Of a stretch of DNA of 64,000 nucleotides, positions 1-64,000 are shown piece by piece. A program made the position numbers and the translations under genes. Location of the stretch: contig NZ_SDIC01000004.1 of NCBI RefSeq assembly GCF_004116405.1, positions 166,079 through 230,078 of the forward strand. Reading direction: 5' to 3'. The DNA comes from Halegenticoccus tardaugens. GTDB lineage: Archaea; Halobacteriota; Halobacteria; Halobacteriales; Haloferacaceae. Under the pieces are notes generated by a model. That model saw only the letters and a program-made list of their open reading frames with translations, made no database searches and was not told where the DNA came from. Position 1 is the first letter of the stretch. The number at the start of each line of letters is the position of its first letter.

Positions 1-39
1 TTAACCACGCAAACCGAGTACAAACCGGAGGTCTGCACG

Positions 40-453
40 TTGGAAATCTCAGATAAACTCCTGTGTTTGTTCAGTGCGGAGGTGCGAGCGGAAGACGACA
101 GGTACGTCGTCGAGGTCCCACGCCGCGAGGTCGAGACGGGTTCGATCGACGCCGGCGACGTCTACCGCGTTGCGCTCATCTCTCGGAGAAACGCGACCGC
201 GAAGGAGCGGGAGGGTGCGAACGCGAGCGGCAGCGGTAGTCCGTCGAGCGAGCCGCAGCCGCCGGTCGAGATCGGCGAACTGCGCTACGTCGAGATCGAG
301 GACATCGGCAAGCAGGGCGACGGCATCGCCCGCGTCGAACGCGGGTACGTCATCATCGTCCCCGGCGCGGAGATCGGCGAGCGCGTGAAAGTCGAGATCA
401 GCGAAGTGAAGTCGAACTTCGCGGTCGGCGAGATCATCGAAGACGACTTCTGA
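40..453 (+). CDS. TRAM domain-containing protein
   Basis: 137 aa. The C-terminal segment GDGIARVERGYVIIVPGAEIGERVKVEI matches the TRAM/OB-fold motif. The N-terminus is acidic. Confidence 0.65.
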   Translation: MEISDKLLCLFSAEVRAEDDRYVVEVPRREVETGSIDAGDVYRVALISRRNATAKEREGANASGSGSPSSEPQPPVEIGELRYVEIEDIGKQGDGIARVERGYVIIVPGAEIGERVKVEISEVKSNFAVGEIIEDDF

Positions 454-465
454 ACGCCGCTTTTT

Positions 466-1173
466 TCAGCGGGTCCGCGCGTCCCAGTAGGAGACGGACG
501 CGAGCTTCCGCCCGAGCGCGCTGTCGCGAAGCGACGCGTCGAGCTCCCTGAACTGCCCGGCGACGCCGTTCGGGATCTCGCGGTAGAAGCCGTACGGCAG
601 GACGAAGTCGTGCGCTTCGTTCGCGAGGACGAGCCCGGCGTCGCCGAGCAGCCGCTCGACCTCGTCGCGGGAGTACAGCCGAGATCCCATCGGCAGGAGC
701 CAGTTGTAGATGCTGCGCGTGCTGAATCGGTTGAACGTGTCGAAGAACACCTGGTTGCGCGAGACGCGCGCCATCTCGGCCAGGAACTTCGCCGGCGTGT
801 CCGCGAGGTGGAAGAACCGGATCGCGAACACCGCGTCGAAGTGGTCGTCGGGAAACGGTAGCCGGGCGGCGTCGCCGCGCATGAACTCGATGCGTTCCCC
901 GACGCCGAACTCGCGGGCCTTCCGCCGACCCTGCGCCATCATGGCCGACGAGATGTCGAGTCCGACGATGTCCGCGCCGCGCTCTGCGAGCATGACGGTG
1001 AAGCGCCCGGTTCCGCAGGCGATTTCGAGGACTCGCTTGTCTTCGAGCGCGCCCAGTGCGTCGAGTACCGCCCGTTTCTCTCGACGGTCGATGAGCCGAC
1101 CGCCGTTCGAGAAGCGCTTCGTCTCGTACTCCTCGGCGATGTCGTCGGCCTGGTACCACTCCTTCCCTTTCAC
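466..1173 (-). CDS. class I SAM-dependent methyltransferase
   Basis: Motif LEIACGTGRFTVMLAERGADIVGLDIS (Rossmann motif I). The likely start is GTG at 1173 (VKGKEWYQADD). The ORF upstream of that is Arg/Pro-rich junk. Confidence 0.6.
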   Translation of the reverse strand: MKGKEWYQADDIAEEYETKRFSNGGRLIDRREKRAVLDALGALEDKRVLEIACGTGRFTVMLAERGADIVGLDISSAMMAQGRRKAREFGVGERIEFMRGDAARLPFPDDHFDAVFAIRFFHLADTPAKFLAEMARVSRNQVFFDTFNRFSTRSIYNWLLPMGSRLYSRDEVERLLGDAGLVLANEAHDFVLPYGFYREIPNGVAGQFRELDASLRDSALGRKLASVSYWDARTR

Positions 1174-1275
1174 GTTACCGCAACGTGTTCGCCCGGGGAC
1201 TAAAGTCGTGTTGGATGGGATCGCCGATCCGGCGGACGAGCCGGCGCTTATCCGACTGGGGGGCGTACCGGCGGG

Positions 1276-1438
1276 CATGCCGACGTGCAAACGCTGCGGG
1301 GCGGAACACGACGCGGCGGAACTGATCCGACACGAGCGCCCCGGGGTGATTCTCGTCCACTGCCCCGACTGCAACTGCCTGCTCGGGCGGTATCGCCGGC
1401 ACGGGGACGATCCGCGGACGGACACGCGGCGGCACTGA
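1276..1438 (+). CDS. small zinc-ribbon protein (CxxC...CxxC)
   Basis: MPTCKRCGAEHD...VHCPDCNCLLG has two CxxC pairs. An alternative GTG start lies near 1208. It overlaps the antisense 5' region of the methyltransferase ORF. Confidence 0.3.
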
Positions 1439-1478
1439 GCCGTCGGCGAACCGCTCCGCCCGCCCGTCGGGATCTCGA

Positions 1479-1874
1479 TCACTCCCCGCCGACGACGATC
1501 TCGTCCGTCGGGATTCGCACGATGACGCGCGCGCCGGACTCCTGATCGAGGTTCGGATACTCGTCCACGCCCATGTACCGCTTCGCGAGTCGGTGTATGT
1601 GCTCGACCGCGCCGTCCTCCGAGAGCGTCGCCTCGCCGCGGACGGAGACGAACCGGTACGGATCGTCGGGGTCGACGACGGACACCCCGACCTTCGGCTC
1701 CCGTCGGATGTTCTTCTCCTTTCGCCGCCCGCGCGCGGTGTTCACGAGCACGTACTCGCCGTCCTCGTGGTCGACCCAGACGGGCGTGACGTGGGGCGTC
1801 CCGTCCGGCATCACGGTCGCGACGTGCGCGAAGGCTTGCTTTTCGAAGATCTCCCGGTGTGACGCGGGTATCAT
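1479..1874 (-). CDS. pyridoxamine 5'-phosphate oxidase family protein (FMN/F420-binding split barrel)
   Basis: 131 aa. The segment FAHVATVMPDGTPHVTPVWVDHEDGEYVLVNTARGRRKEKNIRREPKVGVSV is typical of the PNPOx-like family. Confidence 0.7.
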   Translation of the reverse strand: MIPASHREIFEKQAFAHVATVMPDGTPHVTPVWVDHEDGEYVLVNTARGRRKEKNIRREPKVGVSVVDPDDPYRFVSVRGEATLSEDGAVEHIHRLAKRYMGVDEYPNLDQESGARVIVRIPTDEIVVGGE

Positions 1875-2013
1875 GGGTAATCTATCGGGGTCAATCGGTA
1901 AAAACGCACCAGGGGATCGTCACCCAGATAGATATAAGGACCTTAAGTAATCTCCATCCTTTTGTTGCATATGTAGCGAAGCTTTACCACGCAGGGTTTT
2001 CACACTACGGAGT

Positions 2014-2289
2014 ATGAGCACCAGTACCACCGCAGAGCCCGCCAGAGAAGACCGTCTGTCGGAGCAGGAGTTTCGCGACCGCCTGCGCGAACTCCCCCCG
2101 AGCGCGAAACTCGTCGCCAAGGTCCTCGAGAGCGAAGCCCCGCTCTCGCAGGGACAACTCGCCGACGAGTCGCTCCTTCCTGACCGGACCGTCCGCTACG
2201 CCCTGAACCGACTGGAGGATTCCGAACTCGTGGGCTCGCGGTACAGCTTCAAGGACGCCCGCAAGCAGGTCTACTTCCTCAACGCGTAG
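2014..2289 (+). CDS. winged helix-turn-helix transcriptional regulator (MarR/ArsR-like)
   Basis: 91 aa. The segment LVAKVLESEAPLSQGQLADESLLPDRTVRYALNRLEDSELV is a wHTH. An AT-rich TATA-like promoter (gatagatataagg) lies upstream. Confidence 0.55.
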   Translation: MSTSTTAEPAREDRLSEQEFRDRLRELPPSAKLVAKVLESEAPLSQGQLADESLLPDRTVRYALNRLEDSELVGSRYSFKDARKQVYFLNA

Positions 2290-2386
2290 TTCGCGTCCGC
2301 CGTAGCGTTCTCGCCTCGGACCGCCGCCCGCCCCCGTCCGCGACGGAGAGGCGTCAGTTTAAGTGTTCGGTCGTCTACGTGCCTGT

Positions 2387-3295
2387 ATGAATCTCTCGGT
2401 AGTCGTCCCGACCCTGAACGGCCGGGACCGGCTCGCGGCCAGCCTCGATTCGCTGGCGGCGCACGCGCCGGACGCCGAGGTCGTCGTCGTCAACGGGCCC
2501 TCCGCGGACGGCACCACGGGGATGGTTCGCGAGCGCGACGACGTCGACGTGCTCGTGGAGATCTCCGCCCGGACGCTGAACGTCGCCCGGAACGCCGGCG
2601 TCGAGGTCGCGTCGGGGGACGTGGTCGGATTTCTCGGGCAGGACTTCGTCATCGAAGAGCCGTGGCGCGACGCCGTGGCCGAGGGGATCGCGGACGCGGA
2701 CGCGGTTACGGGGCCGACGCACCAGGCGCTCCGGGTCGGCGTGACGACGGACGACCCGGAGCGCCGGGAGATCGCGAACCGGCGCGTCACGTACTTCAAC
2801 GGCGGCAACGTCGCGTTCAGGGCGGAGACGCTCGACGCGATCGACGGCTTCGACGAGTACCTCGAAACCGGCGGCGCGCGCGACGCCGCCCACCGACTGG
2901 CGGGGCGGGACGCGACGGTCGAGTGGCAGCGAGAGATGTGCGTCCGCCGCGAGCACGAGACCGAAGCCGACGGCGGCGTTCCGGCGCACAGGTGGAACTG
3001 GAAGTACCGGGCGCTGACGTACCGCCTCGTGAAGAACTACGGACTGCGCCCCACGGTCGTCCGGCGGACGCTCTCGCACGCGGCGGGCGACGCGGCGTCG
3101 ACGGCGCGGGACGTGGTTCGCGGCAACGCGACCCCGACGACGTGGGCCGGAAACGGCCGGGACGTCGTCTGCGGGATCGTCACCGGAACCTCCGACGGGC
3201 TCGTCGCTCGGGCGCGGGACCGCTCGTCGACGCGAAATCCGCACGGCCTCTCGAAGCGCGCCGACCGGGCCGTAGCGCGGTACGACTGGCGCTAG
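2387..3295 (+). CDS. glycosyltransferase family 2 protein
   Basis: LSVVVPTLNGRD...VVVVNGPSADGT is the GT-A N-terminal signature. The start was chosen at MNLSVVVP. Confidence 0.7.
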   Translation: MNLSVVVPTLNGRDRLAASLDSLAAHAPDAEVVVVNGPSADGTTGMVRERDDVDVLVEISARTLNVARNAGVEVASGDVVGFLGQDFVIEEPWRDAVAEGIADADAVTGPTHQALRVGVTTDDPERREIANRRVTYFNGGNVAFRAETLDAIDGFDEYLETGGARDAAHRLAGRDATVEWQREMCVRREHETEADGGVPAHRWNWKYRALTYRLVKNYGLRPTVVRRTLSHAAGDAASTARDVVRGNATPTTWAGNGRDVVCGIVTGTSDGLVARARDRSSTRNPHGLSKRADRAVARYDWR

Positions 3296-3347
3296 GCGAT
3301 CCGTCCGAGGCGCGGTCCGACGGCCGAACGGTCGCCGCGGACTACGC

Positions 3348-4178
3348 CTACGCCTCGACGCCCGGCGCGAGCGCGGGCACCACGCGCGAGGGGTTTTTCG
3401 AGAACGCGCGGCGCATCGCGTCCTCCGGCACGTCGAGCGTCAGCACCTGCATGACGCCGACGTTCGGGTGCGACTCGGGGACGCCGCTGCCGAACAGGAT
3501 CCGATCGGGGTGTTCGAGCAGGCCGCGCTCCATCGGGGTGCGAGAACCGACGAAACTCGTATCGAGGTGGAGTCGGTCGTGCGTCTCGAGCATGTCGAGC
3601 GCGCGGGTCGCGAGCGTCCGGCTCGGCGGAAATCCGTCGAGGCTGGTGAGCACGACCGGGAAGGACCGCCCGAGTAACGGTCCGGCGACGGCCTCGGGGG
3701 GGAAGCGTTCGCCCGCGCGAACGAACACAGGCAGCGCGACGTCGTCGAGTTCGTCGAGCACCGCCGCGTCGGGGAGCCCGTCGACGGCCGGATCGAGCAC
3801 GAACCCGTGAAAGCGATCGTCGTAGGCGAACCGCTCCACGTCCTCCGGGTCCGCGTGGTGCGCCTCGCGGCCGGCCGCGAGGTTCCGCAGTCGGGCGACC
3901 GGCCGGCCGGTCGGGTCGCGCGGGCCGTCGATCCGCGCGACCGCGAGGAACGGTCGATCGACGCTCAGCCGAGCGACCGCGTTGTTCGCCCGGAGGTACC
4001 CTTCGCCGGGCGGTCGCGGCCCCGGCGAGACGACCGCCTTCACCACGCCCGCCTGGTGCATCTCCCGCTCCAGCCGCTCGGGCGAGATCTCCCGTCCGCG
4101 GGCCGCCGCCTCGGTCGCGTCCGGATCGAGGCGAGCGCGCACGTCGACCACCCGAAACCCGTGCTCCAGCTCCAACAT
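3348..4178 (-). CDS. amidohydrolase family protein (metal-dependent TIM-barrel hydrolase)
   Basis: The start was taken at the internal Met (MLELEHGFRVVDVRARLD). The C-terminal HPDRILFGSGVP resembles amidohydrolase_2. Confidence 0.6.
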   Translation of the reverse strand: MLELEHGFRVVDVRARLDPDATEAAARGREISPERLEREMHQAGVVKAVVSPGPRPPGEGYLRANNAVARLSVDRPFLAVARIDGPRDPTGRPVARLRNLAAGREAHHADPEDVERFAYDDRFHGFVLDPAVDGLPDAAVLDELDDVALPVFVRAGERFPPEAVAGPLLGRSFPVVLTSLDGFPPSRTLATRALDMLETHDRLHLDTSFVGSRTPMERGLLEHPDRILFGSGVPESHPNVGVMQVLTLDVPEDAMRRAFSKNPSRVVPALAPGVEA

Positions 4179-4434
4179 CGTGCGAGAACTCTCGGTCTGA
4201 ATATGTAAGTTTTGAGGCGTACCTCCGCCGATCGTCCGATCCGGAGTCTCGCCGGCGGCACCCGCCGCGATCCGTCGTTTCCCGGGACGACGCGCCCGTC
4301 CGATCGACGCCCGCACACGCGCGCCGAGTGAGTCACGCTCACGCTCGGTCGCTCCCGTCGGGGGGTTTCCCCGAAAAAGAACAGAAATCTATATATAGAA
4401 CCGCAATCCATGAATCCGGTGAGGTTTACTCATC

Positions 4435-6006
4435 ATGGCAACACAGATGCAGCAACCACTGTTCATCCTCTCGGAGGGTAGCCAGCGAACGCGCGGACAG
4501 GCGGCGCAGGACTCGAACATCCGAGCCGGCAAAGCCGTCGCGAACGCGGTACGGACGACCCTCGGGCCCCGCGGGATGGACAAGATGCTCGTCGACTCCT
4601 CCGGCGACGTCGTCATCACGAACGACGGGGCGACGATCCTCAACGAGATGGACATCGAGCACCCCGCCGCCCAGATGATCGTCGAGGTGGCGGAGACGCA
4701 GGAGGACGAGGTCGGCGACGGCACGACGACGGCCGCGGTCCTGACGGGCGAACTCCTCGCGCAGGCGGAGGAGCTCCTCGAATCCGACCTGCACCCGACG
4801 GTCATCGTCGAGGGGTACCACGAGGCCGCCCGCCTCGCGCAGGAGGCCATCGACGCACAGGTGCTCGACATCGACCTCGACGACGACATCCTCGAGCAGG
4901 TCGCTGATTCGAGCATGACCGGGAAAGGAACCGGCGACGTGGCCGCCGGCACCCTGGCCAAGCAGGTCGTCACCGCCGTCCGGCAGGTCGCGGACGACGA
5001 CGGCGCGATCGACCGCGACGACATCCACGTCCAGACGCAGACCGGCGCGAGTTCGAGCGCCACGGAACTCGTCGAGGGCGTCATCATCGACAAGGAGCCG
5101 GCGAACGACAACATGCCGCGGTCGGTCGAGGACGCGACGGTCGCGATCCTCGACATGAAGCTCGAAGTCCGCAAGGGCGAGGTCGACACGGAGTACAACA
5201 TCACGAGCGTCGACCAGCTCAACGCGGCCATCGAGGCTGAGGAGGGCGAGCTCCGCGGCTACGCGAAGACGCTCTCGGACGCGGGCGTCGACGCCGTCTT
5301 CTGCTCGAAGAAGATCGACGACCGTGTGGCGGGCTACCTCGCGGACGCTGGGATCCTCGCGTACAAGAACGTGAAGAAATCGGACGCCAAGGCCATCGCC
5401 CGCGCGACCGGCGCGAAGCGGCTCGGCTCGCTGTCGGATCTCGACGAGAGCGACTTCGGCCACGTCGAGGGCGTCCGCGTCGAGAAGTACGGCGACGACG
5501 AACTCACCTTCGTCGAGGGCGGCTCGGCGGCGAAGGCCGTGACGCTGTTCCTCCGCGGCGGCACCGAACACGTCGTCGACGAGCTGGAGCGCGCGATGAA
5601 CGACGCGGTCGACGTGGTCATCGCCGCGATCGACAAGGGCGGCGTCGTCCCCGGCGCGGGCGCGACCGAGATCGCCATCGCCGACCACGTCCGCAGCGCG
5701 GCCGCGGGCATCGAGGGCCGCAAGCAGCTGGCGGTCGAGGCGTTCGCCGACGCGGTCGACAGCCTCCCGCGCACCCTCGCGGAGAACACCGGCATGGACT
5801 CGATCGACGCGCTCGTCGACCTGCGCGCCCTGTACGAGAAGGACGGCCGCGCGGGCATCATCTCGACCGGCCGCGCCGGCGAGATCGGCGACCCCGTCGA
5901 ACACGGCATCATCGACCCCGCGGCGGTCAAGCGCGAGGCCGTCGAGTCCGCCACCGAGGCCGCGACGATGATCGTCCGCATCGACGACGTCATCGCCGCC
6001 GAGTAA
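4435..6006 (+). CDS. thermosome subunit (group II chaperonin, short CCT3-like paralogue)
   Basis: 523 aa. Motifs GPRGMDKML and [17 protein letters not shown]. It is typical of the short third thermosome paralogue of haloarchaea. Confidence 0.95.
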
Positions 6007-6401
6007 ACCACCGGCTGAGCGAATCGATATTTTTCGGTTCTGTTTGAGTCCTCAGAAATGGGCGGAGATCGCACAGCACACTCCTGGAAGCCAGTGCAGC
6101 CGGAATCGGCACGTTCGGGCTGATAGGCCGTTAGGCCGTCCAGGGCACGGACGCCTCGGAGGACACGACTGCTCCGGAACTGACCCTCGAAACGTTGGAA
6201 GCAGACACAGAGTCTGGAACCCTCCGGGCGGAACGTGCAGAGAACTCGTACGTGGGGCCGATAGACGACGGTCAAGTAATTGGTATCGCCTTTCTCGACG
6301 GCGCTGGCGCCAGCGAAACCCAGGATCACGACGACGAGATCGTCGTTCACCTGTACGACCGCGAGGGCCGGTCGAAGGAACCTCTCAAGTGGAATCCCGG
6401 G

Positions 6402-6459
6402 GTATTACGAAAGCTTAAGTATTACTAGAATTTACGTATTACGAAGATTCAAGTAGTAC
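6402..6459. repeat. four phased 17-bp direct repeats, each starting with the palindromic half-site GTA(T/G)TAC
   Basis: GTATTAC is found at 6402, 6419 and 6436, and GTAGTAC at 6453. The period is exactly 17 bp, and the array ends 20 bp upstream of the vapB ATG. Confidence 0.6.
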
Positions 6460-6478
6460 GGTCGACTATCCGTCACGT

Positions 6479-6775
6479 ATGAACGACGCCGAAGACGGAA
6501 CCACCGTCGCCGTCACGAGCAAGGGACAGGCGACGATTCCCAAGAAGTTCCGCGACAGGCTCCGCATCGACACGCCCGGACGAATCCAGTTTATCGAAAA
6601 CGAGCGGGGAGAGGTCGTGATCCGTCCAGTCAAGCGTCCGTCCGAGATTCGAGGCGCGCTCGCTTCGGGGGTCGACGAGGGGGAGAAGTCGGCCACGGAA
6701 CTGCTCCGCGAGGAACGAAAGCGGGACGAAAAGAAAGCCGAAGAGAAGTTCGGTCGGTCAGGTCCGGATGAATGA
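6479..6775 (+). CDS. vapB: AbrB/MazE/SpoVT-family antitoxin (VapB-like)
   Basis: VAVTSKGQATIPKKFRDRLRIDTPGRIQFIENERGEVVIRPV is a swapped-hairpin AbrB fold. It overlaps the downstream PIN gene by 4 nt. Confidence 0.7.
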   Translation: MNDAEDGTTVAVTSKGQATIPKKFRDRLRIDTPGRIQFIENERGEVVIRPVKRPSEIRGALASGVDEGEKSATELLREERKRDEKKAEEKFGRSGPDE

Positions 6776-7221
6776 CTGTCGTCTTCGATGCCGAACCGCT
6801 CCTCGCCTTCTCGTTCGACGAACCCGGAGCCGTCGATGTCGAACACTGGCTCGACCGGGTGTACGACGGTGAACTGGACGGGTACGTCACGACCATAAAC
6901 CTCGCTGAATTTCGGTATATCGCGACCCGCGAAACGTCGGCGGAGAAAGCCGACGCCCACATCGACGACCTCCGAGAGATGGGCGTGGCTGAATACGAGA
7001 TCGACGACCTGTGGGAACTCGCGTCGGGTTTGAAAGCTTCGTACAGCCCGTCGCTCGGGGACGCGTACGCCGTCGCCGCCGCGAAAGAACTGGACGGCGA
7101 GCGGAACGTAACCCTTCTCGTGGGAGCGGACGACGACTACGACGCGTTCGAGGAAACGACGGAATTCGGACACCTGATCGAACGCTTCCGGGACGATCCG
7201 GCCAAACGCCGACCCGAGTGA
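6772..7221 (+). CDS. vapC: PIN-domain ribonuclease toxin (VapC-like)
   Basis: VFDAEPLLAF (Asp1), SLGDAYAVAAA and an acidic C-terminus. It is translationally coupled (ATGA) to the upstream antitoxin. Confidence 0.7.
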   Translation: MTVVFDAEPLLAFSFDEPGAVDVEHWLDRVYDGELDGYVTTINLAEFRYIATRETSAEKADAHIDDLREMGVAEYEIDDLWELASGLKASYSPSLGDAYAVAAAKELDGERNVTLLVGADDDYDAFEETTEFGHLIERFRDDPAKRRPE

Positions 7222-7421
7222 GGCGAAGCCGACTGTGATGCGGTCCGATTCCGAATACGGATACCGCACCGTCAGCTACTGGTAGAGCGAGAGATGCTCT
7301 CACGCGAGGATGACCAGGCGAGGGCAGAGGAAGTTCGGACGGGTCGCCTCGTGCTCGTATCGCTCCGGATCCGCCCGACGGTACGCCTCGGTCGGCGTCA
7401 GTTCGAGAGCGCGACTGGGCG

Positions 7422-8282
7422 TCAGCGCCCGAGCTCGATGTCGACCGCGTCGCCCGGCGCGAGGCCGAACGCCTCGTCGCCCCGACCGCGGTTCACGTCG
7501 CACTCGACGGAGCCGTGGCTGCCGACCGTGACCAGCCGCTCGCCGGCGTCGACGGACGCGAACGACTCCCCGACGGGGACGCGCTCGCCGTTCACGACCA
7601 CGGCGTCGCGCCCCCGGACGACCTCGCCGGGGACGTTCGTGATCGCGTTGCCGAAGTCGTCGACGACGAGCACCTCGCCGTCGACGGCGAGCGCCCGGCC
7701 CGTCGCGTCGTCCTCGCGGACGGTCGGCTCCGGGAACGCGAGGTCGACGAACTCGGCGGCGGGCGTCGCGGCCGAAAGCGTCTCCAGCGCGCCGACGCCG
7801 GCCTCGTGGACCTCGGCGGCGGCGGGGGCGAACACGTCCCGGCCGTGGAACGTCGCCGAGTCCGGGTTGTCGTACGCGTACGCGAACACCTCGACCGCGT
7901 CGTCGGGGTCGTCCCCACCGTCGGCGTCGTCGCCGGTTTCGTCCGCCGACGGGGAGGGGGACGCCGGCGACTCGGCCGCGATGCGGCGCGCGGCGGGGAG
8001 CAGCAGGCCGTTGTCGGGGCCGACGAGCGCGTGTTCGCCCGCGCGGACGACGAGCGCGGCGCGGTCGGTTCCGACGCCGGGGTCGACCACGGCGAGGTGG
8101 ACCGCCGGCGGGAACCACGGGAGGACCTCGCGGAGCCAGAAGGCGGCCGCGCGCACGTCCTGCCGCGGGAAGTCGTGGGCGACGTCGACGAGGCGGGCGT
8201 CGGTCCGCCGGAGGAGCACCCCTCGCATCGCCGCGGGGTAGGGCGACCCGAAATCGGAGGCGAGCGTGATCACGGTCGTCAC
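7422..8282 (-). CDS. SAM hydroxide adenosyltransferase family protein (DUF62, fluorinase/chlorinase-like)
   Basis: ITLASDFG...MRGVL...DVAHDF...AAFWL...HLAVVDPGVG matches the conserved N-terminal signature of the family. Confidence 0.75.
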   Translation of the reverse strand: MTTVITLASDFGSPYPAAMRGVLLRRTDARLVDVAHDFPRQDVRAAAFWLREVLPWFPPAVHLAVVDPGVGTDRAALVVRAGEHALVGPDNGLLLPAARRIAAESPASPSPSADETGDDADGGDDPDDAVEVFAYAYDNPDSATFHGRDVFAPAAAEVHEAGVGALETLSAATPAAEFVDLAFPEPTVREDDATGRALAVDGEVLVVDDFGNAITNVPGEVVRGRDAVVVNGERVPVGESFASVDAGERLVTVGSHGSVECDVNRGRGDEAFGLAPGDAVDIELGR

Positions 8283-8812
8283 TCCGGATCGACGCCGTCG
8301 TCGCCGTTGGCGTCGGAGTCGGCGACCCGCTGGATGCGCTCGACGCCGCCGATCTCCGCGACGACCTCCACGACCGCCTCGGGGACGAGGCTCTGCCAGT
8401 CCTCGTCCTCGATCATCCGCTGGCGAAGCTCGGTCCCCTCCAGCACCTCCCGTCGGAACATCGGCGACTGGCGCACCTCGACGTCCGCCTCCGCGAACAG
8501 CTGGACGACGAGCGGGTTGTTCGAGTACGCCACGTCGAACGTCGGGCTCATGCTCTGGACGTGGCTCACCCAGACGGAGTTGCGTTCGAGGTCCTCGATG
8601 GGGACGACGTAGGTCGTGAGGTCGAACTCCGAGAGCGACTTCGTGAGCATCATGATGCGCTCGCCGGCGGTGAACGGGTTGCGCGTCGTGTGCGAGTCGC
8701 CCGCGCTCCCGATCCCCAACACGAGTTCGTCGACCTCCGAGGCGATCTCCTCGACCATGTGGTGGTGGCCGTTGTGGTACGGCTGGAACCGACCGATGTA
8801 GAACCCCCGCAT
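8279..8812 (-). CDS. nadM: nicotinamide-nucleotide adenylyltransferase (archaeal type)
   Basis: MRGFYIGRFQPYHNGHHHMV carries the (H/T)xGH motif. The start was set at the Met preceding GRFQP. The 3' end overlaps the DUF62 gene by 4 nt. Confidence 0.85.
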   Translation of the reverse strand: MRGFYIGRFQPYHNGHHHMVEEIASEVDELVLGIGSAGDSHTTRNPFTAGERIMMLTKSLSEFDLTTYVVPIEDLERNSVWVSHVQSMSPTFDVAYSNNPLVVQLFAEADVEVRQSPMFRREVLEGTELRQRMIEDEDWQSLVPEAVVEVVAEIGGVERIQRVADSDANGDDGVDPE

Positions 8813-8980
8813 ACGGGACCTGTTCCGCGCGGTCATTTATAAAAACGACGAGAACACTCTTTCGATGAAATTAGCAGCGAGAGGGGTCGACACGTCAGTA
8901 TGTGCTATTGTGACGGGGACGTCCGATGGGAGAAAGTATATCAGTTGCGCGACCCACCCTTTAGGTAGCGATATAGTTCT

Positions 8981-11233
8981 ATGAGCAACGACATGGACAA
9001 CGACGACAGCCTCCCGGAACAGGAGGCAGGCACGCCCGACCGTTCGAAGCGGTCAGACGAGGAGAGCACCGCGTCTGACGAGCGCTCCGACGGCGGCGCG
9101 GGTCCTGCGTCCGACCGGGGTGGGGTGGACTCCGAGTCGAACGAGCGGTCCGAGGGCGACGATTCGGCGGGCGGGCGGACGGTCGAGGGAGACGACGCGG
9201 CCGACGAAGGCGCGGACGACGGTTCCCTCTCCGACGACTCCGCAGCGGAGGGTGAAAAGGAGGAGACCTCGAACGAGCCGACGATCGACGACCTCGGCAG
9301 CGAGGTCGAGGTCACGGCCGATGTCGCGGACGAGGTCGACGAGGACGATCTCCTCGGCGGACTGCTGGTCGACTCGACCGCCGACATCGAGGTTCCCGAC
9401 CGACTCGTCGACCAGGTCATCGGGCAGGAGCACGCCCGCGACGTCGTGATGAAGGCCGCGAAGCAGCGGCGACACGTGATGATGATCGGCTCGCCGGGGA
9501 CGGGGAAGTCGATGCTCGCGAAAGCGATGGCGGAACTCCTCCCGAAAGAGGAGATGCAGGACGTGCTCGTCTACCACAACCCCGACGACGGCAACCGCCC
9601 GAAGGTGCGGACCGTCCCCGCGGGGAAGGGCGAGCAGATCGTCGAGGCGCACAAGGAGGAGGCCCGAAAGCGCAACCAGATGCGCTCGTTCCTCATGTGG
9701 ATCATCATCGCGGTGGTCCTCGGGTACTCGCTCATCATCGCGGGGCAGATCCTGCTCGGCATCCTCGCGGCGGGTATCATCTACCTCGCGTTCCGCTACG
9801 GTAGCCGGAGCAGCGACGCGATGATCCCGAACCTCCTCGTGAACAACGCGGACACGACGACCGCGCCGTTCGAGGACTCGACGGGCGCGCACGCGGGCGC
9901 GCTGCTCGGCGACGTCCGCCACGACCCGTTCCAGTCCGGCGGGATGGAGACGCCCAGCCACGACCGCGTCGAACCCGGCGCGATCCACAAGGCGAACAAG
10001 GGCGTGCTCTTCATCGACGAGATCAACACGCTCGACATCCGCAGCCAGCAGCACCTGATGACCGCGATCCAGGAGGGCGAGTTCTCGATCACCGGTCAGT
10101 CCGAGCGCTCCTCGGGCGCGATGGTCCAGACCGAGCCCGTCCCGACGGACTTCATCATGATCGCGGCGGGCAACCTCGACGCGATGGAGAACATGCACCC
10201 CGCGCTCCGCAGCCGTATCAAGGGCTACGGGTACGAGGTGTACATGGACGACACGATCGAGGACACCCCGGAGATGCGCCGCAAGTACGCCCGGTTCGTC
10301 GCCCAGGAGGTCGCGAAGGACGGCCGCCTGCCCGACTTCACGGACGCGGCCGTCGAGGAGGTCATCCTCGAAGCCCGCCGCCGCGCCGGGCGGAAGGGTC
10401 ACCTGACGCTCGAACTGCGCAACCTCGGCGGGCTCGTCCGCGTCGCGGGCGACATGGCCCGCGCCGAGGGCGCTGACCTCGTCACCCGCGAGCACGTGCT
10501 GCAGGCGAAGGGTCGCTCCCGCAGCATCGAACAGCAGCTCGCGGACGACTTCATCCAGCGCCGCAAGGACTACGAACTCTCGGTCAACGAGGGGTACGTC
10601 GTCGGACGCGTCAACGGCCTCGCCGTCATGGGACAGGACTCCGGCATCGTCCTGCCCGTCATGGCGGAGGTCACCCCCTCCCAGGGTCCCGGCGAGGTCA
10701 TCGCGACCGGCCAGCTGAAGGAGATGGCGCAGGAGGCCGTCGACAACGTCTCCGCGATCATCAAGAAGTTCTCCGACGAGAACATCTCGGAGAAGGACAT
10801 CCACATCCAGTTCGTCCAGGCCGGACAGGGCGGCGTCGACGGCGACTCCGCGTCCATCACGGTCGCGGCCGCGGTCATAAGCGCCCTCGAAGACGTCGGG
10901 GTGGCGCAGAACATCGCCATGACCGGCTCGCTGTCGGTCCGCGGCGACGTGCTCCCCGTCGGGGGCGTCACGCACAAGATCGAGGCCGCCGCGAAGGCCG
11001 GCATGAACACGGTCATCATCCCGAAGGCGAACATGCAGGACGTGATGATTGAGGACGAGTACAAGGAGATGATCGACATCGTCCCCGTCAGCCACATCAG
11101 CGAGGTGCTCGACGTCGCGCTCGAAGGCGAACCCGAGAAGGACTCGCTCGTCGACCGGCTCAAGAGCATCACCGGCACCGCGCTCGACGGCAAGAGCGTG
11201 AGCAAGAGCCCCGGCAGTCCCAGCCCGCAGTAG
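8981..11233 (+). CDS. lonB: archaeal membrane-bound ATP-dependent Lon protease LonB
   Basis: Walker A GSPGTGKS. Two TM helices are inserted into the AAA+ module (IIIAVVLGYSLIIAGQILLGILAAGIIYLAF). The C-terminal S16 protease domain has VHIQF...GDSASIT. Confidence 0.95.
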   Translation: MSNDMDNDDSLPEQEAGTPDRSKRSDEESTASDERSDGGAGPASDRGGVDSESNERSEGDDSAGGRTVEGDDAADEGADDGSLSDDSAAEGEKEETSNEPTIDDLGSEVEVTADVADEVDEDDLLGGLLVDSTADIEVPDRLVDQVIGQEHARDVVMKAAKQRRHVMMIGSPGTGKSMLAKAMAELLPKEEMQDVLVYHNPDDGNRPKVRTVPAGKGEQIVEAHKEEARKRNQMRSFLMWIIIAVVLGYSLIIAGQILLGILAAGIIYLAFRYGSRSSDAMIPNLLVNNADTTTAPFEDSTGAHAGALLGDVRHDPFQSGGMETPSHDRVEPGAIHKANKGVLFIDEINTLDIRSQQHLMTAIQEGEFSITGQSERSSGAMVQTEPVPTDFIMIAAGNLDAMENMHPALRSRIKGYGYEVYMDDTIEDTPEMRRKYARFVAQEVAKDGRLPDFTDAAVEEVILEARRRAGRKGHLTLELRNLGGLVRVAGDMARAEGADLVTREHVLQAKGRSRSIEQQLADDFIQRRKDYELSVNEGYVVGRVNGLAVMGQDSGIVLPVMAEVTPSQGPGEVIATGQLKEMAQEAVDNVSAIIKKFSDENISEKDIHIQFVQAGQGGVDGDSASITVAAAVISALEDVGVAQNIAMTGSLSVRGDVLPVGGVTHKIEAAAKAGMNTVIIPKANMQDVMIEDEYKEMIDIVPVSHISEVLDVALEGEPEKDSLVDRLKSITGTALDGKSVSKSPGSPSPQ

Positions 11234-11239
11234 CCACAG

Positions 11240-12088
11240 ATGGCCGACTGGGCGGCGTTCGCCGGCTTCGCGGGCGTCGTCCTCGGACTCCTCCTTCTCC
11301 TCGCGCGCGCGTCGCAGAGCGTCGTTCAGGGCGGCTCCACGGTTGGGGCCGACACGGACGCCGCCGACGGTTCGGCGTCGGGTGCCGGCGATTCGGCGAC
11401 GGACACCAGCGACTCGACGACGTGCGCCGGTGACCCGGCGGTCGGCACCGGCGGGGCGACGACCGACGCCGACCCGCTCGCCCGCGAGGCGCCGACGTTC
11501 TCGACCGGCGCGCTGCTCCTGAACGTGGCGCTCTCGCAGGGGTTGTTCGGCGCGCTGTTGCTCGTCGGAGCGTGGTACGCGGAGATCCCCGCGTCGGCGC
11601 TCGGCGCGGGTCCCGGCGACGTCGGAGCGAACCCGCTCGGCCTCGGGGTCGCGCTCGGCGTCGCGCTTTACGCGCTGAACGAGGTCGGCGCGAGCGCCGG
11701 GGATCGCTGGGGTCTCGGACGGTCGGAGGAGCTTCGGCGCGCGCTCGCGCCGGACACGCTCTCCGGGTGGGCCGTGCTCCTGTTCGTCGTGTTGCCGGTC
11801 ATCGCGGGCTTCGAGGAACTGCTGTTCCGCGGCGCGCTCGTCGGCGCGCTGAGCGTCGGCTTCGACGCGTCGCCGTGGCTCCTCGCTTTCTTCTCGTCCA
11901 TCGCGTTCGCGCTCGGCCACGGCGCGCAGGGGCCGGCCGGCGTCGTCGTGACGGGCGTGCTGGGGTTCGCCCTCGCGGCGGCGTTCGTCGTCACCGGGAG
12001 CCTCCTCGTCGTCGTCGTCGCGCACTACCTCGTGAACGCGCTGGAGTTCGTCGTCCACGAGGGGCTCGGGATCGAGTGGGCGTCGTGA
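11240..12088 (+). CDS. abi: CPBP family intramembrane glutamic endopeptidase (Abi/CAAX protease-like)
   Basis: It is polytopic, with the EELLFRG motif and FALGH. It lies 7 nt downstream of lonB. Confidence 0.8.
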   Translation: MADWAAFAGFAGVVLGLLLLLARASQSVVQGGSTVGADTDAADGSASGAGDSATDTSDSTTCAGDPAVGTGGATTDADPLAREAPTFSTGALLLNVALSQGLFGALLLVGAWYAEIPASALGAGPGDVGANPLGLGVALGVALYALNEVGASAGDRWGLGRSEELRRALAPDTLSGWAVLLFVVLPVIAGFEELLFRGALVGALSVGFDASPWLLAFFSSIAFALGHGAQGPAGVVVTGVLGFALAAAFVVTGSLLVVVVAHYLVNALEFVVHEGLGIEWAS

Positions 12089-12149
12089 CTCGGGCGCGGC
12101 GGACGCACGACCGGCGAACGCGGAAGCCCGGGGGCGTCTTCCGGTAGGT

Positions 12150-12638
12150 ATGAAGCGCCGGACGCTACTCGTCGGTGCGGGCGCGCTCGGGACGGCCGCA
12201 GTCGGCGGGACCCTCGCGGCAGAACTGTTCCTCCCCGAGCGGTCGACCGCCGCCGCGGAGGGGTCGATTCCGCCGGACGCCGACGCGCTGAAGGAGGGAT
12301 CGTTCGTCGGCAAGGACGGCCATCGGGTGTCGGGCACGGTCACCCTGTATCGCGACGGCGACGGTCACTTCCTCCGTTTCGAGGACTACGAGCAGACGCA
12401 GGGGCCGGACGTGTTCGTCTACGTGACCCCCGCGCCGGACCCCGACACGAGCGAGGAGATCGCCGAGGGACGCAAGGTGCTCATCGACGGCGGTGCGGAC
12501 GGCGGCGAGAGCACGAAGGTCGGCACGTTCGTCCAGCGACTCCCCGAAGGCACCGATCCCGAGGGGTACGAAGGCGTCTCGATCTGGTGCGATCGGTTCG
12601 CCGTCCCGTTCGGCGCGGCGACGCTCGAACCGGTCTGA
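12150..12638 (+). CDS. DM13 domain-containing secreted protein (Tat signal)
   Basis: Twin-arginine KRRTLLVGAGALG. The segment GHRVSGTVTLYRDGDGHFLRFEDYEQTQGPDVFVYV is a DM13-like beta domain. Confidence 0.5.
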   Translation: MKRRTLLVGAGALGTAAVGGTLAAELFLPERSTAAAEGSIPPDADALKEGSFVGKDGHRVSGTVTLYRDGDGHFLRFEDYEQTQGPDVFVYVTPAPDPDTSEEIAEGRKVLIDGGADGGESTKVGTFVQRLPEGTDPEGYEGVSIWCDRFAVPFGAATLEPV

Positions 12639-12671
12639 GACGACGGCGCGTCGCTCCCCCTCGCTCTTTGG

Positions 12672-13130
12672 CTATCCCGATCCCTCGATCTCCCGCAGCC
12701 GCGCCCGCACGTCGGACGGCGTCGCGCCCGACGCGCCCCGAACGCGGTGGTCGGGGACGAAGATCGGCACCGGGTTCTCCGAGAGCGCCGTCCGGACGGT
12801 CGCCAGATCGTCGTCGTCCTCGGCGTCGAGCCCCGCGAGGCGGGCCAGCCGCTCGACGGAGACGGTCTCGCCGCGCGGGACGTCGCGGAGGGCGTCGAGT
12901 GCCCGTCGGCGATCGGTCGGCACCGTCAGCGCGACGGACACGTCGTCGAAGCGGTCCGAAGCGCCGTCCAGGTAGTCGAACACGCGGTCGAGGAGCGCGT
13001 GCTCGGTCTCCGCGTCGTCCGGAACGTCCTCGGGGAAGGAGACGCTGATGACGCGCCCGCTCGCGATTCCGAGCTGCACCGCGCGACCCAGCGCCGACGA
13101 CTCGCGCGCGTAGATTCCCGTGTCGTCCAT
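12672..13130 (-). CDS. MGMT-family (O6-alkylguanine-DNA alkyltransferase-like) protein with PDHRV in place of the PCHRV active site
   Basis: The C-terminal winged-helix signature ...ENPVPIFVPDHRVRGASG aligns to the (I/V)PCHRV motif with Cys replaced by Asp. Confidence 0.55.
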   Translation of the reverse strand: MDDTGIYARESSALGRAVQLGIASGRVISVSFPEDVPDDAETEHALLDRVFDYLDGASDRFDDVSVALTVPTDRRRALDALRDVPRGETVSVERLARLAGLDAEDDDDLATVRTALSENPVPIFVPDHRVRGASGATPSDVRARLREIEGSG

Positions 13131-13213
13131 ACGCTAGTGTCGTCGATTTTCGCCCTTGAACCTGCCCCTCGGACGCAAGCCTTATGTCCAAATCAGCACA
13201 GTAGTGCACAACG

Positions 13214-13987
13214 ATGAACGCTAATGAGGACTCAATGGCTCCGGCGGTCCGATCGATCCTCGCCGCCGCGAGAGAGCGCGACGGCGGCGACGAGCGGCTG
13301 TCGGCCGAGGCGCGGTCGCTGTCGGCGGCGTTCGCGGCGGCGGAGGCCGAGGGGCGCGTACCGGTCATCGCCGAGGTGAAGCCCACGAGTCCCACGACGG
13401 AGGGGACGCGCGAGGACGACCCCGTCGAACTGGCGAGGGCGATGGTCGCGGGCGGCGCGGCCGCGCTGTCGGTGCTGACCGAGCCGGACCACTTCGGCGG
13501 GTCGGCGGAGAACCTCCGGCGCGTCCGCGAGGCGGTCGACGTCCCCGTGCTCCGGAAGGACTTCCTCGTGCGCGAGGACCAGCTGGATCTCGTCGAGGCG
13601 GATCTCGTGTTGCTCATCGCGCGGTTCGTCGACGACCTCCCGGCGCTCGTCCGGGCGGCCGAGGCGCGCGGCTTCCAGGCGCTCGTCGAGGTGCACGACG
13701 AGGACGAACTCCGCGCGGCGCTCTCGGCCGGGGCGAGCATCGTCGGCGTGAACAACCGCGACCTGGCGCGGCTGACCGTCGACCTGGGGACGTTCGAACG
13801 CGTCGCGCCCCACGCCCCCGACGACGTCACCCTGATCGCCGAAAGCGGCGTGAAGACGCCCGCCGACGCGCGGCGGATGCGCGAGGCGGGTGCCGACGGT
13901 CTGCTCGTCGGCACCGCGATCATGGACGGGGACGCGCGGGCGAACACCGAACGGTTCACGGCCGCGGAGCGGCAGGGTGACGTATGA
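13214..13987 (+). CDS. trpC: indole-3-glycerol phosphate synthase
   Basis: [40 protein letters not shown]. Confidence 0.9.
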
Positions 13988-15237
13988 GCGCGAGCGACGG
14001 GAAGTTCGGCGACTACGGCGGCCAGTACGTCCCCGAGGCGCTGATGCCGGCCATCGAGGAGCTGACGGACGCCTACGAGCGGTACGTGCTCGAAAACGAG
14101 GACGGATTCGTCGACGAGTTCCGCCGGCGGCTCCGCGACTTCGGCGGCCGTCCGACGCCGCTTCAGCGCGCGGAGCGCCTCTCGGAGCGGTACGGCCGGG
14201 ACGTGTACCTGAAGCGCGAGGACCTCGTCCACGGGGGCGCGCACAAGCTGAACAACGCGCTCGGACAGGCCCTCCTCGCGAAGTACATGGGCAAAGGGCG
14301 GATCATCGCGGAGACGGGGGCGGGCCAGCACGGTACCGCGACGGCGATGGCCTGCGCGCACCTCGGCATCGACTGCGAGGTGTACATGGGGACGCGCGAC
14401 ATCAACCGCCAGCGACCCAACGTGTTCCGGATGCGCCTCAACGGGGCCGAGGTGAACCCCGTCTCGGCCGGCCGCGGGACGCTCAAGGAGGCGATCAGCG
14501 AGACGATGCGCGACTGGGCGAAGAACGTCGAGGACACCCACTACGTCATCGGTTCGGTCGTCGGGCCGCACCCGTTCCCGAGCATGGTGCGGGACTTCCA
14601 AGCCGTCATCTCCGAGGAGGCGCGCGAGGGGATCCGCGAGGCGGCGGGCGGTCTCCCCGACAGCGTGCTCGCGTGCGCGGGCGGGGGGTCGAACACGATG
14701 GGCGCGTTCGCGCGGTTCGTGCCCGACGACGGCGTCGACCTCTACGCCGTCGAGGCCGGCGGGAGCGGCCTCGACGTCGACGAGGAGACGGGAATCGCGC
14801 CCAACTCGGCGTCGCTCACGACCGGCAGCGAGGGCGTCCTCCACGGCGCGCGGACGAAGCTCCTCCAGGACCGCCACGGGCAGATCATGGAGTCCCACAG
14901 CGTCTCCTCCGGCCTCGACTACGCCGGCGTCGGCCCCGAACTCGCCCACCTCGTCGACGAGGGGCGCGTCACCCCCGTGAACGTCGACGACGACGCGGCG
15001 CTGTCGGCGTTCCACCGACTCTCGCGGCTGGAGGGGATCATCCCGGCGCTCGAGACGGCCCACGCGTTCGGCTACCTCGAAGACGCCCACGAGGATCTCG
15101 GCGAGACGGTGATCGTGAACGTCTCCGGCCGCGGCGACAAGGACCTCGAATCGGTCGTCGAGGAGACGGCAAAGCGCGACATCGAGCACGCCCCCGACAT
15201 GGACGTGTTCTCGGCCGGCGCGGGGGGGAGCCGATGA
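13984..15237 (+). CDS. trpB: tryptophan synthase beta chain
   Basis: [32 protein letters not shown]. The start overlaps trpC (ATGA). Confidence 0.95.
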
Positions 15238-16070
15238 GCCGCATCCCGGAGGCGTTCGCCGACGGGCCGGCGTTCGTCCCCTACCTCGCCGTCGGCGACC
15301 CGGACTACGAGTCCTCGATCGAATACGTCGAGGCGCTCGCCCGCGGCGGGGCGGACGTGATCGAACTCGGCCTCCCCTTCTCGGAACCCGTCGCCGAGGG
15401 GCCGACGATCCAGAGCGCCGTCGTTCGATCCCTGGAGGCCGGAATGACTCCCGAGCGGTTCTTCGAATTCGTCGAGGAGCTGGACGTCGACGTCCCGCTC
15501 GTCTGCATGACCTACTACAACCTCATCTACCGCTTCGGCGACGAGGCGGGACCCGAGCCGTTCGTCCGCCGCGCCGCCGAGGTCGGCATCGACGGCTTCG
15601 TGGTGCCCGACCTCCCCGCGGAGGAGAGCGACCCGCTCCGGGAGGCGTGCGACGCGCACGACCGCGACCTGATCTTCATCGTCGCGCCGACGACGCGCGG
15701 CGAGCGCCTCGAACGGATCATGTCGCGGGTGTCGGGGTACGTCTACGTGCAGGCCCGTCTCGGCACCACCGGTGCGCGAACGGACGTGTCCGATCAGACC
15801 GACGCGAGCCTCGCCCGCCTCGCCGAGTGGGACGTGCCCAAGGCGGTCGGCTTCGGCATCTCGACGGGCGAGCACGCCGAGCGAATCGTCGCCGGGGGCG
15901 CGGACGGGATCATCGTCGGCAGCGCGCTGGTCGACATCGTGGCCGACGGCCACGAGCGCGGCGACGACGCGGGCGAGGTCGCCGCGAAGCTGGAGGGGAA
16001 AGCCGGAGAACTGAAGGAAGGAGCGGTCCGCGGAGCTCAGCGACGCGCGCCGCATCCGGAACGCACATAA
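15234..16070 (+). CDS. trpA: tryptophan synthase alpha chain
   Basis: [36 protein letters not shown]. The ATG overlaps the trpB stop. Confidence 0.9.
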
Positions 16071-16097
16071 CCGAGCGTTGACACAGATTCACATACC

Positions 16098-16898
16098 ATG
16101 ACCACGGACGCAGGAACGGCGGCTCGACTCGAACGCATCTCGACGGACGGGCGATACCTCATCGTCCCGATGGACCACGGGATCACGCTGGGAGCCGTCA
16201 CGGGCCTCAAGAACATCGAAGAGACGATCGACGCGGTGACGCGCGGCGGGGCGGACGCGGTGCTCACGCAGAAGGGCATCGCCCCGCGCGTCCACCCGTA
16301 CAAGAACGACAAGGGGTACATCGTCCACCTGAACGCCTCGACCGTCATCGGCCCCGATTCGAACGACAAGCGCGTGACCGGCACCGTCGAGGACGCGATC
16401 CGGGCGGGCGCGGACGCCGTCTCCCTCCACCTCAACGTCGGCAGCACCCACGAACCGGAGCAGATCGAGGACCTCGCGCGCGTCACGTCGGACGCCCGCC
16501 GGTTCGGGATTCCCGTGCTGGCGATGACGTACGCCCGCGGCCCCGGCGTCGACGAGCACGACGCCGAGAGCCTCGGCCACGCCGTCCGCCTGGGGGAAGA
16601 GCTCGGCGCGGACGTGATCAAGACCGCCTACAGCGGCGACGCCGACAGCTTCCGCCACGTCGTCGAGTCGACGCGCCTCCCCGTGGTCATCGCGGGCGGC
16701 AGCCGCGGCACCGACCGGCGGACCATCGAGATGGTCCGCGGCGCGATGGACGCCGACGCGGCGGGCGCCTCGATGGGCCGAAGCATCTTCCAGCACGAAC
16801 ACCCCGAGGCCATCGCCCGCGCCGTATCGGCGGTCATCCACGACGACCGCGAGACCGACGAGGCGCTGGAGATCGCGGGCCTGTCGGCGCAGGCGTAG
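16098..16898 (+). CDS. class I fructose-bisphosphate aldolase family / 2-amino-3,7-dideoxy-D-threo-hept-6-ulosonate synthase (archaeal aroA')
   Basis: DhnA-type aldolase (LIVPMDHGIT...DAV...KTAYSGD). Its position next to trp and the other aro' genes suggests ADH synthase of the archaeal shikimate pathway. Confidence 0.75.
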   Translation: MTTDAGTAARLERISTDGRYLIVPMDHGITLGAVTGLKNIEETIDAVTRGGADAVLTQKGIAPRVHPYKNDKGYIVHLNASTVIGPDSNDKRVTGTVEDAIRAGADAVSLHLNVGSTHEPEQIEDLARVTSDARRFGIPVLAMTYARGPGVDEHDAESLGHAVRLGEELGADVIKTAYSGDADSFRHVVESTRLPVVIAGGSRGTDRRTIEMVRGAMDADAAGASMGRSIFQHEHPEAIARAVSAVIHDDRETDEALEIAGLSAQA

Positions 16899-17018
16899 GC
16901 GGCGGCGTGGACGTACGCGTCACCGGACGGACTCCGCGGCGCGCGCCTCGACCGAACCGCCACTCGTCGGAATCGAACCGGGGCCGAGAGTTTTGTGCCG
17001 CCGCGACGATGGGGAGCC

Positions 17019-17807
17019 ATGGCGTCAGTAACCTACGACTTCACGGACGAGACGGCGATCGTGACGGGCGGGTCGAGCGGCATCGGGCGCGAGGTGGCGC
17101 GGCGCTTCGGCGAGGCGGGCGCGACCGTCGTCGTCGCCGACGTCCGCGACGCGCCGAAGGACCTCGACGAGACGATCCCGACGCACGAGGCGATCCGCGA
17201 GGCCGGCGGCGAGGCCGAGTACGTCGAGACGGACGTCTCGGTGCCCGAGGAGATCGAGTCGGTCGTCGAGGCGGCCCGCGACTTCGGCGGCGTCGACGTG
17301 ATGGTGAACAACGCGGCCGTCCAAATCCCCGGCCGGATGTTCGAGATCACGAGAGAGCAGTTCGACCGGATCCACGCCGTGAACGTCCGCGGCGTCTACT
17401 TCGGCGTTCGGGCGGCCGCGACGGACATGCTCGACCGCGACGACCCGGGGTGCATCGTCAACACCGCATCGATCAGTTCGAACCTCGCGCAGAAGGGGCA
17501 GGTGCAGTACGACTCGACGAAGGGGGCGGTGCGGATGATCACCCGCGGGTCGGCGCTCGAACTGTCCGAACACGAAATTCGCGTCAACGCCGTCGCGCCC
17601 GGCCAGATCGCCACCGAGTTCGCCGAGGGGTGGACCGAGGAGGCGGAAGAGAAGGGCGCGCGGGGCGAACTCCTGAAACCCATCCCCCTCGGCCGGGCGG
17701 GGACGCCCGAGGACGTCGCCGGCGCGGCGCTCTTTCTCGCGAGCGACGACGCGCGGTACGTGACGGGCGAACTGCTGCACGTCGACGGCGGCTGGCAGAT
17801 CTGCTGA
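17019..17807 (+). CDS. SDR family NAD(P)-dependent oxidoreductase
   Basis: TGGSSGIGRE (TGxxxGxG), NNAA, and the S...Y..K catalytic triad region (YDSTKGAV). Confidence 0.85.
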   Translation: MASVTYDFTDETAIVTGGSSGIGREVARRFGEAGATVVVADVRDAPKDLDETIPTHEAIREAGGEAEYVETDVSVPEEIESVVEAARDFGGVDVMVNNAAVQIPGRMFEITREQFDRIHAVNVRGVYFGVRAAATDMLDRDDPGCIVNTASISSNLAQKGQVQYDSTKGAVRMITRGSALELSEHEIRVNAVAPGQIATEFAEGWTEEAEEKGARGELLKPIPLGRAGTPEDVAGAALFLASDDARYVTGELLHVDGGWQIC

Positions 17808-17861
17808 CCCGGCGCGGTTCGGCCGGTTCGACCGGCGGCTCCACGATCCGGCTCGCCGCGC

Positions 17862-19043
17862 TCACCCGCCTCCTTTTATCATCTTGATCCGGTCGACGCC
17901 CAGCTCGGAAATCGACTCGTCGAAGAGGTGATCGCCACGCTGCCGCTGGGCCACCACGAGTTTGCGTTCGAGCGTCCCATCGTCGCGCGCGGCGTCGAGG
18001 GCGGCGGCCAGCTCCCGCTCGTCGTCGGCCGACGCCTCCGAGAACGCCTCGATCACGGCGTCGACCCACTCGTCGGAGAGCGCCCGCCCGTGCGCCGTCA
18101 TCGGCAGGTCCTCCGCCGTGACCTCGCGGTCGCCGGGGTGTTCGATCGACACGACGAGGACGTACGCGCCGGTGTCCGGGTCGCGCTCCACGTCGGGGAG
18201 TTCGAAGCCGCCCGCGCCGTCGCCGACTCCGGCACCTCCGACGTCGCCGACGTTCCCGCCCTCTTCGACGTCGTCGGCGAGGAGCACCTCGGGGACGTAC
18301 GGGCTGTCGATGGTGACGGTCAGCCCTCGGTCGCGGGCGAGCAGACACAGGGACGCCGGCGTGTCGGCGATGTAGTCGGTCGGGCTGTCGGTGTCGGCGG
18401 TCACGGTCTCGTCGTGGTATCCGAGGAGCGTCCCGAGCCCGTCCGCGACCCCCGACACGTCGGCGGCGAGGATCGCCGCGCAGACGCCGGCGATCGCCTC
18501 CATGTACGGGTTGTTCACCTCCGCCAGCGCCTCGCGGTAGTTCGAAAGCAGGTCGTCCGCGCGGTCGTCGTCGAGGACGATCGCGGCGCGGAGCGTCGCG
18601 GTGTAGTACCGCGTGTGGTTGTCGTCGTACGGCGGGCCGGCGAACTCGTCGAGGTACGCGTCGTCCATCGCGAGCGTCTCGGTCGCGGCCTCGGCGAGGA
18701 GGTCGTCGTCGCGGGCGAGTTGCGCCGTGATCATCGCCCGGAGCAGCACCGCCGGGTCACTTTCCCTGTCGACCTTGTCTCGCGTGTCCGGCGGGGCGCG
18801 GGCCTCGCGGACGCTTTCGAGGTAGTACCGCCCCGCCTCGGCGTACGCCTCCCTGGCCTTCTTGCCGTCGCCGAGGAGCGCGTGAGATCCCGCGAGCGTT
18901 CTGTAGCGATTCGCGAGCGCGAACCAGTGTCTGGATATCGCGTGATCCTCGATTTTTCCCTCCTCTCGCCAGAGGTGGTTTTTTTCAATGTTCTCGCGGT
19001 ACCGCGAGATCAGGTCGTTCAGTCTTTTTTCCGAGAATCTCAT
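17862..19043 (-). CDS. hypothetical protein (393 aa), coupled partner of the nuclease-like gene; foreign codon usage
   Basis: There are no recognisable catalytic motifs and no Walker A. The GGAGGTGA Shine-Dalgarno-like sequence sits 5 nt upstream, and the ATG overlaps the upstream stop (ATGA). The N-terminus has A/T-ending codons atypical for the host. Confidence 0.5.
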   Translation of the reverse strand: MRFSEKRLNDLISRYRENIEKNHLWREEGKIEDHAISRHWFALANRYRTLAGSHALLGDGKKAREAYAEAGRYYLESVREARAPPDTRDKVDRESDPAVLLRAMITAQLARDDDLLAEAATETLAMDDAYLDEFAGPPYDDNHTRYYTATLRAAIVLDDDRADDLLSNYREALAEVNNPYMEAIAGVCAAILAADVSGVADGLGTLLGYHDETVTADTDSPTDYIADTPASLCLLARDRGLTVTIDSPYVPEVLLADDVEEGGNVGDVGGAGVGDGAGGFELPDVERDPDTGAYVLVVSIEHPGDREVTAEDLPMTAHGRALSDEWVDAVIEAFSEASADDERELAAALDAARDDGTLERKLVVAQRQRGDHLFDESISELGVDRIKMIKGGG

Positions 19044-19882
19044 TGTGTCACCTCATCCGTTTTTACTATCGTTACGCCATCTAGGTCAAGATCAGGGTCT
19101 GAAAGCCCTGCGGTGATCGTCGAATCCGATTTCGAATCTTGAACGACGACCGCCTCTTTCCGATAATTACCGTTCTGGATGGCTAACTCTAGATCGTCTG
19201 GGACATCGGCTCCCTTTTCGAGTAGTTCTTTTTCGAACGCGTCCTCGATCCACCTGTCTGACATCTGCGTTGCCTTCGAACCGTCGTCTAGCGTCCGCTC
19301 TGAACTGAATTTGTTTTTGCCGATCGGTTCCGACGATCGGGTGAATTTGACTTCGACGATGACGTATTCGCCGGTCTGCGTGTCCTTGGCGATGAGATCG
19401 ATCCCGGGATCAGAACCGCGTTTGTCGGCGAAGACGACCTCCTGATTCTTCCGGTCTTTGATGAGCGCGGGCGCAATGTCTTCCTCGACGACGTCCCGCC
19501 CGATCTCGCTGCTGGACCGATCTTTGAGGTCGTCGGCCGAGTCGATCCGGTCGCTCCGCGAGACGTAGAATCCCTCACCGTCTTCCGGATAGTTAAATTC
19601 GAGGTCGACGCCGTCGCGCTCGCCACGGACGACGACTCCGCTCGCGGTTCGCGTCACTTCGGCAGCGCTATCGAGGTCGTTGAGGACGCCGCCGAGATCT
19701 TCTCCGGCCAGCGAACGAACGAGTTCGTCTTGTTGTCCGCTGAGTTCGGATAGCCGACGTCGATCGACATCGGACGCTCTCTGCAGCGCCGTGGTCTGCT
19801 GTGTCTCCGGCAGTTCGAGTAATCGACCGCTGAGACGCCGGTCCCGCGAAACCGGTCGTCCCCGTTCGAACTCCCGACGCAT
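19040..19882 (-). CDS. hypothetical protein with PD-(D/E)xK nuclease-like core (GIDLIAKD...EYVIVEVKF)
   Basis: 280 aa. The D-x(n)-E-x-K arrangement is in a beta-strand context. GC3 is about 60% compared with about 85-90% in neighbouring genes. The ATG is only 27-39 bp from the divergent aroB' start. An alternative GTG start lies at 19657. Confidence 0.45.
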   Translation of the reverse strand: MRREFERGRPVSRDRRLSGRLLELPETQQTTALQRASDVDRRRLSELSGQQDELVRSLAGEDLGGVLNDLDSAAEVTRTASGVVVRGERDGVDLEFNYPEDGEGFYVSRSDRIDSADDLKDRSSSEIGRDVVEEDIAPALIKDRKNQEVVFADKRGSDPGIDLIAKDTQTGEYVIVEVKFTRSSEPIGKNKFSSERTLDDGSKATQMSDRWIEDAFEKELLEKGADVPDDLELAIQNGNYRKEAVVVQDSKSDSTITAGLSDPDLDLDGVTIVKTDEVTQ

Positions 19883-19920
19883 CCGCCACGTTCAAGCCGT
19901 CCCCCCGAGTGCCACCGATA

Positions 19921-21144
19921 ATGACACGCAGCGTGTGGCTGAAGGCCGACGACGCGGTCGGCGACTGGGACGCGCGGAAAAAGCGGATCACCGCCGGGCT
20001 CGAAGCCGGCGTCGACTGGGTGCTCGTCGACGAAGAGGACGTGGCGCGCGTCCGCGAACTGGGCGACGTGAAGGTCGCCGCGTTCCTCGCGGGCACGGAC
20101 GCGCATGTCATCGACGCGGAGGAAGCGGACGAAAAAGAGGAGGGCGAGGCCGCGGACGCTTACGTCGTCGGCAAGGACGGCGAGGGCGACGGGACGATCG
20201 ACCTCCCCTCGGACTTCTCGGGGTCGGCCGACCTCACGACTCTCCGGCGCTACGACAACCGGGCGCAGGGATCGTACGTCCGCATCCGCGGCAAGGCGTA
20301 CGAGACGTTCGCCGAGGAGGCCGCCGTCGACGCCGAGTACACGATCGTGGTCGGCGAGGACTGGAAGATCATCCCGCTCGAGAACCTCATCGCCCGCATC
20401 GGCGAGGAGACCGACCTGATCGCGGGGGTGACGACCGCAGACGAGGCGCAGACGGCGTTCGAGACGCTCGAACTCGGCGCGGACGGCGTTCTGCTCGACA
20501 CCGACGACCCCGACGAGATCAGACGGACCGTCGGGGTCCGCGACGCGACGGAGCGGGAGAAACTCGACCTCCGCTGGGCCGAGGTGACGGCCGTCGAGCG
20601 AACGGGCATGGCCGACCGCGTCTGCGTCGACACCGGGTCGATCCTCGAACACAACGAGGGGATGCTCGTCGGGAGCCTGGGCCGCGGCCTCTTTTTCGTC
20701 CACGCGGAGACCGCGGAGTCGCCGTACGTCGCCTCCCGACCCTTCCGGGTGAACGCGGGCGCGGTCCACGCCTACGTCCGCACGCCCGGCGGCGGGACGA
20801 AGTACCTCTCGGAGCTGAAAAGCGGCGACGAGGTTCAGGTCGTCGACACCGAGGGGCGAACCCGCGAGGCGATTGTCGGTCGCGTGAAGATCGAAAAGCG
20901 GCCGATGTTCCGCGTCGAAGCCGAGGTCGACGGCGACGCCGGCGGGGCCGAACGCGCCGACGGGGACGGGTCGGGCGATCGGATCGAAACCCTGCTCCAG
21001 AACGCGGAGACGATCAAGGTCGCGACGAGCGACGGCCGAAAGGCGGTGACGGATCTCCAGGTGGGCGACGAACTCCTCGTCTACTACGAGGACACCGCCC
21101 GGCACTTCGGCGAGGCGGTCGAAGAGAGCATCATCGAAAAGTAA
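19921..21144 (+). CDS. 3-dehydroquinate synthase II (archaeal aroB')
   Basis: The segment SVWLKADD...WVLVDEEDV and the overall ~400 aa architecture match the DHQ synthase II family. An alternative ATG is at 19909. Confidence 0.8.
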   Translation: MTRSVWLKADDAVGDWDARKKRITAGLEAGVDWVLVDEEDVARVRELGDVKVAAFLAGTDAHVIDAEEADEKEEGEAADAYVVGKDGEGDGTIDLPSDFSGSADLTTLRRYDNRAQGSYVRIRGKAYETFAEEAAVDAEYTIVVGEDWKIIPLENLIARIGEETDLIAGVTTADEAQTAFETLELGADGVLLDTDDPDEIRRTVGVRDATEREKLDLRWAEVTAVERTGMADRVCVDTGSILEHNEGMLVGSLGRGLFFVHAETAESPYVASRPFRVNAGAVHAYVRTPGGGTKYLSELKSGDEVQVVDTEGRTREAIVGRVKIEKRPMFRVEAEVDGDAGGAERADGDGSGDRIETLLQNAETIKVATSDGRKAVTDLQVGDELLVYYEDTARHFGEAVEESIIEK

Positions 21145-21196
21145 GTCCGAGCGAGGCGGTCGAAAGCCGGGGCGATCCGGCGAATCGCCGGGTCGA

Positions 21197-21604
21197 TCAC
21201 TCGGCGGCGCGCGGTTCCTCCTCGGAGGGGGCGCGGTCGAGCCGCGCCGTACACCACTGACAGAAGTCCAGGTCCGGATCCACCTCGCGCCCGCAGTGGG
21301 GGCACGACTCGCCGTCCGACGAGCCGGCGTCGCCGCGGGGCGCGCCGTCCCTCGCGATCGTGTACGCGTCGAGCGCGCTGAGGAAGAAGGCGACGACGGT
21401 CGCGACCATCGCCTCCACGGGGAGATCCTCCGCGCCCTCGATCGTCGTCGGATCGGCGACGGCGGTCGTTATCGCCATCGCGGTGCCGATGATCACGAGA
21501 AACCACAGCGCGGCGCGTCGCCACCGCCGGAGATAGACGTGGCCGGCTCCCGCGACGAGAAGCGCCAGCGCGGCGGCCAGCCACGGACGATTGCGTCCCA
21601 TCAT
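21197..21604 (-). CDS. membrane protein with C-terminal zinc-ribbon (CPHCG...CQWC)
   Basis: Two predicted TM helices are followed by CxxC...CxxC. Confidence 0.45.
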   Translation of the reverse strand: MMGRNRPWLAAALALLVAGAGHVYLRRWRRAALWFLVIIGTAMAITTAVADPTTIEGAEDLPVEAMVATVVAFFLSALDAYTIARDGAPRGDAGSSDGESCPHCGREVDPDLDFCQWCTARLDRAPSEEEPRAAE

Positions 21605-21653
21605 CCCACCCTTGTCGGTGACGGCTACTGAACTTTCTGACTCGCCGGCACGG

Positions 21654-22352
21654 TCAGGAGAGCCTGTCGATCAGCGACGCGAGCGTCGCGAGGTCGTACT
21701 GCCCCGGCGCGGTCGCCCGCGCGGGCTCGACCGGCGCGTACCCGATCTTCGACCCGTAGATCGGCGCGACGGCCCGCGTGTGCCGCCCCGCCTCGCCCAT
21801 CGCCATCGTCGCCACGCGCTCGCCCGCCGCGGTCGCGTCGTGGGTCGCGGAGAGCAGCGCGAGCGCGTCCGCGCGGTCGGTCGCGGTGACCGCGAGTTTA
21901 CCGACGTCGCCCGCGGCGGCCGCCGCGGCGAGCGACTCGCGGAGTTCCCCTCCGGGCGGCGTCGACTCGAAGTCGTGGACGGAGACGATCACCGCCGCCC
22001 CGTGGTCTCGGGCGCGGTCGCACAGGTCGGCGGCGCGGTCCGGCCCCGAACCGACGTCGTCGGGAGCGGTCCCCCGGAGGCTCGCCAGTTCGACGTCGAT
22101 CGCCTCGACGGCGTCGAACGCGGCGGCGCGGGAGAGCGCGTCGAGCCGCCCCTCTCCGGCGGCCTCGCCGCCCTCCCAGACCGCGCGGTTCGTCGCGACG
22201 ATCGGCAGTTCGCCGTCGTAGGCCGCGAGCGCGTCGAGTGGGTCGGTCGCGAGGTCCATCCGAAACTCGACGGCGTCGGCTCGCCCGCGCGCGGCTGGCT
22301 CCTCCGCGAGGTCCCCCGTGCTCGCCGCGAGGACGAACGAGTCGAAGTCCAT
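21654..22352 (-). CDS. aroD: type I 3-dehydroquinate dehydratase
   Basis: AVEFRMDL...PIVATNR...VIVSVHDF; the TIM-barrel aroD signatures. Confidence 0.75.
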   Translation of the reverse strand: MDFDSFVLAASTGDLAEEPAARGRADAVEFRMDLATDPLDALAAYDGELPIVATNRAVWEGGEAAGEGRLDALSRAAAFDAVEAIDVELASLRGTAPDDVGSGPDRAADLCDRARDHGAAVIVSVHDFESTPPGGELRESLAAAAAAGDVGKLAVTATDRADALALLSATHDATAAGERVATMAMGEAGRHTRAVAPIYGSKIGYAPVEPARATAPGQYDLATLASLIDRLS

Positions 22353-22483
22353 GCGTGAGCCAACCGCCCCCGACGGGAAAACCGTTGCCCGTCGCGGCGG
22401 CGGGCGGTGGGGCGCGACGGGAGTCCCCGAGGAACCACGGCGCGGCGGTCGGCCGGCGCCGTCGTCCGCTCGTTTCCGTCCGT

Positions 22484-23551
22484 CTATCGGTTCGGACCGC
22501 TTCGATCCTCGACGGGGACGTGCTCCGCACGGTACCGGACCCGATCACCGCGACCCGTCGGCGCGTCCCGCTCGACCGAGTCGACCTCGTACAGCCGGAT
22601 GCGACGCTCCTGCTTCGTGACGACCGGGAAGTCGTAGTGGACCGCGTCGTAACGCGGACGCTCCTCGCGACCGTCGACGAACGTCCGGTGGCGGTCGAGC
22701 CGCGCCTCGGCCCGCTCCCGGGAGCCGGCGGGGAGCCCGTCGAGGCGCGCTTCGAACGCCGAAACGAGTTCCGCGTCGAGTTCGTATCCCACCGAGTTGC
22801 GCGCCGCGAGCGCCGCCGCGACCCCCGTCGTCCCGGTGCCCGCGAAGGGATCGAGCACGGTGTCGTCGTACAGCGAGTACATCCTGATCAGCCGCAGCGG
22901 GAGTTCGACCGGGAACGCGGCGGAGCGCTCGCGGACCGCCGGATCCGAAAGCTCCTGCGCTTCGCCGCCGATCTCCCAGAGGTCCGAGAACCACTCGTTG
23001 CGCTCCTCCCAGAAGAACGCGCTCTCGTAGCGAGCCGGGTCGCCGGCGGGAAACGAGCGGGCGTCCCCCTTCCGAAAGAGCAGGACGTACTCGTGTTCGA
23101 GCGTGACGTAGGCGCTCGGCGGGAGCATGCCCGAACCCATGAACTTCGTGAGCCGGTTGGTCGGCTTCCGCCAGAGCACGTCGGGGAGCGACCGGAGGCC
23201 GCGCTCGCGGAAGGCGTCGACGATCCGGGCGTGGTTCGGGAACTGACGGAACTCGCCGTCGACGGAGCGCGTGGCGTCGCCGACGTTGACGCAGGCGATC
23301 CCGCCGGGCGCGAGCGCCCGGACGACCTCGTCCCAGACCGCGTCCAACTGGGCGTGCATTCGCTCGAAGGCACCCTCGGCGTCCCCCTCCGCGAGCGCCG
23401 TCGCGACCGCCGAATCCCGCGAGGCGAACAGGTCGTCCCACATCTCGATCATCGGATACGGCGGCGACGTGACCACCAGATCGACGGAGCCGTCGGCGAC
23501 CGCGTCCATCTCGGCGGCGTCGCCGACTCGGAGGGCGTGCTGCGTCTGCAT
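22484..23551 (-). CDS. DNA methyltransferase, beta-class amino-MTase (N4-cytosine or N6-adenine), apparently orphan
   Basis: 355 aa. Motif IV DLVVTSPPY is N-terminal to motif I DPFAGTGTTGVAA. The start at MQTQ was verified by codon count. No endonuclease gene is adjacent. Confidence 0.85.
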   Translation of the reverse strand: MQTQHALRVGDAAEMDAVADGSVDLVVTSPPYPMIEMWDDLFASRDSAVATALAEGDAEGAFERMHAQLDAVWDEVVRALAPGGIACVNVGDATRSVDGEFRQFPNHARIVDAFRERGLRSLPDVLWRKPTNRLTKFMGSGMLPPSAYVTLEHEYVLLFRKGDARSFPAGDPARYESAFFWEERNEWFSDLWEIGGEAQELSDPAVRERSAAFPVELPLRLIRMYSLYDDTVLDPFAGTGTTGVAAALAARNSVGYELDAELVSAFEARLDGLPAGSRERAEARLDRHRTFVDGREERPRYDAVHYDFPVVTKQERRIRLYEVDSVERDAPTGRGDRVRYRAEHVPVEDRSGPNR

Positions 23552-23701
23552 CGTTCGCCTCTGGGTGCGCCCCCCATTAGTGTCTTTTGTCCAAAATTTC
23601 TCCCGCCGAACGAACTCGCGTCGGAGCGTCGGTCGCGTCGAACCGGTGCGTTCTTTCGCCGACGACGTGAGAATCGTCGTGTGATCGGGAGAGCGAACGG
23701 C

Positions 23702-25195
23702 GTGCGCGTCGACTGGCGGGCGAGCCTCAGCACCGTCGGCACGATCCAAAAGTGGAGCGCCGTGCTGCTCGTCCTCCCGCTTTTCGTCGCGGTCGTCGAC
23801 GGGGAGGACGTCGCTCCCTTCCTCGCCACCGCCGCCGTCGCGGTGTCTCTGGGCGTGTCGCTGGAGCGACTCGATCCCGAGCCGGATCTCGGCGGTCGCG
23901 AGGCGTTCCTGATGGTGTCGCTCACGTGGCTGTCGCTCGCGCTCGTCGGCGCGATCCCGTTCGTCCTCGCGGGCAACGGCACGCTCGCGAACCCGGTGAA
24001 CGCGCTGTTCGAGAGCATGAGCGGCGTGACGACCACCGGCGCCACCGTCGTGCTCGACTTCGACGCCCACTCCCGCGCGGCCATGCTGTGGCGCTCGCAG
24101 CTCCAGTGGCTCGGCGGGCTCTCCATCCTCGTGCTCGCCGTCGCCGTCCTCAGCACGCTCTCGTACGGCGGCGCACAGCTGATGGAGACCGAGACGCAGA
24201 CGAAGGATCTCCACAAGCTGACGCCGCGCATCGCCGAGACGGCCCGCCTCCTCGGGAAGCTGTACCTCGGGTTGACGCTCGCCGCGATCGCGTTCCTCTA
24301 CGGGCTTCGCGTGGTCGGCCTCGCGCCCGAGATGACGCTCTTCGACGCGGTCGCACACGCGTTCACGTCGGTCTCGACGAGCGGTTACTCGCCGCGCGCA
24401 GACAGCATCGCCGCCTTCTCGCCCGCCGTCCAGTGGGCCACGATCCCCCTGATGGCGGTCGGCGCGACGAACTTCGTCCTCCTGTACAACGTCACGCAGG
24501 GGCGGTGGCGGCGGCTGGTCGACAACGAGGAGTTCCGCTTTTACCTCGGGATCCTCGGCTTCTTCACCGTCGTCGTGGCGGGACTGCTCGTCGCCGACCC
24601 GAATCAGGAGGCGTTGACCGCGGAGGAGATCGTCCGCCACTCGCTGTTTCAGGTGACCTCGATCGTGACGACGACCGGGTACGCGAGCGCCGACTTCGAC
24701 GCGTGGTCGCCGGCGGCGAAGAACGTCCTCTTTCTCTGTATGTTCATCGGGGGGATGGCCGGGAGCACGACCTGCTCGATCAAGGCGCTGCGCTGGCTCG
24801 TCGCGCTCAAGGCGTTCCGCCGGATGCTCTTTACCACCGTTCACCCGCAGGCGATCCGGCCGCTCCGGCTGAGCGGCGAGGTCGTCGACGAGGACTCGAT
24901 CCACCAGATCTACGCGTACACCCTCCTCAGCGTCGTCATCTTCTTTCTCGCGACGATATTCGTCGTCGCCGACGGCGCTCGCGCCGGATTGGGGCTCACG
25001 GAGTTCGAGGCGATGAGCGCCGCCGCGGCGACGTTTCTCAACATCGGGCCGGCGTTCGGCGTCGCCGGGCCGTTCGCCAGCTTCACCGACTTCCCCGCGA
25101 GCACGAAGCTCGTCATGACGCTCCTGATGTGGATCGGCCGCATCGAGATCATCCCGGTGCTAGTGCTCTTCACGCGGGCGTACTGGTGGAGTTGA
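23702..25195 (+). CDS. trkH: TrkH family potassium uptake protein
   Basis: It is polytopic, with repeated selectivity-like loops (MSGVTTTGATV, TSVSTSGYS, TTTGYAS). It has a GTG start (RVDWRASL). Confidence 0.85.
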   Translation: MRVDWRASLSTVGTIQKWSAVLLVLPLFVAVVDGEDVAPFLATAAVAVSLGVSLERLDPEPDLGGREAFLMVSLTWLSLALVGAIPFVLAGNGTLANPVNALFESMSGVTTTGATVVLDFDAHSRAAMLWRSQLQWLGGLSILVLAVAVLSTLSYGGAQLMETETQTKDLHKLTPRIAETARLLGKLYLGLTLAAIAFLYGLRVVGLAPEMTLFDAVAHAFTSVSTSGYSPRADSIAAFSPAVQWATIPLMAVGATNFVLLYNVTQGRWRRLVDNEEFRFYLGILGFFTVVVAGLLVADPNQEALTAEEIVRHSLFQVTSIVTTTGYASADFDAWSPAAKNVLFLCMFIGGMAGSTTCSIKALRWLVALKAFRRMLFTTVHPQAIRPLRLSGEVVDEDSIHQIYAYTLLSVVIFFLATIFVVADGARAGLGLTEFEAMSAAAATFLNIGPAFGVAGPFASFTDFPASTKLVMTLLMWIGRIEIIPVLVLFTRAYWWS

Positions 25196-25221
25196 AGAAA
25201 AAGACTCGCCTCCGCGGGTCG

Positions 25222-26181
25222 TTACGCGACGCCGAGGCCCTCTTCGGCTTCGAGGAGTTCGTGGTACCGGTTGCGGATGGTGACCTCGCTGATGTCCGCG
25301 ACCTCGCTGACGGCGGCCTGCGTCGTCTTCTCGTTGGTGAGGAGGGCCGCGGCGTAGACGGCGGCCGCGGCGAGCCCGACCGGGCTCTTCCCGCTGTGGA
25401 CGCCCTTCTGTTTCGCGTTGCGGAGGAGCTGGCGCGCGCGGTGTTCCGCCTCGTCGGAGAGGCCGAGCGAGGAGGCAAAGCGGGGGACGTACTGCTCGGG
25501 GTCCGCGGGCTGTACTTCGAGCGAGAGCTCGCGGACGACGTAGCGATAGGTCCGGGCGACCTCGCTCTTTTCGACGCGTGAGACGTCAGTGATCTCGTCG
25601 AGGCTGCGCGGGACGCCGGCCATCCGCGCCGCGGCGTACACGCAGGCGGTCGCGACGCCCTCGATCGAGCGCCCCGGCAGGAGCCCGTCGTTGAGCGCGC
25701 GGCGGTAGATGACGCTTGCGGTCTCGCGGACGTTCTCGGGCAGCCCGAGCGCGCTCGCCATCCGGTCGATCTCCCCCAGCGCCTGCTTCAAGTTCCGCTC
25801 CTTCGAGTCGCGCGTGCGGAACCGCTCGTTCCACTTGCGGAGTCGCTGCATCTTCTGGCGCTGGCGCGAGCCGAGGGAGTTGCCGTAGGCGTCCTTGTTC
25901 CGCCAGTCGATGTTCGTCGACAGGCCCTTGTCGTGCATCGTGTTCGTCGTCGGCGCGCCCACGCGGGACTTCTGGTCCTTTTCGCTCGCGTTGAACGCTC
26001 GCCACTCTGGGCCGCGGTCGACCGAGTCCTCCTCGACGACGAGCCCGCAGTCGGCGCAGACCGTCTCGCCGCGCCCCTCGTCGGCGATGACGTGACCGCC
26101 GCATTCGGGACAGCGCAGCGCCTCGCTGGGGCCGGACTCTCGCTCCGTCGGTCGGGTTCGTGTGTGCGTCTTTTCACTCAT
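25222..26181 (-). CDS. tfb: transcription initiation factor IIB
   Basis: N-terminal Zn-ribbon CPECGG...CADCG and two cyclin-like repeats. The start was verified at MSEKTHT. Confidence 0.95.
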   Translation of the reverse strand: MSEKTHTRTRPTERESGPSEALRCPECGGHVIADEGRGETVCADCGLVVEEDSVDRGPEWRAFNASEKDQKSRVGAPTTNTMHDKGLSTNIDWRNKDAYGNSLGSRQRQKMQRLRKWNERFRTRDSKERNLKQALGEIDRMASALGLPENVRETASVIYRRALNDGLLPGRSIEGVATACVYAAARMAGVPRSLDEITDVSRVEKSEVARTYRYVVRELSLEVQPADPEQYVPRFASSLGLSDEAEHRARQLLRNAKQKGVHSGKSPVGLAAAAVYAAALLTNEKTTQAAVSEVADISEVTIRNRYHELLEAEEGLGVA

Positions 26182-26397
26182 AGATGGGACGGCGGTGCTG
26201 CCGGGGGCGAAAAAGCCTGAAAAACCCGGAAGCGGTCCTTGGACGGAAGACGGGCGAAAGGTATTTAAATCGTTTGGTGTCTTGCGCGAGTTCCGTCGAA
26301 TCGAGCGTCGAAACGTCGGAATTTGATTTGAGATGGTAGAAATTAAATATACGACAGGTCGGGGAGGGTATTTGCGTGTGCAGGTCCGTCGGGGAAC

Positions 26398-27165
26398 ATG
26401 GACGGCAGTTCCCGGATCGCGTCGTTGGCACCGAGCGCGACCGCAACGCTGGTCGCGATGGGCGCGGCGGACGCGCTGGTCGGCGTGACGGCCCACTGCG
26501 GGGCGGATCGCCCGGTCGTCGGCGGGTGGCTGAACCCCGAGTACGACCGCCTGGCGGCCCTCGAACCCGACGTCGTCTGCACCTGCGACGCCCTGCAGGC
26601 GGAGATCCGAGACGAGTTGCGGGCGCGGGGCTACCGGGTCCACCACGCCGAACCGACGACGCTCGACGAGGCGATCGACTCGTTCGCGGCGCTGGGTCGC
26701 GCGGTCGGACGGGCCGAAGCGGGCGAACGACTGGCCGACGAGTCGCGCGAGCGGCTCGACCGCATCGCGTCGCGCGTCGCCGGTCGCCCGCGACCGACCG
26801 TCTACTGCGAGGAGTGGTCAGACCCGCCGATGGCCGCCGGCAACTGGGTGCCGGACGCCGTCGCCGCCGCCGGCGGCGCGTACCCGTTCGTCGAGGCCGG
26901 CGAGCGATCCCGGGAAGTGTCCGCCGGGGAGGTCGAAGCCGCGGCCCCGGCGTACGTCGTCCTCCACGTCTGCGGCCGCGGCGACCGCGTCGACCCCGAA
27001 ACGGTCCGAGAGCGGGGGTGGGACCTCGACGCCGAGGTGCGCGTCTTCGACGATTCCCTCCTGAACCAGCCGAGCCCGCGGCTCGTCGACGGCGTCGCCG
27101 CGCTCGCCGAACTGCTGCACGGCGGCGCGGCGCGCGAGGGCGGGACCGATCCGACAGAGCGATAG
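26398..27165 (+). CDS. ABC-transporter-type periplasmic binding protein homologue (BtuF/FecB class III), no signal peptide
   Basis: RIASLAPSATATLVAMGAADALVGVT resembles the BtuF mature N-terminus. No hydrophobic leader is present, and an in-frame stop lies 54 nt upstream. Confidence 0.6.
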   Translation: MDGSSRIASLAPSATATLVAMGAADALVGVTAHCGADRPVVGGWLNPEYDRLAALEPDVVCTCDALQAEIRDELRARGYRVHHAEPTTLDEAIDSFAALGRAVGRAEAGERLADESRERLDRIASRVAGRPRPTVYCEEWSDPPMAAGNWVPDAVAAAGGAYPFVEAGERSREVSAGEVEAAAPAYVVLHVCGRGDRVDPETVRERGWDLDAEVRVFDDSLLNQPSPRLVDGVAALAELLHGGAAREGGTDPTER

Positions 27166-27188
27166 TCCTCCGCCGGGGATCGGCCGGT

Positions 27189-27767
27189 ATGCGAGTCGGC
27201 GTCGGCAGCGGCAACCCGGTGAAGCGGCGCGCGGTCGAGTCGGTCCTCGGCGAGGCGACCGTCGAGGCCGTCCCGGTCGAGTCGGGCGTGAGCGAGCAGC
27301 CGTTCGGTCACGCCGAGACGGTCGCCGGCGCGGAGAACCGTGCCCGGCGCGTCCTCGGCGCGGGCGCGTACGACTACGGCGTCGGGGTCGAGGGCGGCGT
27401 CGCCGCGTTTCCGCGCGAACCGGCGGCCGATCGGCCCGCGTCCGACGCCGCGGCCGGACTCGGGAGCGCGGTCGGCTTCGACGCCCCCGACGGCCTCTTT
27501 CTCGTCATGTGGGCCGCCGTCACCGACGGCGAACGCGTCGGTCTCGGGGCGGGACCGAGCCTCGAACTCCCCGCGCCGATCGCCGACCGGGTCCGCGAGG
27601 GCGAGGAACTGGGCCCGGTGATGGACGACGCGCTCGGGACGACCGACGTGGCGAAAAAACGGGGCGCGGCGGGCGCGCTCACCGGCGGGCGGATCGACAG
27701 GGAGTCGGCGCTCGCCGCGGCCGTCGCCGGCGCGTTCGGGCCGTTCGCGACCGATCTGTACGACTGA
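27189..27767 (+). CDS. inosine/xanthosine triphosphatase (YjjX/DUF84 family)
   Basis: MRVGVGSGNPVK...SGVSEQPFGHAET is the family signature. Confidence 0.75.
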   Translation: MRVGVGSGNPVKRRAVESVLGEATVEAVPVESGVSEQPFGHAETVAGAENRARRVLGAGAYDYGVGVEGGVAAFPREPAADRPASDAAAGLGSAVGFDAPDGLFLVMWAAVTDGERVGLGAGPSLELPAPIADRVREGEELGPVMDDALGTTDVAKKRGAAGALTGGRIDRESALAAAVAGAFGPFATDLYD

Positions 27768-27777
27768 GGGCGGGTCC

Positions 27778-28173
27778 TCACTCCTCGACGACGACGCCGT
27801 CGTCCTTCGCGTTCGGCGCGCCGACGACGAACACCTCCCCGGCCGCCGTCGCCGTCAACTTCCGTTCCGCCTCGGGCGGGACCACGATCACCTCGCCGGG
27901 GCCGGCCTCGAACGTCTCGTCGTCGACGGTCACCTCGAACCGGCCGCTGAGAACGTGGTACAGCTCCTCCTGTTCCCGCTGATAGTGCCGGTTGCTCGAC
28001 TCGCCGGCCTCGTAGACCCAGACGTTCGGGCGCATCCGCTCCGGGCGCAGTTCGTAGCCGACGGCCTTCAGGGACGGCTCGGTCGCGTCGAGATCGCGGA
28101 CCTCCACCTCGTCGAGGGTGACGCGCGAGTACATGCCGGACGGTTCGTCGGCGGCTCGAAAAATCGACGCCAA
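27778..28173 (-). CDS. cupin domain protein
   Basis: HYQREQEELYHVLSGRFEVTVDDETFEAGPGEVIVVPP is a cupin beta-barrel motif. Confidence 0.65.
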   Translation of the reverse strand: MASIFRAADEPSGMYSRVTLDEVEVRDLDATEPSLKAVGYELRPERMRPNVWVYEAGESSNRHYQREQEELYHVLSGRFEVTVDDETFEAGPGEVIVVPPEAERKLTATAAGEVFVVGAPNAKDDGVVVEE

Positions 28174-28273
28174 CCGGCGATCCGCGCCGGTTCGCGGGTC
28201 GAAAGCGGGTCGAGGGGGTCGCGCCGACGGGCGGAAACCCGCCGACGAGATCGTCCGAACGGACCCCGTCGGC

Positions 28274-30130
28274 TCAGTCCTGCGTCGGCTCCGGCCGCTC
28301 GCGCACGTCCTTGCTCTCCTCGACCGCCTCCGTCAGCGAGACGTTCAGCGCGCCCATCGAGCCGACGCCGCCGATGACGGTGACGACGTTCTTCACCGCG
28401 TGGTCGAGGACGGCCGCGCCGATGGCGAGTTCCGGCGAAATCGGCGTCAGCGCGACGACGAGCACGGTGAACGCCGCCTCGTACAGTCCGATGCCGCCGG
28501 GCGAGAGCGGCAGCACCTTCGCGAGGTTGCCGACGCTGACGGCGAAGAAGCTCACCGCGACCAGGACCGTCGGGTCGAGCCGCACGCCGAGCGCGAGCAG
28601 GATCACGATCGCGGTGACCACGTCGAGCGCCCAGATGAGGAGGCTGCTGACGCCGATGCGGGTGAACGCCTCGCGGGTGCCCGCGGCGCGCTGGAGGTCG
28701 ACCACGAATCGCTCCATGATCTTTGCGACGTACTCGGCGTACGAGTCGGAGCTGAGCCGACGGATGAGCGGACGGATGAAGCTCCGGTCGGTCCGAGCGC
28801 TCGCGACGATCCCCACGACCGCGACGATGGCGGCCACTCCGACGCCCGCGGCGACGAACGCGGCGATGCGGCCCGCCCGCCGGCTGACGTTCCCGACGGA
28901 GCCGCTGCCCGTGATGCCGGCGATGAGGTCCGCGGTGCCGCCCGTCGCCGTGATGCCGACGAGGACGATCCCCGCGAGACCGGCGAGCGACAGCAGGTCG
29001 AACACCCGCTCGGCCGCGAGCGAGGCGAAGCCGGAGGGGTACGGGATGCCGCGGCGCGCCTTCACGACGTAGGCGCGGACGGCGTCGCCCGCGCGGGCCG
29101 GAAAGACGAGGTTCCCCGTCTGGCTGATGAAGATCGCTCCCGTGAGGAAGCCGACCTTCTCGTAGAAGCCCATCTCGGTGAGGATGTCCCGGTACCGAAT
29201 CCCCCTGAGCGGCCAGGAGACGAGATAGACCAGCGCGGCGAGGAGAACGAGCGCCGGATTCGCCCGGCTCATCTCGTCGAGAACCGCCCGCGGGTCGAGG
29301 TAGACGGTCATGAGCGCCAGCGCGACGAGCGTCAAGAGCAGGCCCGCGACCGCCGTCACCGTCGGGGTGATCCGCGGTTTCACCGACAGCTGCCACCACG
29401 CCCGGACGATCTGGCTCCCCATCCCGAACACGTCCCGGATGAGATCGACCTTCGTGTCGCCCTTCGGCTCCCATGTGACCGGGAACTCGGCGACGCGGAA
29501 GCCGTCGCGCTGCGCGCGGACGAGAAGCTCCGTGTCCCAGAACCAGTGGTCGTCCTCGACGTCGTGTTTGAGGAGGTCGAACGCCTCGCGGCTGATCGCC
29601 TTGAACCCGCACTGGTGGTCTCGGAGGTCGGAGCGGAGGACGAGCCGGACGAGCCCGTTGTAGGCCCTGCTCGGCACGCTTCGCTTCGGCGGTCGGTCGG
29701 CCTCGTTGCCGGGCATCCAGCGCGATCCGGTGGCGACGTCGTACTCGCCCGACCGGACGCGCTCGACCAGCTCTTCGAGGTGCGACATGTCCGTCGCGAG
29801 GTCGGTGTCGAAGTAGACGAGGGTGTCGCCGAGGGCGGACTCGAACGCGCGTTCGAGCGCGCCGCCGCGTCCGAGCCGCTCGTCGCTGTGGAAGTGGCGG
29901 ACGCGGGAATCCGAAGCCGCCAGTCGATCCGCGATTTCCGGGGTCCGATCGTCGCAGCCGTCCTCGGCGACGATGACCTCGAAGGCGTTTTCGGGCAGGA
30001 AGTCGGCGAGCGTCTCGATCGTCGTTCGCACCGTCCCCTCGATGGTCCGCTCTTCGTTGTACGCGGGGAGGACGACGCTCACGTCGATCTTCGACGGATC
30101 GACGACGCGTTCCTCGGCCGAACTACTCAT
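28274..30130 (-). CDS. bifunctional GT2 glycosyltransferase / flippase-like (lysylphosphatidylglycerol synthase TM region) protein
   Basis: N-terminal VSVVLPAYNEE...AEDGCDDRT and DxD (GT-A). The C-terminal ~300 aa is polytopic. Confidence 0.8.
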   Translation of the reverse strand: MSSSAEERVVDPSKIDVSVVLPAYNEERTIEGTVRTTIETLADFLPENAFEVIVAEDGCDDRTPEIADRLAASDSRVRHFHSDERLGRGGALERAFESALGDTLVYFDTDLATDMSHLEELVERVRSGEYDVATGSRWMPGNEADRPPKRSVPSRAYNGLVRLVLRSDLRDHQCGFKAISREAFDLLKHDVEDDHWFWDTELLVRAQRDGFRVAEFPVTWEPKGDTKVDLIRDVFGMGSQIVRAWWQLSVKPRITPTVTAVAGLLLTLVALALMTVYLDPRAVLDEMSRANPALVLLAALVYLVSWPLRGIRYRDILTEMGFYEKVGFLTGAIFISQTGNLVFPARAGDAVRAYVVKARRGIPYPSGFASLAAERVFDLLSLAGLAGIVLVGITATGGTADLIAGITGSGSVGNVSRRAGRIAAFVAAGVGVAAIVAVVGIVASARTDRSFIRPLIRRLSSDSYAEYVAKIMERFVVDLQRAAGTREAFTRIGVSSLLIWALDVVTAIVILLALGVRLDPTVLVAVSFFAVSVGNLAKVLPLSPGGIGLYEAAFTVLVVALTPISPELAIGAAVLDHAVKNVVTVIGGVGSMGALNVSLTEAVEESKDVRERPEPTQD

Positions 30131-30444
30131 GGCCTATCGTTCCGGTAGGCAGACCTATGAAGGTTCTGACCGAGCGTTGCCACGATCCCCGCGAGCGCCG
30201 CTCTGGTGGCGATTGACAGCAGTTCCCACGCGCTAGGGAGTCGTACGTCCCCGCGCGTCGGGGAGCCGTCCTTCCTCCGTGCGTCGCGGAGTCCGCGCGG
30301 GTCGGATCGAGCGTTAGGTGACCGTACCCGATCCGACCGGCGACGGCGCGGCGACGCGCGTCGAGGGGTCGAAAATCGAAAGACTGCGGCGTGTTAACCG
30401 GCCGTACCAAATCCCCTATTACCCGAACCTCCCACTGGAGAGGT

Positions 30445-30690
30445 ATGAGCGCGACCGCGACCACGACCGCGGCGACCGACCTCACGGAAAAACAAGAGCG
30501 CATCCTCCGGTACCTCCGCGAGAACGCGGGGACGCGAACGTACTTCAAGTCCCGGCTCATCGCCGACGACCTCGGCCTGACCGCGAAGGAGGTCGGCGCC
30601 AACATGCGCGCCATCCTCAACGGCGACTTCGACGTCACCGTCGAAAAGTGGGGGTACTCCTCCGGGACGACCTGGAAAGTCAGCGTTTGA
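30445..30690 (+). CDS. small putative DNA-binding protein
   Basis: 81 aa; ILRYLRENAGTRTYFKSRLIADDLGLTAKEV is HTH-like. Confidence 0.4.
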   Translation: MSATATTTAATDLTEKQERILRYLRENAGTRTYFKSRLIADDLGLTAKEVGANMRAILNGDFDVTVEKWGYSSGTTWKVSV

Positions 30691-30735
30691 TTCGAAGCGT
30701 TCCGACCGCTTCTCCGATCCGACGTCGAGCGTCGG

Positions 30736-31350
30736 CTACGGATCGAACCGGATGAGCCGATCGGCGTCGGCCGCGAACTCGACCGCGTCGGGTCCGAACG
30801 AGTCGGCGTAGCGGATCAAGAGCGTGATCACGGACTCGGGGGCGACGACCGCGTACCCGTCCTCCCGGGTGAGTAGCCCGGCGTCGTCGAGTTCCGTCGC
30901 GTACGCGCTCACCGTCGCCCGGGACACGTCGAGCGCCGCCGCGAGATCGCTGCCGGTCGCGTCGGGGTCGCGGAGGAGTTCGACGAGCATCCCCCGCGGG
31001 GTGTTCCGCCGGAGATACCCGAGCGCGACCTGCTCGAACGCGGAGAATCGATCGGCCGGGAAGAACCGCCGGTAGTCGCCGTCGCGCCGCGACTCGATGA
31101 CGCCGTCCGAGAGCAGGCGCCGGAGGTGGTGTTGCGTCTCGCCGGTGCCGAGCTTCAGGTCGTCGCGGATCTTCGAAAAGTGCGCGCCCGGGGTCGTTCC
31201 GAGGTAGCCGACGATGGCGTCGCGGACGTCGCTCCTGTTCCGCCCCTCGTCGCTGTCGTCGGAGCCGAGTCCGACGAGTGGGGTCGCGGCACCCAGCGCG
31301 GCGAATCGACGGAGCGTCGCCCGTTTCTCCTCGTCCACTCCCCGTGACAT
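30736..31350 (-). CDS. winged-HTH transcriptional regulator (two wHTH modules)
   Basis: RDAIVGYLGTTPGAHFSKIRDDL...GVIESRRDGDYRRF and a second wHTH toward the C-terminus. Confidence 0.5.
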   Translation of the reverse strand: MSRGVDEEKRATLRRFAALGAATPLVGLGSDDSDEGRNRSDVRDAIVGYLGTTPGAHFSKIRDDLKLGTGETQHHLRRLLSDGVIESRRDGDYRRFFPADRFSAFEQVALGYLRRNTPRGMLVELLRDPDATGSDLAAALDVSRATVSAYATELDDAGLLTREDGYAVVAPESVITLLIRYADSFGPDAVEFAADADRLIRFDP

Positions 31351-31388
31351 CTGTTCCAGGGTATGCGTCCGGGGAATAAAAGAGTTAG

Positions 31389-32612
31389 CTATTCGACTTC
31401 CCTGTCGAGTTCCGCCTCCTCTTCGTCGTCGTCAGCCGATGAATCGCCGGACGTCGCGGCGGAGGTGTCGTCGTCTCCGTCGCGAGCGGCGGGTTCGGAG
31501 GCGGGGGCGGCCGGTTCCTCCTCCGCCTCGTCGATGACCTCGTCCGCGCTCTTTATCTCGACGCCCTCGCCGGCCTTGATCGCCTCGGCTTCCTGTTCGA
31601 GCTGTTCGACGTCCATCTCCGCGGCCTCGTCGATCTGGCCGAGGATCTCCTCGATGTCGTCGAGGCCGAGCATCTCGCGCGTCTCGGCGTCGAACGTCTG
31701 GCTTTCGAGCCCTTCTGCCTCCTGGACGTCGCTGCCGGAGAGCTGTTTGCCGTAGCGGCCGACGAGCGAGGTGAGTTCCTGCGGCAGCACGAACGTGGTG
31801 GATTCGCCCTCGCCGATGTGCTGGAGCGTCTCCATGCCCTTTTCGATGATCGCGCGCTCGCCCATCGACTCGGCGGACTTCGCCCGCAGGACCGTCGAGA
31901 TGGCGTCGCCCTGCGCTTCGAGGATCTGGCTCTGCTTTTCGCCCTGCGCGCGGATGATGTTCGACTGCTTTTCCCCTTCGGCCTTCTCGACGGCGCTGCG
32001 GCGTTCGCCCTGCGCTTCGAGGATCATCGCCCGACGCCGGCGTTCCGCGCTCGTCTGTTGCTCCATCGCCTGCTGGACGTCGGCGCTGGGGTTGACCTCG
32101 CGCACTTCGACGCTTTCGACGCGGATGCCCCACTCGTCGGTGGGTTCGTCGAGTTCGCGGCGGATGCGCGCGTTGATCTCCTGGCGCTTGTTGAGCGTGT
32201 CGTCGAGTTCCATGTCGCCGAGGACGGCGCGTAGCGTCGTCTGCGCGAGGTTCGACACCGCGGTCTTGTAGTGTTCGACCTCCAGGAACGCCTTCTTCGC
32301 GTCCATCACCTTGATGTAGACGACGGCGTCGGCGGTGACGGGCGAGTTGTCCCGCGTGATCGCCTCCTGTCGGGGCACGTCGAGCGTCTGGGTTCGCATG
32401 TCGAATGCGTACGTGCGGCTGACGAACGGCGGGACGAAGTTGATGCCGGGTTCGAGCAGCTTGCGGTACTCGCCGAAGACGGTCAACGCCCGCTTCTCGT
32501 ACGCGTTGACGATCTCGACCATCGAGTAGACGACGACGATCGCGAGCAGCAGCAACAACAGCCCGACGGCTGCGGCGCCGATGCCGAGACCGGCCTGTAG
32601 TACGGGGGCCAT
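31389..32612 (-). CDS. SPFH/band 7 (stomatin-like) family protein
   Basis: N-terminal TM, PHB domain (TRDNSPVTADAVVYIKVMDAKKA...), and a coiled-coil with a very acidic tail. The start was set at MAPVLQ, with a TATA-like element (TTATCATATCAA) upstream. Confidence 0.8.
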   Translation of the reverse strand: MAPVLQAGLGIGAAAVGLLLLLLAIVVVYSMVEIVNAYEKRALTVFGEYRKLLEPGINFVPPFVSRTYAFDMRTQTLDVPRQEAITRDNSPVTADAVVYIKVMDAKKAFLEVEHYKTAVSNLAQTTLRAVLGDMELDDTLNKRQEINARIRRELDEPTDEWGIRVESVEVREVNPSADVQQAMEQQTSAERRRRAMILEAQGERRSAVEKAEGEKQSNIIRAQGEKQSQILEAQGDAISTVLRAKSAESMGERAIIEKGMETLQHIGEGESTTFVLPQELTSLVGRYGKQLSGSDVQEAEGLESQTFDAETREMLGLDDIEEILGQIDEAAEMDVEQLEQEAEAIKAGEGVEIKSADEVIDEAEEEPAAPASEPAARDGDDDTSAATSGDSSADDDEEEAELDREVE

Positions 32613-32691
32613 AGTCGATCTTAGGATGTTGATATGATAAGGTTTGCCCACGCCCCGCCCGTCGGTCGCGACGGATCGAGCGACGCGCGCT

Positions 32692-33270
32692 CTATGCGCG
32701 CTCGGTCTCGCGTTCCCGTTCGCTCTCGTCTCCGGGACGTCGACCCCGCGCGAGTTCGCGGTCGATGTCGTCCTCGACGGACGAGAGCGCCTCGACGGTA
32801 ACGACGTTGCCGCCGCCGGGGTCGACGACCATCACCTCGGTGCCCGCCGGGATCTCTCTCCCGACCGTCCGCGCGGCGTAGTAGGGGTTGAAGCCGCCGC
32901 CGTCGAGTTTGATCTCGCCCTCCGTCGGCGTCACGCGCTCCGTGACGCGGCCGGTTTTCCCCGTGAGCGAGTCGGAGTCGCTCGTCCGCCCGCTCCCCTT
33001 GCCGCCGTAGATGTCGAACTCGCGGTAGCCCCACAGGGCGAGGCCGCCGAACGCGAGCACGAGCACCGCGAGGAGGATCGGGCTGGCGAGCGTCCCGAGC
33101 GCCAGTCCGACGAGTCCCGCGGCGAGGAGCGCGACGCCGAGGACGATGAAGTGTGCGCCCGGCGCCAGCGCCTCCGCGAGCGACAACCCCAGGCCTGCGA
33201 TGACCAAGAGGAGGGGGAGCGTCTCCGGTCGGAGGAGATCCGCTTGCAGAACCGTGAGAGTGAGTGACAT
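32692..33270 (-). CDS. NfeD family protein (membrane-anchored, OB-fold C-terminus)
   Basis: N-terminal TM helices plus a C-terminal GKTGRVTERVTPTEGEIKLDGG beta domain. It lies directly downstream of the SPFH gene. Confidence 0.7.
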   Translation of the reverse strand: MSLTLTVLQADLLRPETLPLLLVIAGLGLSLAEALAPGAHFIVLGVALLAAGLVGLALGTLASPILLAVLVLAFGGLALWGYREFDIYGGKGSGRTSDSDSLTGKTGRVTERVTPTEGEIKLDGGGFNPYYAARTVGREIPAGTEVMVVDPGGGNVVTVEALSSVEDDIDRELARGRRPGDESERERETERA

Positions 33271-33305
33271 GTTCGTGCCTTAGGAACGTATCCGATTAAC
33301 CCTTT

Positions 33306-33536
33306 TCACGCCATCACGAAGAGGACGAACAGCGTCCCGAAGACGCCGAGGAGCACGAAGAACGCGTTTTCGATCGAGGGCGATCCGGGTTCTAAGGTCT
33401 GCTCGTCCGCCTTCCCGTCTTCGCCGACCTCGTCGACGCTGAACCGCCAATCGCCTCCCTCGTCGTCCTCGCTCGGTTCGTCCTCGCGGCCGGGGGACCG
33501 ATCTGTCATACCGGAACGTAGGGCCGGGACGGTCAA
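33306..33536 (-). CDS. small hypothetical protein with C-terminal TM helix
   Basis: It has an acidic N-terminus, and the C-terminal FFVLLGVFGTLFVLFV is hydrophobic. Confidence 0.3.
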   Translation of the reverse strand: MTVPALRSGMTDRSPGREDEPSEDDEGGDWRFSVDEVGEDGKADEQTLEPGSPSIENAFFVLLGVFGTLFVLFVMA

Positions 33537-33605
33537 AGGCCTACCGACGCGTCCGCCGGACGGTCGCCGCGCGGCGCGCCGACGCGACCCCCTCCGCGCG
33601 GCGAC

Positions 33606-35357
33606 TCACTCCCGCGCGGCCCGGAGCACGTCGCCCTCGTAGATGACGCCGCGTTCGGCGTCGAGCGTGACGATCGCGCCGTCTTCGAGGTCGTCGGGGA
33701 GGGGCGCGCCGCTCACCATCGGCACGTCGAGTTCGCGGGCGACGAGCGCCGGGTAGCCCGTCATCCCCGGACGGGCGTCGACGATTCCGGCGAGCTTGGA
33801 CGCGTCGCCGGCGAACTCGCCCTCGAAGTCGGCCGAGAGCGCGAGCAGCGCGCCCTCGGGGAGCGCCGAGAGGTCGCCGTCGGCGGATCGGTGGACGGGA
33901 CCGGCGACGCGGCCGCCGACGATCTTCCGACCGGTCGCGACCGCCTCCGCGGCGACGTGCACCTTCAGCATGTTCGTCGAGTTGGTTCCCTCCAGCTCCG
34001 TCATCATGCCGGAGAGCACGACCACCGTGTCGCCGCTGCGGGCGACCCCGGCGTCCATCGCCGCGCTCACCGCGCCGTCGATGATGGCGTCGACGCCGTT
34101 GCTGTAGTCGGCGTACTGGGCGTTGACGCCCCACGACAGCGCGAGCTGGCGGCGGACGCGGTCGTTCGGCGTCGTCGCGACCACGGGGACGCCCGGTCGG
34201 AACTTCGCGGTTTTGCGGGCGGTGTAGCCGGACTCGCTCGCGGCCACGACCGCCGCCGCCCCGATGTCGCGGGCGAGATAGCGCGACGCGCGGGCGAGCG
34301 CTTCGGTCCGCGACCCCTCGCTCGCCGTGGGGACGCGCTGTTCGCGGTTCTCGTAGTACTCGCCGCTCGCTTCGACTTCGCGGACGATTCGGTCCATCGT
34401 CTCGACGACCCGAACCGGGTGGTCGCCGACGGCCGTCTCCGCGGAGAGCATGACCGCGTCGGTGCCGTCGAGGACGGCGTTCGCGACGTCCGAGGCTTCG
34501 GCCCGGGTCGGCCGGCGGGCGTGGACCATCGAGTCGAGCATCTCGGTCGCGGTGATGACCGGGACGCCCGCGTCGATGCACTTGCGGATGATCCGCTTTT
34601 GGACCATCGGCACGTCCTCCAGCGGGCACTCGACGCCGAGGTCGCCGCGGGCGACCATCACGCCGTAGGCGGCGTCGACGATGCCGTCGAGGTTCTCGAC
34701 CGCGCCCGCGCGCTCGATCTTCGCGACGACGGGGATGTCGCCGCCGAACTCCTCCAGCGCGTCGCTGATGGCGTACACGTCGGCCCCGTTTCTGACGAAG
34801 CTCGCCGCGACGAAGTCGGCGTTCTTCTCCGCGGCGATGCGCAGCTCCTCGCGGTCCTTGTCGGTGATGAGGTCGATGTCGAGGTCGACGCCCGGCACGT
34901 TCACGCCCTTGCGGCCGCCGAGGGGGCCGCCGGAGTCGACCCGCGCGACCACCGCGTCGTCCTCGACGGCGCTGACGGTCGCCTCGATGCGCCCGTCGTC
35001 GAGGAGGATCGTGTCGCCGACCTCAGCGGCGTCGATCGGAAGGGAGAGGCCGACCTCCTCCGGCGTGGCCGTGTCGCCCACGGCGAACCTGACTTCGGAC
35101 CCGGTTTCGAGGACGATCGGCTCGTCCAGCGGGGCGGTTCGGACCTCGGGACCCTGCAGGTCGACCATCGCGGCGAGCGGCGACTCGGTCGCCCCGTCGA
35201 CGGCGCGGATGCGGTCGATGACCTCCGCGCGGTGTTCGGGACTGCCGTGGCTGGCGTTCAGCCGCGCGACCGACATCCCGGCGTCGGCGAGGGCGCGAAT
35301 CGTCGCCCGGTCGTCCGAGGCGGGACCGAGCGTGCAGACGATCTTCGCGTTTCTCAT
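33606..35357 (-). CDS. pyk: pyruvate kinase with C-terminal PEP-utilising mobile domain
   Basis: KIVCTLGPAS, NASHG, MVARGDLG. The start was verified at MRNAKIV. Confidence 0.9.
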   Translation of the reverse strand: MRNAKIVCTLGPASDDRATIRALADAGMSVARLNASHGSPEHRAEVIDRIRAVDGATESPLAAMVDLQGPEVRTAPLDEPIVLETGSEVRFAVGDTATPEEVGLSLPIDAAEVGDTILLDDGRIEATVSAVEDDAVVARVDSGGPLGGRKGVNVPGVDLDIDLITDKDREELRIAAEKNADFVAASFVRNGADVYAISDALEEFGGDIPVVAKIERAGAVENLDGIVDAAYGVMVARGDLGVECPLEDVPMVQKRIIRKCIDAGVPVITATEMLDSMVHARRPTRAEASDVANAVLDGTDAVMLSAETAVGDHPVRVVETMDRIVREVEASGEYYENREQRVPTASEGSRTEALARASRYLARDIGAAAVVAASESGYTARKTAKFRPGVPVVATTPNDRVRRQLALSWGVNAQYADYSNGVDAIIDGAVSAAMDAGVARSGDTVVVLSGMMTELEGTNSTNMLKVHVAAEAVATGRKIVGGRVAGPVHRSADGDLSALPEGALLALSADFEGEFAGDASKLAGIVDARPGMTGYPALVARELDVPMVSGAPLPDDLEDGAIVTLDAERGVIYEGDVLRAARE

Positions 35358-35573
35358 GCGCGACCCTACGGCCGTCGCCTTGAAAAAGCCCGCCGATGGA
35401 ACTCGCTTTCGAGTAACGGGCCCGCGCGGGTGAGAGACGGTCCCGAACCGAGCGCTCCGGAGCGAACGCCCCGCTCGGATTAAAGGAAGGGGTACGGCCG
35501 CGAAGCTGCGCGCCTCGGGAGGCGATCGAAGCCGGCCACAGCGTTTAGGCGAACGGCGGGCGACGCCACGACC

Positions 35574-35807
35574 ATGGAGCACATCACCGACGCGGTCGTC
35601 GGCAAGCGGGTCGTGACCGCCGACGGCGACGAGGTGGGGAAGATCACCGCCGTCGAGGACGACAGGGCCATCCTGAAGGGCGAGACCGGCGTCTCGGCGG
35701 ACATGGAGGCGAGCGTCTCCCCGGACGAGAACGACCGGCTCTCGCTGAACGCGGACCAGATCGAGTCCGTCGAGGACGACGTCGTCCGGCTCGCGGGCGA
35801 CTTCTGA
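35574..35807 (+). CDS. small PRC-barrel-like hypothetical protein
   Basis: VVGKRVVTADGDEVGKITAVEDD pattern. Confidence 0.35.
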   Translation: MEHITDAVVGKRVVTADGDEVGKITAVEDDRAILKGETGVSADMEASVSPDENDRLSLNADQIESVEDDVVRLAGDF

Positions 35808-35941
35808 TAGGGGTTGTCGTAGCCATCCGTACGTGGCGAGCGACGAGACTCGCGTGTTTCGAACCCTGTCGAGCGAATCTATGAACTTCTACGAGAACCC
35901 CTACGAGGCCGTGGCCCTCGGACGGGCACGGCGACCTCCCC

Positions 35942-38158
35942 CTACCGAACCTTCGTCCCGGGAGTCGCGTCGCCGTGGGTCGTCAGAATGTCCGCCTGCT
36001 CGCCCGCCGCGAGGAGCATCCCGTTCGACTCGACGCCGAACAGTTCGGCCTTTTCGAGGTTGGCGACGACGACCACGCGCTCGCCGACGAGGTCGTCGAG
36101 GTCGTGTAGCTGTTTGATGCCCGCGACGATCTGTCGCTCCTCGACGCCGATGTCCACCGTGAGCTTTGCGAGCTTGTCCGCGCCCTCGATCCCCTCGGCG
36201 GCGAGCACCTCGCCGACGCGCAGGTCGAGCGCCTGGAACTCGTCGAAGCTGATGCGCGACTCGGCGAGCGGTTCGAAGTCCCCGTCGTCCGCCGACGCGT
36301 CGGCTTCCTCGCGTTCTTCCGCTTCCTCGTCCGCCGTCGCCGCCGCGACGCGCGCTTCGAGCTTCTCGTTCAGCGCGTCGACGCGCTCGTCGGGGATCTT
36401 CTCGAACGGCTCCGTCGGCTCGCCGAACGAGCCCACCGGCGGTTCGAGGGCCGCGCCGAGGCCGGCCTCGTGGACCGAGCCGTCCTCGTTCAGGCCCTCC
36501 CAGAGGCGCTCGCACGTCCCGGGGGCGACCGGCTCGAAGAGCACGGCGATCGCCTTCGCGATCCCCACGCAGTCGTAGATCACCTGCGCGGCCCGCTCGG
36601 GTTCGTCGTCGGTGAGCTTCCACGGTTCGTTGCGCTGGATGTACTCGTTGCCGAACTGCGCGAGGCGGACGGCGGCCTCGCCGACCTTCCGGACCGAGTA
36701 GTCGTTCACGGCCTCGCCGAAGTCGGCGATCGCGCCCTCGACGCGCTCGCGCACCTCGTCGGAGACGCCCGCCACGTCCGCCGGCGCGCCCCCGTAGTTT
36801 CGGTGGGCGAAGAGGAGCGACCGGTAGACGAAGTTGCCGACGGTGCCGACGAGTTCGCCGTTGACGCGCTCCTGGAACTTCTCCCACGAGAAGTCCACGT
36901 CCTGCTGGAAGCCCCCGTTCGTGGCGATGTAGTACCGGAGGAGGTCCGGATCGAACCCCTCGTCGAGGTACTCGTCGGCCCAGACGGCCCGATCCCGGCT
37001 GGTGGAGAAGCCCTTGCCGCCGAGCGTGACGAACCCGCTCGCCATGACGGCGCGGGGTTCGTTGTAGCCGGCCGCGCGGAGCATCGCCGGCCAGAAGACG
37101 GTGTGGTGCTGGATGATGTCCCGACCGATGACGTGGACGATCTCGCCGCCGGACTCCGGACCGTCGGCGGAGCCGGAGGCGCTCTCGCCCTTCCACGCCG
37201 CCTCCCAGTCGTACACGTCGGCGCCGACGCGCTCCGTGTACTGCTTCGTCGAGGAGACGTACTCGATCGGGGCGTCGACCCAGACGTAGAGGACGAGGTC
37301 GTCCTCCCCGTCGACGGTTTCTTCCCGCGGGCTTCGCCCGCTCGAGTTGTCCGCGGAGCGACGCTCCGCGCTATCACCGTCTCCGTTTCGTTGCTCCTCC
37401 GGAGCAACGCCGTCCCCAGGATAGTCGATCCCCCACTCCATGTCGCGGGTGATACACCAGTCCTGCAGTTCGCCTTCGATCCACTCGCGGGGCTGGTTGC
37501 GGGCGTTCGCGGTGCCTTCGAGGCGGTCGATGAAGCCCTGCAGGTACCCCTGCAGCTCCGAGACGCGGAAGAACTTGTGCGTCCGCTCGCGGTACTCCGC
37601 GGGGTTGCCGGTGACGATCGAGACGGGATCCTCGACCTCGCCCGGTTCGAGGTGGCGCTGACAGCCCTCGTCGCACTCGTCGCCGCGGGCCTTCGCCCCG
37701 CAGTACGGGCAGGTCCCCTCGACGTAGCGGTCCGGGAGGTACTGGTCCGCCTCTGCGTCGTAGGCGACCATGATCTCCTTCTCGTAGACGTACCCCTCCT
37801 CGTCCAGCGTCCGGACGATCTCGCGGGTCAGTTCCGTGTTCGTCTCGTCGTGGGTGTGGCCGTAGTTGTCGAACTCGACTGAAAAGCGGGGGAACGTCTC
37901 CTCGTACGTCTCGTGCCAGCGGAGCGCGAACGTCTCGGGGTCCGTCCCCTCCTTCTCGGCGTTGACGGCGACGGGCGTGCCGTGCATGTCGGACCCGCTG
38001 ACGAAGGCGGTCCGCTGGCCGAGCTTTCGGAGGGCGCGCGCGAACACGTCGCCCCCGACGTACGTCCGAAGGTGGCCGACGTGCAGGTCGCCGTTCGCGT
38101 ACGGCAGCCCGCACGTCACCACCGCGTGGTTCTCCGTGGGAAAGTCCTCGTGGCTCAT
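35942..38158 (-). CDS. metG: methionine--tRNA ligase
   Basis: HVGHLRTY (HIGH), Zn knuckle CPYCG...CDEGC, KFSTS (KMSKS variant), and a C-terminal tRNA-binding (EMAP-like) domain. Confidence 0.95.
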   Translation of the reverse strand: MSHEDFPTENHAVVTCGLPYANGDLHVGHLRTYVGGDVFARALRKLGQRTAFVSGSDMHGTPVAVNAEKEGTDPETFALRWHETYEETFPRFSVEFDNYGHTHDETNTELTREIVRTLDEEGYVYEKEIMVAYDAEADQYLPDRYVEGTCPYCGAKARGDECDEGCQRHLEPGEVEDPVSIVTGNPAEYRERTHKFFRVSELQGYLQGFIDRLEGTANARNQPREWIEGELQDWCITRDMEWGIDYPGDGVAPEEQRNGDGDSAERRSADNSSGRSPREETVDGEDDLVLYVWVDAPIEYVSSTKQYTERVGADVYDWEAAWKGESASGSADGPESGGEIVHVIGRDIIQHHTVFWPAMLRAAGYNEPRAVMASGFVTLGGKGFSTSRDRAVWADEYLDEGFDPDLLRYYIATNGGFQQDVDFSWEKFQERVNGELVGTVGNFVYRSLLFAHRNYGGAPADVAGVSDEVRERVEGAIADFGEAVNDYSVRKVGEAAVRLAQFGNEYIQRNEPWKLTDDEPERAAQVIYDCVGIAKAIAVLFEPVAPGTCERLWEGLNEDGSVHEAGLGAALEPPVGSFGEPTEPFEKIPDERVDALNEKLEARVAAATADEEAEEREEADASADDGDFEPLAESRISFDEFQALDLRVGEVLAAEGIEGADKLAKLTVDIGVEERQIVAGIKQLHDLDDLVGERVVVVANLEKAELFGVESNGMLLAAGEQADILTTHGDATPGTKVR

Positions 38159-38464
38159 GTGGATGTGTATGCGTGGTTCATCGCGGATGCGGGCCTAAAG
38201 CCCGCTGGTTTTCCGTGGCGTCGCTCGCGGGAATCGGTGCGCGGCGGGGTTTCGCCGCCGTCGTCCGCGCCGGACCGCGTTACCGGCCGGCGGGTGCAGA
38301 ACGGGTCCACCCGGCGCTAAAAGGAATACATCGGACGCATGCCGGGGGACGCTGCGTGGGTCACGTCCGAAGTGAGCCGTCGGAGGTACTTAAAAAGCGC
38401 GCCGACCGACGCGCGATCGCGGGGCGGCCCGGTGCGGATCGGCCCGGCGATCGACCGGCGCGGC

Positions 38465-39031
38465 TCACGCCAGCGCGGCGATCGCCTCGATCCCGGCGAG
38501 CGTCACGACCAATCGACCGACGCTGCCGAAGAACGTCGCCAGCGCGAACTTGACGTAGTCCTCCTCCAGGATCGCGAAGGCGTAGATGGAGATCGTGTCG
38601 GGGAACGCCGGCACGCACAGCGCGAGTCCGAGCCCGGCGTAGCCGTACTTCTGGGCGAGCCCCACCGTCTTCTTCTCCGACCACGCGATGACGTCGACCG
38701 GCAGCCGCTTGAGCGCCCGGATGATCGGTCCGGCCCGCTTCGCCTCCTGTCCGAGGTGGAACGCGAAGAGGCTCCCCGCGGCCTTCCCGACGCCGCTGAC
38801 GAGGATGATGAGCGAAAGCGTCCCCCACTTTCCGAGGCCGAGGTTCAGCGGCGCGGCGAGGACGATCTCGCTCACGCCCGGGAGCGCGAAGGCGATGAGA
38901 AACGAGTAGACGAAGATGATGACGAGCCCGACCGGCCCCGTCGCGTGCTCGACGGCACTTTCGAGCCACCCGAGGCCGAAGACGCCGTCGACGACGAGGA
39001 GCAGGGACGGTGCGAACGACACTGTCCACAA
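38465..39031 (-). CDS. VTT/DedA-like (SNARE-associated domain) membrane protein
   Basis: Polytopic, 188 aa; pattern FVYSFLIAFALPGVSEIVL. Confidence 0.55.
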   Translation of the reverse strand: MWTVSFAPSLLLVVDGVFGLGWLESAVEHATGPVGLVIIFVYSFLIAFALPGVSEIVLAAPLNLGLGKWGTLSLIILVSGVGKAAGSLFAFHLGQEAKRAGPIIRALKRLPVDVIAWSEKKTVGLAQKYGYAGLGLALCVPAFPDTISIYAFAILEEDYVKFALATFFGSVGRLVVTLAGIEAIAALA

Positions 39032-39156
39032 CTCTCCGCCCGGCTAACGTAAGCGTTGATGTTCGCCACCGGTCGGGTTTCGAGAACGTCGCGTCGACCG
39101 TCGATCGGAGGAGCATCGCGGAGACGCGACGCCGGCGCGTCGAGGTCCGCGGGCTC

Positions 39157-40233
39157 CTACGCCGGCGCGTCGAGATCCGCGAGGAACGCCGACAGCGTCT
39201 CGCGGGTGACGTGCGGCATGCAGACGACCCGCAGGTCGCCGCCAGCGGTGCGGGAGATCCGCCACCCGGCCTCGCGGAGCGAGCCGAAGAGGTCCTCGGG
39301 GAGCCGCGCCGCGACGAGCGGCAGTTCCGGCGACGCGGCGTCGAACCCGCGCGCTTCGAACGCCCGCGCGAGCCACCGGGCGTCGGCCATCGAAGACTCG
39401 AACTCCCGACGGTAGCCGTCGGGCCACAGCGCCTCCATCGCCGCCGCGGCGCTCGCGACGCCCGCGCCGCTTCTCGTCCCGGTGAGCGTCGCCTGCGACG
39501 TCGTCTCCAGGTACGGCGTGTCGACCGCCAGCGCGTCCATCGTCTCGCGCTCCCGGGCGAGAAACCCCCCCGCCGGAACCGCGGCCCGGCCGAGCTTGTG
39601 GGGGTCGATCGTCATCGTGTCGACGTCGGCGTGGTCGAAGTTCCACGCGAAGTCGGTGAAGGGGAGGGCGAACCCGCCCCACGCGGCGTCGACGTGCACG
39701 AGCGCGCCGACCTCGCGCGCCGCCTCGGCCAGCGCCGGGATCGGATCGACGCGGCCGTACTCGGTCGTCCCGGCGACGCCGACGACGAGCGCGGTGTCGC
39801 CGTCCGCGGCCGCCCGCACCGCGTCCGCGTCGGCGCGGTGCTCGTCGTCCACGGGCACCGTCCGGAGTTCGACGCCGAGCACGTCGGCCGCCTTGTGAAC
39901 GCTGAAGTGGACGCTCTCGGGCGCGACGACGTTGTACGTCCGCGAGAGGTCCGCGCCGTCGCGGTCGCGCGCCCGGTTCCGGGCCGCGCGGACGGCCTGT
40001 ACGTTCGCCTCGGTGCCGCCGCTCGTGACGTAGCCGTGCGGGTCCGACAGCCCCGCGACCTCGCCGAGGAGGGAGACGGCGCGGTCTTCCAGTTCCGCGA
40101 CCCGCCGGTAGGTCGCCGGATCGCCGGGGTTCGTCGCGAGAAATCGCTCCGCCGCGTCGCGCGCCGCGGGGTGCGGTTCCGTGCACATAGAAGAGAGGAC
40201 GCGGCGGAAATCCTGCGGCGCGGGACGCTGCAT
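39157..40233 (-). CDS. mfnA: PLP-dependent L-tyrosine/L-aspartate decarboxylase (MfnA-type)
   Basis: SMCTEPH N-terminal signature, HVDAAWGG and the PLP-lysine region TIDPHKLG. Confidence 0.85.
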
Positions 40234-40323
40234 GTCACCCGCGTAGACGACCCGATCGCTTATCCGTTCCGTTCCCCGGCGGGCGGTCGCCTCGCGGCGT
40301 CGGGGCGGAACGCGGGATCGGTC

Positions 40324-42660
40324 TCAGCGGACCGAGTCGAGCAGCAGCCGCTGTTCCACCCGTTTTACCTCGTGTTGGACGTCGCGGACGGCGTCGATGT
40401 TCGCGCTGATCGAGCTGACGCCGCGGTCGACGAGGAACTGCGCCATCTTCGGCTTCGAGCCGGCCTGTCCGCAGATGCTCGTCTTCACGCCGCGTTCGCG
40501 GCAGGCGTCGATCGTCGAGCCGATCAGTTCGAGCACCGCGGGGTGGAGTTCGTCGAACCGGTCCGCGACGTTCTCGTTGTTTCGATCGACCGCAAGGGTG
40601 TACTGCGTGAGGTCGTTCGTCCCGAAGGAGGCGAAGGAGATGCCGGACTCCGCGAGCTCCTCGATGCAGAGCGCGCTCGCGGGGGTCTCGATCATCACGC
40701 CCCAGTCGCGCTTTTCGAGGTCGATGCCCGCATCGCGCATGAGCCGCTTCGCGCGCAGGACGTCCGACGCGTCGTTGACGAGCGGCAGCATGATCTCGAC
40801 GTTGTCGTAGCCCATGTCGTACAGGCGGCGGAACGCCTCCAGCTCGTGTGCGAACACGTCGGGCGCGTCGAGGCTGCGGCGGATGCCGCGGTACCCGAGC
40901 ATCGGGTTGTGCTCCGTCGGCTCGTTCTCGCCGCCGTCGAGTTCGCGGAACTCGTCGGTCGGGGCGTCGAGCGTCCGGACGCGGACGGGACGGGGGTAGA
41001 ACTCCTCCGCGACGGTGCGGATCCCTTCGACGATCTCGTCGACGTAGGCGCGCTCGCCGTTGTCGGCGACGTACTGCTCAGGCGTCTTGCCGAGGGAAAG
41101 CACCATGTGCTCGATGCGGAGCAGGCCGACGCCGTCCGCGCCCGTCGCGGCCGCGCGCTCCGCGGCCTCCGGGATGGAGACGTTCACCTTCACCTCGGTC
41201 GCGGTCATCGGCTTGACCGGCGTCTTCGGGCGGACCTCCTCGACGGGTTCGCGCTCCTCCTTCCCGGTCGTCTCGTCGCCCTCGCGGATCGTCCCCTTGT
41301 CGCCGTCGAGCGTGACGACCTGCCCGTCCTGAAGCTCCCGGGTGGCGCTCCCGGTGCCGACGACCGCGGGGACGCCGAGTTCCCGGGAGACGATGGCGGC
41401 GTGGCTGGTCATGCCGCCCTCGTCCGTGATGATGCCGGCCGCGCGGCGCATCGCCGGCACCATGTCGGGCATCGTCATCTCGGTGACGATGACGTCGCCC
41501 TCCTGCACCTTGTCGAGCTGGTCGAGCTTCGTGACGACCCGAACCGCCCCCGAGACGATGCCGGGGCTCGCTCCGAGCCCGCGCAGGAGCACGTCGTCGC
41601 CGGAGGGGGACTGGGCCATCTCCGTGCCGCCGTTCGTCGCGACCGCGCCCTCCGACGCGTCGTCGCTCGCGTCCTCGATCTCGCCCGCGTCGCTGATCGT
41701 CGTGATCGGCCGCGACTGGAGCATGAAGATCTCCCCACCGGCGATGGCCCACTCGACGTCCTGCGGGTCGCCGTAGTGCGCCTCGACGCGCTCGCCGAGT
41801 TCGACGAGCCGCTCGATCTCGTCGGCCGAGAGCACCCGCGCCTCGCGTTGTTCCGCCGGCACGTCGCGCTCCACCGTCTCGCCCGTCTCGGCGTCTTTGA
41901 CGTGCATCACCTTCTTGTCGGCGACGGTGACCTCCTGCGCGGTCGCGGTCTCGCGGTCGACGACGTAGTTGTCCGGGGAGACCGCGCCGGAGACCACGGC
42001 CTCGCCGAGCCCCCACGCGGCCTCGATGATGATCCGCGGCTCGCCCGTCGACGGGTGGCTCGTGAACATCACGCCGCTCTTTTCCGCGTCGACCATCCGC
42101 TGGACGACCACGGCGATGTCGACCTCGTCGTGCGAGAAGCCCTGTCGGTTCCGGTAGTAGATGGCCCGCTGGGAGAAGAGCGAGGCCCAGCACTCCTTGA
42201 CCCGACGGAGGAGATCCTTCTCGGTCACGTTGAGGAACGTCTCCTGCTGGCCCGCGAAGGAGGCGTCGGGCAGGTCCTCGGCGGTCGCGGAGGAGCGCAC
42301 CGCGACGAACGCCCCGCCGTCGGCCGCCGAATCCGAGTCGGGGTCCCCGTCGACGGAGCGGTACGCCTCGACGACCTCGTCGCGAACGTCCTCGGGCATC
42401 TCCGTTCCGAGGATGAGTTCGTGCGCGCGCTCGTGCGCCGCCGCGAGCGCGGCCGAGTCCTCCGAGTCGATGTCCACCGCCTCGAAGAGTTCGTCGTCGA
42501 TACCGGACTCCTCGATGAACGCGCGGTACGTCCCGGCCGTCACGACGAATCCCGGCGGCACCGGGAGTCCCGCCGCCGTGAGTTCGCCGAGCGAGGCCGC
42601 TTTGCCGCCGACCGTCTCGAGGTCCGCGGCTCGAATGTCATCCAGCCATAATACAGCCAT
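40324..42660 (-). CDS. ppsA: phosphoenolpyruvate synthase
   Basis: 778 aa. ATP-grasp N-terminus, phospho-His domain GGMTSHAAIVSRELG, and a PEP-utilising TIM barrel. Confidence 0.95.
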   Translation of the reverse strand: MAVLWLDDIRAADLETVGGKAASLGELTAAGLPVPPGFVVTAGTYRAFIEESGIDDELFEAVDIDSEDSAALAAAHERAHELILGTEMPEDVRDEVVEAYRSVDGDPDSDSAADGGAFVAVRSSATAEDLPDASFAGQQETFLNVTEKDLLRRVKECWASLFSQRAIYYRNRQGFSHDEVDIAVVVQRMVDAEKSGVMFTSHPSTGEPRIIIEAAWGLGEAVVSGAVSPDNYVVDRETATAQEVTVADKKVMHVKDAETGETVERDVPAEQREARVLSADEIERLVELGERVEAHYGDPQDVEWAIAGGEIFMLQSRPITTISDAGEIEDASDDASEGAVATNGGTEMAQSPSGDDVLLRGLGASPGIVSGAVRVVTKLDQLDKVQEGDVIVTEMTMPDMVPAMRRAAGIITDEGGMTSHAAIVSRELGVPAVVGTGSATRELQDGQVVTLDGDKGTIREGDETTGKEEREPVEEVRPKTPVKPMTATEVKVNVSIPEAAERAAATGADGVGLLRIEHMVLSLGKTPEQYVADNGERAYVDEIVEGIRTVAEEFYPRPVRVRTLDAPTDEFRELDGGENEPTEHNPMLGYRGIRRSLDAPDVFAHELEAFRRLYDMGYDNVEIMLPLVNDASDVLRAKRLMRDAGIDLEKRDWGVMIETPASALCIEELAESGISFASFGTNDLTQYTLAVDRNNENVADRFDELHPAVLELIGSTIDACRERGVKTSICGQAGSKPKMAQFLVDRGVSSISANIDAVRDVQHEVKRVEQRLLLDSVR

Positions 42661-42774
42661 TGCGCATTCGGAGAGTCGACAAACGCGCTAAAGAAGCTTC
42701 CGACCGGCACGAGGATGAAAAATACTGACTCGAATTCGAGTAGTGTCTGTCTCACCTGTCACCGTTTCGACCGT

Positions 42775-43737
42775 TTACGGAACCTCGATGATCTCGTCGT
42801 CGCCGTCGGTCGGGACGGCGATCGACCCGTCGAGCGCCGTCGCCGCGCGGCCGCCGACCCGCACCGTCTCGCCGACGCGAACCCGAACGACGCTCGGACG
42901 GTCGACGAAGTGTCCTTGTTCGAACCGAAGCTCCTCGGGCATTCCCGTCGTCGCTCGACGCCCCGCGTCCGGTCCCCCGGGACCGCGCGCCGTCCCTCCC
43001 TCGTCCTCGAACGCGCCGACGTGTCGCAGGTACGCGCCGCACGCGCCGCTCGCCGTGCCCGTGGCGGGATCCTCGGGGACGCCGACGCCCGGCGCGAACG
43101 TCCGGGCGTGGAGCGTCGAGTCGGCGGAGAGCGCGTCGAAGGTGAACGCGTAGACGCCCGCCGCGTCGTGGTCGGCGGCCAGTCCGGCGACGGCGTCCAG
43201 ATCGGGGTCCGCCGCGCCGAGGTGCTCGAGGAAGGTCACGGGGACGACGAGGAAGGGTAGCCCGGTCGAGGCCACCGCGGGCGGGAGCTCCGCGGCCGCG
43301 TCGGCGAGCGCGGTTCGGTCGACGCCGAGCGCCTCGGCCGTCCGGGCGAGGTCGAGGTCGACCTCGGTCACCGTCGGCTGCGCCTGCGTCATCCAGACGA
43401 CGCCCTCCGTCGTCACCTCGACCGCGAGGTCGCCGACGGCGGTTTCAAGGGTGTGCGCCCCCGCCTCGATCCGCCCGTCGGCGCGGAGGTGCGCGTGGGC
43501 GGCGACCGTGGCGTGGCCGCAGAGGTCGACCTCTTGCGTCGGCGTGAAGTACCGGATGCGGCGGTCGGCGGAGTGCGACGGGAGCAGGAACGCGGTCTCG
43601 CTCGCGCCCAGTTCCCGGGCGATCGCCCCCATCTGGGACTCCGTGAGGCCGTCCGCATCCGGGACGACTCCGGCGGCGTTCCCGGCGAGCGGGTCGGCGG
43701 TGAACGCGTCGACGAGCAACGCGCGACGTGTCTCCAT
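42775..43737 (-). CDS. PhzF family phenazine biosynthesis-like isomerase
   Basis: FTADPLAGNAAGVV...ETAFLL; DAP-epimerase-like fold signatures. Confidence 0.8.
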   Translation of the reverse strand: METRRALLVDAFTADPLAGNAAGVVPDADGLTESQMGAIARELGASETAFLLPSHSADRRIRYFTPTQEVDLCGHATVAAHAHLRADGRIEAGAHTLETAVGDLAVEVTTEGVVWMTQAQPTVTEVDLDLARTAEALGVDRTALADAAAELPPAVASTGLPFLVVPVTFLEHLGAADPDLDAVAGLAADHDAAGVYAFTFDALSADSTLHARTFAPGVGVPEDPATGTASGACGAYLRHVGAFEDEGGTARGPGGPDAGRRATTGMPEELRFEQGHFVDRPSVVRVRVGETVRVGGRAATALDGSIAVPTDGDDEIIEVP

Positions 43738-43904
43738 GGATCGGCGGTCGCGGCGAGCGCCTATCAAACTATGCGAACGCCCGACGCCGGAACGCGAGGT
43801 GCGGCGAATCGAGACTCCGTCGACGTTACGCTTCTTCTCCCGTCACTTCATCGCTCGACGTACGTCTATAATTATCACACCTCGCCACCGTTCTATTTTT
43901 ATGA

Positions 43905-43922
43905 TTTTATCTCTAGATAAAA
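43905..43922. promoter_or_regulatory. perfect 8-bp inverted repeat TTTTATCT-ct-AGATAAAA within an AT-rich promoter region
   Basis: The arms are exact reverse complements with a 2-nt spacer, about 40 bp upstream of the M23 peptidase ATG. A second IR, CTCAGtCTGAG, lies at 43945-43955. Confidence 0.5.
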
Positions 43923-43962
43923 TTTAAGCAGTGTAAGAAATAGTCTCAGTCTGAGGTATACG

Positions 43963-44700
43963 ATGAAACACAGCCTCAGCAGACGGACGTTCCTGGGCGC
44001 GACGGCTACGGCGATCGGCGGGACGGCGGCGCTGTCGGGTTCGGCGACGGCGCGGTCCGTCGGACTGCCCGTTTACTCGACGGACGACGTGAACGCCCGA
44101 ACCGGCGCGGGGACCGGTTACGGCGTCATCGCGACCGTCGAACAGTACACGGGCGGGTACGTGATCGACGGCCCGGTCGACAACGACGGCTATCGCTGGT
44201 GGAAGTTCCGCTGGAACGGCGACGGCGACAACGGCCGCTTCGAGGGCTGGTCGGTCGAGGATTACACGGCGGCCGCGAACATGGCTTACCCCGCGACGGG
44301 CATCGTAACGTCCGTCTACGGCGAGGATCGCGGCAGCTACGTGCACAACGCCCTCGACATCGCCAACGACACCGGCACGCCGATCCTCGCGGCCCGCGAG
44401 GGAACCGTTTCCTACACCGGCTACGAGGCCGACGGCTGCGGGTACTACATCAAGGTCGATCACGAGAACGGCTACCAGACGCTGTACTGCCACCTCTCGG
44501 AGGTTCAGGCGTCCGACGGCCAGCGCGTCGGCCGCCACGAGCAGATCGGCGAGATGGGAAGCACCGGCAACTCGACCGGCCCCCACATCCACTTCGAGGT
44601 CGAGCAGAACGGGGTCGAACAGTACGTCCCCGGCGACTACGACGACGAGATCTACGCGAGAGCCGGCCTCGCGAAGAACTACGATCTCTCGGACTTCTGA
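43963..44700 (+). CDS. M23 family zinc metallopeptidase (LytM/lysostaphin-type), Tat-secreted
   Basis: Twin-arginine SRRTFLGATATAIGG. An N-terminal SH3b-like region. The M23 core has HNALDIA, GYYIKVDHENGYQTLYCHL and GSTGNSTGPHIHFEV (HxxxD and HxH zinc ligands). Confidence 0.8.
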   Translation: MKHSLSRRTFLGATATAIGGTAALSGSATARSVGLPVYSTDDVNARTGAGTGYGVIATVEQYTGGYVIDGPVDNDGYRWWKFRWNGDGDNGRFEGWSVEDYTAAANMAYPATGIVTSVYGEDRGSYVHNALDIANDTGTPILAAREGTVSYTGYEADGCGYYIKVDHENGYQTLYCHLSEVQASDGQRVGRHEQIGEMGSTGNSTGPHIHFEVEQNGVEQYVPGDYDDEIYARAGLAKNYDLSDF

Positions 44701-44823
44701 TCGTCCCGACGGTCCCCGCGTCTCGCGGCGGTCGACGGAGGACGGGACGTTCGTCGCCGTTCGGTCGTTCCCACCTTCGCGGTGATGACCGCTCAGTCGT
44801 CCCACCTTCGCGGCGGTCGCCGC

Positions 44824-46356
44824 TCAGTCGTCCGCCGGCGCGGTTTTCGGCTCCGCCGCCAACAAGCGGTCGAGCGCGTCGACCATCGCCTCGACGCTCG
44901 CGCGGGTGATGTCCGCGTCCGAGGAGGCGACCGTGACGGTCCGATCCCCGCGGGACATCTGGACCTCGACGGTGACGAGCGCGTCGGTCCCGCCGGTGAT
45001 GGCGTCGACGTGGTAGGAGTCGAGCTGCGCGTCCGCGCTCGGCCCGAGCGCCGCCCGGACGGCTTCGACCGCGGCGTCGACGGGGCCGCTGCCGGTGCCG
45101 CTCGCCACCCGCTCCTCGCCGTCGACGAGCAGCCGGACGCTCGCGGTCGGGGTGCCGCCGCCGCTGGCCGCCGTGAGGTCGATCAGCTCGACCCGGCGGT
45201 CGCGCTCGCGACCCTGCACGTCCTCGGCGATCGCGAGCAGGTCGGCGTCCGTGACGCGCTTGCCGCGGTCGCCGAGCGCCTTCACGCGCTCGACGACGGC
45301 GGCGAGGTCCTCGTCCGTCGCGGAGACCCCGTGCTCGTCGAGCGCCGCCCGAACCCCCGCCCGCCCGGCGTGCTTGCCGAGGACGAGACGGCGCTCCCGC
45401 CCGACGGTCTCCGGCGGGTACGGCTCGTACATCGCGTCGTCCTTGAGCGTCCCGTCGGTGTGGATGCCGCTCTCGTGGGTGAACGCGTTCTGCCCGACGA
45501 CGGCCTTGTTCGGCGGGAGGTCGACGCCCGTCGCGCGCGCGACGAGTTGACCGAGGTCGTGGAGCTCGTCCAGCTTCACGGTGTCGACCCCGTAGCAGTG
45601 GTGCAGCGCGACGGCGACCTCCTCCAGCGCGACGTTGCCGGCGCGCTCGCCGACGCCGTTCACCGTCGCGTGGACGAGATCGGCTCCGGCGGCGAGGCTG
45701 GCGTAGACGTTCGTCATCGCCAGCCCGAGGTCGTCGTGCGTGTGGGTGCTCGTCGGGCCGAGCGCCGCGAGCGTCGAGACGACCTCGTGGGTTCGCTCGG
45801 GTCCCGCGTGACCGACGGTGTCGGCGTAGCAGACGCGGTCCGCGCCGGCGTCGAACGCGGCGGCCATGAGCCGTTCGAGGAACCCCAGATCCGCGCGCGA
45901 GCCGTCCTCGCCGATGACCTCCACCCAGAGCCCGTGGTCGCGGGCGTACGCCACGAGTTCCGCGGTTTTTTCGATCACCTCGTCGCGGGTCGTGCCGACC
46001 TTGCGCTCGACGTGGCGGTCGCTCGCCGGCACGACGAGGTTCACGCCGTCCACGTCGCAGTCGAGCGCGAGGTCGACGTCGCCGCGCACGCCGCGGGTGA
46101 AACTGGTGACGGTCGCGTCGAGGTCGAGCGCCGTCACCCGCCGGATCGTCTCGCGCTCGCCGGAACCCGTGCAGGCGCTGCCGGCTTCGATCACGGAGAC
46201 GTTCGCGCGGTCCAGCCTGCGGGCGATCTCGGCCTTCTCGGCCGGCGACAGCGAGACGCCCGGCGCTTGCTCGCCGTCTCTGAGCGTCGTGTCGAGAAGC
46301 TGTACGTCGGTATCAGAAGCGAATGCGTCGGGGAGACCCCCGAATAGCTCGGTCAC
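44824..46356 (-). CDS. 2-isopropylmalate synthase / (R)-citramalate synthase family protein
   Basis: DTTLRDGEQ, HTHDDLGLA, and a C-terminal LeuA-dimerisation regulatory domain. Confidence 0.85.
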   Translation of the reverse strand: MTELFGGLPDAFASDTDVQLLDTTLRDGEQAPGVSLSPAEKAEIARRLDRANVSVIEAGSACTGSGERETIRRVTALDLDATVTSFTRGVRGDVDLALDCDVDGVNLVVPASDRHVERKVGTTRDEVIEKTAELVAYARDHGLWVEVIGEDGSRADLGFLERLMAAAFDAGADRVCYADTVGHAGPERTHEVVSTLAALGPTSTHTHDDLGLAMTNVYASLAAGADLVHATVNGVGERAGNVALEEVAVALHHCYGVDTVKLDELHDLGQLVARATGVDLPPNKAVVGQNAFTHESGIHTDGTLKDDAMYEPYPPETVGRERRLVLGKHAGRAGVRAALDEHGVSATDEDLAAVVERVKALGDRGKRVTDADLLAIAEDVQGRERDRRVELIDLTAASGGGTPTASVRLLVDGEERVASGTGSGPVDAAVEAVRAALGPSADAQLDSYHVDAITGGTDALVTVEVQMSRGDRTVTVASSDADITRASVEAMVDALDRLLAAEPKTAPADD

Positions 46357-46579
46357 GTCCTGATCGTGTTCCTGGTGTTCAGTTGTGCGGGAGAATTTCG
46401 CGGCCAGCCGAGTCGCCTCGGCTTACTCTATCCTCCGACGTCGGGGTGTGCTCCGACATGGTGATTCACCTCATGGCGGGTCGCCGGATAAAGGGGACGG
46501 TTCCGACAGAATTTGGCGTCCGATCGAGCGACGGCGTTTGGCGTCCGACCGATCGACGGAGTTTGACGTCGGATCGAAA

Positions 46580-46927
46580 TCACTCCCGCAGCTCCACCAC
46601 GTCCCCTTCGCGGACGCCGTCGGCCGCGCCGGCCGGCAGTTCGACGATCGCGTCCGCGGTCCCCCACGCGAGGTCGGCCCACGCGCGGAGCCGACGCTTG
46701 CGCGTGACCTCCCCCTCGACGAGCCAGAGGGCGTCGATGGGAAACGGGACGAACGCCATGTGGAGGCTCCGCGTCGCGGGCGCGTCGAAGCGGAAGACGA
46801 GCGCGCGGTCGTCGGCGAGCGAGCGGCGGAACATCAGCCCCCGCGCCTTCGCGAGGAGCGAGTCGGCCGTCTCCACCCGAGACGCGAGGACGCGCTCGGT
46901 TCCGTCGTGTCGGTGTACGAGACGCAC
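46580..46927 (-). CDS. DUF192 domain protein
   Basis: KARGLMFRRSL...ALVFRFD...HMAFVPFPIDALWL is the DUF192 signature. The start was placed at GTG 46927, which lies 22 nt downstream of a TTTTTTAT TATA-like element, suggesting a leaderless transcript. Confidence 0.5.
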   Translation of the reverse strand: MRLVHRHDGTERVLASRVETADSLLAKARGLMFRRSLADDRALVFRFDAPATRSLHMAFVPFPIDALWLVEGEVTRKRRLRAWADLAWGTADAIVELPAGAADGVREGDVVELRE

Positions 46928-46974
46928 GGCGACCTGTCGACGCGGGAGGATAAAAAACGTGAGCCGATCGACGC

Positions 46975-46999
46975 GAGGGTTCAAATCCCGCCTCGGCCA
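46975..46999 (+). other. tRNA 3'-end-like fragment (T-arm GAGGG-TTCAAAT-CCCGC plus 3' acceptor strand CTCGGCC and discriminator A); no 5' half found
   Basis: GGTTCAAATCC T-loop consensus. One mismatch in the T-stem, and no complementary 5' acceptor strand or D-arm within 150 bp upstream. Confidence 0.35.
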
Positions 47000-47009
47000 A
47001 GGGGTGGGC

Positions 47010-47576
47010 ATGGAGAAGACGCCCACCGGCACGCCGGTCGGCGTGGACGACCCCGACGAGTTCGCGGGGCGCTGCGACCACCTCACCGGCGACGGCCGCT
47101 GCCGGTACGCGCTCCGGCACGCCGGCCACGACCCCGCCTTCGCGGCCGAACGCGCCGAGGACGACTACGACTGCGTCGCCGCGGACGAAAACTGCGACTG
47201 GCGCGACTGCCCACACTACCGATCGACGACGGACGGCCGCGAGTGCGTCCGCTGCGGCCTCGAAGAGGTCCGGATGGCCCACGAGCGCGCCCGCCCCCTG
47301 CTGGAGGAACACCACATCTCCTACGCGAGCGGCGACGGCGCGAGCCACGAGATCACCGTCTCGCTCTGTCGGTGGTGTCACGCCAAGATCCACAACTCCT
47401 TCGCGCGACTCGACGACGACGCCAGCCCCGACCCCGAGGCGGTCGCGGCGCGCGAGGAACGCCGGGGCAAGGAGATGGCAGAGTTCGGCTTCGCGTCCGC
47501 CGCGGAACGGTACGGCGACGGCAGACGCGAGGGACGGGACGACGAGCGCGATGGGCGGGGCGACGAACGGGAGTAA
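47010..47576 (+). CDS. cysteine-rich protein with HNH nuclease-like motif
   Basis: N-terminal Cys cluster (CDHLTGDGRC...DCVAADENCDWRDCPHY...CVRCG). The C-terminal EHHISYASGDGASHEITVSLCRWCHAKIHN fits HNH (HH...N/H...C..CH..IH). Confidence 0.45.
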   Translation: MEKTPTGTPVGVDDPDEFAGRCDHLTGDGRCRYALRHAGHDPAFAAERAEDDYDCVAADENCDWRDCPHYRSTTDGRECVRCGLEEVRMAHERARPLLEEHHISYASGDGASHEITVSLCRWCHAKIHNSFARLDDDASPDPEAVAAREERRGKEMAEFGFASAAERYGDGRREGRDDERDGRGDERE

Positions 47577-47875
47577 CGGCGAGGTCGGCGATCCCGACCG
47601 CACTCTTATTGCGACGCGCTCCCATCCCCCTCTATGGCTTCGCTGATCCGCCGACTCGTCCGACTCGTGCGCGTCCTCGACGACGTTCGCAGCGTCGTCC
47701 GAGCGCTCAAACTGCTCCGTAAGCTCGTTCGCGGACTCAAGGGTGCGCGACCGACCGCCTGACGAGGTGCACCGCGACGTCGGCCGTCGAACCCCCTGAC
47801 GGGTGACAATGCACGAACGCGCATACACTCGCCCGAGTTCGATTTCCTTTTGAGCCCGGGCGTGCAACGGTCGGC

Positions 47876-48427
47876 ATGACCCGAATCGCCGTCATCGACA
47901 ACCACGGGCAGTTCACCCACCTGGAGGGGCGCGCCCTCCGGGACGCCGGCGTGAACGCCGAGATCCTCGACAACGCGACGCCGCCGGAGGAGATCGACGC
48001 CGACGGGCTCGTCCTCTCGGGCGGGCCCGACATCGACCGCGCCGGCCGCTCCGGCGAGTACCTCGACCTCGACGTGCCGGTCCTCGGCATCTGTCTCGGC
48101 ATGCAGGTCATCGCGCACGAACTCGGCGGCCGCGTCGGCGAGGGCGACTACGGCGGCTACGCCGACGTGACCGTCGAAGTCCTCGACGAGGACGACCCGC
48201 TCGTCGGCTCGCTCGCGCCGGAGACCCGCGTCTGGGCCAGCCACGCCGACGAGGTGAAGGAGCTACCTGACGGGTTCTCCCACACCGCGACGAGCGACGT
48301 GTGCGGCATCGAGGCCATGAGCGACGCCGAACGCGACCTCTACGGCGTCCAGTGGCACCCCGAAGTCGCGCACACCGAACGGGGGCAGGAAGTGTTCGAG
48401 AACTTCCTCGCCGTCTGCCGGTCGTAA
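47876..48427 (+). CDS. guaAA: GMP synthase subunit A (class I glutamine amidotransferase)
   Basis: IAVIDNHGQFTHL, GICLGMQ (catalytic Cys), HPE. Confidence 0.85.
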   Translation: MTRIAVIDNHGQFTHLEGRALRDAGVNAEILDNATPPEEIDADGLVLSGGPDIDRAGRSGEYLDLDVPVLGICLGMQVIAHELGGRVGEGDYGGYADVTVEVLDEDDPLVGSLAPETRVWASHADEVKELPDGFSHTATSDVCGIEAMSDAERDLYGVQWHPEVAHTERGQEVFENFLAVCRS

Positions 48428-48563
48428 CCGTCCGTCGATCGGGACGCCGTCGGTCGTGCCCCGCCGACCGCGCCCGGCGCTCTCGGCGGGCTGACGCCCC
48501 GTCGCGGATCCGGATCGGCGCGACCGTCGGTTTCCGCCGGGTTTTACGACCTCCGGGGAGTAA

Positions 48564-50549
48564 GTGCAACCAGTGACCGTCACGCAAAGCAACCTCGCGG
48601 GACTCTCGCGGTTCATCTTCCGGGCCCCGCGGTGGTACGCGAGCCTCGCCTTCGCGCTCCTCATCGCCGCGATGGCCGGCGTCGCCGCGTTCGGCTTCGG
48701 GATCACGGAGCGGGCGTGGGTGTGGGAGGGCGTGTTCTTTCTCGGCAGGGACGCGTGGGAGGGGATCTTCTTCATCGGCATCCCCACGATCGTCGCCAGC
48801 TTCGCGACGACCGGCGTCGACCGCTTTCTCGGCGGACGGCTGACGCGCAACCGATCGTCGCTGCTCGCCCTCACCTGCGAGGTTGTCGTCGTCGCCGTCG
48901 TGACGGGCGCTGGCATCGTCGCCGCGCTCACGCCGCTCGGCCAGCGGTTCGTCTTCGACGCGCTCGTCGTCGCGCTCGCGTCCATCTTCGCGCTCCGACT
49001 GCTCGTCGTCATGGCGGTGTCGCGCTCGTCCCTGCTCGTCGCGAGCGTCCCGGCGAGCATTCAGACGGTCGCCTCGGCCGCGCTGCTCTTCGTCTACAGC
49101 GGCACGCTCCGCTATCTGGGGATCGACAGCGCGGCGATCGACGCGCACCTGCTCCCGTACCTCTCGCGGGCGGACCACGCCCCGCCGGTGCTGTCTTTCA
49201 TCGGCCCGACCCACTTCGTCATGCTCGCCGTCACCTGCGCCCTGTACGCGGCCGCCGTGTACGTCTTTCTCGCCGTCATCGACCGGCCGTGGCGAAACAG
49301 CCTCGGCGTCTCCGTGCTCGATTTCATCAGGGGGTTCATCGGCCACATCGCCGAGGAGTCGCGCGAACTGGAGGACTTCTTCGAGCAGCTCGGCCAGCGC
49401 GCGGTCGTCCCCGTCACGGTGCTTGCGTTCCGCCGGGAGGACGGGACGGAGAAGGCGCGTTTCGTCCTGCCCATGATCCACCCCGGTCCGATGGGCGAGA
49501 TCGGCGGCGGCAACTTCCCCGAGCGAGTCGCCCGGCGGGCCGACGGCCTCGCCTTCCCGCCGCACGCGACCGCGGGCCACGACTTCAACCTCGTCACAGA
49601 GCGCGAGGTCGACACGATCCTCGACGCGGTCGACGACGCGCACGACCGCATCGAGTACTCACCCGAGGCGACCCGCGAGGTGCAGGTCGAGTCGGGCGAG
49701 TCGACGATGCTGGGGCAGGGGTTCGGCGACGACGCGCTGCTCGTGTCGACGTTCGCGCCGGGCTGCGCGGACGACGTGGAGTACGCCGTCGGACTCACCG
49801 CCGCGGCCGAGGCGCGCACGGCCGGGCTCGACGACGTGCTCCTCGTCGACGCGCACAACTGCAACGACGGGCTCGACGGTCCGGACCTCGGGCATGTCAC
49901 CCCCGGAAGCCGGCGCTCGTTCGACATGATCCGGACCGCCGGGCTGGCGGGCGAGGCGATCCGCGACGCGGACCGCGGACCTCTTCGGCTCGGCGTCGCG
50001 TGGGACCCGACGGCGTGGACGCCCCACGAGGGGATCGGTCCGCTCGGCATCCGTGTCGCCGTGACCGAAGTCGTGGGGCGGACGACCGCCTACGTCCTCG
50101 TCGACGGCAACAACATGGAACCGGGGCTGCGCGATCGCATCGTCGAGTCGCTGTGTCGCGCCGACGAACCCCGGGCGGAGCGCGCGAGAACCGGCGCGCC
50201 GCTCGCGACGGACGGGGCCGCGCCGACCGCGGTCGACGCCGCGGAGATCATGACGACCGACACGCACGTCGTCAACACCGTGAAAGCGGACAATCAGGTC
50301 GGGGCGGCGATCGACCACGACGACCTGATCGCGCTGGTCTGCGACCTCGTGGACGAGGCGCGCGCCGACCTCGAACCCGTCGACGCCGGAATCGCCGCGG
50401 AACGGGCCGACGTGACCGTCTTCGGCAACGACCGGACGGAGACGCTCGCGAGCCACGCGAACGTCGCCATCTCGATGGGCGGCGCGTTCGCCGCCGCCGT
50501 CATCTTCGCCGCGATGACGGTGAGCGTGCTGATCTTCTTTCTGGCGTAG
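48564..50549 (+). CDS. DUF2070-like archaeal membrane protein
   Basis: 661 aa, with a polytopic N-terminal half and a soluble C-terminal half; it resembles the conserved archaeal DUF2070 architecture. A GTG start upstream is possible. Confidence 0.5.
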   Translation: MQPVTVTQSNLAGLSRFIFRAPRWYASLAFALLIAAMAGVAAFGFGITERAWVWEGVFFLGRDAWEGIFFIGIPTIVASFATTGVDRFLGGRLTRNRSSLLALTCEVVVVAVVTGAGIVAALTPLGQRFVFDALVVALASIFALRLLVVMAVSRSSLLVASVPASIQTVASAALLFVYSGTLRYLGIDSAAIDAHLLPYLSRADHAPPVLSFIGPTHFVMLAVTCALYAAAVYVFLAVIDRPWRNSLGVSVLDFIRGFIGHIAEESRELEDFFEQLGQRAVVPVTVLAFRREDGTEKARFVLPMIHPGPMGEIGGGNFPERVARRADGLAFPPHATAGHDFNLVTEREVDTILDAVDDAHDRIEYSPEATREVQVESGESTMLGQGFGDDALLVSTFAPGCADDVEYAVGLTAAAEARTAGLDDVLLVDAHNCNDGLDGPDLGHVTPGSRRSFDMIRTAGLAGEAIRDADRGPLRLGVAWDPTAWTPHEGIGPLGIRVAVTEVVGRTTAYVLVDGNNMEPGLRDRIVESLCRADEPRAERARTGAPLATDGAAPTAVDAAEIMTTDTHVVNTVKADNQVGAAIDHDDLIALVCDLVDEARADLEPVDAGIAAERADVTVFGNDRTETLASHANVAISMGGAFAAAVIFAAMTVSVLIFFLA

Positions 50550-50614
50550 CGAGCGCTTTTCTCACCTTCGCGGTGTTGACCGCTCAGTCGTTCCACCTTC
50601 GCGGCGACTGCCGC

Positions 50615-52033
50615 TCAGTCGTCTCCCGCCACCGCGGATCCCGTCCGTACGCCCGTCGCGTCCACGTCCCGCCAGGTGCCGCGGCGGAACCAGAGATACG
50701 CGATGACGCCGCCGGCGACGTTCGAGACGGCGAAGGCGATCCAGATTCCCGCGGAGCCGAGCGACGACGTGGCGACCCACGCGACCGGCAGGCGGACGAC
50801 GCCGAGCATCGCGATGCTGATCGCGGCGGCGACGGCCGTCATGCCGACGCCGCGGAACCCGCCCGTGTACGCGTACATGACGCCGATGAAGCCGAACGTC
50901 GGCGCGACGTACTCGAGGAAGGTGACGCTCGCCTCGACGACGGCCGGATCGGTCGTGAACGCCGCGGAGATCGGCCGCGCGGCGAGCCAGATCGCGACGC
51001 CCGTCGCGGCGAGGAGGAGGAACATCACGCGCGAGGCGAATCCGTTCGTCTCCGCCACCCGGTCGAGGTTCCCCGCGCCGACGTTCTGCCCGGTCATCGT
51101 CTCGACGCCCTGCGAGAACGCGATCGCGGGGAGGAAGATGACGGAGAACACGCGCGTGCCGATGCCGTAGGCGGCGACGACCGTCGTCGGGAAGGCCGCG
51201 ACGATCACGAGGAGCAGGTTGATAGACAGCGCCCGCCCCGTCCCCTCGATCGACGCGGGAACGCCGATTCGAAACAGCGTCCGGTAGTACGAAAGGTTCG
51301 GCCGCATCTCCCGCAGCGAGATCGTCACGCCGCGGGTGCCGCGGAACATGATCCACAGGCCGACGACGAACGCCGCCGCGCGGGAGACGATGGTGGCGGC
51401 CGCCGCGCCCTCGATGCCGAGTTCCGGGAACGGTCCCCACCCCATGATGAGAAACGGATCGAGCGCGATGTTGAGCACGACCGACCCGAGCATCACGAGC
51501 ATGGGCGTGACCGTGTCGCCGTAGCCGCGCATCAGCGCGATGAACATGGCGAAGCCGAAGACGAACACCAGCCCCGGCGAGTACACCCGCATGTACCCGG
51601 TCGCGAGCGGCGCGATGTCGGGCGACGCGCCGAGCAGATCCACGAAGTCCGCGGCGAAGAGGAAGCCGACGACGCCGAGCGCCCCCGAGACGAGCGTGGC
51701 GAGCGCGATCGTCTGCGAGGCGGCGTACCGCGCGTGCCGGTCGTTGCCCGCCCCGACGTGCTGGGCGACGAGCACGCTGCCCGCGACCGAGAGCCCGACG
51801 GCGAGGGAGATGAGCAGGTACACCATCGGGAAGGCGAAGCTGATGGCCGCGAGCGCCTCGGTGCTGTACTGGCCGAGCCAGAACGTGTCCGCGAGGTTGT
51901 ACGCCGTCTGCAGCAGGTTCGTCACGACGATCGGCAGCGACAGGTACAGCATCGGGCGGGCGATCTCGCCCGAGGTGAGGTCGATCTCCTCGTTGGGTTG
52001 GAGGATCGATTCGAGCCGGTCGCGGACGCTCAT
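50615..52033 (-). CDS. MATE family efflux transporter
   Basis: 12-TM polytopic; N-terminal LSLPIVVTNLLQTAYNLADTFWLGQ is the MatE signature. Confidence 0.9.
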   Translation of the reverse strand: MSVRDRLESILQPNEEIDLTSGEIARPMLYLSLPIVVTNLLQTAYNLADTFWLGQYSTEALAAISFAFPMVYLLISLAVGLSVAGSVLVAQHVGAGNDRHARYAASQTIALATLVSGALGVVGFLFAADFVDLLGASPDIAPLATGYMRVYSPGLVFVFGFAMFIALMRGYGDTVTPMLVMLGSVVLNIALDPFLIMGWGPFPELGIEGAAAATIVSRAAAFVVGLWIMFRGTRGVTISLREMRPNLSYYRTLFRIGVPASIEGTGRALSINLLLVIVAAFPTTVVAAYGIGTRVFSVIFLPAIAFSQGVETMTGQNVGAGNLDRVAETNGFASRVMFLLLAATGVAIWLAARPISAAFTTDPAVVEASVTFLEYVAPTFGFIGVMYAYTGGFRGVGMTAVAAAISIAMLGVVRLPVAWVATSSLGSAGIWIAFAVSNVAGGVIAYLWFRRGTWRDVDATGVRTGSAVAGDD

Positions 52034-52635
52034 TCAGGTGCGGCCCTCGCGCCGGACCCGCCGCGAAGCAGGTGCGCGTCGACGTACGATTCGAGGTGCC
52101 GACGCGTGCGCTCGATCGGGTGACCGACGGAGACGTGGCGCGTCTGCGCGCCGTTGATCGCGGTGACGAAGAAGTCGGCGACGTCCTCCGGATCGACGTC
52201 TTCCCGGAACGCCCCGCGTTCGACTCCGTCGGCGACGAGGGATCTGAGACGCTCCTCCAGAAGGCGGTCGAATTTGACGAGCCGCTCGCGGTAGTCGTCG
52301 TCGTACGGCCCTTGCGCTTTGATCTCGAGGATGGCCGTCTGGAACTCCTGGTGGGTGTTCTCGTCCCGCGGCGTGAGCAGCGTGCCGATCAGCGCGACGA
52401 GGCGGTCCGTCGGGCCGTCGCCGGCGGGATCCGCGATCCGCGCTTCGAACCGCTCGAACAGGTAGTCGAGAAACGCGAGCAGGAGATCGTGCTTCCCCCC
52501 GTAGTGGTAGTGCAGCGTCGCCTTGCTCTTCGTCGACTCGTCGGCGATGTCCTGCATGCGCAGCGATGCGTAGCCGTGCTTGCAGAGCGCGCGGTACGTC
52601 GCGCCCATGAGTTCCTCCGTCGTGTCGTCCGTCAT
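52030..52635 (-). CDS. TetR/AcrR family transcriptional regulator
   Basis: N-terminal HTH (YRALCKHGYASLRMQDIADESTKSKATLHYHY). It overlaps the MATE gene start by 4 nt. Confidence 0.75.
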   Translation of the reverse strand: MTDDTTEELMGATYRALCKHGYASLRMQDIADESTKSKATLHYHYGGKHDLLLAFLDYLFERFEARIADPAGDGPTDRLVALIGTLLTPRDENTHQEFQTAILEIKAQGPYDDDYRERLVKFDRLLEERLRSLVADGVERGAFREDVDPEDVADFFVTAINGAQTRHVSVGHPIERTRRHLESYVDAHLLRGGSGARAAPE

Positions 52636-52775
52636 GCGTGATCTGACTGATCGGCCAGTCAATTACGTCTGACTAACCGGCCAGTCAGTTAAACGCTTTC
52701 GATCCCCGCGGTTTTCGTCCGGTCGAACGGGTTCCGGGGCTCGGCGGCGACGGTGCCGGGAGTGCCGGTCGTCGC

Positions 52776-53375
52776 CTACCGCGGCAGTTCCGCGTCGGGA
52801 TCGACGACTCGATCGACCTCCGCCGGCATCCGCCAGTCGGTCGTCAGTTCGAGCAGTTGCACGAGCATGCGCGCCGTCGCGCCCCAGACGGTGTAGCCGT
52901 CGACTCGGAAGAAGTGCAGGCGGATGTCGCCGTAGTGGGGGTGGTCGCGTCGCTCGGACTCGTAATTTCGGAGGTCGGTCAGGTCGGCGACCGACAGCAC
53001 CGCGATCTCCGCGACCTCCCGCTCGTCCGGCGCGTACTCGCGGTCGGGAATCCGGGCGACGAACGGGCGCACCGAGTAATCGGTAACGGTCCGGATGTCG
53101 TCGATCCGACCGACGATCTCGGTTTCCTCGGGCCGTAAGCCGATCTCCTCTCGGGCCTCGCGGAGCGCCGTCGCTTCGAGGTCGGCGTCGCTCGGCTCCC
53201 GGCCGCCCCCCGGGAAGCTCATCTGTCCGGCGTGCTCGCCGAGGTGATCCGCGCGCTTCGTAAAGAGCACGTGCGGCTCCCCCCCGCGCTCCAGCACCGG
53301 CGCGATTACCGCCGCCCGCCGTCCGGCGTCGTCGACCGGCTTCGGATCGTGACGCGTCACCCCCCTGAGATCCAT
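52776..53375 (-). CDS. NUDIX hydrolase (CoA pyrophosphatase-like)
   Basis: The Nudix box GGGREPSDADLEATALREAREEIGL. Confidence 0.8.
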   Translation of the reverse strand: MDLRGVTRHDPKPVDDAGRRAAVIAPVLERGGEPHVLFTKRADHLGEHAGQMSFPGGGREPSDADLEATALREAREEIGLRPEETEIVGRIDDIRTVTDYSVRPFVARIPDREYAPDEREVAEIAVLSVADLTDLRNYESERRDHPHYGDIRLHFFRVDGYTVWGATARMLVQLLELTTDWRMPAEVDRVVDPDAELPR

Positions 53376-53384
53376 ACGTCCCCC

Positions 53385-54023
53385 CTATCGTTCTACGCCC
53401 TTATCTTCGAGGGCTTCGGTCGTCCTGACAACGCCCGGTGCGTCGTCGGGACGGTCGTCCTCCGGCGTCTCGCCGAGACGGTCGCCCCCCAGCGCCTCGC
53501 CGAGGCGATCCCGCGCCTCCCGAACGTCCACGGGTGCCCACGCTTCGAGGTCGTAGCTCACGTCCAGCAGGCGTTCGATCCGTTCCCCGTCGCCCGCCGC
53601 GACGGCCCGCGCGGCGTCCCCGAGCAACCGCTCGCCGACCTGCCGACCCAGCGCCTCCCGGTCGATGCGCCGCGGCTCGACGTCCATGATGTGCGGGAGG
53701 TCCTCGGCGTTCTCCGGGAGCGTCGGGAACGCGACCGGCCCCGGCGTCAGGAGGGGCTCGTCGGCATCGTCACCCGTCGCTCGCACCGACTCGCCTCCGT
53801 CTCCTTCCGCAGATCCGCCCGCCTCGTACTCGACGAGGTAGTACCCCTCCACCGCCTCCTCGACGGCCGCGGAAAGCGCCTCGGCGTCCGCGCCCTTTCC
53901 CTGTTTGAACGCGAGTTCCGAGAGCGCACGCTCCAGTTCCGTCCGGGTCAGCGCCCCGAACAGATCCACCACGCCCGCGAGTTCGTCGGGGAGTTCGCTC
54001 GCCGCGTCGTCTTCTCCTCTCAT
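53385..54023 (-). CDS. acidic hypothetical protein, coupled to upstream glycosyltransferase (TAATG overlap)
   Basis: 212 aa, no recognisable motifs. The start was verified at MRGEDDAASE. Confidence 0.4.
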   Translation of the reverse strand: MRGEDDAASELPDELAGVVDLFGALTRTELERALSELAFKQGKGADAEALSAAVEEAVEGYYLVEYEAGGSAEGDGGESVRATGDDADEPLLTPGPVAFPTLPENAEDLPHIMDVEPRRIDREALGRQVGERLLGDAARAVAAGDGERIERLLDVSYDLEAWAPVDVREARDRLGEALGGDRLGETPEDDRPDDAPGVVRTTEALEDKGVER

Positions 54024-55117
54024 TACCGAACCTCCGCGAGGTCCTTCATGGCCGCCTCGTGTACCTCCGCCGACGTAAACGGTGCGTCCCGCCACGGCGG
54101 CAGCCGGGCGTCGGTCGTCGGCTCCTCGATCGCCTCGGCGTACGCCTCTACCTGCGCGCGCTCGTCCGCGCGGTCGAAGTCGAGGCCGTTGAACGCCGCG
54201 TCGAGCGCGTACCGCTCGACGAACCGCAGCGCAGTCTCGCGATACCGCTCCGGAAGCGCGACGTAGTCGGGTTCGACGCCGTGATCGACCGCCACCCGGA
54301 GGATCTCCCGCCCGACGGGTCGACTCATGTCGGACAGCCCGGTCGGACCGCCCACGGCGCGGTGATCGTGCTCGTACGTGCCGAGGTCGACCTGCGCGGT
54401 GCCGTCGAAGCCCGCCGCGGCGAACGCGTCGCCGAGCGTTCCGACCTCCAGCCCCCACGTCCGCGGGACGCGGAGCCGACTCGCGAGTTCGCTCGTCGCC
54501 GCGAACTCCCCGGCCAACGCGTAGCGAAACGCGCCGAGGTACTCCAGCACCGGCGCGTCGTGCGCGCCGCGGAGCGCGCGGACGAGCGGCGCGTAGAAGA
54601 GTCGGAAGAGTCGGCCGTAGAGCCGTCCGGCTTCGACGCGCGCGTAGTACCCTTTCGAGAACTCGTACCCGTCCGCCAGCGGAAAGAGCAGCCGCGGAAC
54701 GTACGACCGAGAGTAGGTTCGCGCGTCGGCGTCGTGGACGACGACGAACGACGAATCGAGCGCCCGGCCGAGCGCCAGCCACACGTCCCTCCCCTTCCCC
54801 CGTCGGCCGTCGAGCCCCCCCGATTCGAGCAGCGCCGCGACGCGGGGGCCGTCGCACCAGAGCACCTCCGTCGACGCGTCGCGCCCGTCCAGCCAGTCGG
54901 CGACGGCCCCGGCGCGCGAATCCGACGCGCGGAGGGCGACCACGACGCGCGCCGGCTCGACGAGCGCCAGTTCGGCGAACACGCGTTCCGCGGCCCGCGT
55001 CGCGCACTCCCGGTCCGTCATCGGCACGACGACGGTCGCGTCGGCCGTCGGCGCGTCCGGCCGCGCGTCCGAGAGGTCGTGGAGCGTCGCGATCCGCTCC
55101 TGGGCGTATTCCATCAC
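54023..55117 (-). CDS. glycosyltransferase (glucosyl-3-phosphoglycerate synthase-like GT-A fold)
   Basis: The VVVHDADAR DxD-type motif. Size and layout resemble GpgS-like enzymes. Confidence 0.5.
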   Translation of the reverse strand: MMEYAQERIATLHDLSDARPDAPTADATVVVPMTDRECATRAAERVFAELALVEPARVVVALRASDSRAGAVADWLDGRDASTEVLWCDGPRVAALLESGGLDGRRGKGRDVWLALGRALDSSFVVVHDADARTYSRSYVPRLLFPLADGYEFSKGYYARVEAGRLYGRLFRLFYAPLVRALRGAHDAPVLEYLGAFRYALAGEFAATSELASRLRVPRTWGLEVGTLGDAFAAAGFDGTAQVDLGTYEHDHRAVGGPTGLSDMSRPVGREILRVAVDHGVEPDYVALPERYRETALRFVERYALDAAFNGLDFDRADERAQVEAYAEAIEEPTTDARLPPWRDAPFTSAEVHEAAMKDLAEVR

Positions 55118-55153
55118 GCCCCCCTCGGGACCAGTGGAACAAAAGCGGGGCGG

Positions 55154-56311
55154 TTACGTGGGGAGCCTGCCGGCGCTTCTGAGCCCGCAGAGCCCGAGGG
55201 CGACGATCCCGAGAACGCCCGCGAGCCCGGCGAAGACGGCGTCGTAGGTGGCCCCGCGCGCGACTGCCGCCCCGACCGCCGTCGACCCCGCCGCCTGCGC
55301 GAGCATCATCCCGCCGCTGTAGACGGCGTAGGCGCTCGCGCGCGTCTCGCCGGGCAGCGTCGCGAGGATGAACGCGTCCATGACGATGAAGAGGCTGTGG
55401 ATGAGATACCCCAGCACGGCCGTGACGGCGAACAGCGCGACGAGGCCGCCGCTGACGGTGAGAAGCAGCACGCTCGCCACGAACGCGAGCAGGTTCCCGA
55501 GGAGGTAGGGGACGTACGGCAGGCGGTCGGCGAAGCGGCCCCCCAGGTAGAACGCGGGGACGCCGGCCGCGAAGACGACGGTCAGCATGTTCTTCGCCGC
55601 CGCGTCGGAGAGCCCCTTTTGGACCATGTACAGCTCGTAGAAGGTGAAAAGGCCCTGCCAGACGAAGCCGGCGAACCCGAGCACGACGACGCCGAGGGTG
55701 ATGAGTCGCCACTCGCTCATCGCCGCGCCGACGAGGTCGCGGTCGCGGGAGCCCCCGTTCGGGAGCGACGCCCGCCGCGCGGCCAGGTACAGCGCGACCG
55801 TGACGACCGCGGCGGCGACCCCGATGGCGAGAAACGTCGTCCGCCAATCGAAGAGCAGCGCCAGCGTGACGAACGGCGCGGCGACGACGGCGGCGACCTG
55901 GCTCGCGGTCCCGTGGACACCCATCGCCCACCCGACGCGGCGCGGGTAGAGTTCGCTCACGAGCGGGTTGGCGGCGACGAAGTAGACACCGCTCGCGGTG
56001 CCCATGAGGAGCGCGCCGCCGCTGAGGGTGACGACCGAGTTCGACCCGGCCGTGAGGAGCGCCGACCCCGAGAGCACGACGCCGGTCCAGAGGACGACGC
56101 GGTGACGGGCCACCCTCGTCAACAGCCACCCGGCGGGGACGCGCGGGAGCGCGCTGCCGACCCAGACCATCGTCGCGAGCAGGCCCGCTGTCCCCTCGTT
56201 GATGCTGAACTCGACCATCAACTCCTTGAGCAGCGGCGCGAACACGACGCGCGCGAGATTGATGAGCAAGACCAGAGAGCAGAGCGTTCCGAAGAGCCGT
56301 CCGCGTGACAC
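55154..56311 (-). CDS. MFS transporter
   Basis: 12 TM; polytopic hydrophobic profile. Confidence 0.8.
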   Translation of the reverse strand: MSRGRLFGTLCSLVLLINLARVVFAPLLKELMVEFSINEGTAGLLATMVWVGSALPRVPAGWLLTRVARHRVVLWTGVVLSGSALLTAGSNSVVTLSGGALLMGTASGVYFVAANPLVSELYPRRVGWAMGVHGTASQVAAVVAAPFVTLALLFDWRTTFLAIGVAAAVVTVALYLAARRASLPNGGSRDRDLVGAAMSEWRLITLGVVVLGFAGFVWQGLFTFYELYMVQKGLSDAAAKNMLTVVFAAGVPAFYLGGRFADRLPYVPYLLGNLLAFVASVLLLTVSGGLVALFAVTAVLGYLIHSLFIVMDAFILATLPGETRASAYAVYSGGMMLAQAAGSTAVGAAVARGATYDAVFAGLAGVLGIVALGLCGLRSAGRLPT

Positions 56312-56415
56312 GGCCGGTCTTTCTCGTCGGTCGGGTCAAACGTTCCGAAACGGGCCGTCGCTTTCCGGGTTCCGTCACCCTCTACACTTTTGACGTGTCA
56401 CTTCGAACGAACAGT

Positions 56416-56583
56416 ATGCAATCGACTCGCAAGGGGCTTCGCGCGGGCGAACTGTACAAGGACACGTACGAGCGGCTCACGTGCGCGGACTGCGAGGAGT
56501 CGTTGAAGAAGCAGAACGACCCGGACGAGATCTACGCGGTTCGGATCTGTCCGGAGTGCGGTACGTCGTGGAAGGAACTGTAA
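56416..56583 (+). CDS. small zinc-ribbon protein
   Basis: CADCEE...CPECG has two CxxC pairs. 55 aa. Confidence 0.4.
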   Translation: MQSTRKGLRAGELYKDTYERLTCADCEESLKKQNDPDEIYAVRICPECGTSWKEL

Positions 56584-56591
56584 CGAATCTC

Positions 56592-57680
56592 TCACTCGAA
56601 CACCGCGTCGAACGCCGCCGCCCCGAGCGGGTCGAACGTCCCGGCGGCGACGTTCTCGTCGACGTGCGCGCGCCGGCTCGTCCCGACGAGCGCGCAGGTC
56701 ACGCCGGGGGCGCTCCGGGCGAAGTTGATCGCCCGCTGGGCGGCCGTGTCACCTTCGAGTTCTGCGGCGATCGCCCCCGGGAGCGACGTCGCGAGGTCGC
56801 CCTGCGCGATGCTCGCGCTGGCGAAGACGCCGAGGCCGGCCTCGTTGGCGAACTCCAGAGCGCTCACCCGGCCATCGTCGGTCGGATGTGCGGCGACCGT
56901 GAACGCGTCGGCCATCAGGACGTTGAACGGAAGCTGGACCGCCCGCAGCCCGACCTCGTCGTTTCCGACCGTCTCCGCCGCGGCCCGCGCCCGGTCGACC
57001 ACCGCGGGAAGCGAGAGGTAGCTCGGGTGCTCCGGCGGGACGCGGAACGCCTCCCACGTGGCGACGCCGTACGCTCCGACGTCTCCATCGGCGACGCGCG
57101 CTTCGAGCCGCTCGAACGCCGCCTCCAGCGCGTCGTACACGGCCTCCCGATCCCGCGCGTGAAGCTGCGTCTCCGGATTGTGGACGTAGTAGAGGTCGAT
57201 CGTCTCGATCCCCAGTGCTTCGAGCGAACGATCGACCATCGCGTCGAGAAAGTCCGGCGCGATGCAGTGGCTCCCCCGGACGAGGTCGGCGGGGTCGACC
57301 AGCCCCGTCTCGACGAACTCCCGGCGGACGTAGGCGCTCGGATCGGCGGGCGGACTCCCGTCGAAGGGGAGGAAGCCGCCCTTCGTGGCGACGAGGACGG
57401 ACTCCCTGTCGGCGTCCGCGTCGCGGAGCGCGTGGCCGACGACCCGCTCGCTCCGCCCGCAGCGGTAGTTGACGGCCGTGTCGACGACGTTGACTCCGTT
57501 GTCCAGCGCGGCGACGATCGCCTCGCGGTAGCGCTCGTCGACCGCGTCGGTCGGGTCGCCGAGGTACGTGCCGACGCCGACGCTGGAGACGACACCGGGA
57601 CCGAACCGTCGGAAGTAGGTGCGGCCGAACCGGTCGCCGAACCGGTCGCGGTACCCCCACGTTCCGCTGTGCGTTGCCAT
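56592..57680 (-). CDS. aldo/keto reductase
   Basis: GVNVVDTAVNYRCGRSERVVG, LVATKGG, YYVHNPE. Confidence 0.85.
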   Translation of the reverse strand: MATHSGTWGYRDRFGDRFGRTYFRRFGPGVVSSVGVGTYLGDPTDAVDERYREAIVAALDNGVNVVDTAVNYRCGRSERVVGHALRDADADRESVLVATKGGFLPFDGSPPADPSAYVRREFVETGLVDPADLVRGSHCIAPDFLDAMVDRSLEALGIETIDLYYVHNPETQLHARDREAVYDALEAAFERLEARVADGDVGAYGVATWEAFRVPPEHPSYLSLPAVVDRARAAAETVGNDEVGLRAVQLPFNVLMADAFTVAAHPTDDGRVSALEFANEAGLGVFASASIAQGDLATSLPGAIAAELEGDTAAQRAINFARSAPGVTCALVGTSRRAHVDENVAAGTFDPLGAAAFDAVFE

Positions 57681-57833
57681 GGCGGGCGTACGGCCGCTCC
57701 GTCAAAAAACGCGTCGAGGCGGCGCCGATCGCCTCGGCCGCCGCCCGCCGTCAGTCGTCCGTCGGCCGTCTGTCGTCATCCGTCAGCCGCCCCTCGTCCG
57801 TCGTCCGCCAACCGCTACCCGGCCGCTCCGACG

Positions 57834-59081
57834 CTAAACGTCCCCGGCCATCGACTTGAACAGCCGGTCGATGAGGTCCCCCCGCGAGAGTCCGCACCCG
57901 ATCGCTCCACCGCCTCGGTCGCCACCCCCGCCGTTCGGAAGCACCTCCGGCTTTCGGATCTGTCCGCCGCCCATGCGGGCGTGGCCCCCGGCGCTGGCGT
58001 TCGTCACCTCCGACAGGGCCGTTTCGAGCGTCCGTCCCATGTGGACGCGGTCGTCCCGCGAGCGCCCGGAGAGGTAGACGGTCCCGTCGCGCTCGCCGCA
58101 GACGACGACGGCGGTGACGCCTTCGAGCTGGATGAGTTCGTCCGCCGCCTGCGGGATCGCGTCGACGTTCGAGAGCTGGCCGACGTCGCTCACGGCGAAC
58201 GACCCCCTTATCTGCCGGCCCGCGATGGCGCGAGCCTTGACCTCCAGCACCTCGGCGCTCACCTGCGGGTTCGCGATCCGATCGAGCACGCCCTCGTCGA
58301 TGCCCGGCGAGAGGTACGCGCTCGCCTCGAAGTCCGCGGCCGAACAGCCCGCGGTGAGCCGTTTCGTGTCGGCGAGGATGCCGTAGAGCAACCCCGTCGC
58401 GACGGCGGACGGGATCGTGTAGTCGGCGTCGATCTCGCTCGCGTGCTGGTCCGGCGGCACCGGCTTCGCACCGACGTCGCGGAAGTACTCGGCGACGATG
58501 CTCGAGCAGGAGCCGTAATCCGTGCGCACGTCCGTGAACTCCTCGCCCGCCCCGTCGCCGGGGTGGTGGTCGACGACCGCGAAGGGTAGGACGCCGCCGG
58601 CTCCGGCGAACCCCCGGGGGACGTTGTGATCGACCAGGACCACGCGCTCCGTGGCGAGCTGCGAGACGTGGTCGATGTGGTCGAGGTCGAGGTCGAGAAC
58701 GGTTCGAAAGGCGCGGTTTTCCTGGTGTCGTATCTGCCCGGCGTACTGGAGGACGGCTCTCGTGTCCACTTGCTCGGCGAGACAGGCGATTCCGACCGCC
58801 GCAGCCATCGCGTCGGGGTCGGGGTTCGGGTGCATCAGCACCGTGATCTCCTCCCGGTCAGCCAGCAGTTCCTTGAACCGCGCCCCCATCGGTCGTCGGA
58901 ATCGAAGCAGCGCGTACGCGCCCAAAAGGAGCGTCAGGAGGCCGACGACGAGTACCGCGACTAGCTGCGGGTCGGACCCGGCGACCGGATCGGTCTGCGC
59001 GGGGAGTCCCGTTCCGACGGCCCAGCGGCGCATAAGTTGCCAGACTCTTCCGACCGGCAAGAATGTTCCCCCAGGTATCAC
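57834..59081 (-). CDS. DHH-family phosphoesterase (DHH-DHHA1), membrane-anchored
   Basis: N-terminal TM, VLVDHN, DHH motif (VVDHHPGD), and a C-terminal DHHA1 GGGH (SAGGHARMGGG). Confidence 0.7.
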   Translation of the reverse strand: MIPGGTFLPVGRVWQLMRRWAVGTGLPAQTDPVAGSDPQLVAVLVVGLLTLLLGAYALLRFRRPMGARFKELLADREEITVLMHPNPDPDAMAAAVGIACLAEQVDTRAVLQYAGQIRHQENRAFRTVLDLDLDHIDHVSQLATERVVLVDHNVPRGFAGAGGVLPFAVVDHHPGDGAGEEFTDVRTDYGSCSSIVAEYFRDVGAKPVPPDQHASEIDADYTIPSAVATGLLYGILADTKRLTAGCSAADFEASAYLSPGIDEGVLDRIANPQVSAEVLEVKARAIAGRQIRGSFAVSDVGQLSNVDAIPQAADELIQLEGVTAVVVCGERDGTVYLSGRSRDDRVHMGRTLETALSEVTNASAGGHARMGGGQIRKPEVLPNGGGGDRGGGAIGCGLSRGDLIDRLFKSMAGDV

Positions 59082-59119
59082 TTCCGTGGAATGATAAACG
59101 GTCGGTTACGCGCCCTCGC

Positions 59120-60019
59120 TCACCTCGAATTCCGCTCGCGATAGGCGGTAATCGCCGCTTGATACCCCTCTCGGTAGGTCGGGTAGCGGAACTCGTACCC
59201 GAGTTCCCGGAGTCGGGCGTTCGAACACCGCTTGCTCGTCAGGATGCGCCGTCTCGCCGCCTCCGACAGATCGCCGGCCGCCAGCCGTTCTTCCTTAGTT
59301 CGCTTCGGCGGGGGTTCCACGCCGCACCGGTCGGCCAACCAGTCGGCGAACTCCCACTTCGAGGCCGGTTCGTCGTCGACGACGAGGACGACCGCGTCGC
59401 GCCCGCGGTCCTCCTCCAGTAGGAACGCGACCGCACCGGCCGCGTCGTCGCGGTGAACCATGTTCAGGTACCCCTCGGTGACGGGACCGTTGAGGTACCG
59501 TCCCATCCGATACCGATCCGGTCCGTAGAGGCCGGCGAAGCGCGCGACGGTGCCGTCGACGCCGCGCGCCGACGCCTCCTCGCGGGCGACGCGCTCCGCC
59601 TCCGCGAGCACCTCGGTCTTCTCCGTCGTCGGCTCGACCGGCGTCGACTCGTCGACCCAGTCGCCGCCGTGGTCGCCGTAGACGCCGGTGCTCGACGTGT
59701 AAACGAGTCGGTCCGGGGGATCGGCCCGCGAGGCGAACTCGTCGATCGCCGTCCGTAGCCCGTCGACGAACACCGATCGAGCCGCGTCGGCTCCCCGCCC
59801 GCCGGAACTCGCGGCGAAAACGAGCCAGTCGGCGTTCGGCACCTCCGCGAGCGATGCCGGTTCCGTGACGTCGGCTCGGACGGCGTCGAGGCCCGCCTCC
59901 GCTACGGCCCATAGCCCCGCGTCCGATCGGCGCACGCCCGTCACGTCGTGACCTTCGTCAGCCAGCCGCCGGCCCAGTTCGAGACCGACGTACCCGCAGC
60001 CGAGAACGACGACGCGCAT
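59120..60019 (-). CDS. NAD-dependent epimerase/dehydratase family (SDR-extended) protein
   Basis: MRVVVLGCGYVGLEL Rossmann motif and YTSSTGVYG. The start was verified. Confidence 0.8.
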   Translation of the reverse strand: MRVVVLGCGYVGLELGRRLADEGHDVTGVRRSDAGLWAVAEAGLDAVRADVTEPASLAEVPNADWLVFAASSGGRGADAARSVFVDGLRTAIDEFASRADPPDRLVYTSSTGVYGDHGGDWVDESTPVEPTTEKTEVLAEAERVAREEASARGVDGTVARFAGLYGPDRYRMGRYLNGPVTEGYLNMVHRDDAAGAVAFLLEEDRGRDAVVLVVDDEPASKWEFADWLADRCGVEPPPKRTKEERLAAGDLSEAARRRILTSKRCSNARLRELGYEFRYPTYREGYQAAITAYRERNSR

Positions 60020-60489
60020 CAGCGATCGTTGCGCTCGGCGACGAACCCGTGGATCGCCGCGAGCTCCGCCAGGGTCATCGGGACGCGGCCCTCGAGCGCC
60101 TGTTGAACCTCCTGACCGGTCAGGTCCGGTTCGATCTCCGCGGCGATGGTGTCCACGTCGAGCACGCCCGTGGTCATCCCCATCAACAGGTGGTCTCGGA
60201 CCTCCATGACGATGCTCCGGTCGTCGGGGTACGACTCGTCGGTCGCGAGCACCGACGCCGCCTCTTCGAGTGTCAGCTCGACCGACTCGCCGTCGGCGAG
60301 CGCCGCGACGGTTTCGCGGTCCAGACCCGTCTCCGCGACGACGGCGTCCGCGCCGACCGTTTCGACGACCGACCGGAGTTCGGCTTCGTACGCCGCGCGT
60401 AGCTCCGCGGGCGTCAGCGATCCCGGCCGCTCTGCTGCGTCGTAGAGCATACCACACGCTGGGCGGGCCGCGGGCAAAACCGTTGTCAC
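60019..60489 (-). CDS. hypothetical protein (acidic)
   Basis: 156 aa (or 143 aa from MLYDAAERPG at 60450). TGATG overlap with the downstream epimerase gene. Confidence 0.4.
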   Translation of the reverse strand: MTTVLPAARPACGMLYDAAERPGSLTPAELRAAYEAELRSVVETVGADAVVAETGLDRETVAALADGESVELTLEEAASVLATDESYPDDRSIVMEVRDHLLMGMTTGVLDVDTIAAEIEPDLTGQEVQQALEGRVPMTLAELAAIHGFVAERNDR

Positions 60490-63400
60490 TCGGGGTCACA
60501 CCCCTCTCGCTCGCTGGTCCCGCCTCCCGGTTCGCAGCCGGGCGTCGGCCACCCCGACGACCGCTCGTCCGCGTCCCCGTCGACGTCGCCGACGCCGGTG
60601 CCGCCCGCCGGAACCGCGACCACGACGGTCGTGCGCGTCTCGAACGACACCCGCTCGTTCCGTCCGAGCGGCTCCTCCTCGCCGTCGCCGTCCACGTCGA
60701 GCGCGGCGGTCGATCCGTCGCGGACGTATCGAGCGGTCGCGCCGCCGCCGTCGGGCGGTCCCGCCCGCGCGCGGACGGCGAACTCGTGGTACTCACCGCG
60801 GACGGTCACCGTCCAGACGTTGGTCGTCGCGTACCAGTACCCCGGGACAGGGGCAACGGGTAGCCCCGCGGGGACCGACACGAGCGCGTCGCCGAGCCAC
60901 CGATCCTTCGCCCGCTCCGTCGCGTTTTCGGCACCCTCGGCGACGAGCTTCTTCAACGCCTTCCGACCGAGTTCGCGCGTCGTCGTCGCGGTTCGATTCG
61001 TCGGCGACGCCGGAACGCGGGCGTCGTCGCTCCGGGCGGCGCGCCCGAGTTCGACCCGGAGTCGAACTCCGAGGCGATCCGCCCTCCGCTCCGAGAGGTC
61101 GCCCCGGGCCGCCGCCTCCGCGGCGATCGAACGGGCGAGCGAGCCGTTCGTCGCGGCGATCGCCCGGTGCCCGGAGTCGTTCCATCGCTCGAAGCCGGCG
61201 CTCACCGCGGCTCTCCGTTCCCGCGGCGACAGGCTCGGTTCTCGCGCGAGGCTCGTTCGCGCCGAACCGCCGACGACGGCGAGCGAATCGTCGACCTCGC
61301 CCCGGAGTCGGTCCCGGCGGGTCCGAAGCGCGTCGTCGTCCGTCGCAGCGAGGGTTCGGTTCGCGACCGTGAGCGCGCGGCCGGCCGTCGCGAGATCGAC
61401 CAGATCCTCGTCCGAGAACGCGGCCTCGGCGACGCCGTCGGCCGCGTCGTCCGTTGGGACGGTGAAGACGTTCACGTTCCGCGTCGCGAACGGCCGATAC
61501 TCGGCGTCCGACGGGAGCGACTCGACCTGTTGGCCCTCCACGCTCGACAGCGTGAGGTAGGCGGGCCCGCCGTCCGGAACGAACGCCGTCGGTCCGGTCG
61601 GTCCACCCCGTCCGCCCGAGCCGGCGTCCCGTCGCTCGGATCGAACCGCGTCTTTGCGAGCGTCGAGCGTCCTCCGAATGTCTTTGGCCAACCCGCCGCC
61701 CGCCCTCTCGGTTGCGCGTTCGATCCGTCCGTTCGCTTCGTCCGTCCGTTCGGCCCGCGCGTCGAGCGCGGCGATGACGCGGTCTAGGTAGGCCGCTCTG
61801 GCGGCGATCCGGGCCCTCTCCGCCGCCCCGTCGTACGTTTCCGGGGCGTCTAGCAGCTCCGCTCGGCGTTCGCGGAGGGTTGCCGCGAGCGCCGCGGGCG
61901 GATTCGCCTCCCCGGCAGCGATTTCGCCCCGCTGGCTCCGGACCGACACGTTCCGCACGCGGTCGCGGAGGTTCGCCGCGTCCTCGTACGCCCACCCCGA
62001 GAGGCGGTCCGGACGATCCCCGTACACGGTCGCCGAGGCGTCGTCGAGCGATCCGTCGACGGCGCGGCGCGCGACGCCGTCCGGACCGCCGTTTTCGTCG
62101 ACCAGCGCCTCGTGGGCGCCGTCCGGAACGTCTTCGAGGTTCGGTCCGGACAGCGCGCCGCCTCGTTCGAACGTCGGACTGGTCGGTGCGGACGGCGCGT
62201 TACCCGTCGGTCGGTACGCGCCCGTCAAGGCCATCGTCACCCGGTATCGGTCGTCCCACCCTGCCCGCCGCTCCCGCGTTTCGTTTCCCTTGCGCCACGT
62301 TCGGACGGCCTCGTGGTGGACGACGACCTCCCGCGTGTGCGTCTCGAACGTCTCGGCTTCCGTGTCGGCAGGTGACGTTCGACCGCCGCCGTCGGCCGGT
62401 CTGAAGACGATAGTGCGCTCGTCCGTCCGCTCGTCGACGAGCGTCCAGTTCTTCCCCGGCGGTCGCCGCGGCGGCTCGCGACCGTCGCGCGTCCGCGTCA
62501 CGGCGGTTCGAAGTTCGACCTCCGCCCGATACGACCCGCGAAGTGCGCCCTCGAACGAGTTCTCCCCTCCTTCTTCGACGAATTCGGCGAACGCGACGTC
62601 CGCCGACCGGTTCACGCCGACCGACACGTGGCCTTCGGGTTCGGGAGCGTCGGAATCGGCCGGGTCGAAGCGCGGGATCGGCTCGTCGTCGACTGGTCCG
62701 TTCGGTCGCGCGAGGACGGCGTCGGCCCACTCGTCCTCGTCTCTAAGCGGCGTCGGTGCGAGTAGGTCTTGCGCGCCGATCCGGGCGGTCGCCCGGTCGA
62801 GACCGACTCTCCCGGCCGGGTCGCTCCGTCCGAACACCGCTCGCTGAGTCCACAGCGCGCCGCCGTTCGTCGACAGTTCGACGTGGCGATTCGCGAGCAC
62901 GTTCTCGATCGGCGCGCCGCCGTACTGGCCGTAGCCGCGCGCCCAGACGACCGGGTACAGCCGGGCGGTCAGCTGTCTCCCGAGTCCCGGACCGTCGAGC
63001 GGCCCGCGGTTCAGCCGCCGCTCGTACGCCTCCGTCCGATCGTGGAGCGCCAGCACCGGCGTCGCGACGGTGACGGTGAACGTCTCGCTCTCGTCTGCGA
63101 CGAGCCGTCCCTCCCGCCTCGCGGTTTTCCGCACGTCGCGGACGACGACGCGCAGCGCGGTTCCGTTCGCCACCGGTTCGACCTCGACTCGTCGCTTCGC
63201 CGCGCGGAGGTCCACCGCGTCGTCCACGGGCGGGAGCGACGCCGACGCGACGACTTCCCCTCTCCGGTGACCCGCCGCTTCGAGTTCGCTCCGCGCGGCG
63301 AGGTAGATCCGGACGCGCAGGGCGTCGCGGAACGGCGTCGTGTCGTTCAGCGTTCGGCCCGCGGGCGTCGCGGCCGGTTCGATCACCGGTTCGCGCGCCG

Positions 63401-63605
63401 CATCCTCTGCGGCGTCGCTGACGGCGCTCCGGAGCGCGGTCGCGGCGTTCGCGTCGGTCCGGTCCATCGTCGTCTCGACGGCGCGGTCCTCCCGGATCGG
63501 TTCGCGCGTCGAGAGCGTCGTCGCGAACGCCGCGCTCGTCACGAGCAAGAGGACGCCGACGAGCGCGAACGGGATCCGCGCGCGGCGATCTTCGGCCAAC
63601 CTCAC
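60486..63605 (-). CDS. large (1039 aa) hypothetical protein with N-terminal signal-anchor TM helix
   Basis: GTG start. IPFALVGVLLLVTSAAFATTL TM, then a >1000 aa Asp/Arg/Ala-rich extracytoplasmic region. No catalytic motifs recognised. Confidence 0.5.
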   Translation of the reverse strand: MRLAEDRRARIPFALVGVLLLVTSAAFATTLSTREPIREDRAVETTMDRTDANAATALRSAVSDAAEDAAREPVIEPAATPAGRTLNDTTPFRDALRVRIYLAARSELEAAGHRRGEVVASASLPPVDDAVDLRAAKRRVEVEPVANGTALRVVVRDVRKTARREGRLVADESETFTVTVATPVLALHDRTEAYERRLNRGPLDGPGLGRQLTARLYPVVWARGYGQYGGAPIENVLANRHVELSTNGGALWTQRAVFGRSDPAGRVGLDRATARIGAQDLLAPTPLRDEDEWADAVLARPNGPVDDEPIPRFDPADSDAPEPEGHVSVGVNRSADVAFAEFVEEGGENSFEGALRGSYRAEVELRTAVTRTRDGREPPRRPPGKNWTLVDERTDERTIVFRPADGGGRTSPADTEAETFETHTREVVVHHEAVRTWRKGNETRERRAGWDDRYRVTMALTGAYRPTGNAPSAPTSPTFERGGALSGPNLEDVPDGAHEALVDENGGPDGVARRAVDGSLDDASATVYGDRPDRLSGWAYEDAANLRDRVRNVSVRSQRGEIAAGEANPPAALAATLRERRAELLDAPETYDGAAERARIAARAAYLDRVIAALDARAERTDEANGRIERATERAGGGLAKDIRRTLDARKDAVRSERRDAGSGGRGGPTGPTAFVPDGGPAYLTLSSVEGQQVESLPSDAEYRPFATRNVNVFTVPTDDAADGVAEAAFSDEDLVDLATAGRALTVANRTLAATDDDALRTRRDRLRGEVDDSLAVVGGSARTSLAREPSLSPRERRAAVSAGFERWNDSGHRAIAATNGSLARSIAAEAAARGDLSERRADRLGVRLRVELGRAARSDDARVPASPTNRTATTTRELGRKALKKLVAEGAENATERAKDRWLGDALVSVPAGLPVAPVPGYWYATTNVWTVTVRGEYHEFAVRARAGPPDGGGATARYVRDGSTAALDVDGDGEEEPLGRNERVSFETRTTVVVAVPAGGTGVGDVDGDADERSSGWPTPGCEPGGGTSEREGCDPE

Positions 63606-63633
63606 GGCCGCCTCCTCGACGTCGCGTTCGACC

Positions 63634-64000
63634 TCACGCCGACCACGTCCTGACGGTGATGCGGACCGACCGCATCTCGACGGTTCGGGCGGCCGCCTCC
63701 GGCGTCTCGAACTCCCGTCGGAGATCGCGCTCGACGGCGCGCGCGACCGCGTCCGCGAGCCGCTCGTTCGCGGCGGTCACGTTCCCCCGCTCGACCGTCG
63801 CCCCGAGATCCGCGTCGTACCGCCGCGCCGCTCGGCGGTACCGGTGCTCGGCAAGCGCCCGAACCGGGTAGTCGTCCCGCAGCGCGCGCCGCGTCCGGGT
63901 CGGCGGGAACGTCCCGCCGACGATCCGTTCGGCGAGCAGCGCCGAGACGGCCGAGAACCCGCCCTCTTCCGCGGCGGCGACGGTGTCCTCCCGCGTCGCC
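63634..64000 (-). CDS. hypothetical protein (3' fragment; gene continues beyond window end)
   Basis: Minus-strand frame ...AERIVGGTFPPTRTRRALRDDYPVRALAEHRY...VEMRSVRITVRTWSA* has coding-like composition. It ends 28 nt upstream of the 1039-aa gene. Confidence 0.35.
   Translation of the reverse strand, partial: ATREDTVAAAEEGGFSAVSALLAERIVGGTFPPTRTRRALRDDYPVRALAEHRYRRAARRYDADLGATVERGNVTAANERLADAVARAVERDLRREFETPEAAARTVEMRSVRITVRTWSA

Follow-up and report, generated by a model that had tools for sequence, protein, structure and literature searches.

Background

Polymorphic toxin systems are regarded as scarce in archaea. REase-fold toxins (Tox-REase-1 / Tox-REase-6) paired with Imm49 were reported by Zhang, de Souza, Anantharaman, Iyer and Aravind in 2012 (PMC3482391), the signature of Tox-REase-1/6 being given as 'E, D, ExK, Q' (optionally Y); the same survey lists neither Imm49 nor Tox-REase-1/6 in archaea. 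Orphan CT/immunity modules have been defined for CDI, Rhs and Maf loci in a review (PMC4436062), according to which the classical modules adjoin the full-length toxin gene on its downstream side. Regarding haloarchaea, pairs of a contractile-injection (T6SS-like) toxin and a downstream immunity gene have been shown experimentally to act in contact-dependent antagonism in Halogeometricum borinquense (PMC11566945).

The locus described here belongs to Halegenticoccus tardaugens and was analysed within a 64-kb stretch of DNA, the whole of which is referred to as the window. The region very probably represents an 'orphan' cassette of toxin tip and immunity gene that stands alone, belongs to a polymorphic toxin system of haloarchaea and is present as a patch of ~2.06 kb between an SDR gene and aroB'.

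Genomic context and insertion site

The pair consists of two overlapping ORFs on the minus strand, gene 1 (19040..19882, 280 aa) and gene 2 (17862..19043, 393 aa), set in a trp/aro housekeeping cluster. It is flanked by the SDR gene (16995-17807) on one side and by aroB' (3-dehydroquinate synthase II, ATG at 19921) on the other; both ORFs and both flanks are as given in the preliminary description. The distance from the SDR stop to the aroB' ATG is 87 bp in Halegenticoccus soli and 2113 bp in the window. Colinearity with H. soli (L012) stops a few nt past the SDR stop (~17816) and restarts exactly at 19880, with 49 of the 51 positions from 19880 to 19930 being identical; the inserted segment (~2.06 kb, 17817..19879, unstranded) is absent from this congener. 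Neither gene occurs in any of 80 related aroB' loci. The horizontal acquisition proposed earlier is thus borne out by the empty H. soli site (87 bp) and by the absence of the genes from the 80 loci.

The interval 19880..19920 (plus strand) represents a conserved aroB' upstream region and probable aroB' promoter, as indicated by its identity to H. soli, and is also kept in Haloprofundus; judging from the alignment, it is left intact by the insertion. The ATG of gene 1 (CAT at 19880-19882) lies inside CATCCGCCACGTTCAAGCC, which is common to the module-less H. soli and Haloprofundus loci, and this start codon is, by the same comparison, part of the host-conserved aroB' upstream sequence. The distance to the aroB' ATG is 38 bp, and an in-frame GTG upstream of that ATG is only 26 bp away, in agreement with the 27-39 bp stated previously for the distance to the divergent aroB'. 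The locus illustrates how the junction of an insertion can supply a truncated gene with a start codon and leave the neighbouring promoter undisturbed.

A search for transposon-like ends of the insertion gave no convincing terminal inverted repeats, and the repeat pairs listed resemble GC-rich chance matches. No tRNA gene was found near the insertion. A possible direct repeat of 8/9 nt at the two insertion junctions (TCACCCGCC / GCATCCGCC) is too weak to claim.

Gene 1

Gene 1 (19040..19882, minus strand; WP_129114830.1, NCBI name 'restriction endonuclease') is interpreted as a 5'-truncated orphan toxin tip of 280 aa. BLASTP aligned its residues 21-280 with residues 1418-1677 of a Natronobiforma protein of 1679 aa at 63% identity (E 3e-105); this parent-type protein contains a VWA domain, and its N-terminus resembles a signal peptide by eye. 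A recent transfer from Natronobiforma was ruled out by the saturation of synonymous sites. BLASTP homology begins only at residue 21, and codons 1-20 (19823..19882, minus strand) are junction-derived and homologous to no toxin; a frameshifted similarity within them ('SNGDD' in the +1 frame, compared with 'SGDD' of Natronobiforma) is not significant.

Residues 21-75 (19658..19822, minus strand) form a putative pre-toxin helical linker, which aligns to Natronobiforma residues 1418-1473 and of which residues 26-60 are predicted to be helical by a low-confidence model; in several long homologues (P0017, P0019, P0027 and P0028) the match already sets in at the N-terminal end of the query profile and extends across the toxin domain. 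The majority of the gene 1 homologues match from about residue 76 to their own C-terminus, a range that corresponds to the predicted nuclease toxin domain of the REase (PD-(D/E)xK) fold (residues 76-280; 19043..19657, minus strand). Within it, the Pfam model Mrr_cat_2 matched residues 154-194 with 24.3 bits (cut-off 22). The predicted secondary structure of the domain, alpha-beta-beta-beta-alpha-alpha-beta-beta, follows an order that fits PD-(D/E)xK, and the putative catalytic signature E134 ... D162 ... E177-V-K179 ... Q206 (19265..19483, minus strand) is kept in all eight aligned toxin homologues. The PD-(D/E)xK core recognised earlier in gene 1 is upheld by the Pfam match above cut-off and by the conservation of the catalytic residues. 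With a pLDDT of 44, obtained from a two-sequence alignment, the AF2 model of gene 1 is unusable, and the assignment of the nuclease fold derives from sequence motifs and from a Pfam score that is marginal. A sequence search of solved structures yielded no significant match.

Going by its database name, gene 1 would be a restriction endonuclease standing by itself or what remains of a restriction-modification system. The Pfam match is indeed to an Mrr-type restriction endonuclease family, and a DNA methyltransferase gene is located 2.6 kb away (22484..23551), but this methyltransferase is conserved in the same place in 34 of 80 relatives devoid of the module, H. soli among them (80% identity), and aroB', a zinc-ribbon gene and aroD intervene before it is reached. 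As a resident gene in these 34 relatives, it was ruled out as a partner of gene 1. Given further that the nearest relatives of gene 1 are the C-terminal tips of giant VWA/TSP3 proteins, and that its actual partner is an immunity protein and no methylase, the restriction reading is regarded as extremely improbable.

Gene 2

Gene 2 (17862..19043, minus strand; WP_129114829.1, NCBI name 'Imm49 family immunity protein') encodes a putative immunity protein of 393 aa, which shares 52% identity with the product of the gene that begins 5 nt downstream of the 1679-aa toxin in Natronobiforma. Pfam Imm49 (PF15575) matched residues 86-254 with 41.1 bits (cut-off 30.1). It had been stated before that neither protein resembles a well-known family by eye; this is contradicted by the Imm49 score, and NCBI names both proteins. 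The AF2 model of gene 2 has a mean pLDDT of 81.8 and is all-helical over residues 5-238, and the all-alpha Imm49 domain is assigned to residues 1-255 (18279..19043, minus strand).

Residues 284-393 (17865..18194, minus strand) constitute a C-terminal toxin-like pseudo-nuclease domain, as predicted by hhalign. Comparison of toxin domains with immunity C-domains gave a probability of 96.7% and an E-value of 4e-10 with three sequences per side; with 10 toxin and 7 immunity C-domain sequences these values were 98.3% and 1.5e-14, compared with an E-value of 0.78 for the reversed control. The HMM matches between toxin domain and immunity C-domain are reciprocal, and a Pfam scan of the C-terminal domain of gene 2 gave no match. 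In the alignment, E177 of the toxin corresponds to V298, K179 to I300 and Q206 to A321. The last ~110 residues of gene 2 are, on the strength of these profiles, a degenerate homologue of the toxin nuclease that has lost the catalytic Lys and Gln, and the same is true of nine relatives. The larger partner, described before as devoid of motifs, thus includes a catalytically inactive version of the toxin domain.

A toxin-like domain inside an immunity protein appears not to have been described before. The domain probably originated when Imm49 became fused to an orphan tip lying downstream, and it would aid toxin binding or mimicry. A more specific proposal, advanced tentatively and rather doubtful at present, is that a haloarchaeal subfamily of Imm49 recruited a dead copy of its cognate nuclease, probably by fusion of the downstream orphan tip, and uses it to neutralise the toxin through mimicry, which might take the form of an inactive toxin/pseudo-toxin heterodimer or of blocked access to the partner or DNA-binding surface of the toxin. 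Such a 'decoy subunit' mechanism of immunity appears to be undescribed for polymorphic toxin systems. If the C-domain takes part in neutralisation, immunity would have evolved from the weapon itself, and the pair would provide a system for studying pseudo-enzyme decoys.

Homologues and gene order

An exhaustive HMMER search of 1.84 billion representative proteins returned 81 homologues of gene 1. A word-indexed protein search found just two to three relatives per query, even from a six-sequence profile, and a metagenome scan added one further locus. In Pfam scans, which brought up no profile for Tox-REase-1 or Tox-REase-6, the homologues reached only generic REase models, below threshold. The match ends no more than 65 residues from the C-terminus in 13 of the 15 homologues of at least 1000 aa, and the N-terminal architectures of the long homologues comprise a PQQ beta-propeller, VWA plus TSP3, TSP3 only, and Ig/CARDB/glucodextranase-B. 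The named long toxin homologues are haloarchaeal.

The toxin domain is followed directly by an Imm49 gene in Halorientalis brevis (L084), in L086, L088, L089 and L003, on a Natribaculum luteum megaplasmid (L091) and on Haloarcula pNYT1 (L093); an immunity gene lies directly downstream on the same strand also in the window and in L001. The exception is Halogranum (L087), with an SprT-like gene in place of Imm49. L090 has an array of orphan tip plus Imm49 cassettes, in L093 such cassettes follow a 1436-aa gene, and long copies of the immunity gene occur without a toxin in L002 and L092. Co-occurrence of the pair in unrelated contexts, a check suggested earlier, is borne out at other loci. No second match to the Natronobiforma toxin was found by tblastn within the 64-kb window.

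Overlap and probable coupling of the two genes

Gene 1 and gene 2 share an ATGA stop/start overlap (19040..19043, minus strand), as had been noted before. The Shine-Dalgarno-like motif GAGGTGA (19048..19054, minus strand) precedes the ATG of gene 2 by 4 nt and is located within the last codons of gene 1. The preliminary description gave this motif as a perfect GGAGGTGA at a distance of 5 nt; it actually reads tGAGGTGA (GAGGTGA, 19054-19048) and is 4 nt away. An identical ATGA overlap is found in the sequences of L088, L089 and L002, and L091 has a 4-nt overlap by annotated coordinates; GGAG/GGTG-like motifs are present at the equivalent place in L089, L088 and L002. The recurrence of the 4-nt overlap in these four loci (L002, L088, L089, L091) makes translational coupling of the two genes probable, which is what can be retained of the obligate co-translation suggested previously.

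Tight coupling by overlap and Shine-Dalgarno motif would also suit an autonomous two-gene toxin-antitoxin or abortive-infection module, in which an intracellular nuclease is curbed by its partner and freed on virus infection. The catalytic motif is intact, and gene 1 as it stands in the window has neither an export signal nor a delivery part; without the former, any activity would be intracellular. In addition, L088 and L089 combine short toxin homologues (380-420 aa) with long immunity genes. This explanation is nevertheless very unlikely in view of the following: the homologues of the nuclease cap the C-termini of giant multi-domain proteins, one of which has a signal-peptide-like N-terminus, the partner family (Imm49) is defined as an immunity family of polymorphic toxins, and the ATG and first 20 codons of gene 1 derive from the junction and not from a toxin. 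PADLOC gave no match for gene 2 and one partial match for gene 1, to a type IIG REase model (13 bits, E 0.0027), which is not significant, and the anti-phage system envisaged in the preliminary description finds no support there. The surroundings are housekeeping genes and no defence island; in other haloarchaea the corresponding slot holds transporters, regulators or a P450, which disagrees with the defence-island location that was to be checked. Gene 1 is best seen not as half of a stand-alone two-gene module, as formerly proposed, but as a truncated form, reduced to the C-terminal tip, of a protein that elsewhere has 1000-2000 aa; translation of gene 1 would begin at a codon within host-conserved sequence.

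Composition and retention

The GC3 is 0.65 for gene 1, 0.89 for gene 2 and 0.91-0.95 for the neighbours, the compositionally foreign part being limited to gene 1 and the initial ~40 codons of gene 2; the dip in GC is limited to about 18750-19500. The GC3 of ~55-60% once given for the whole module holds in so far as gene 1 is low (0.65), but does not extend to gene 2, which is host-like (0.89). A single simple acquisition is not an explanation for the differing GC3 of the two genes, and the host-like value of gene 2 fits long retention under selection.

Both genes could be seen as inert relics of an old insertion whose function has gone: gene 1 is truncated, has no start of its own and shows an atypical GC3, there is no recognisable promoter space for it (38 bp to aroB'), and the parent toxin gene is absent from the 64-kb window. 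This reading is judged unlikely. The frames of 280 and 393 codons are both intact, the toxin retains each of its five catalytic residues, and gene 2 combines host-like GC3 with normal codon-position periodicity and keeps the motifs common to all six aligned long immunity proteins (26-54% identical to gene 2). Intact frames, catalytic residues, GC3 and kept motifs of this kind are the pattern expected under purifying selection.

Proposed function

The window holds only the last 260 codons of the toxin gene together with a complete immunity gene. From the Imm49 match, the identity to a toxin C-terminus and the architectures and arrays of the homologues, it is therefore very probable that a solitary 5'-truncated orphan toxin-tip/immunity cassette is present. 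The nuclease toxin and immunity partner suspected before is likewise supported by the Mrr_cat_2 and Imm49 matches and by the gene order of the homologues, but the system is not a novel one, as once proposed; it is the established pairing of REase-fold toxin and Imm49 (PMC3482391).

The donor-type toxin is, as reconstructed from the homologues, a protein of 1000-2000 aa with varied N-termini, the last ~200 residues of which form the putative PD-(D/E)xK nuclease domain; in the donor-type gene order, deduced in the same way, the Imm49 gene directly follows the toxin, often with a 4-nt overlap. By analogy with polymorphic toxin biology, the large toxin would be exported and its tip presented to a neighbouring cell, which the tip would enter and in which it would cut nucleic acid by means of E134/D162/E177/K179/Q206; the producer would be shielded by the co-translated immunity protein, which would bind the toxin stoichiometrically. 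The cassette in the window would be unable to act offensively. Selection is likely to act on the immunity gene, which would shield the cell against relatives that deploy the full-length toxin. The toxin tip may be a silent recombination reserve or may be expressed at a low level, in which case the pair would act as an addiction module holding the insertion in place.

With this identification, a 'restriction endonuclease + hypothetical' pair moves into a known class of polymorphic toxin/immunity pairs, which corrects the database name. A coherent haloarchaeal polymorphic-toxin family can be outlined, with giant VWA/TSP3 proteins, an REase-type tip, Imm49, orphan cassettes and orphan immunity genes, and its members are concrete candidates for studying archaeal cell-to-cell antagonism.

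Comparison with known systems

Orphan immunity genes and acquired interbacterial defence islands of Bacteroidales are said to have been described by Ross et al. in 2019. The haloarchaeal genes are similar to the former in being kept without a usable cognate toxin, as a presumed shield against the weapons of neighbours (compare L002 and L092); unlike the islands, the window contains a single cassette with a toxin tip, no integrase-associated array, and the host is archaeal. The pairs of H. borinquense (PMC11566945) are also haloarchaeal toxins with a downstream immunity gene. They differ from the present pair in that no CIS genes are linked to the gene 1/gene 2 family in the loci examined, and the carriers of this family look Sec-exported.

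As in the orphans of CDI, Rhs and Maf loci (PMC4436062), the tip in the window is without its trafficking part, keeps a pre-toxin stretch and is followed by the presumed cognate immunity gene, and cassette arrays are likewise found in the haloarchaeal family (L090, L093). Unlike these orphans, the window cassette is solitary, is located in a trp/aro cluster and has no full-length toxin gene within the 64-kb window. Regarding the immunity protein, gene 2 is only 13% identical to Imm-PA2201 (Pseudomonas aeruginosa PA2201, PDB 2FEF), which consists of two all-alpha domains and, unlike gene 2, is without a toxin-like alpha/beta domain.

Regarding the systems of PMC3482391, the haloarchaeal carriers are of the Sec/VWA/TSP3 type and not T5/T6/T7-linked as in that survey, and the copy in the window is truncated. 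Gene 1 reaches only the generic Mrr_cat_2 model and may represent a separate REase family; its signature E, D, ExK, Q is, by eye, compatible with that of Tox-REase-1/6. In the haloarchaeal family, as in the systems of that survey, large proteins whose N-termini are interchangeable end in the toxin domain, and Imm49 is encoded immediately downstream.

Gene pair and base composition

Gene 1 (19040..19882, minus strand, 280 aa, WP_129114830.1) and gene 2 (17862..19043, minus strand, 393 aa, WP_129114829.1) are both present as ORFs at the coordinates of the preliminary description and overlap by ATGA (19040-19043, minus strand). The Shine-Dalgarno sequence GGAGGTGA claimed there exists as a motif, but only in a 7/8 version, GAGGTGA (19054-19048, minus strand), 4 nt 5' of the gene 2 ATG. 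Database relatives and a normal codon-position composition mark both as real genes; numerous further long ORFs in the window are artefacts of the kind common in DNA of 70% G+C. The upstream flank consists of trpB, trpA, the ADH synthase gene (aroA') and an SDR gene (16995-17807), the downstream flank of the 3-dehydroquinate synthase II gene (aroB', ATG at 19921), a small zinc-ribbon gene and aroD. The NCBI names are 'restriction endonuclease' for gene 1 and 'Imm49 family immunity protein' for gene 2, the latter being already correct.

The G+C dip (0.53-0.56) is limited to approximately 18750-19500. GC3 is 0.65 in gene 1 (0.48 at the 3' end) and 0.89 in gene 2 overall (about 0.7 in the first ~40 codons, 0.9-1.0 past codon ~40), with 0.91-0.95 in the neighbouring genes. 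A GC3 of 55-60%, previously assigned to the whole module, applies to the toxin tip (the C-terminal PD-(D/E)xK nuclease domain) and the start of gene 2, but not to the remainder. Milder G+C valleys occur at the junction of toxin tip and immunity gene in Natronobiforma and Halorientalis brevis. The GC3 step within gene 2 is sharp (18900-19043 vs 17865-18900), and the N-terminal 48 residues are the part of the protein least like Natronobiforma (30-40% identity). The step may represent a recombination breakpoint or a later recombination patch; alternatively, an unexpressed toxin remnant may have been under different selection.

Insertion site

Scanning species-representative genomes for aroB' yielded 80 haloarchaeal loci, and in none of these (0/80) did a relative of either gene lie within 7 kb. 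The congener H. soli shows the gene order trpB-trpA-aroA'-SDR-aroB', with 87 bp from the SDR stop to the aroB' ATG vs 2113 bp in the window; both observations bear out the proposed insertion between the SDR gene and aroB'. Colinearity with H. soli is lost a few bases past the SDR stop (~17816) and returns exactly at 19880 (49/51 identity up to 19930), so the foreign segment spans approximately 17817-19879, hardly more than the two ORFs. The right-junction sequence CATCCGCCACGTTCAAGCC is also kept in Haloprofundus, a genus without the module, and the CAT within it is the complement of the gene 1 ATG. The gene 1 start codon therefore lies within host-conserved sequence upstream of aroB', and the insertion spared the presumed aroB' promoter.

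The upstream element with CATCCGCCACGTTCAAGCC (19880-19920, plus strand), near-identical in H. tardaugens, H. soli and Haloprofundus marisrubri, probably serves as the aroB' promoter, and the insertion ends exactly at its edge. No tRNA gene, mobility gene or convincing terminal repeats were found at the insertion. A possible 8/9-nt direct repeat at its ends (17862-17870, TCACCCGCC; 19879-19887, GCATCCGCC; a single TCATCCGCC in H. soli), which would provide the gene 2 stop and the gene 1 start, is too short to tell from chance.

The aroA'-aroB' interval ranges from about 60 bp to >5 kb among haloarchaea (16898-19921 in the window vs loci L004-L083) and in other genomes accommodates unrelated genes (ABC-2 permease, EamA transporter, HTH_10 regulator, cytochrome P450, TFIIB-like gene). 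The interval is thus a slot of variable content and not a defence island. Several Haloferax species have an interval of lower G+C (0.55-0.60). That gene 1 is the remnant of a restriction-modification system is excluded in practice: the DNA methyltransferase gene at 22484..23551 (minus strand) is resident, has a counterpart at the equivalent position in 34 of the 80 related loci, all without the module, and is an orphan methylase with no relation to gene 1. It contains a TSPPY motif, shows identities of 80% (H. soli) and 72-74% (Haloferax), and presumably resembles the zim CTAG methyltransferase.

Toxin family and associated loci

Gene 1 matched the Pfam family Mrr_cat_2 (PD-(D/E)xK family; 24.3 bits, cut-off 22) and gene 2 matched Imm49 (41.1 bits, cut-off 30.1), whereas PADLOC returned no significant match for the pair. 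A horizontally inserted nuclease toxin with immunity partner had been correctly recognized; the system is of a known kind, and a novel defence system is unsupported.

The closest relative of gene 2 (52% identity) was found in Natronobiforma cellulositropha, 5 nt 3' of the gene for a 1679-aa protein with a VWA domain and an N-terminus that is signal-peptide-like by eye. Residues 21-280 of gene 1 are 63% identical to the final 260 residues of this protein (E 3e-105). Gene 1 is therefore a C-terminal tip from this kind of protein, preceded by 20 codons without any match. When 1.84 billion representative proteins were searched exhaustively with a profile, 81 relatives were recovered. Regarding the 15 matches of at least 1000 aa, the match ended at most 65 residues from the C-terminus in 13, the N-terminal architectures varied (PQQ propeller, VWA+TSP3, TSP3 alone, Ig/CARDB), and those with a name were haloarchaeal (Halorientalis brevis, Halogranum). 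E134, D162, E177-x-K179 and Q206 of gene 1 are kept in all toxin homologues aligned. The N-terminus of the metagenomic toxin P0003 (alignment A4, profile positions 1-112) matches inner regions of proteins of 400-1000 aa without the REase tip (P0047, P0054, P0055, P0066 and others), which suggests a common pre-toxin module fused to other, uncharacterised tips.

Tip and Imm49 gene were found next to each other in several loci of other contexts, the Imm49 gene coming after the toxin domain: H. brevis (toxin of 2030 aa), L086 (1812 aa), the megaplasmid of Natribaculum luteum (1762 aa, overlap of 4 nt), L088, L089, L003 and Haloarcula taiwanensis pNYT1. Short cassettes of tip and Imm49 were found too (L090, pNYT1). 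On pNYT1 (L093, 79-6831) the cassette (154-aa toxin-tip ORF, Imm49-like gene) comes after two genes, one for a hypothetical protein of 1436 aa and one, of 275 aa, presumed to provide its immunity. Main toxins and their orphan modules are classically arranged in this way; the plasmid is typed MPF_T. The metagenomic contig L090 (JGI Ga0207754_101458, 1-4213) carries a tandem array immunity / tip / immunity / tip / immunity, namely an Imm49 fragment, a long immunity gene (379-1596), a toxin tip (1247-2125), Imm49 (2100-2909), a toxin tip (2913-3446) and Imm49 (3443-4213).

Long immunity genes without a toxin tip upstream (L002, 1-1661; L092, 6743-8185) look like orphan immunity genes; the L002 gene has an ATGA overlap with a different, Cys-rich protein and a DUF7958 gene downstream of it. 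In Halogranum salarium (L087, 4001-8052) a 1107-aa toxin homologue is followed by an SprT-like (PF10263) gene and no Imm49, which may indicate a different immunity solution or no immunity at all. The H. brevis locus, of low G+C throughout (0.43-0.58), contains a second Imm49 gene (L084, 17864-18093) ~5 kb 3' of the toxin-immunity pair, preceded by the gene for a coiled-coil-like protein of 265 aa with no resemblance to the toxins.

Toxin-like domain of the immunity protein

The last ~110 residues of gene 2, without a family match in Pfam, resemble the gene 1 nuclease domain, as hinted by tblastn cross-hits and BLASTP (E 0.038) and confirmed with profile methods. Using hhalign, toxin domains and immunity C-domains aligned with 96.7% (E 4e-10) for three sequences per side and with 98.3% (E 1.5e-14, 112 columns) for 10 toxin domains vs 7 C-domains, against 0.1% (E 0.78) in a control with reversed columns. 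HMMs of the two families detect each other, and the predicted secondary-structure elements of both domains match one-to-one. The immunity copy begins at the strand bearing the toxin's Asp, without the preceding acidic helix. In six aligned sequences the Lys of ExK is replaced by I or M (Lys in 0/6), the Gln by A, L or V, and the Glu position is variable; the structural motifs GRxLSDEW, RKLVV and IDxI are retained.

Immunity proteins of this long form (377-395 aa) are encoded in the window and in L001, L002, L088 (twice), L089, L090, L091 and L092, whereas toxins that are more distant, and the one in L003, have partners consisting of Imm49 only (~250 aa). Retention of the C-domain across proteins 26-54% identical argues for a function, and the alternating arrays of immunity genes and orphan tips suggest that it arose when Imm49 fused with a tip lying downstream. 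It may act as decoy subunit, extra binding surface or DNA-binding domain; a neutralising role of the domain is a tentative proposal. No description of a toxin-like domain on Imm49 was found in the searched literature, the archaeal survey of Makarova et al. 2019 lying outside it.

Proposed function and comparison with known systems

Domain homologies, gene order, insertion, truncation and the start codon in host-conserved sequence are established, and the pair is very probably an orphan cassette derived from a polymorphic toxin. By analogy with established polymorphic-toxin biology, the giant protein would be exported in donor genomes, its tip would degrade nucleic acid after entering a neighbour cell, and the producer would be shielded by the immunity protein made by co-translation. 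Since the H. tardaugens tip is without a delivery part, the cassette cannot serve as a weapon; the selectable function would be immunity against relatives bearing the full-length toxin, and a protective role of gene 2 is somewhat favoured. The intact tip may be silent, or weakly expressed to form a self-stabilising pair, its expression being rather doubtful. A pure relic is possible for gene 1 and unlikely for gene 2, whose frame is unbroken, whose codon usage resembles that of the host and whose motifs are conserved. An autonomous toxin-antitoxin or abortive-infection module is disfavoured by the giant-protein homologues of the gene 1 domain, the membership of gene 2 in an immunity family, the junction-derived gene 1 start and the lack of a defence-system match.

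The earlier observation is largely real, and the remaining interest lies in the haloarchaeal toxin family and the toxin-derived dead domain on the immunity protein. In the survey PMC3482391, Imm49 is listed as providing immunity to two REase-fold toxins, Tox-REase-1 and Tox-REase-6; their signature 'E, D, ExK, Q' is compatible with E134, D162, E177-x-K179 and Q206 of gene 1. As judged from the sequences, the C-terminal tips, varied N-termini, downstream Imm49 genes and short cassettes are the defining traits of polymorphic toxin systems (PMC3482391) and their orphan modules (PMC4436062).
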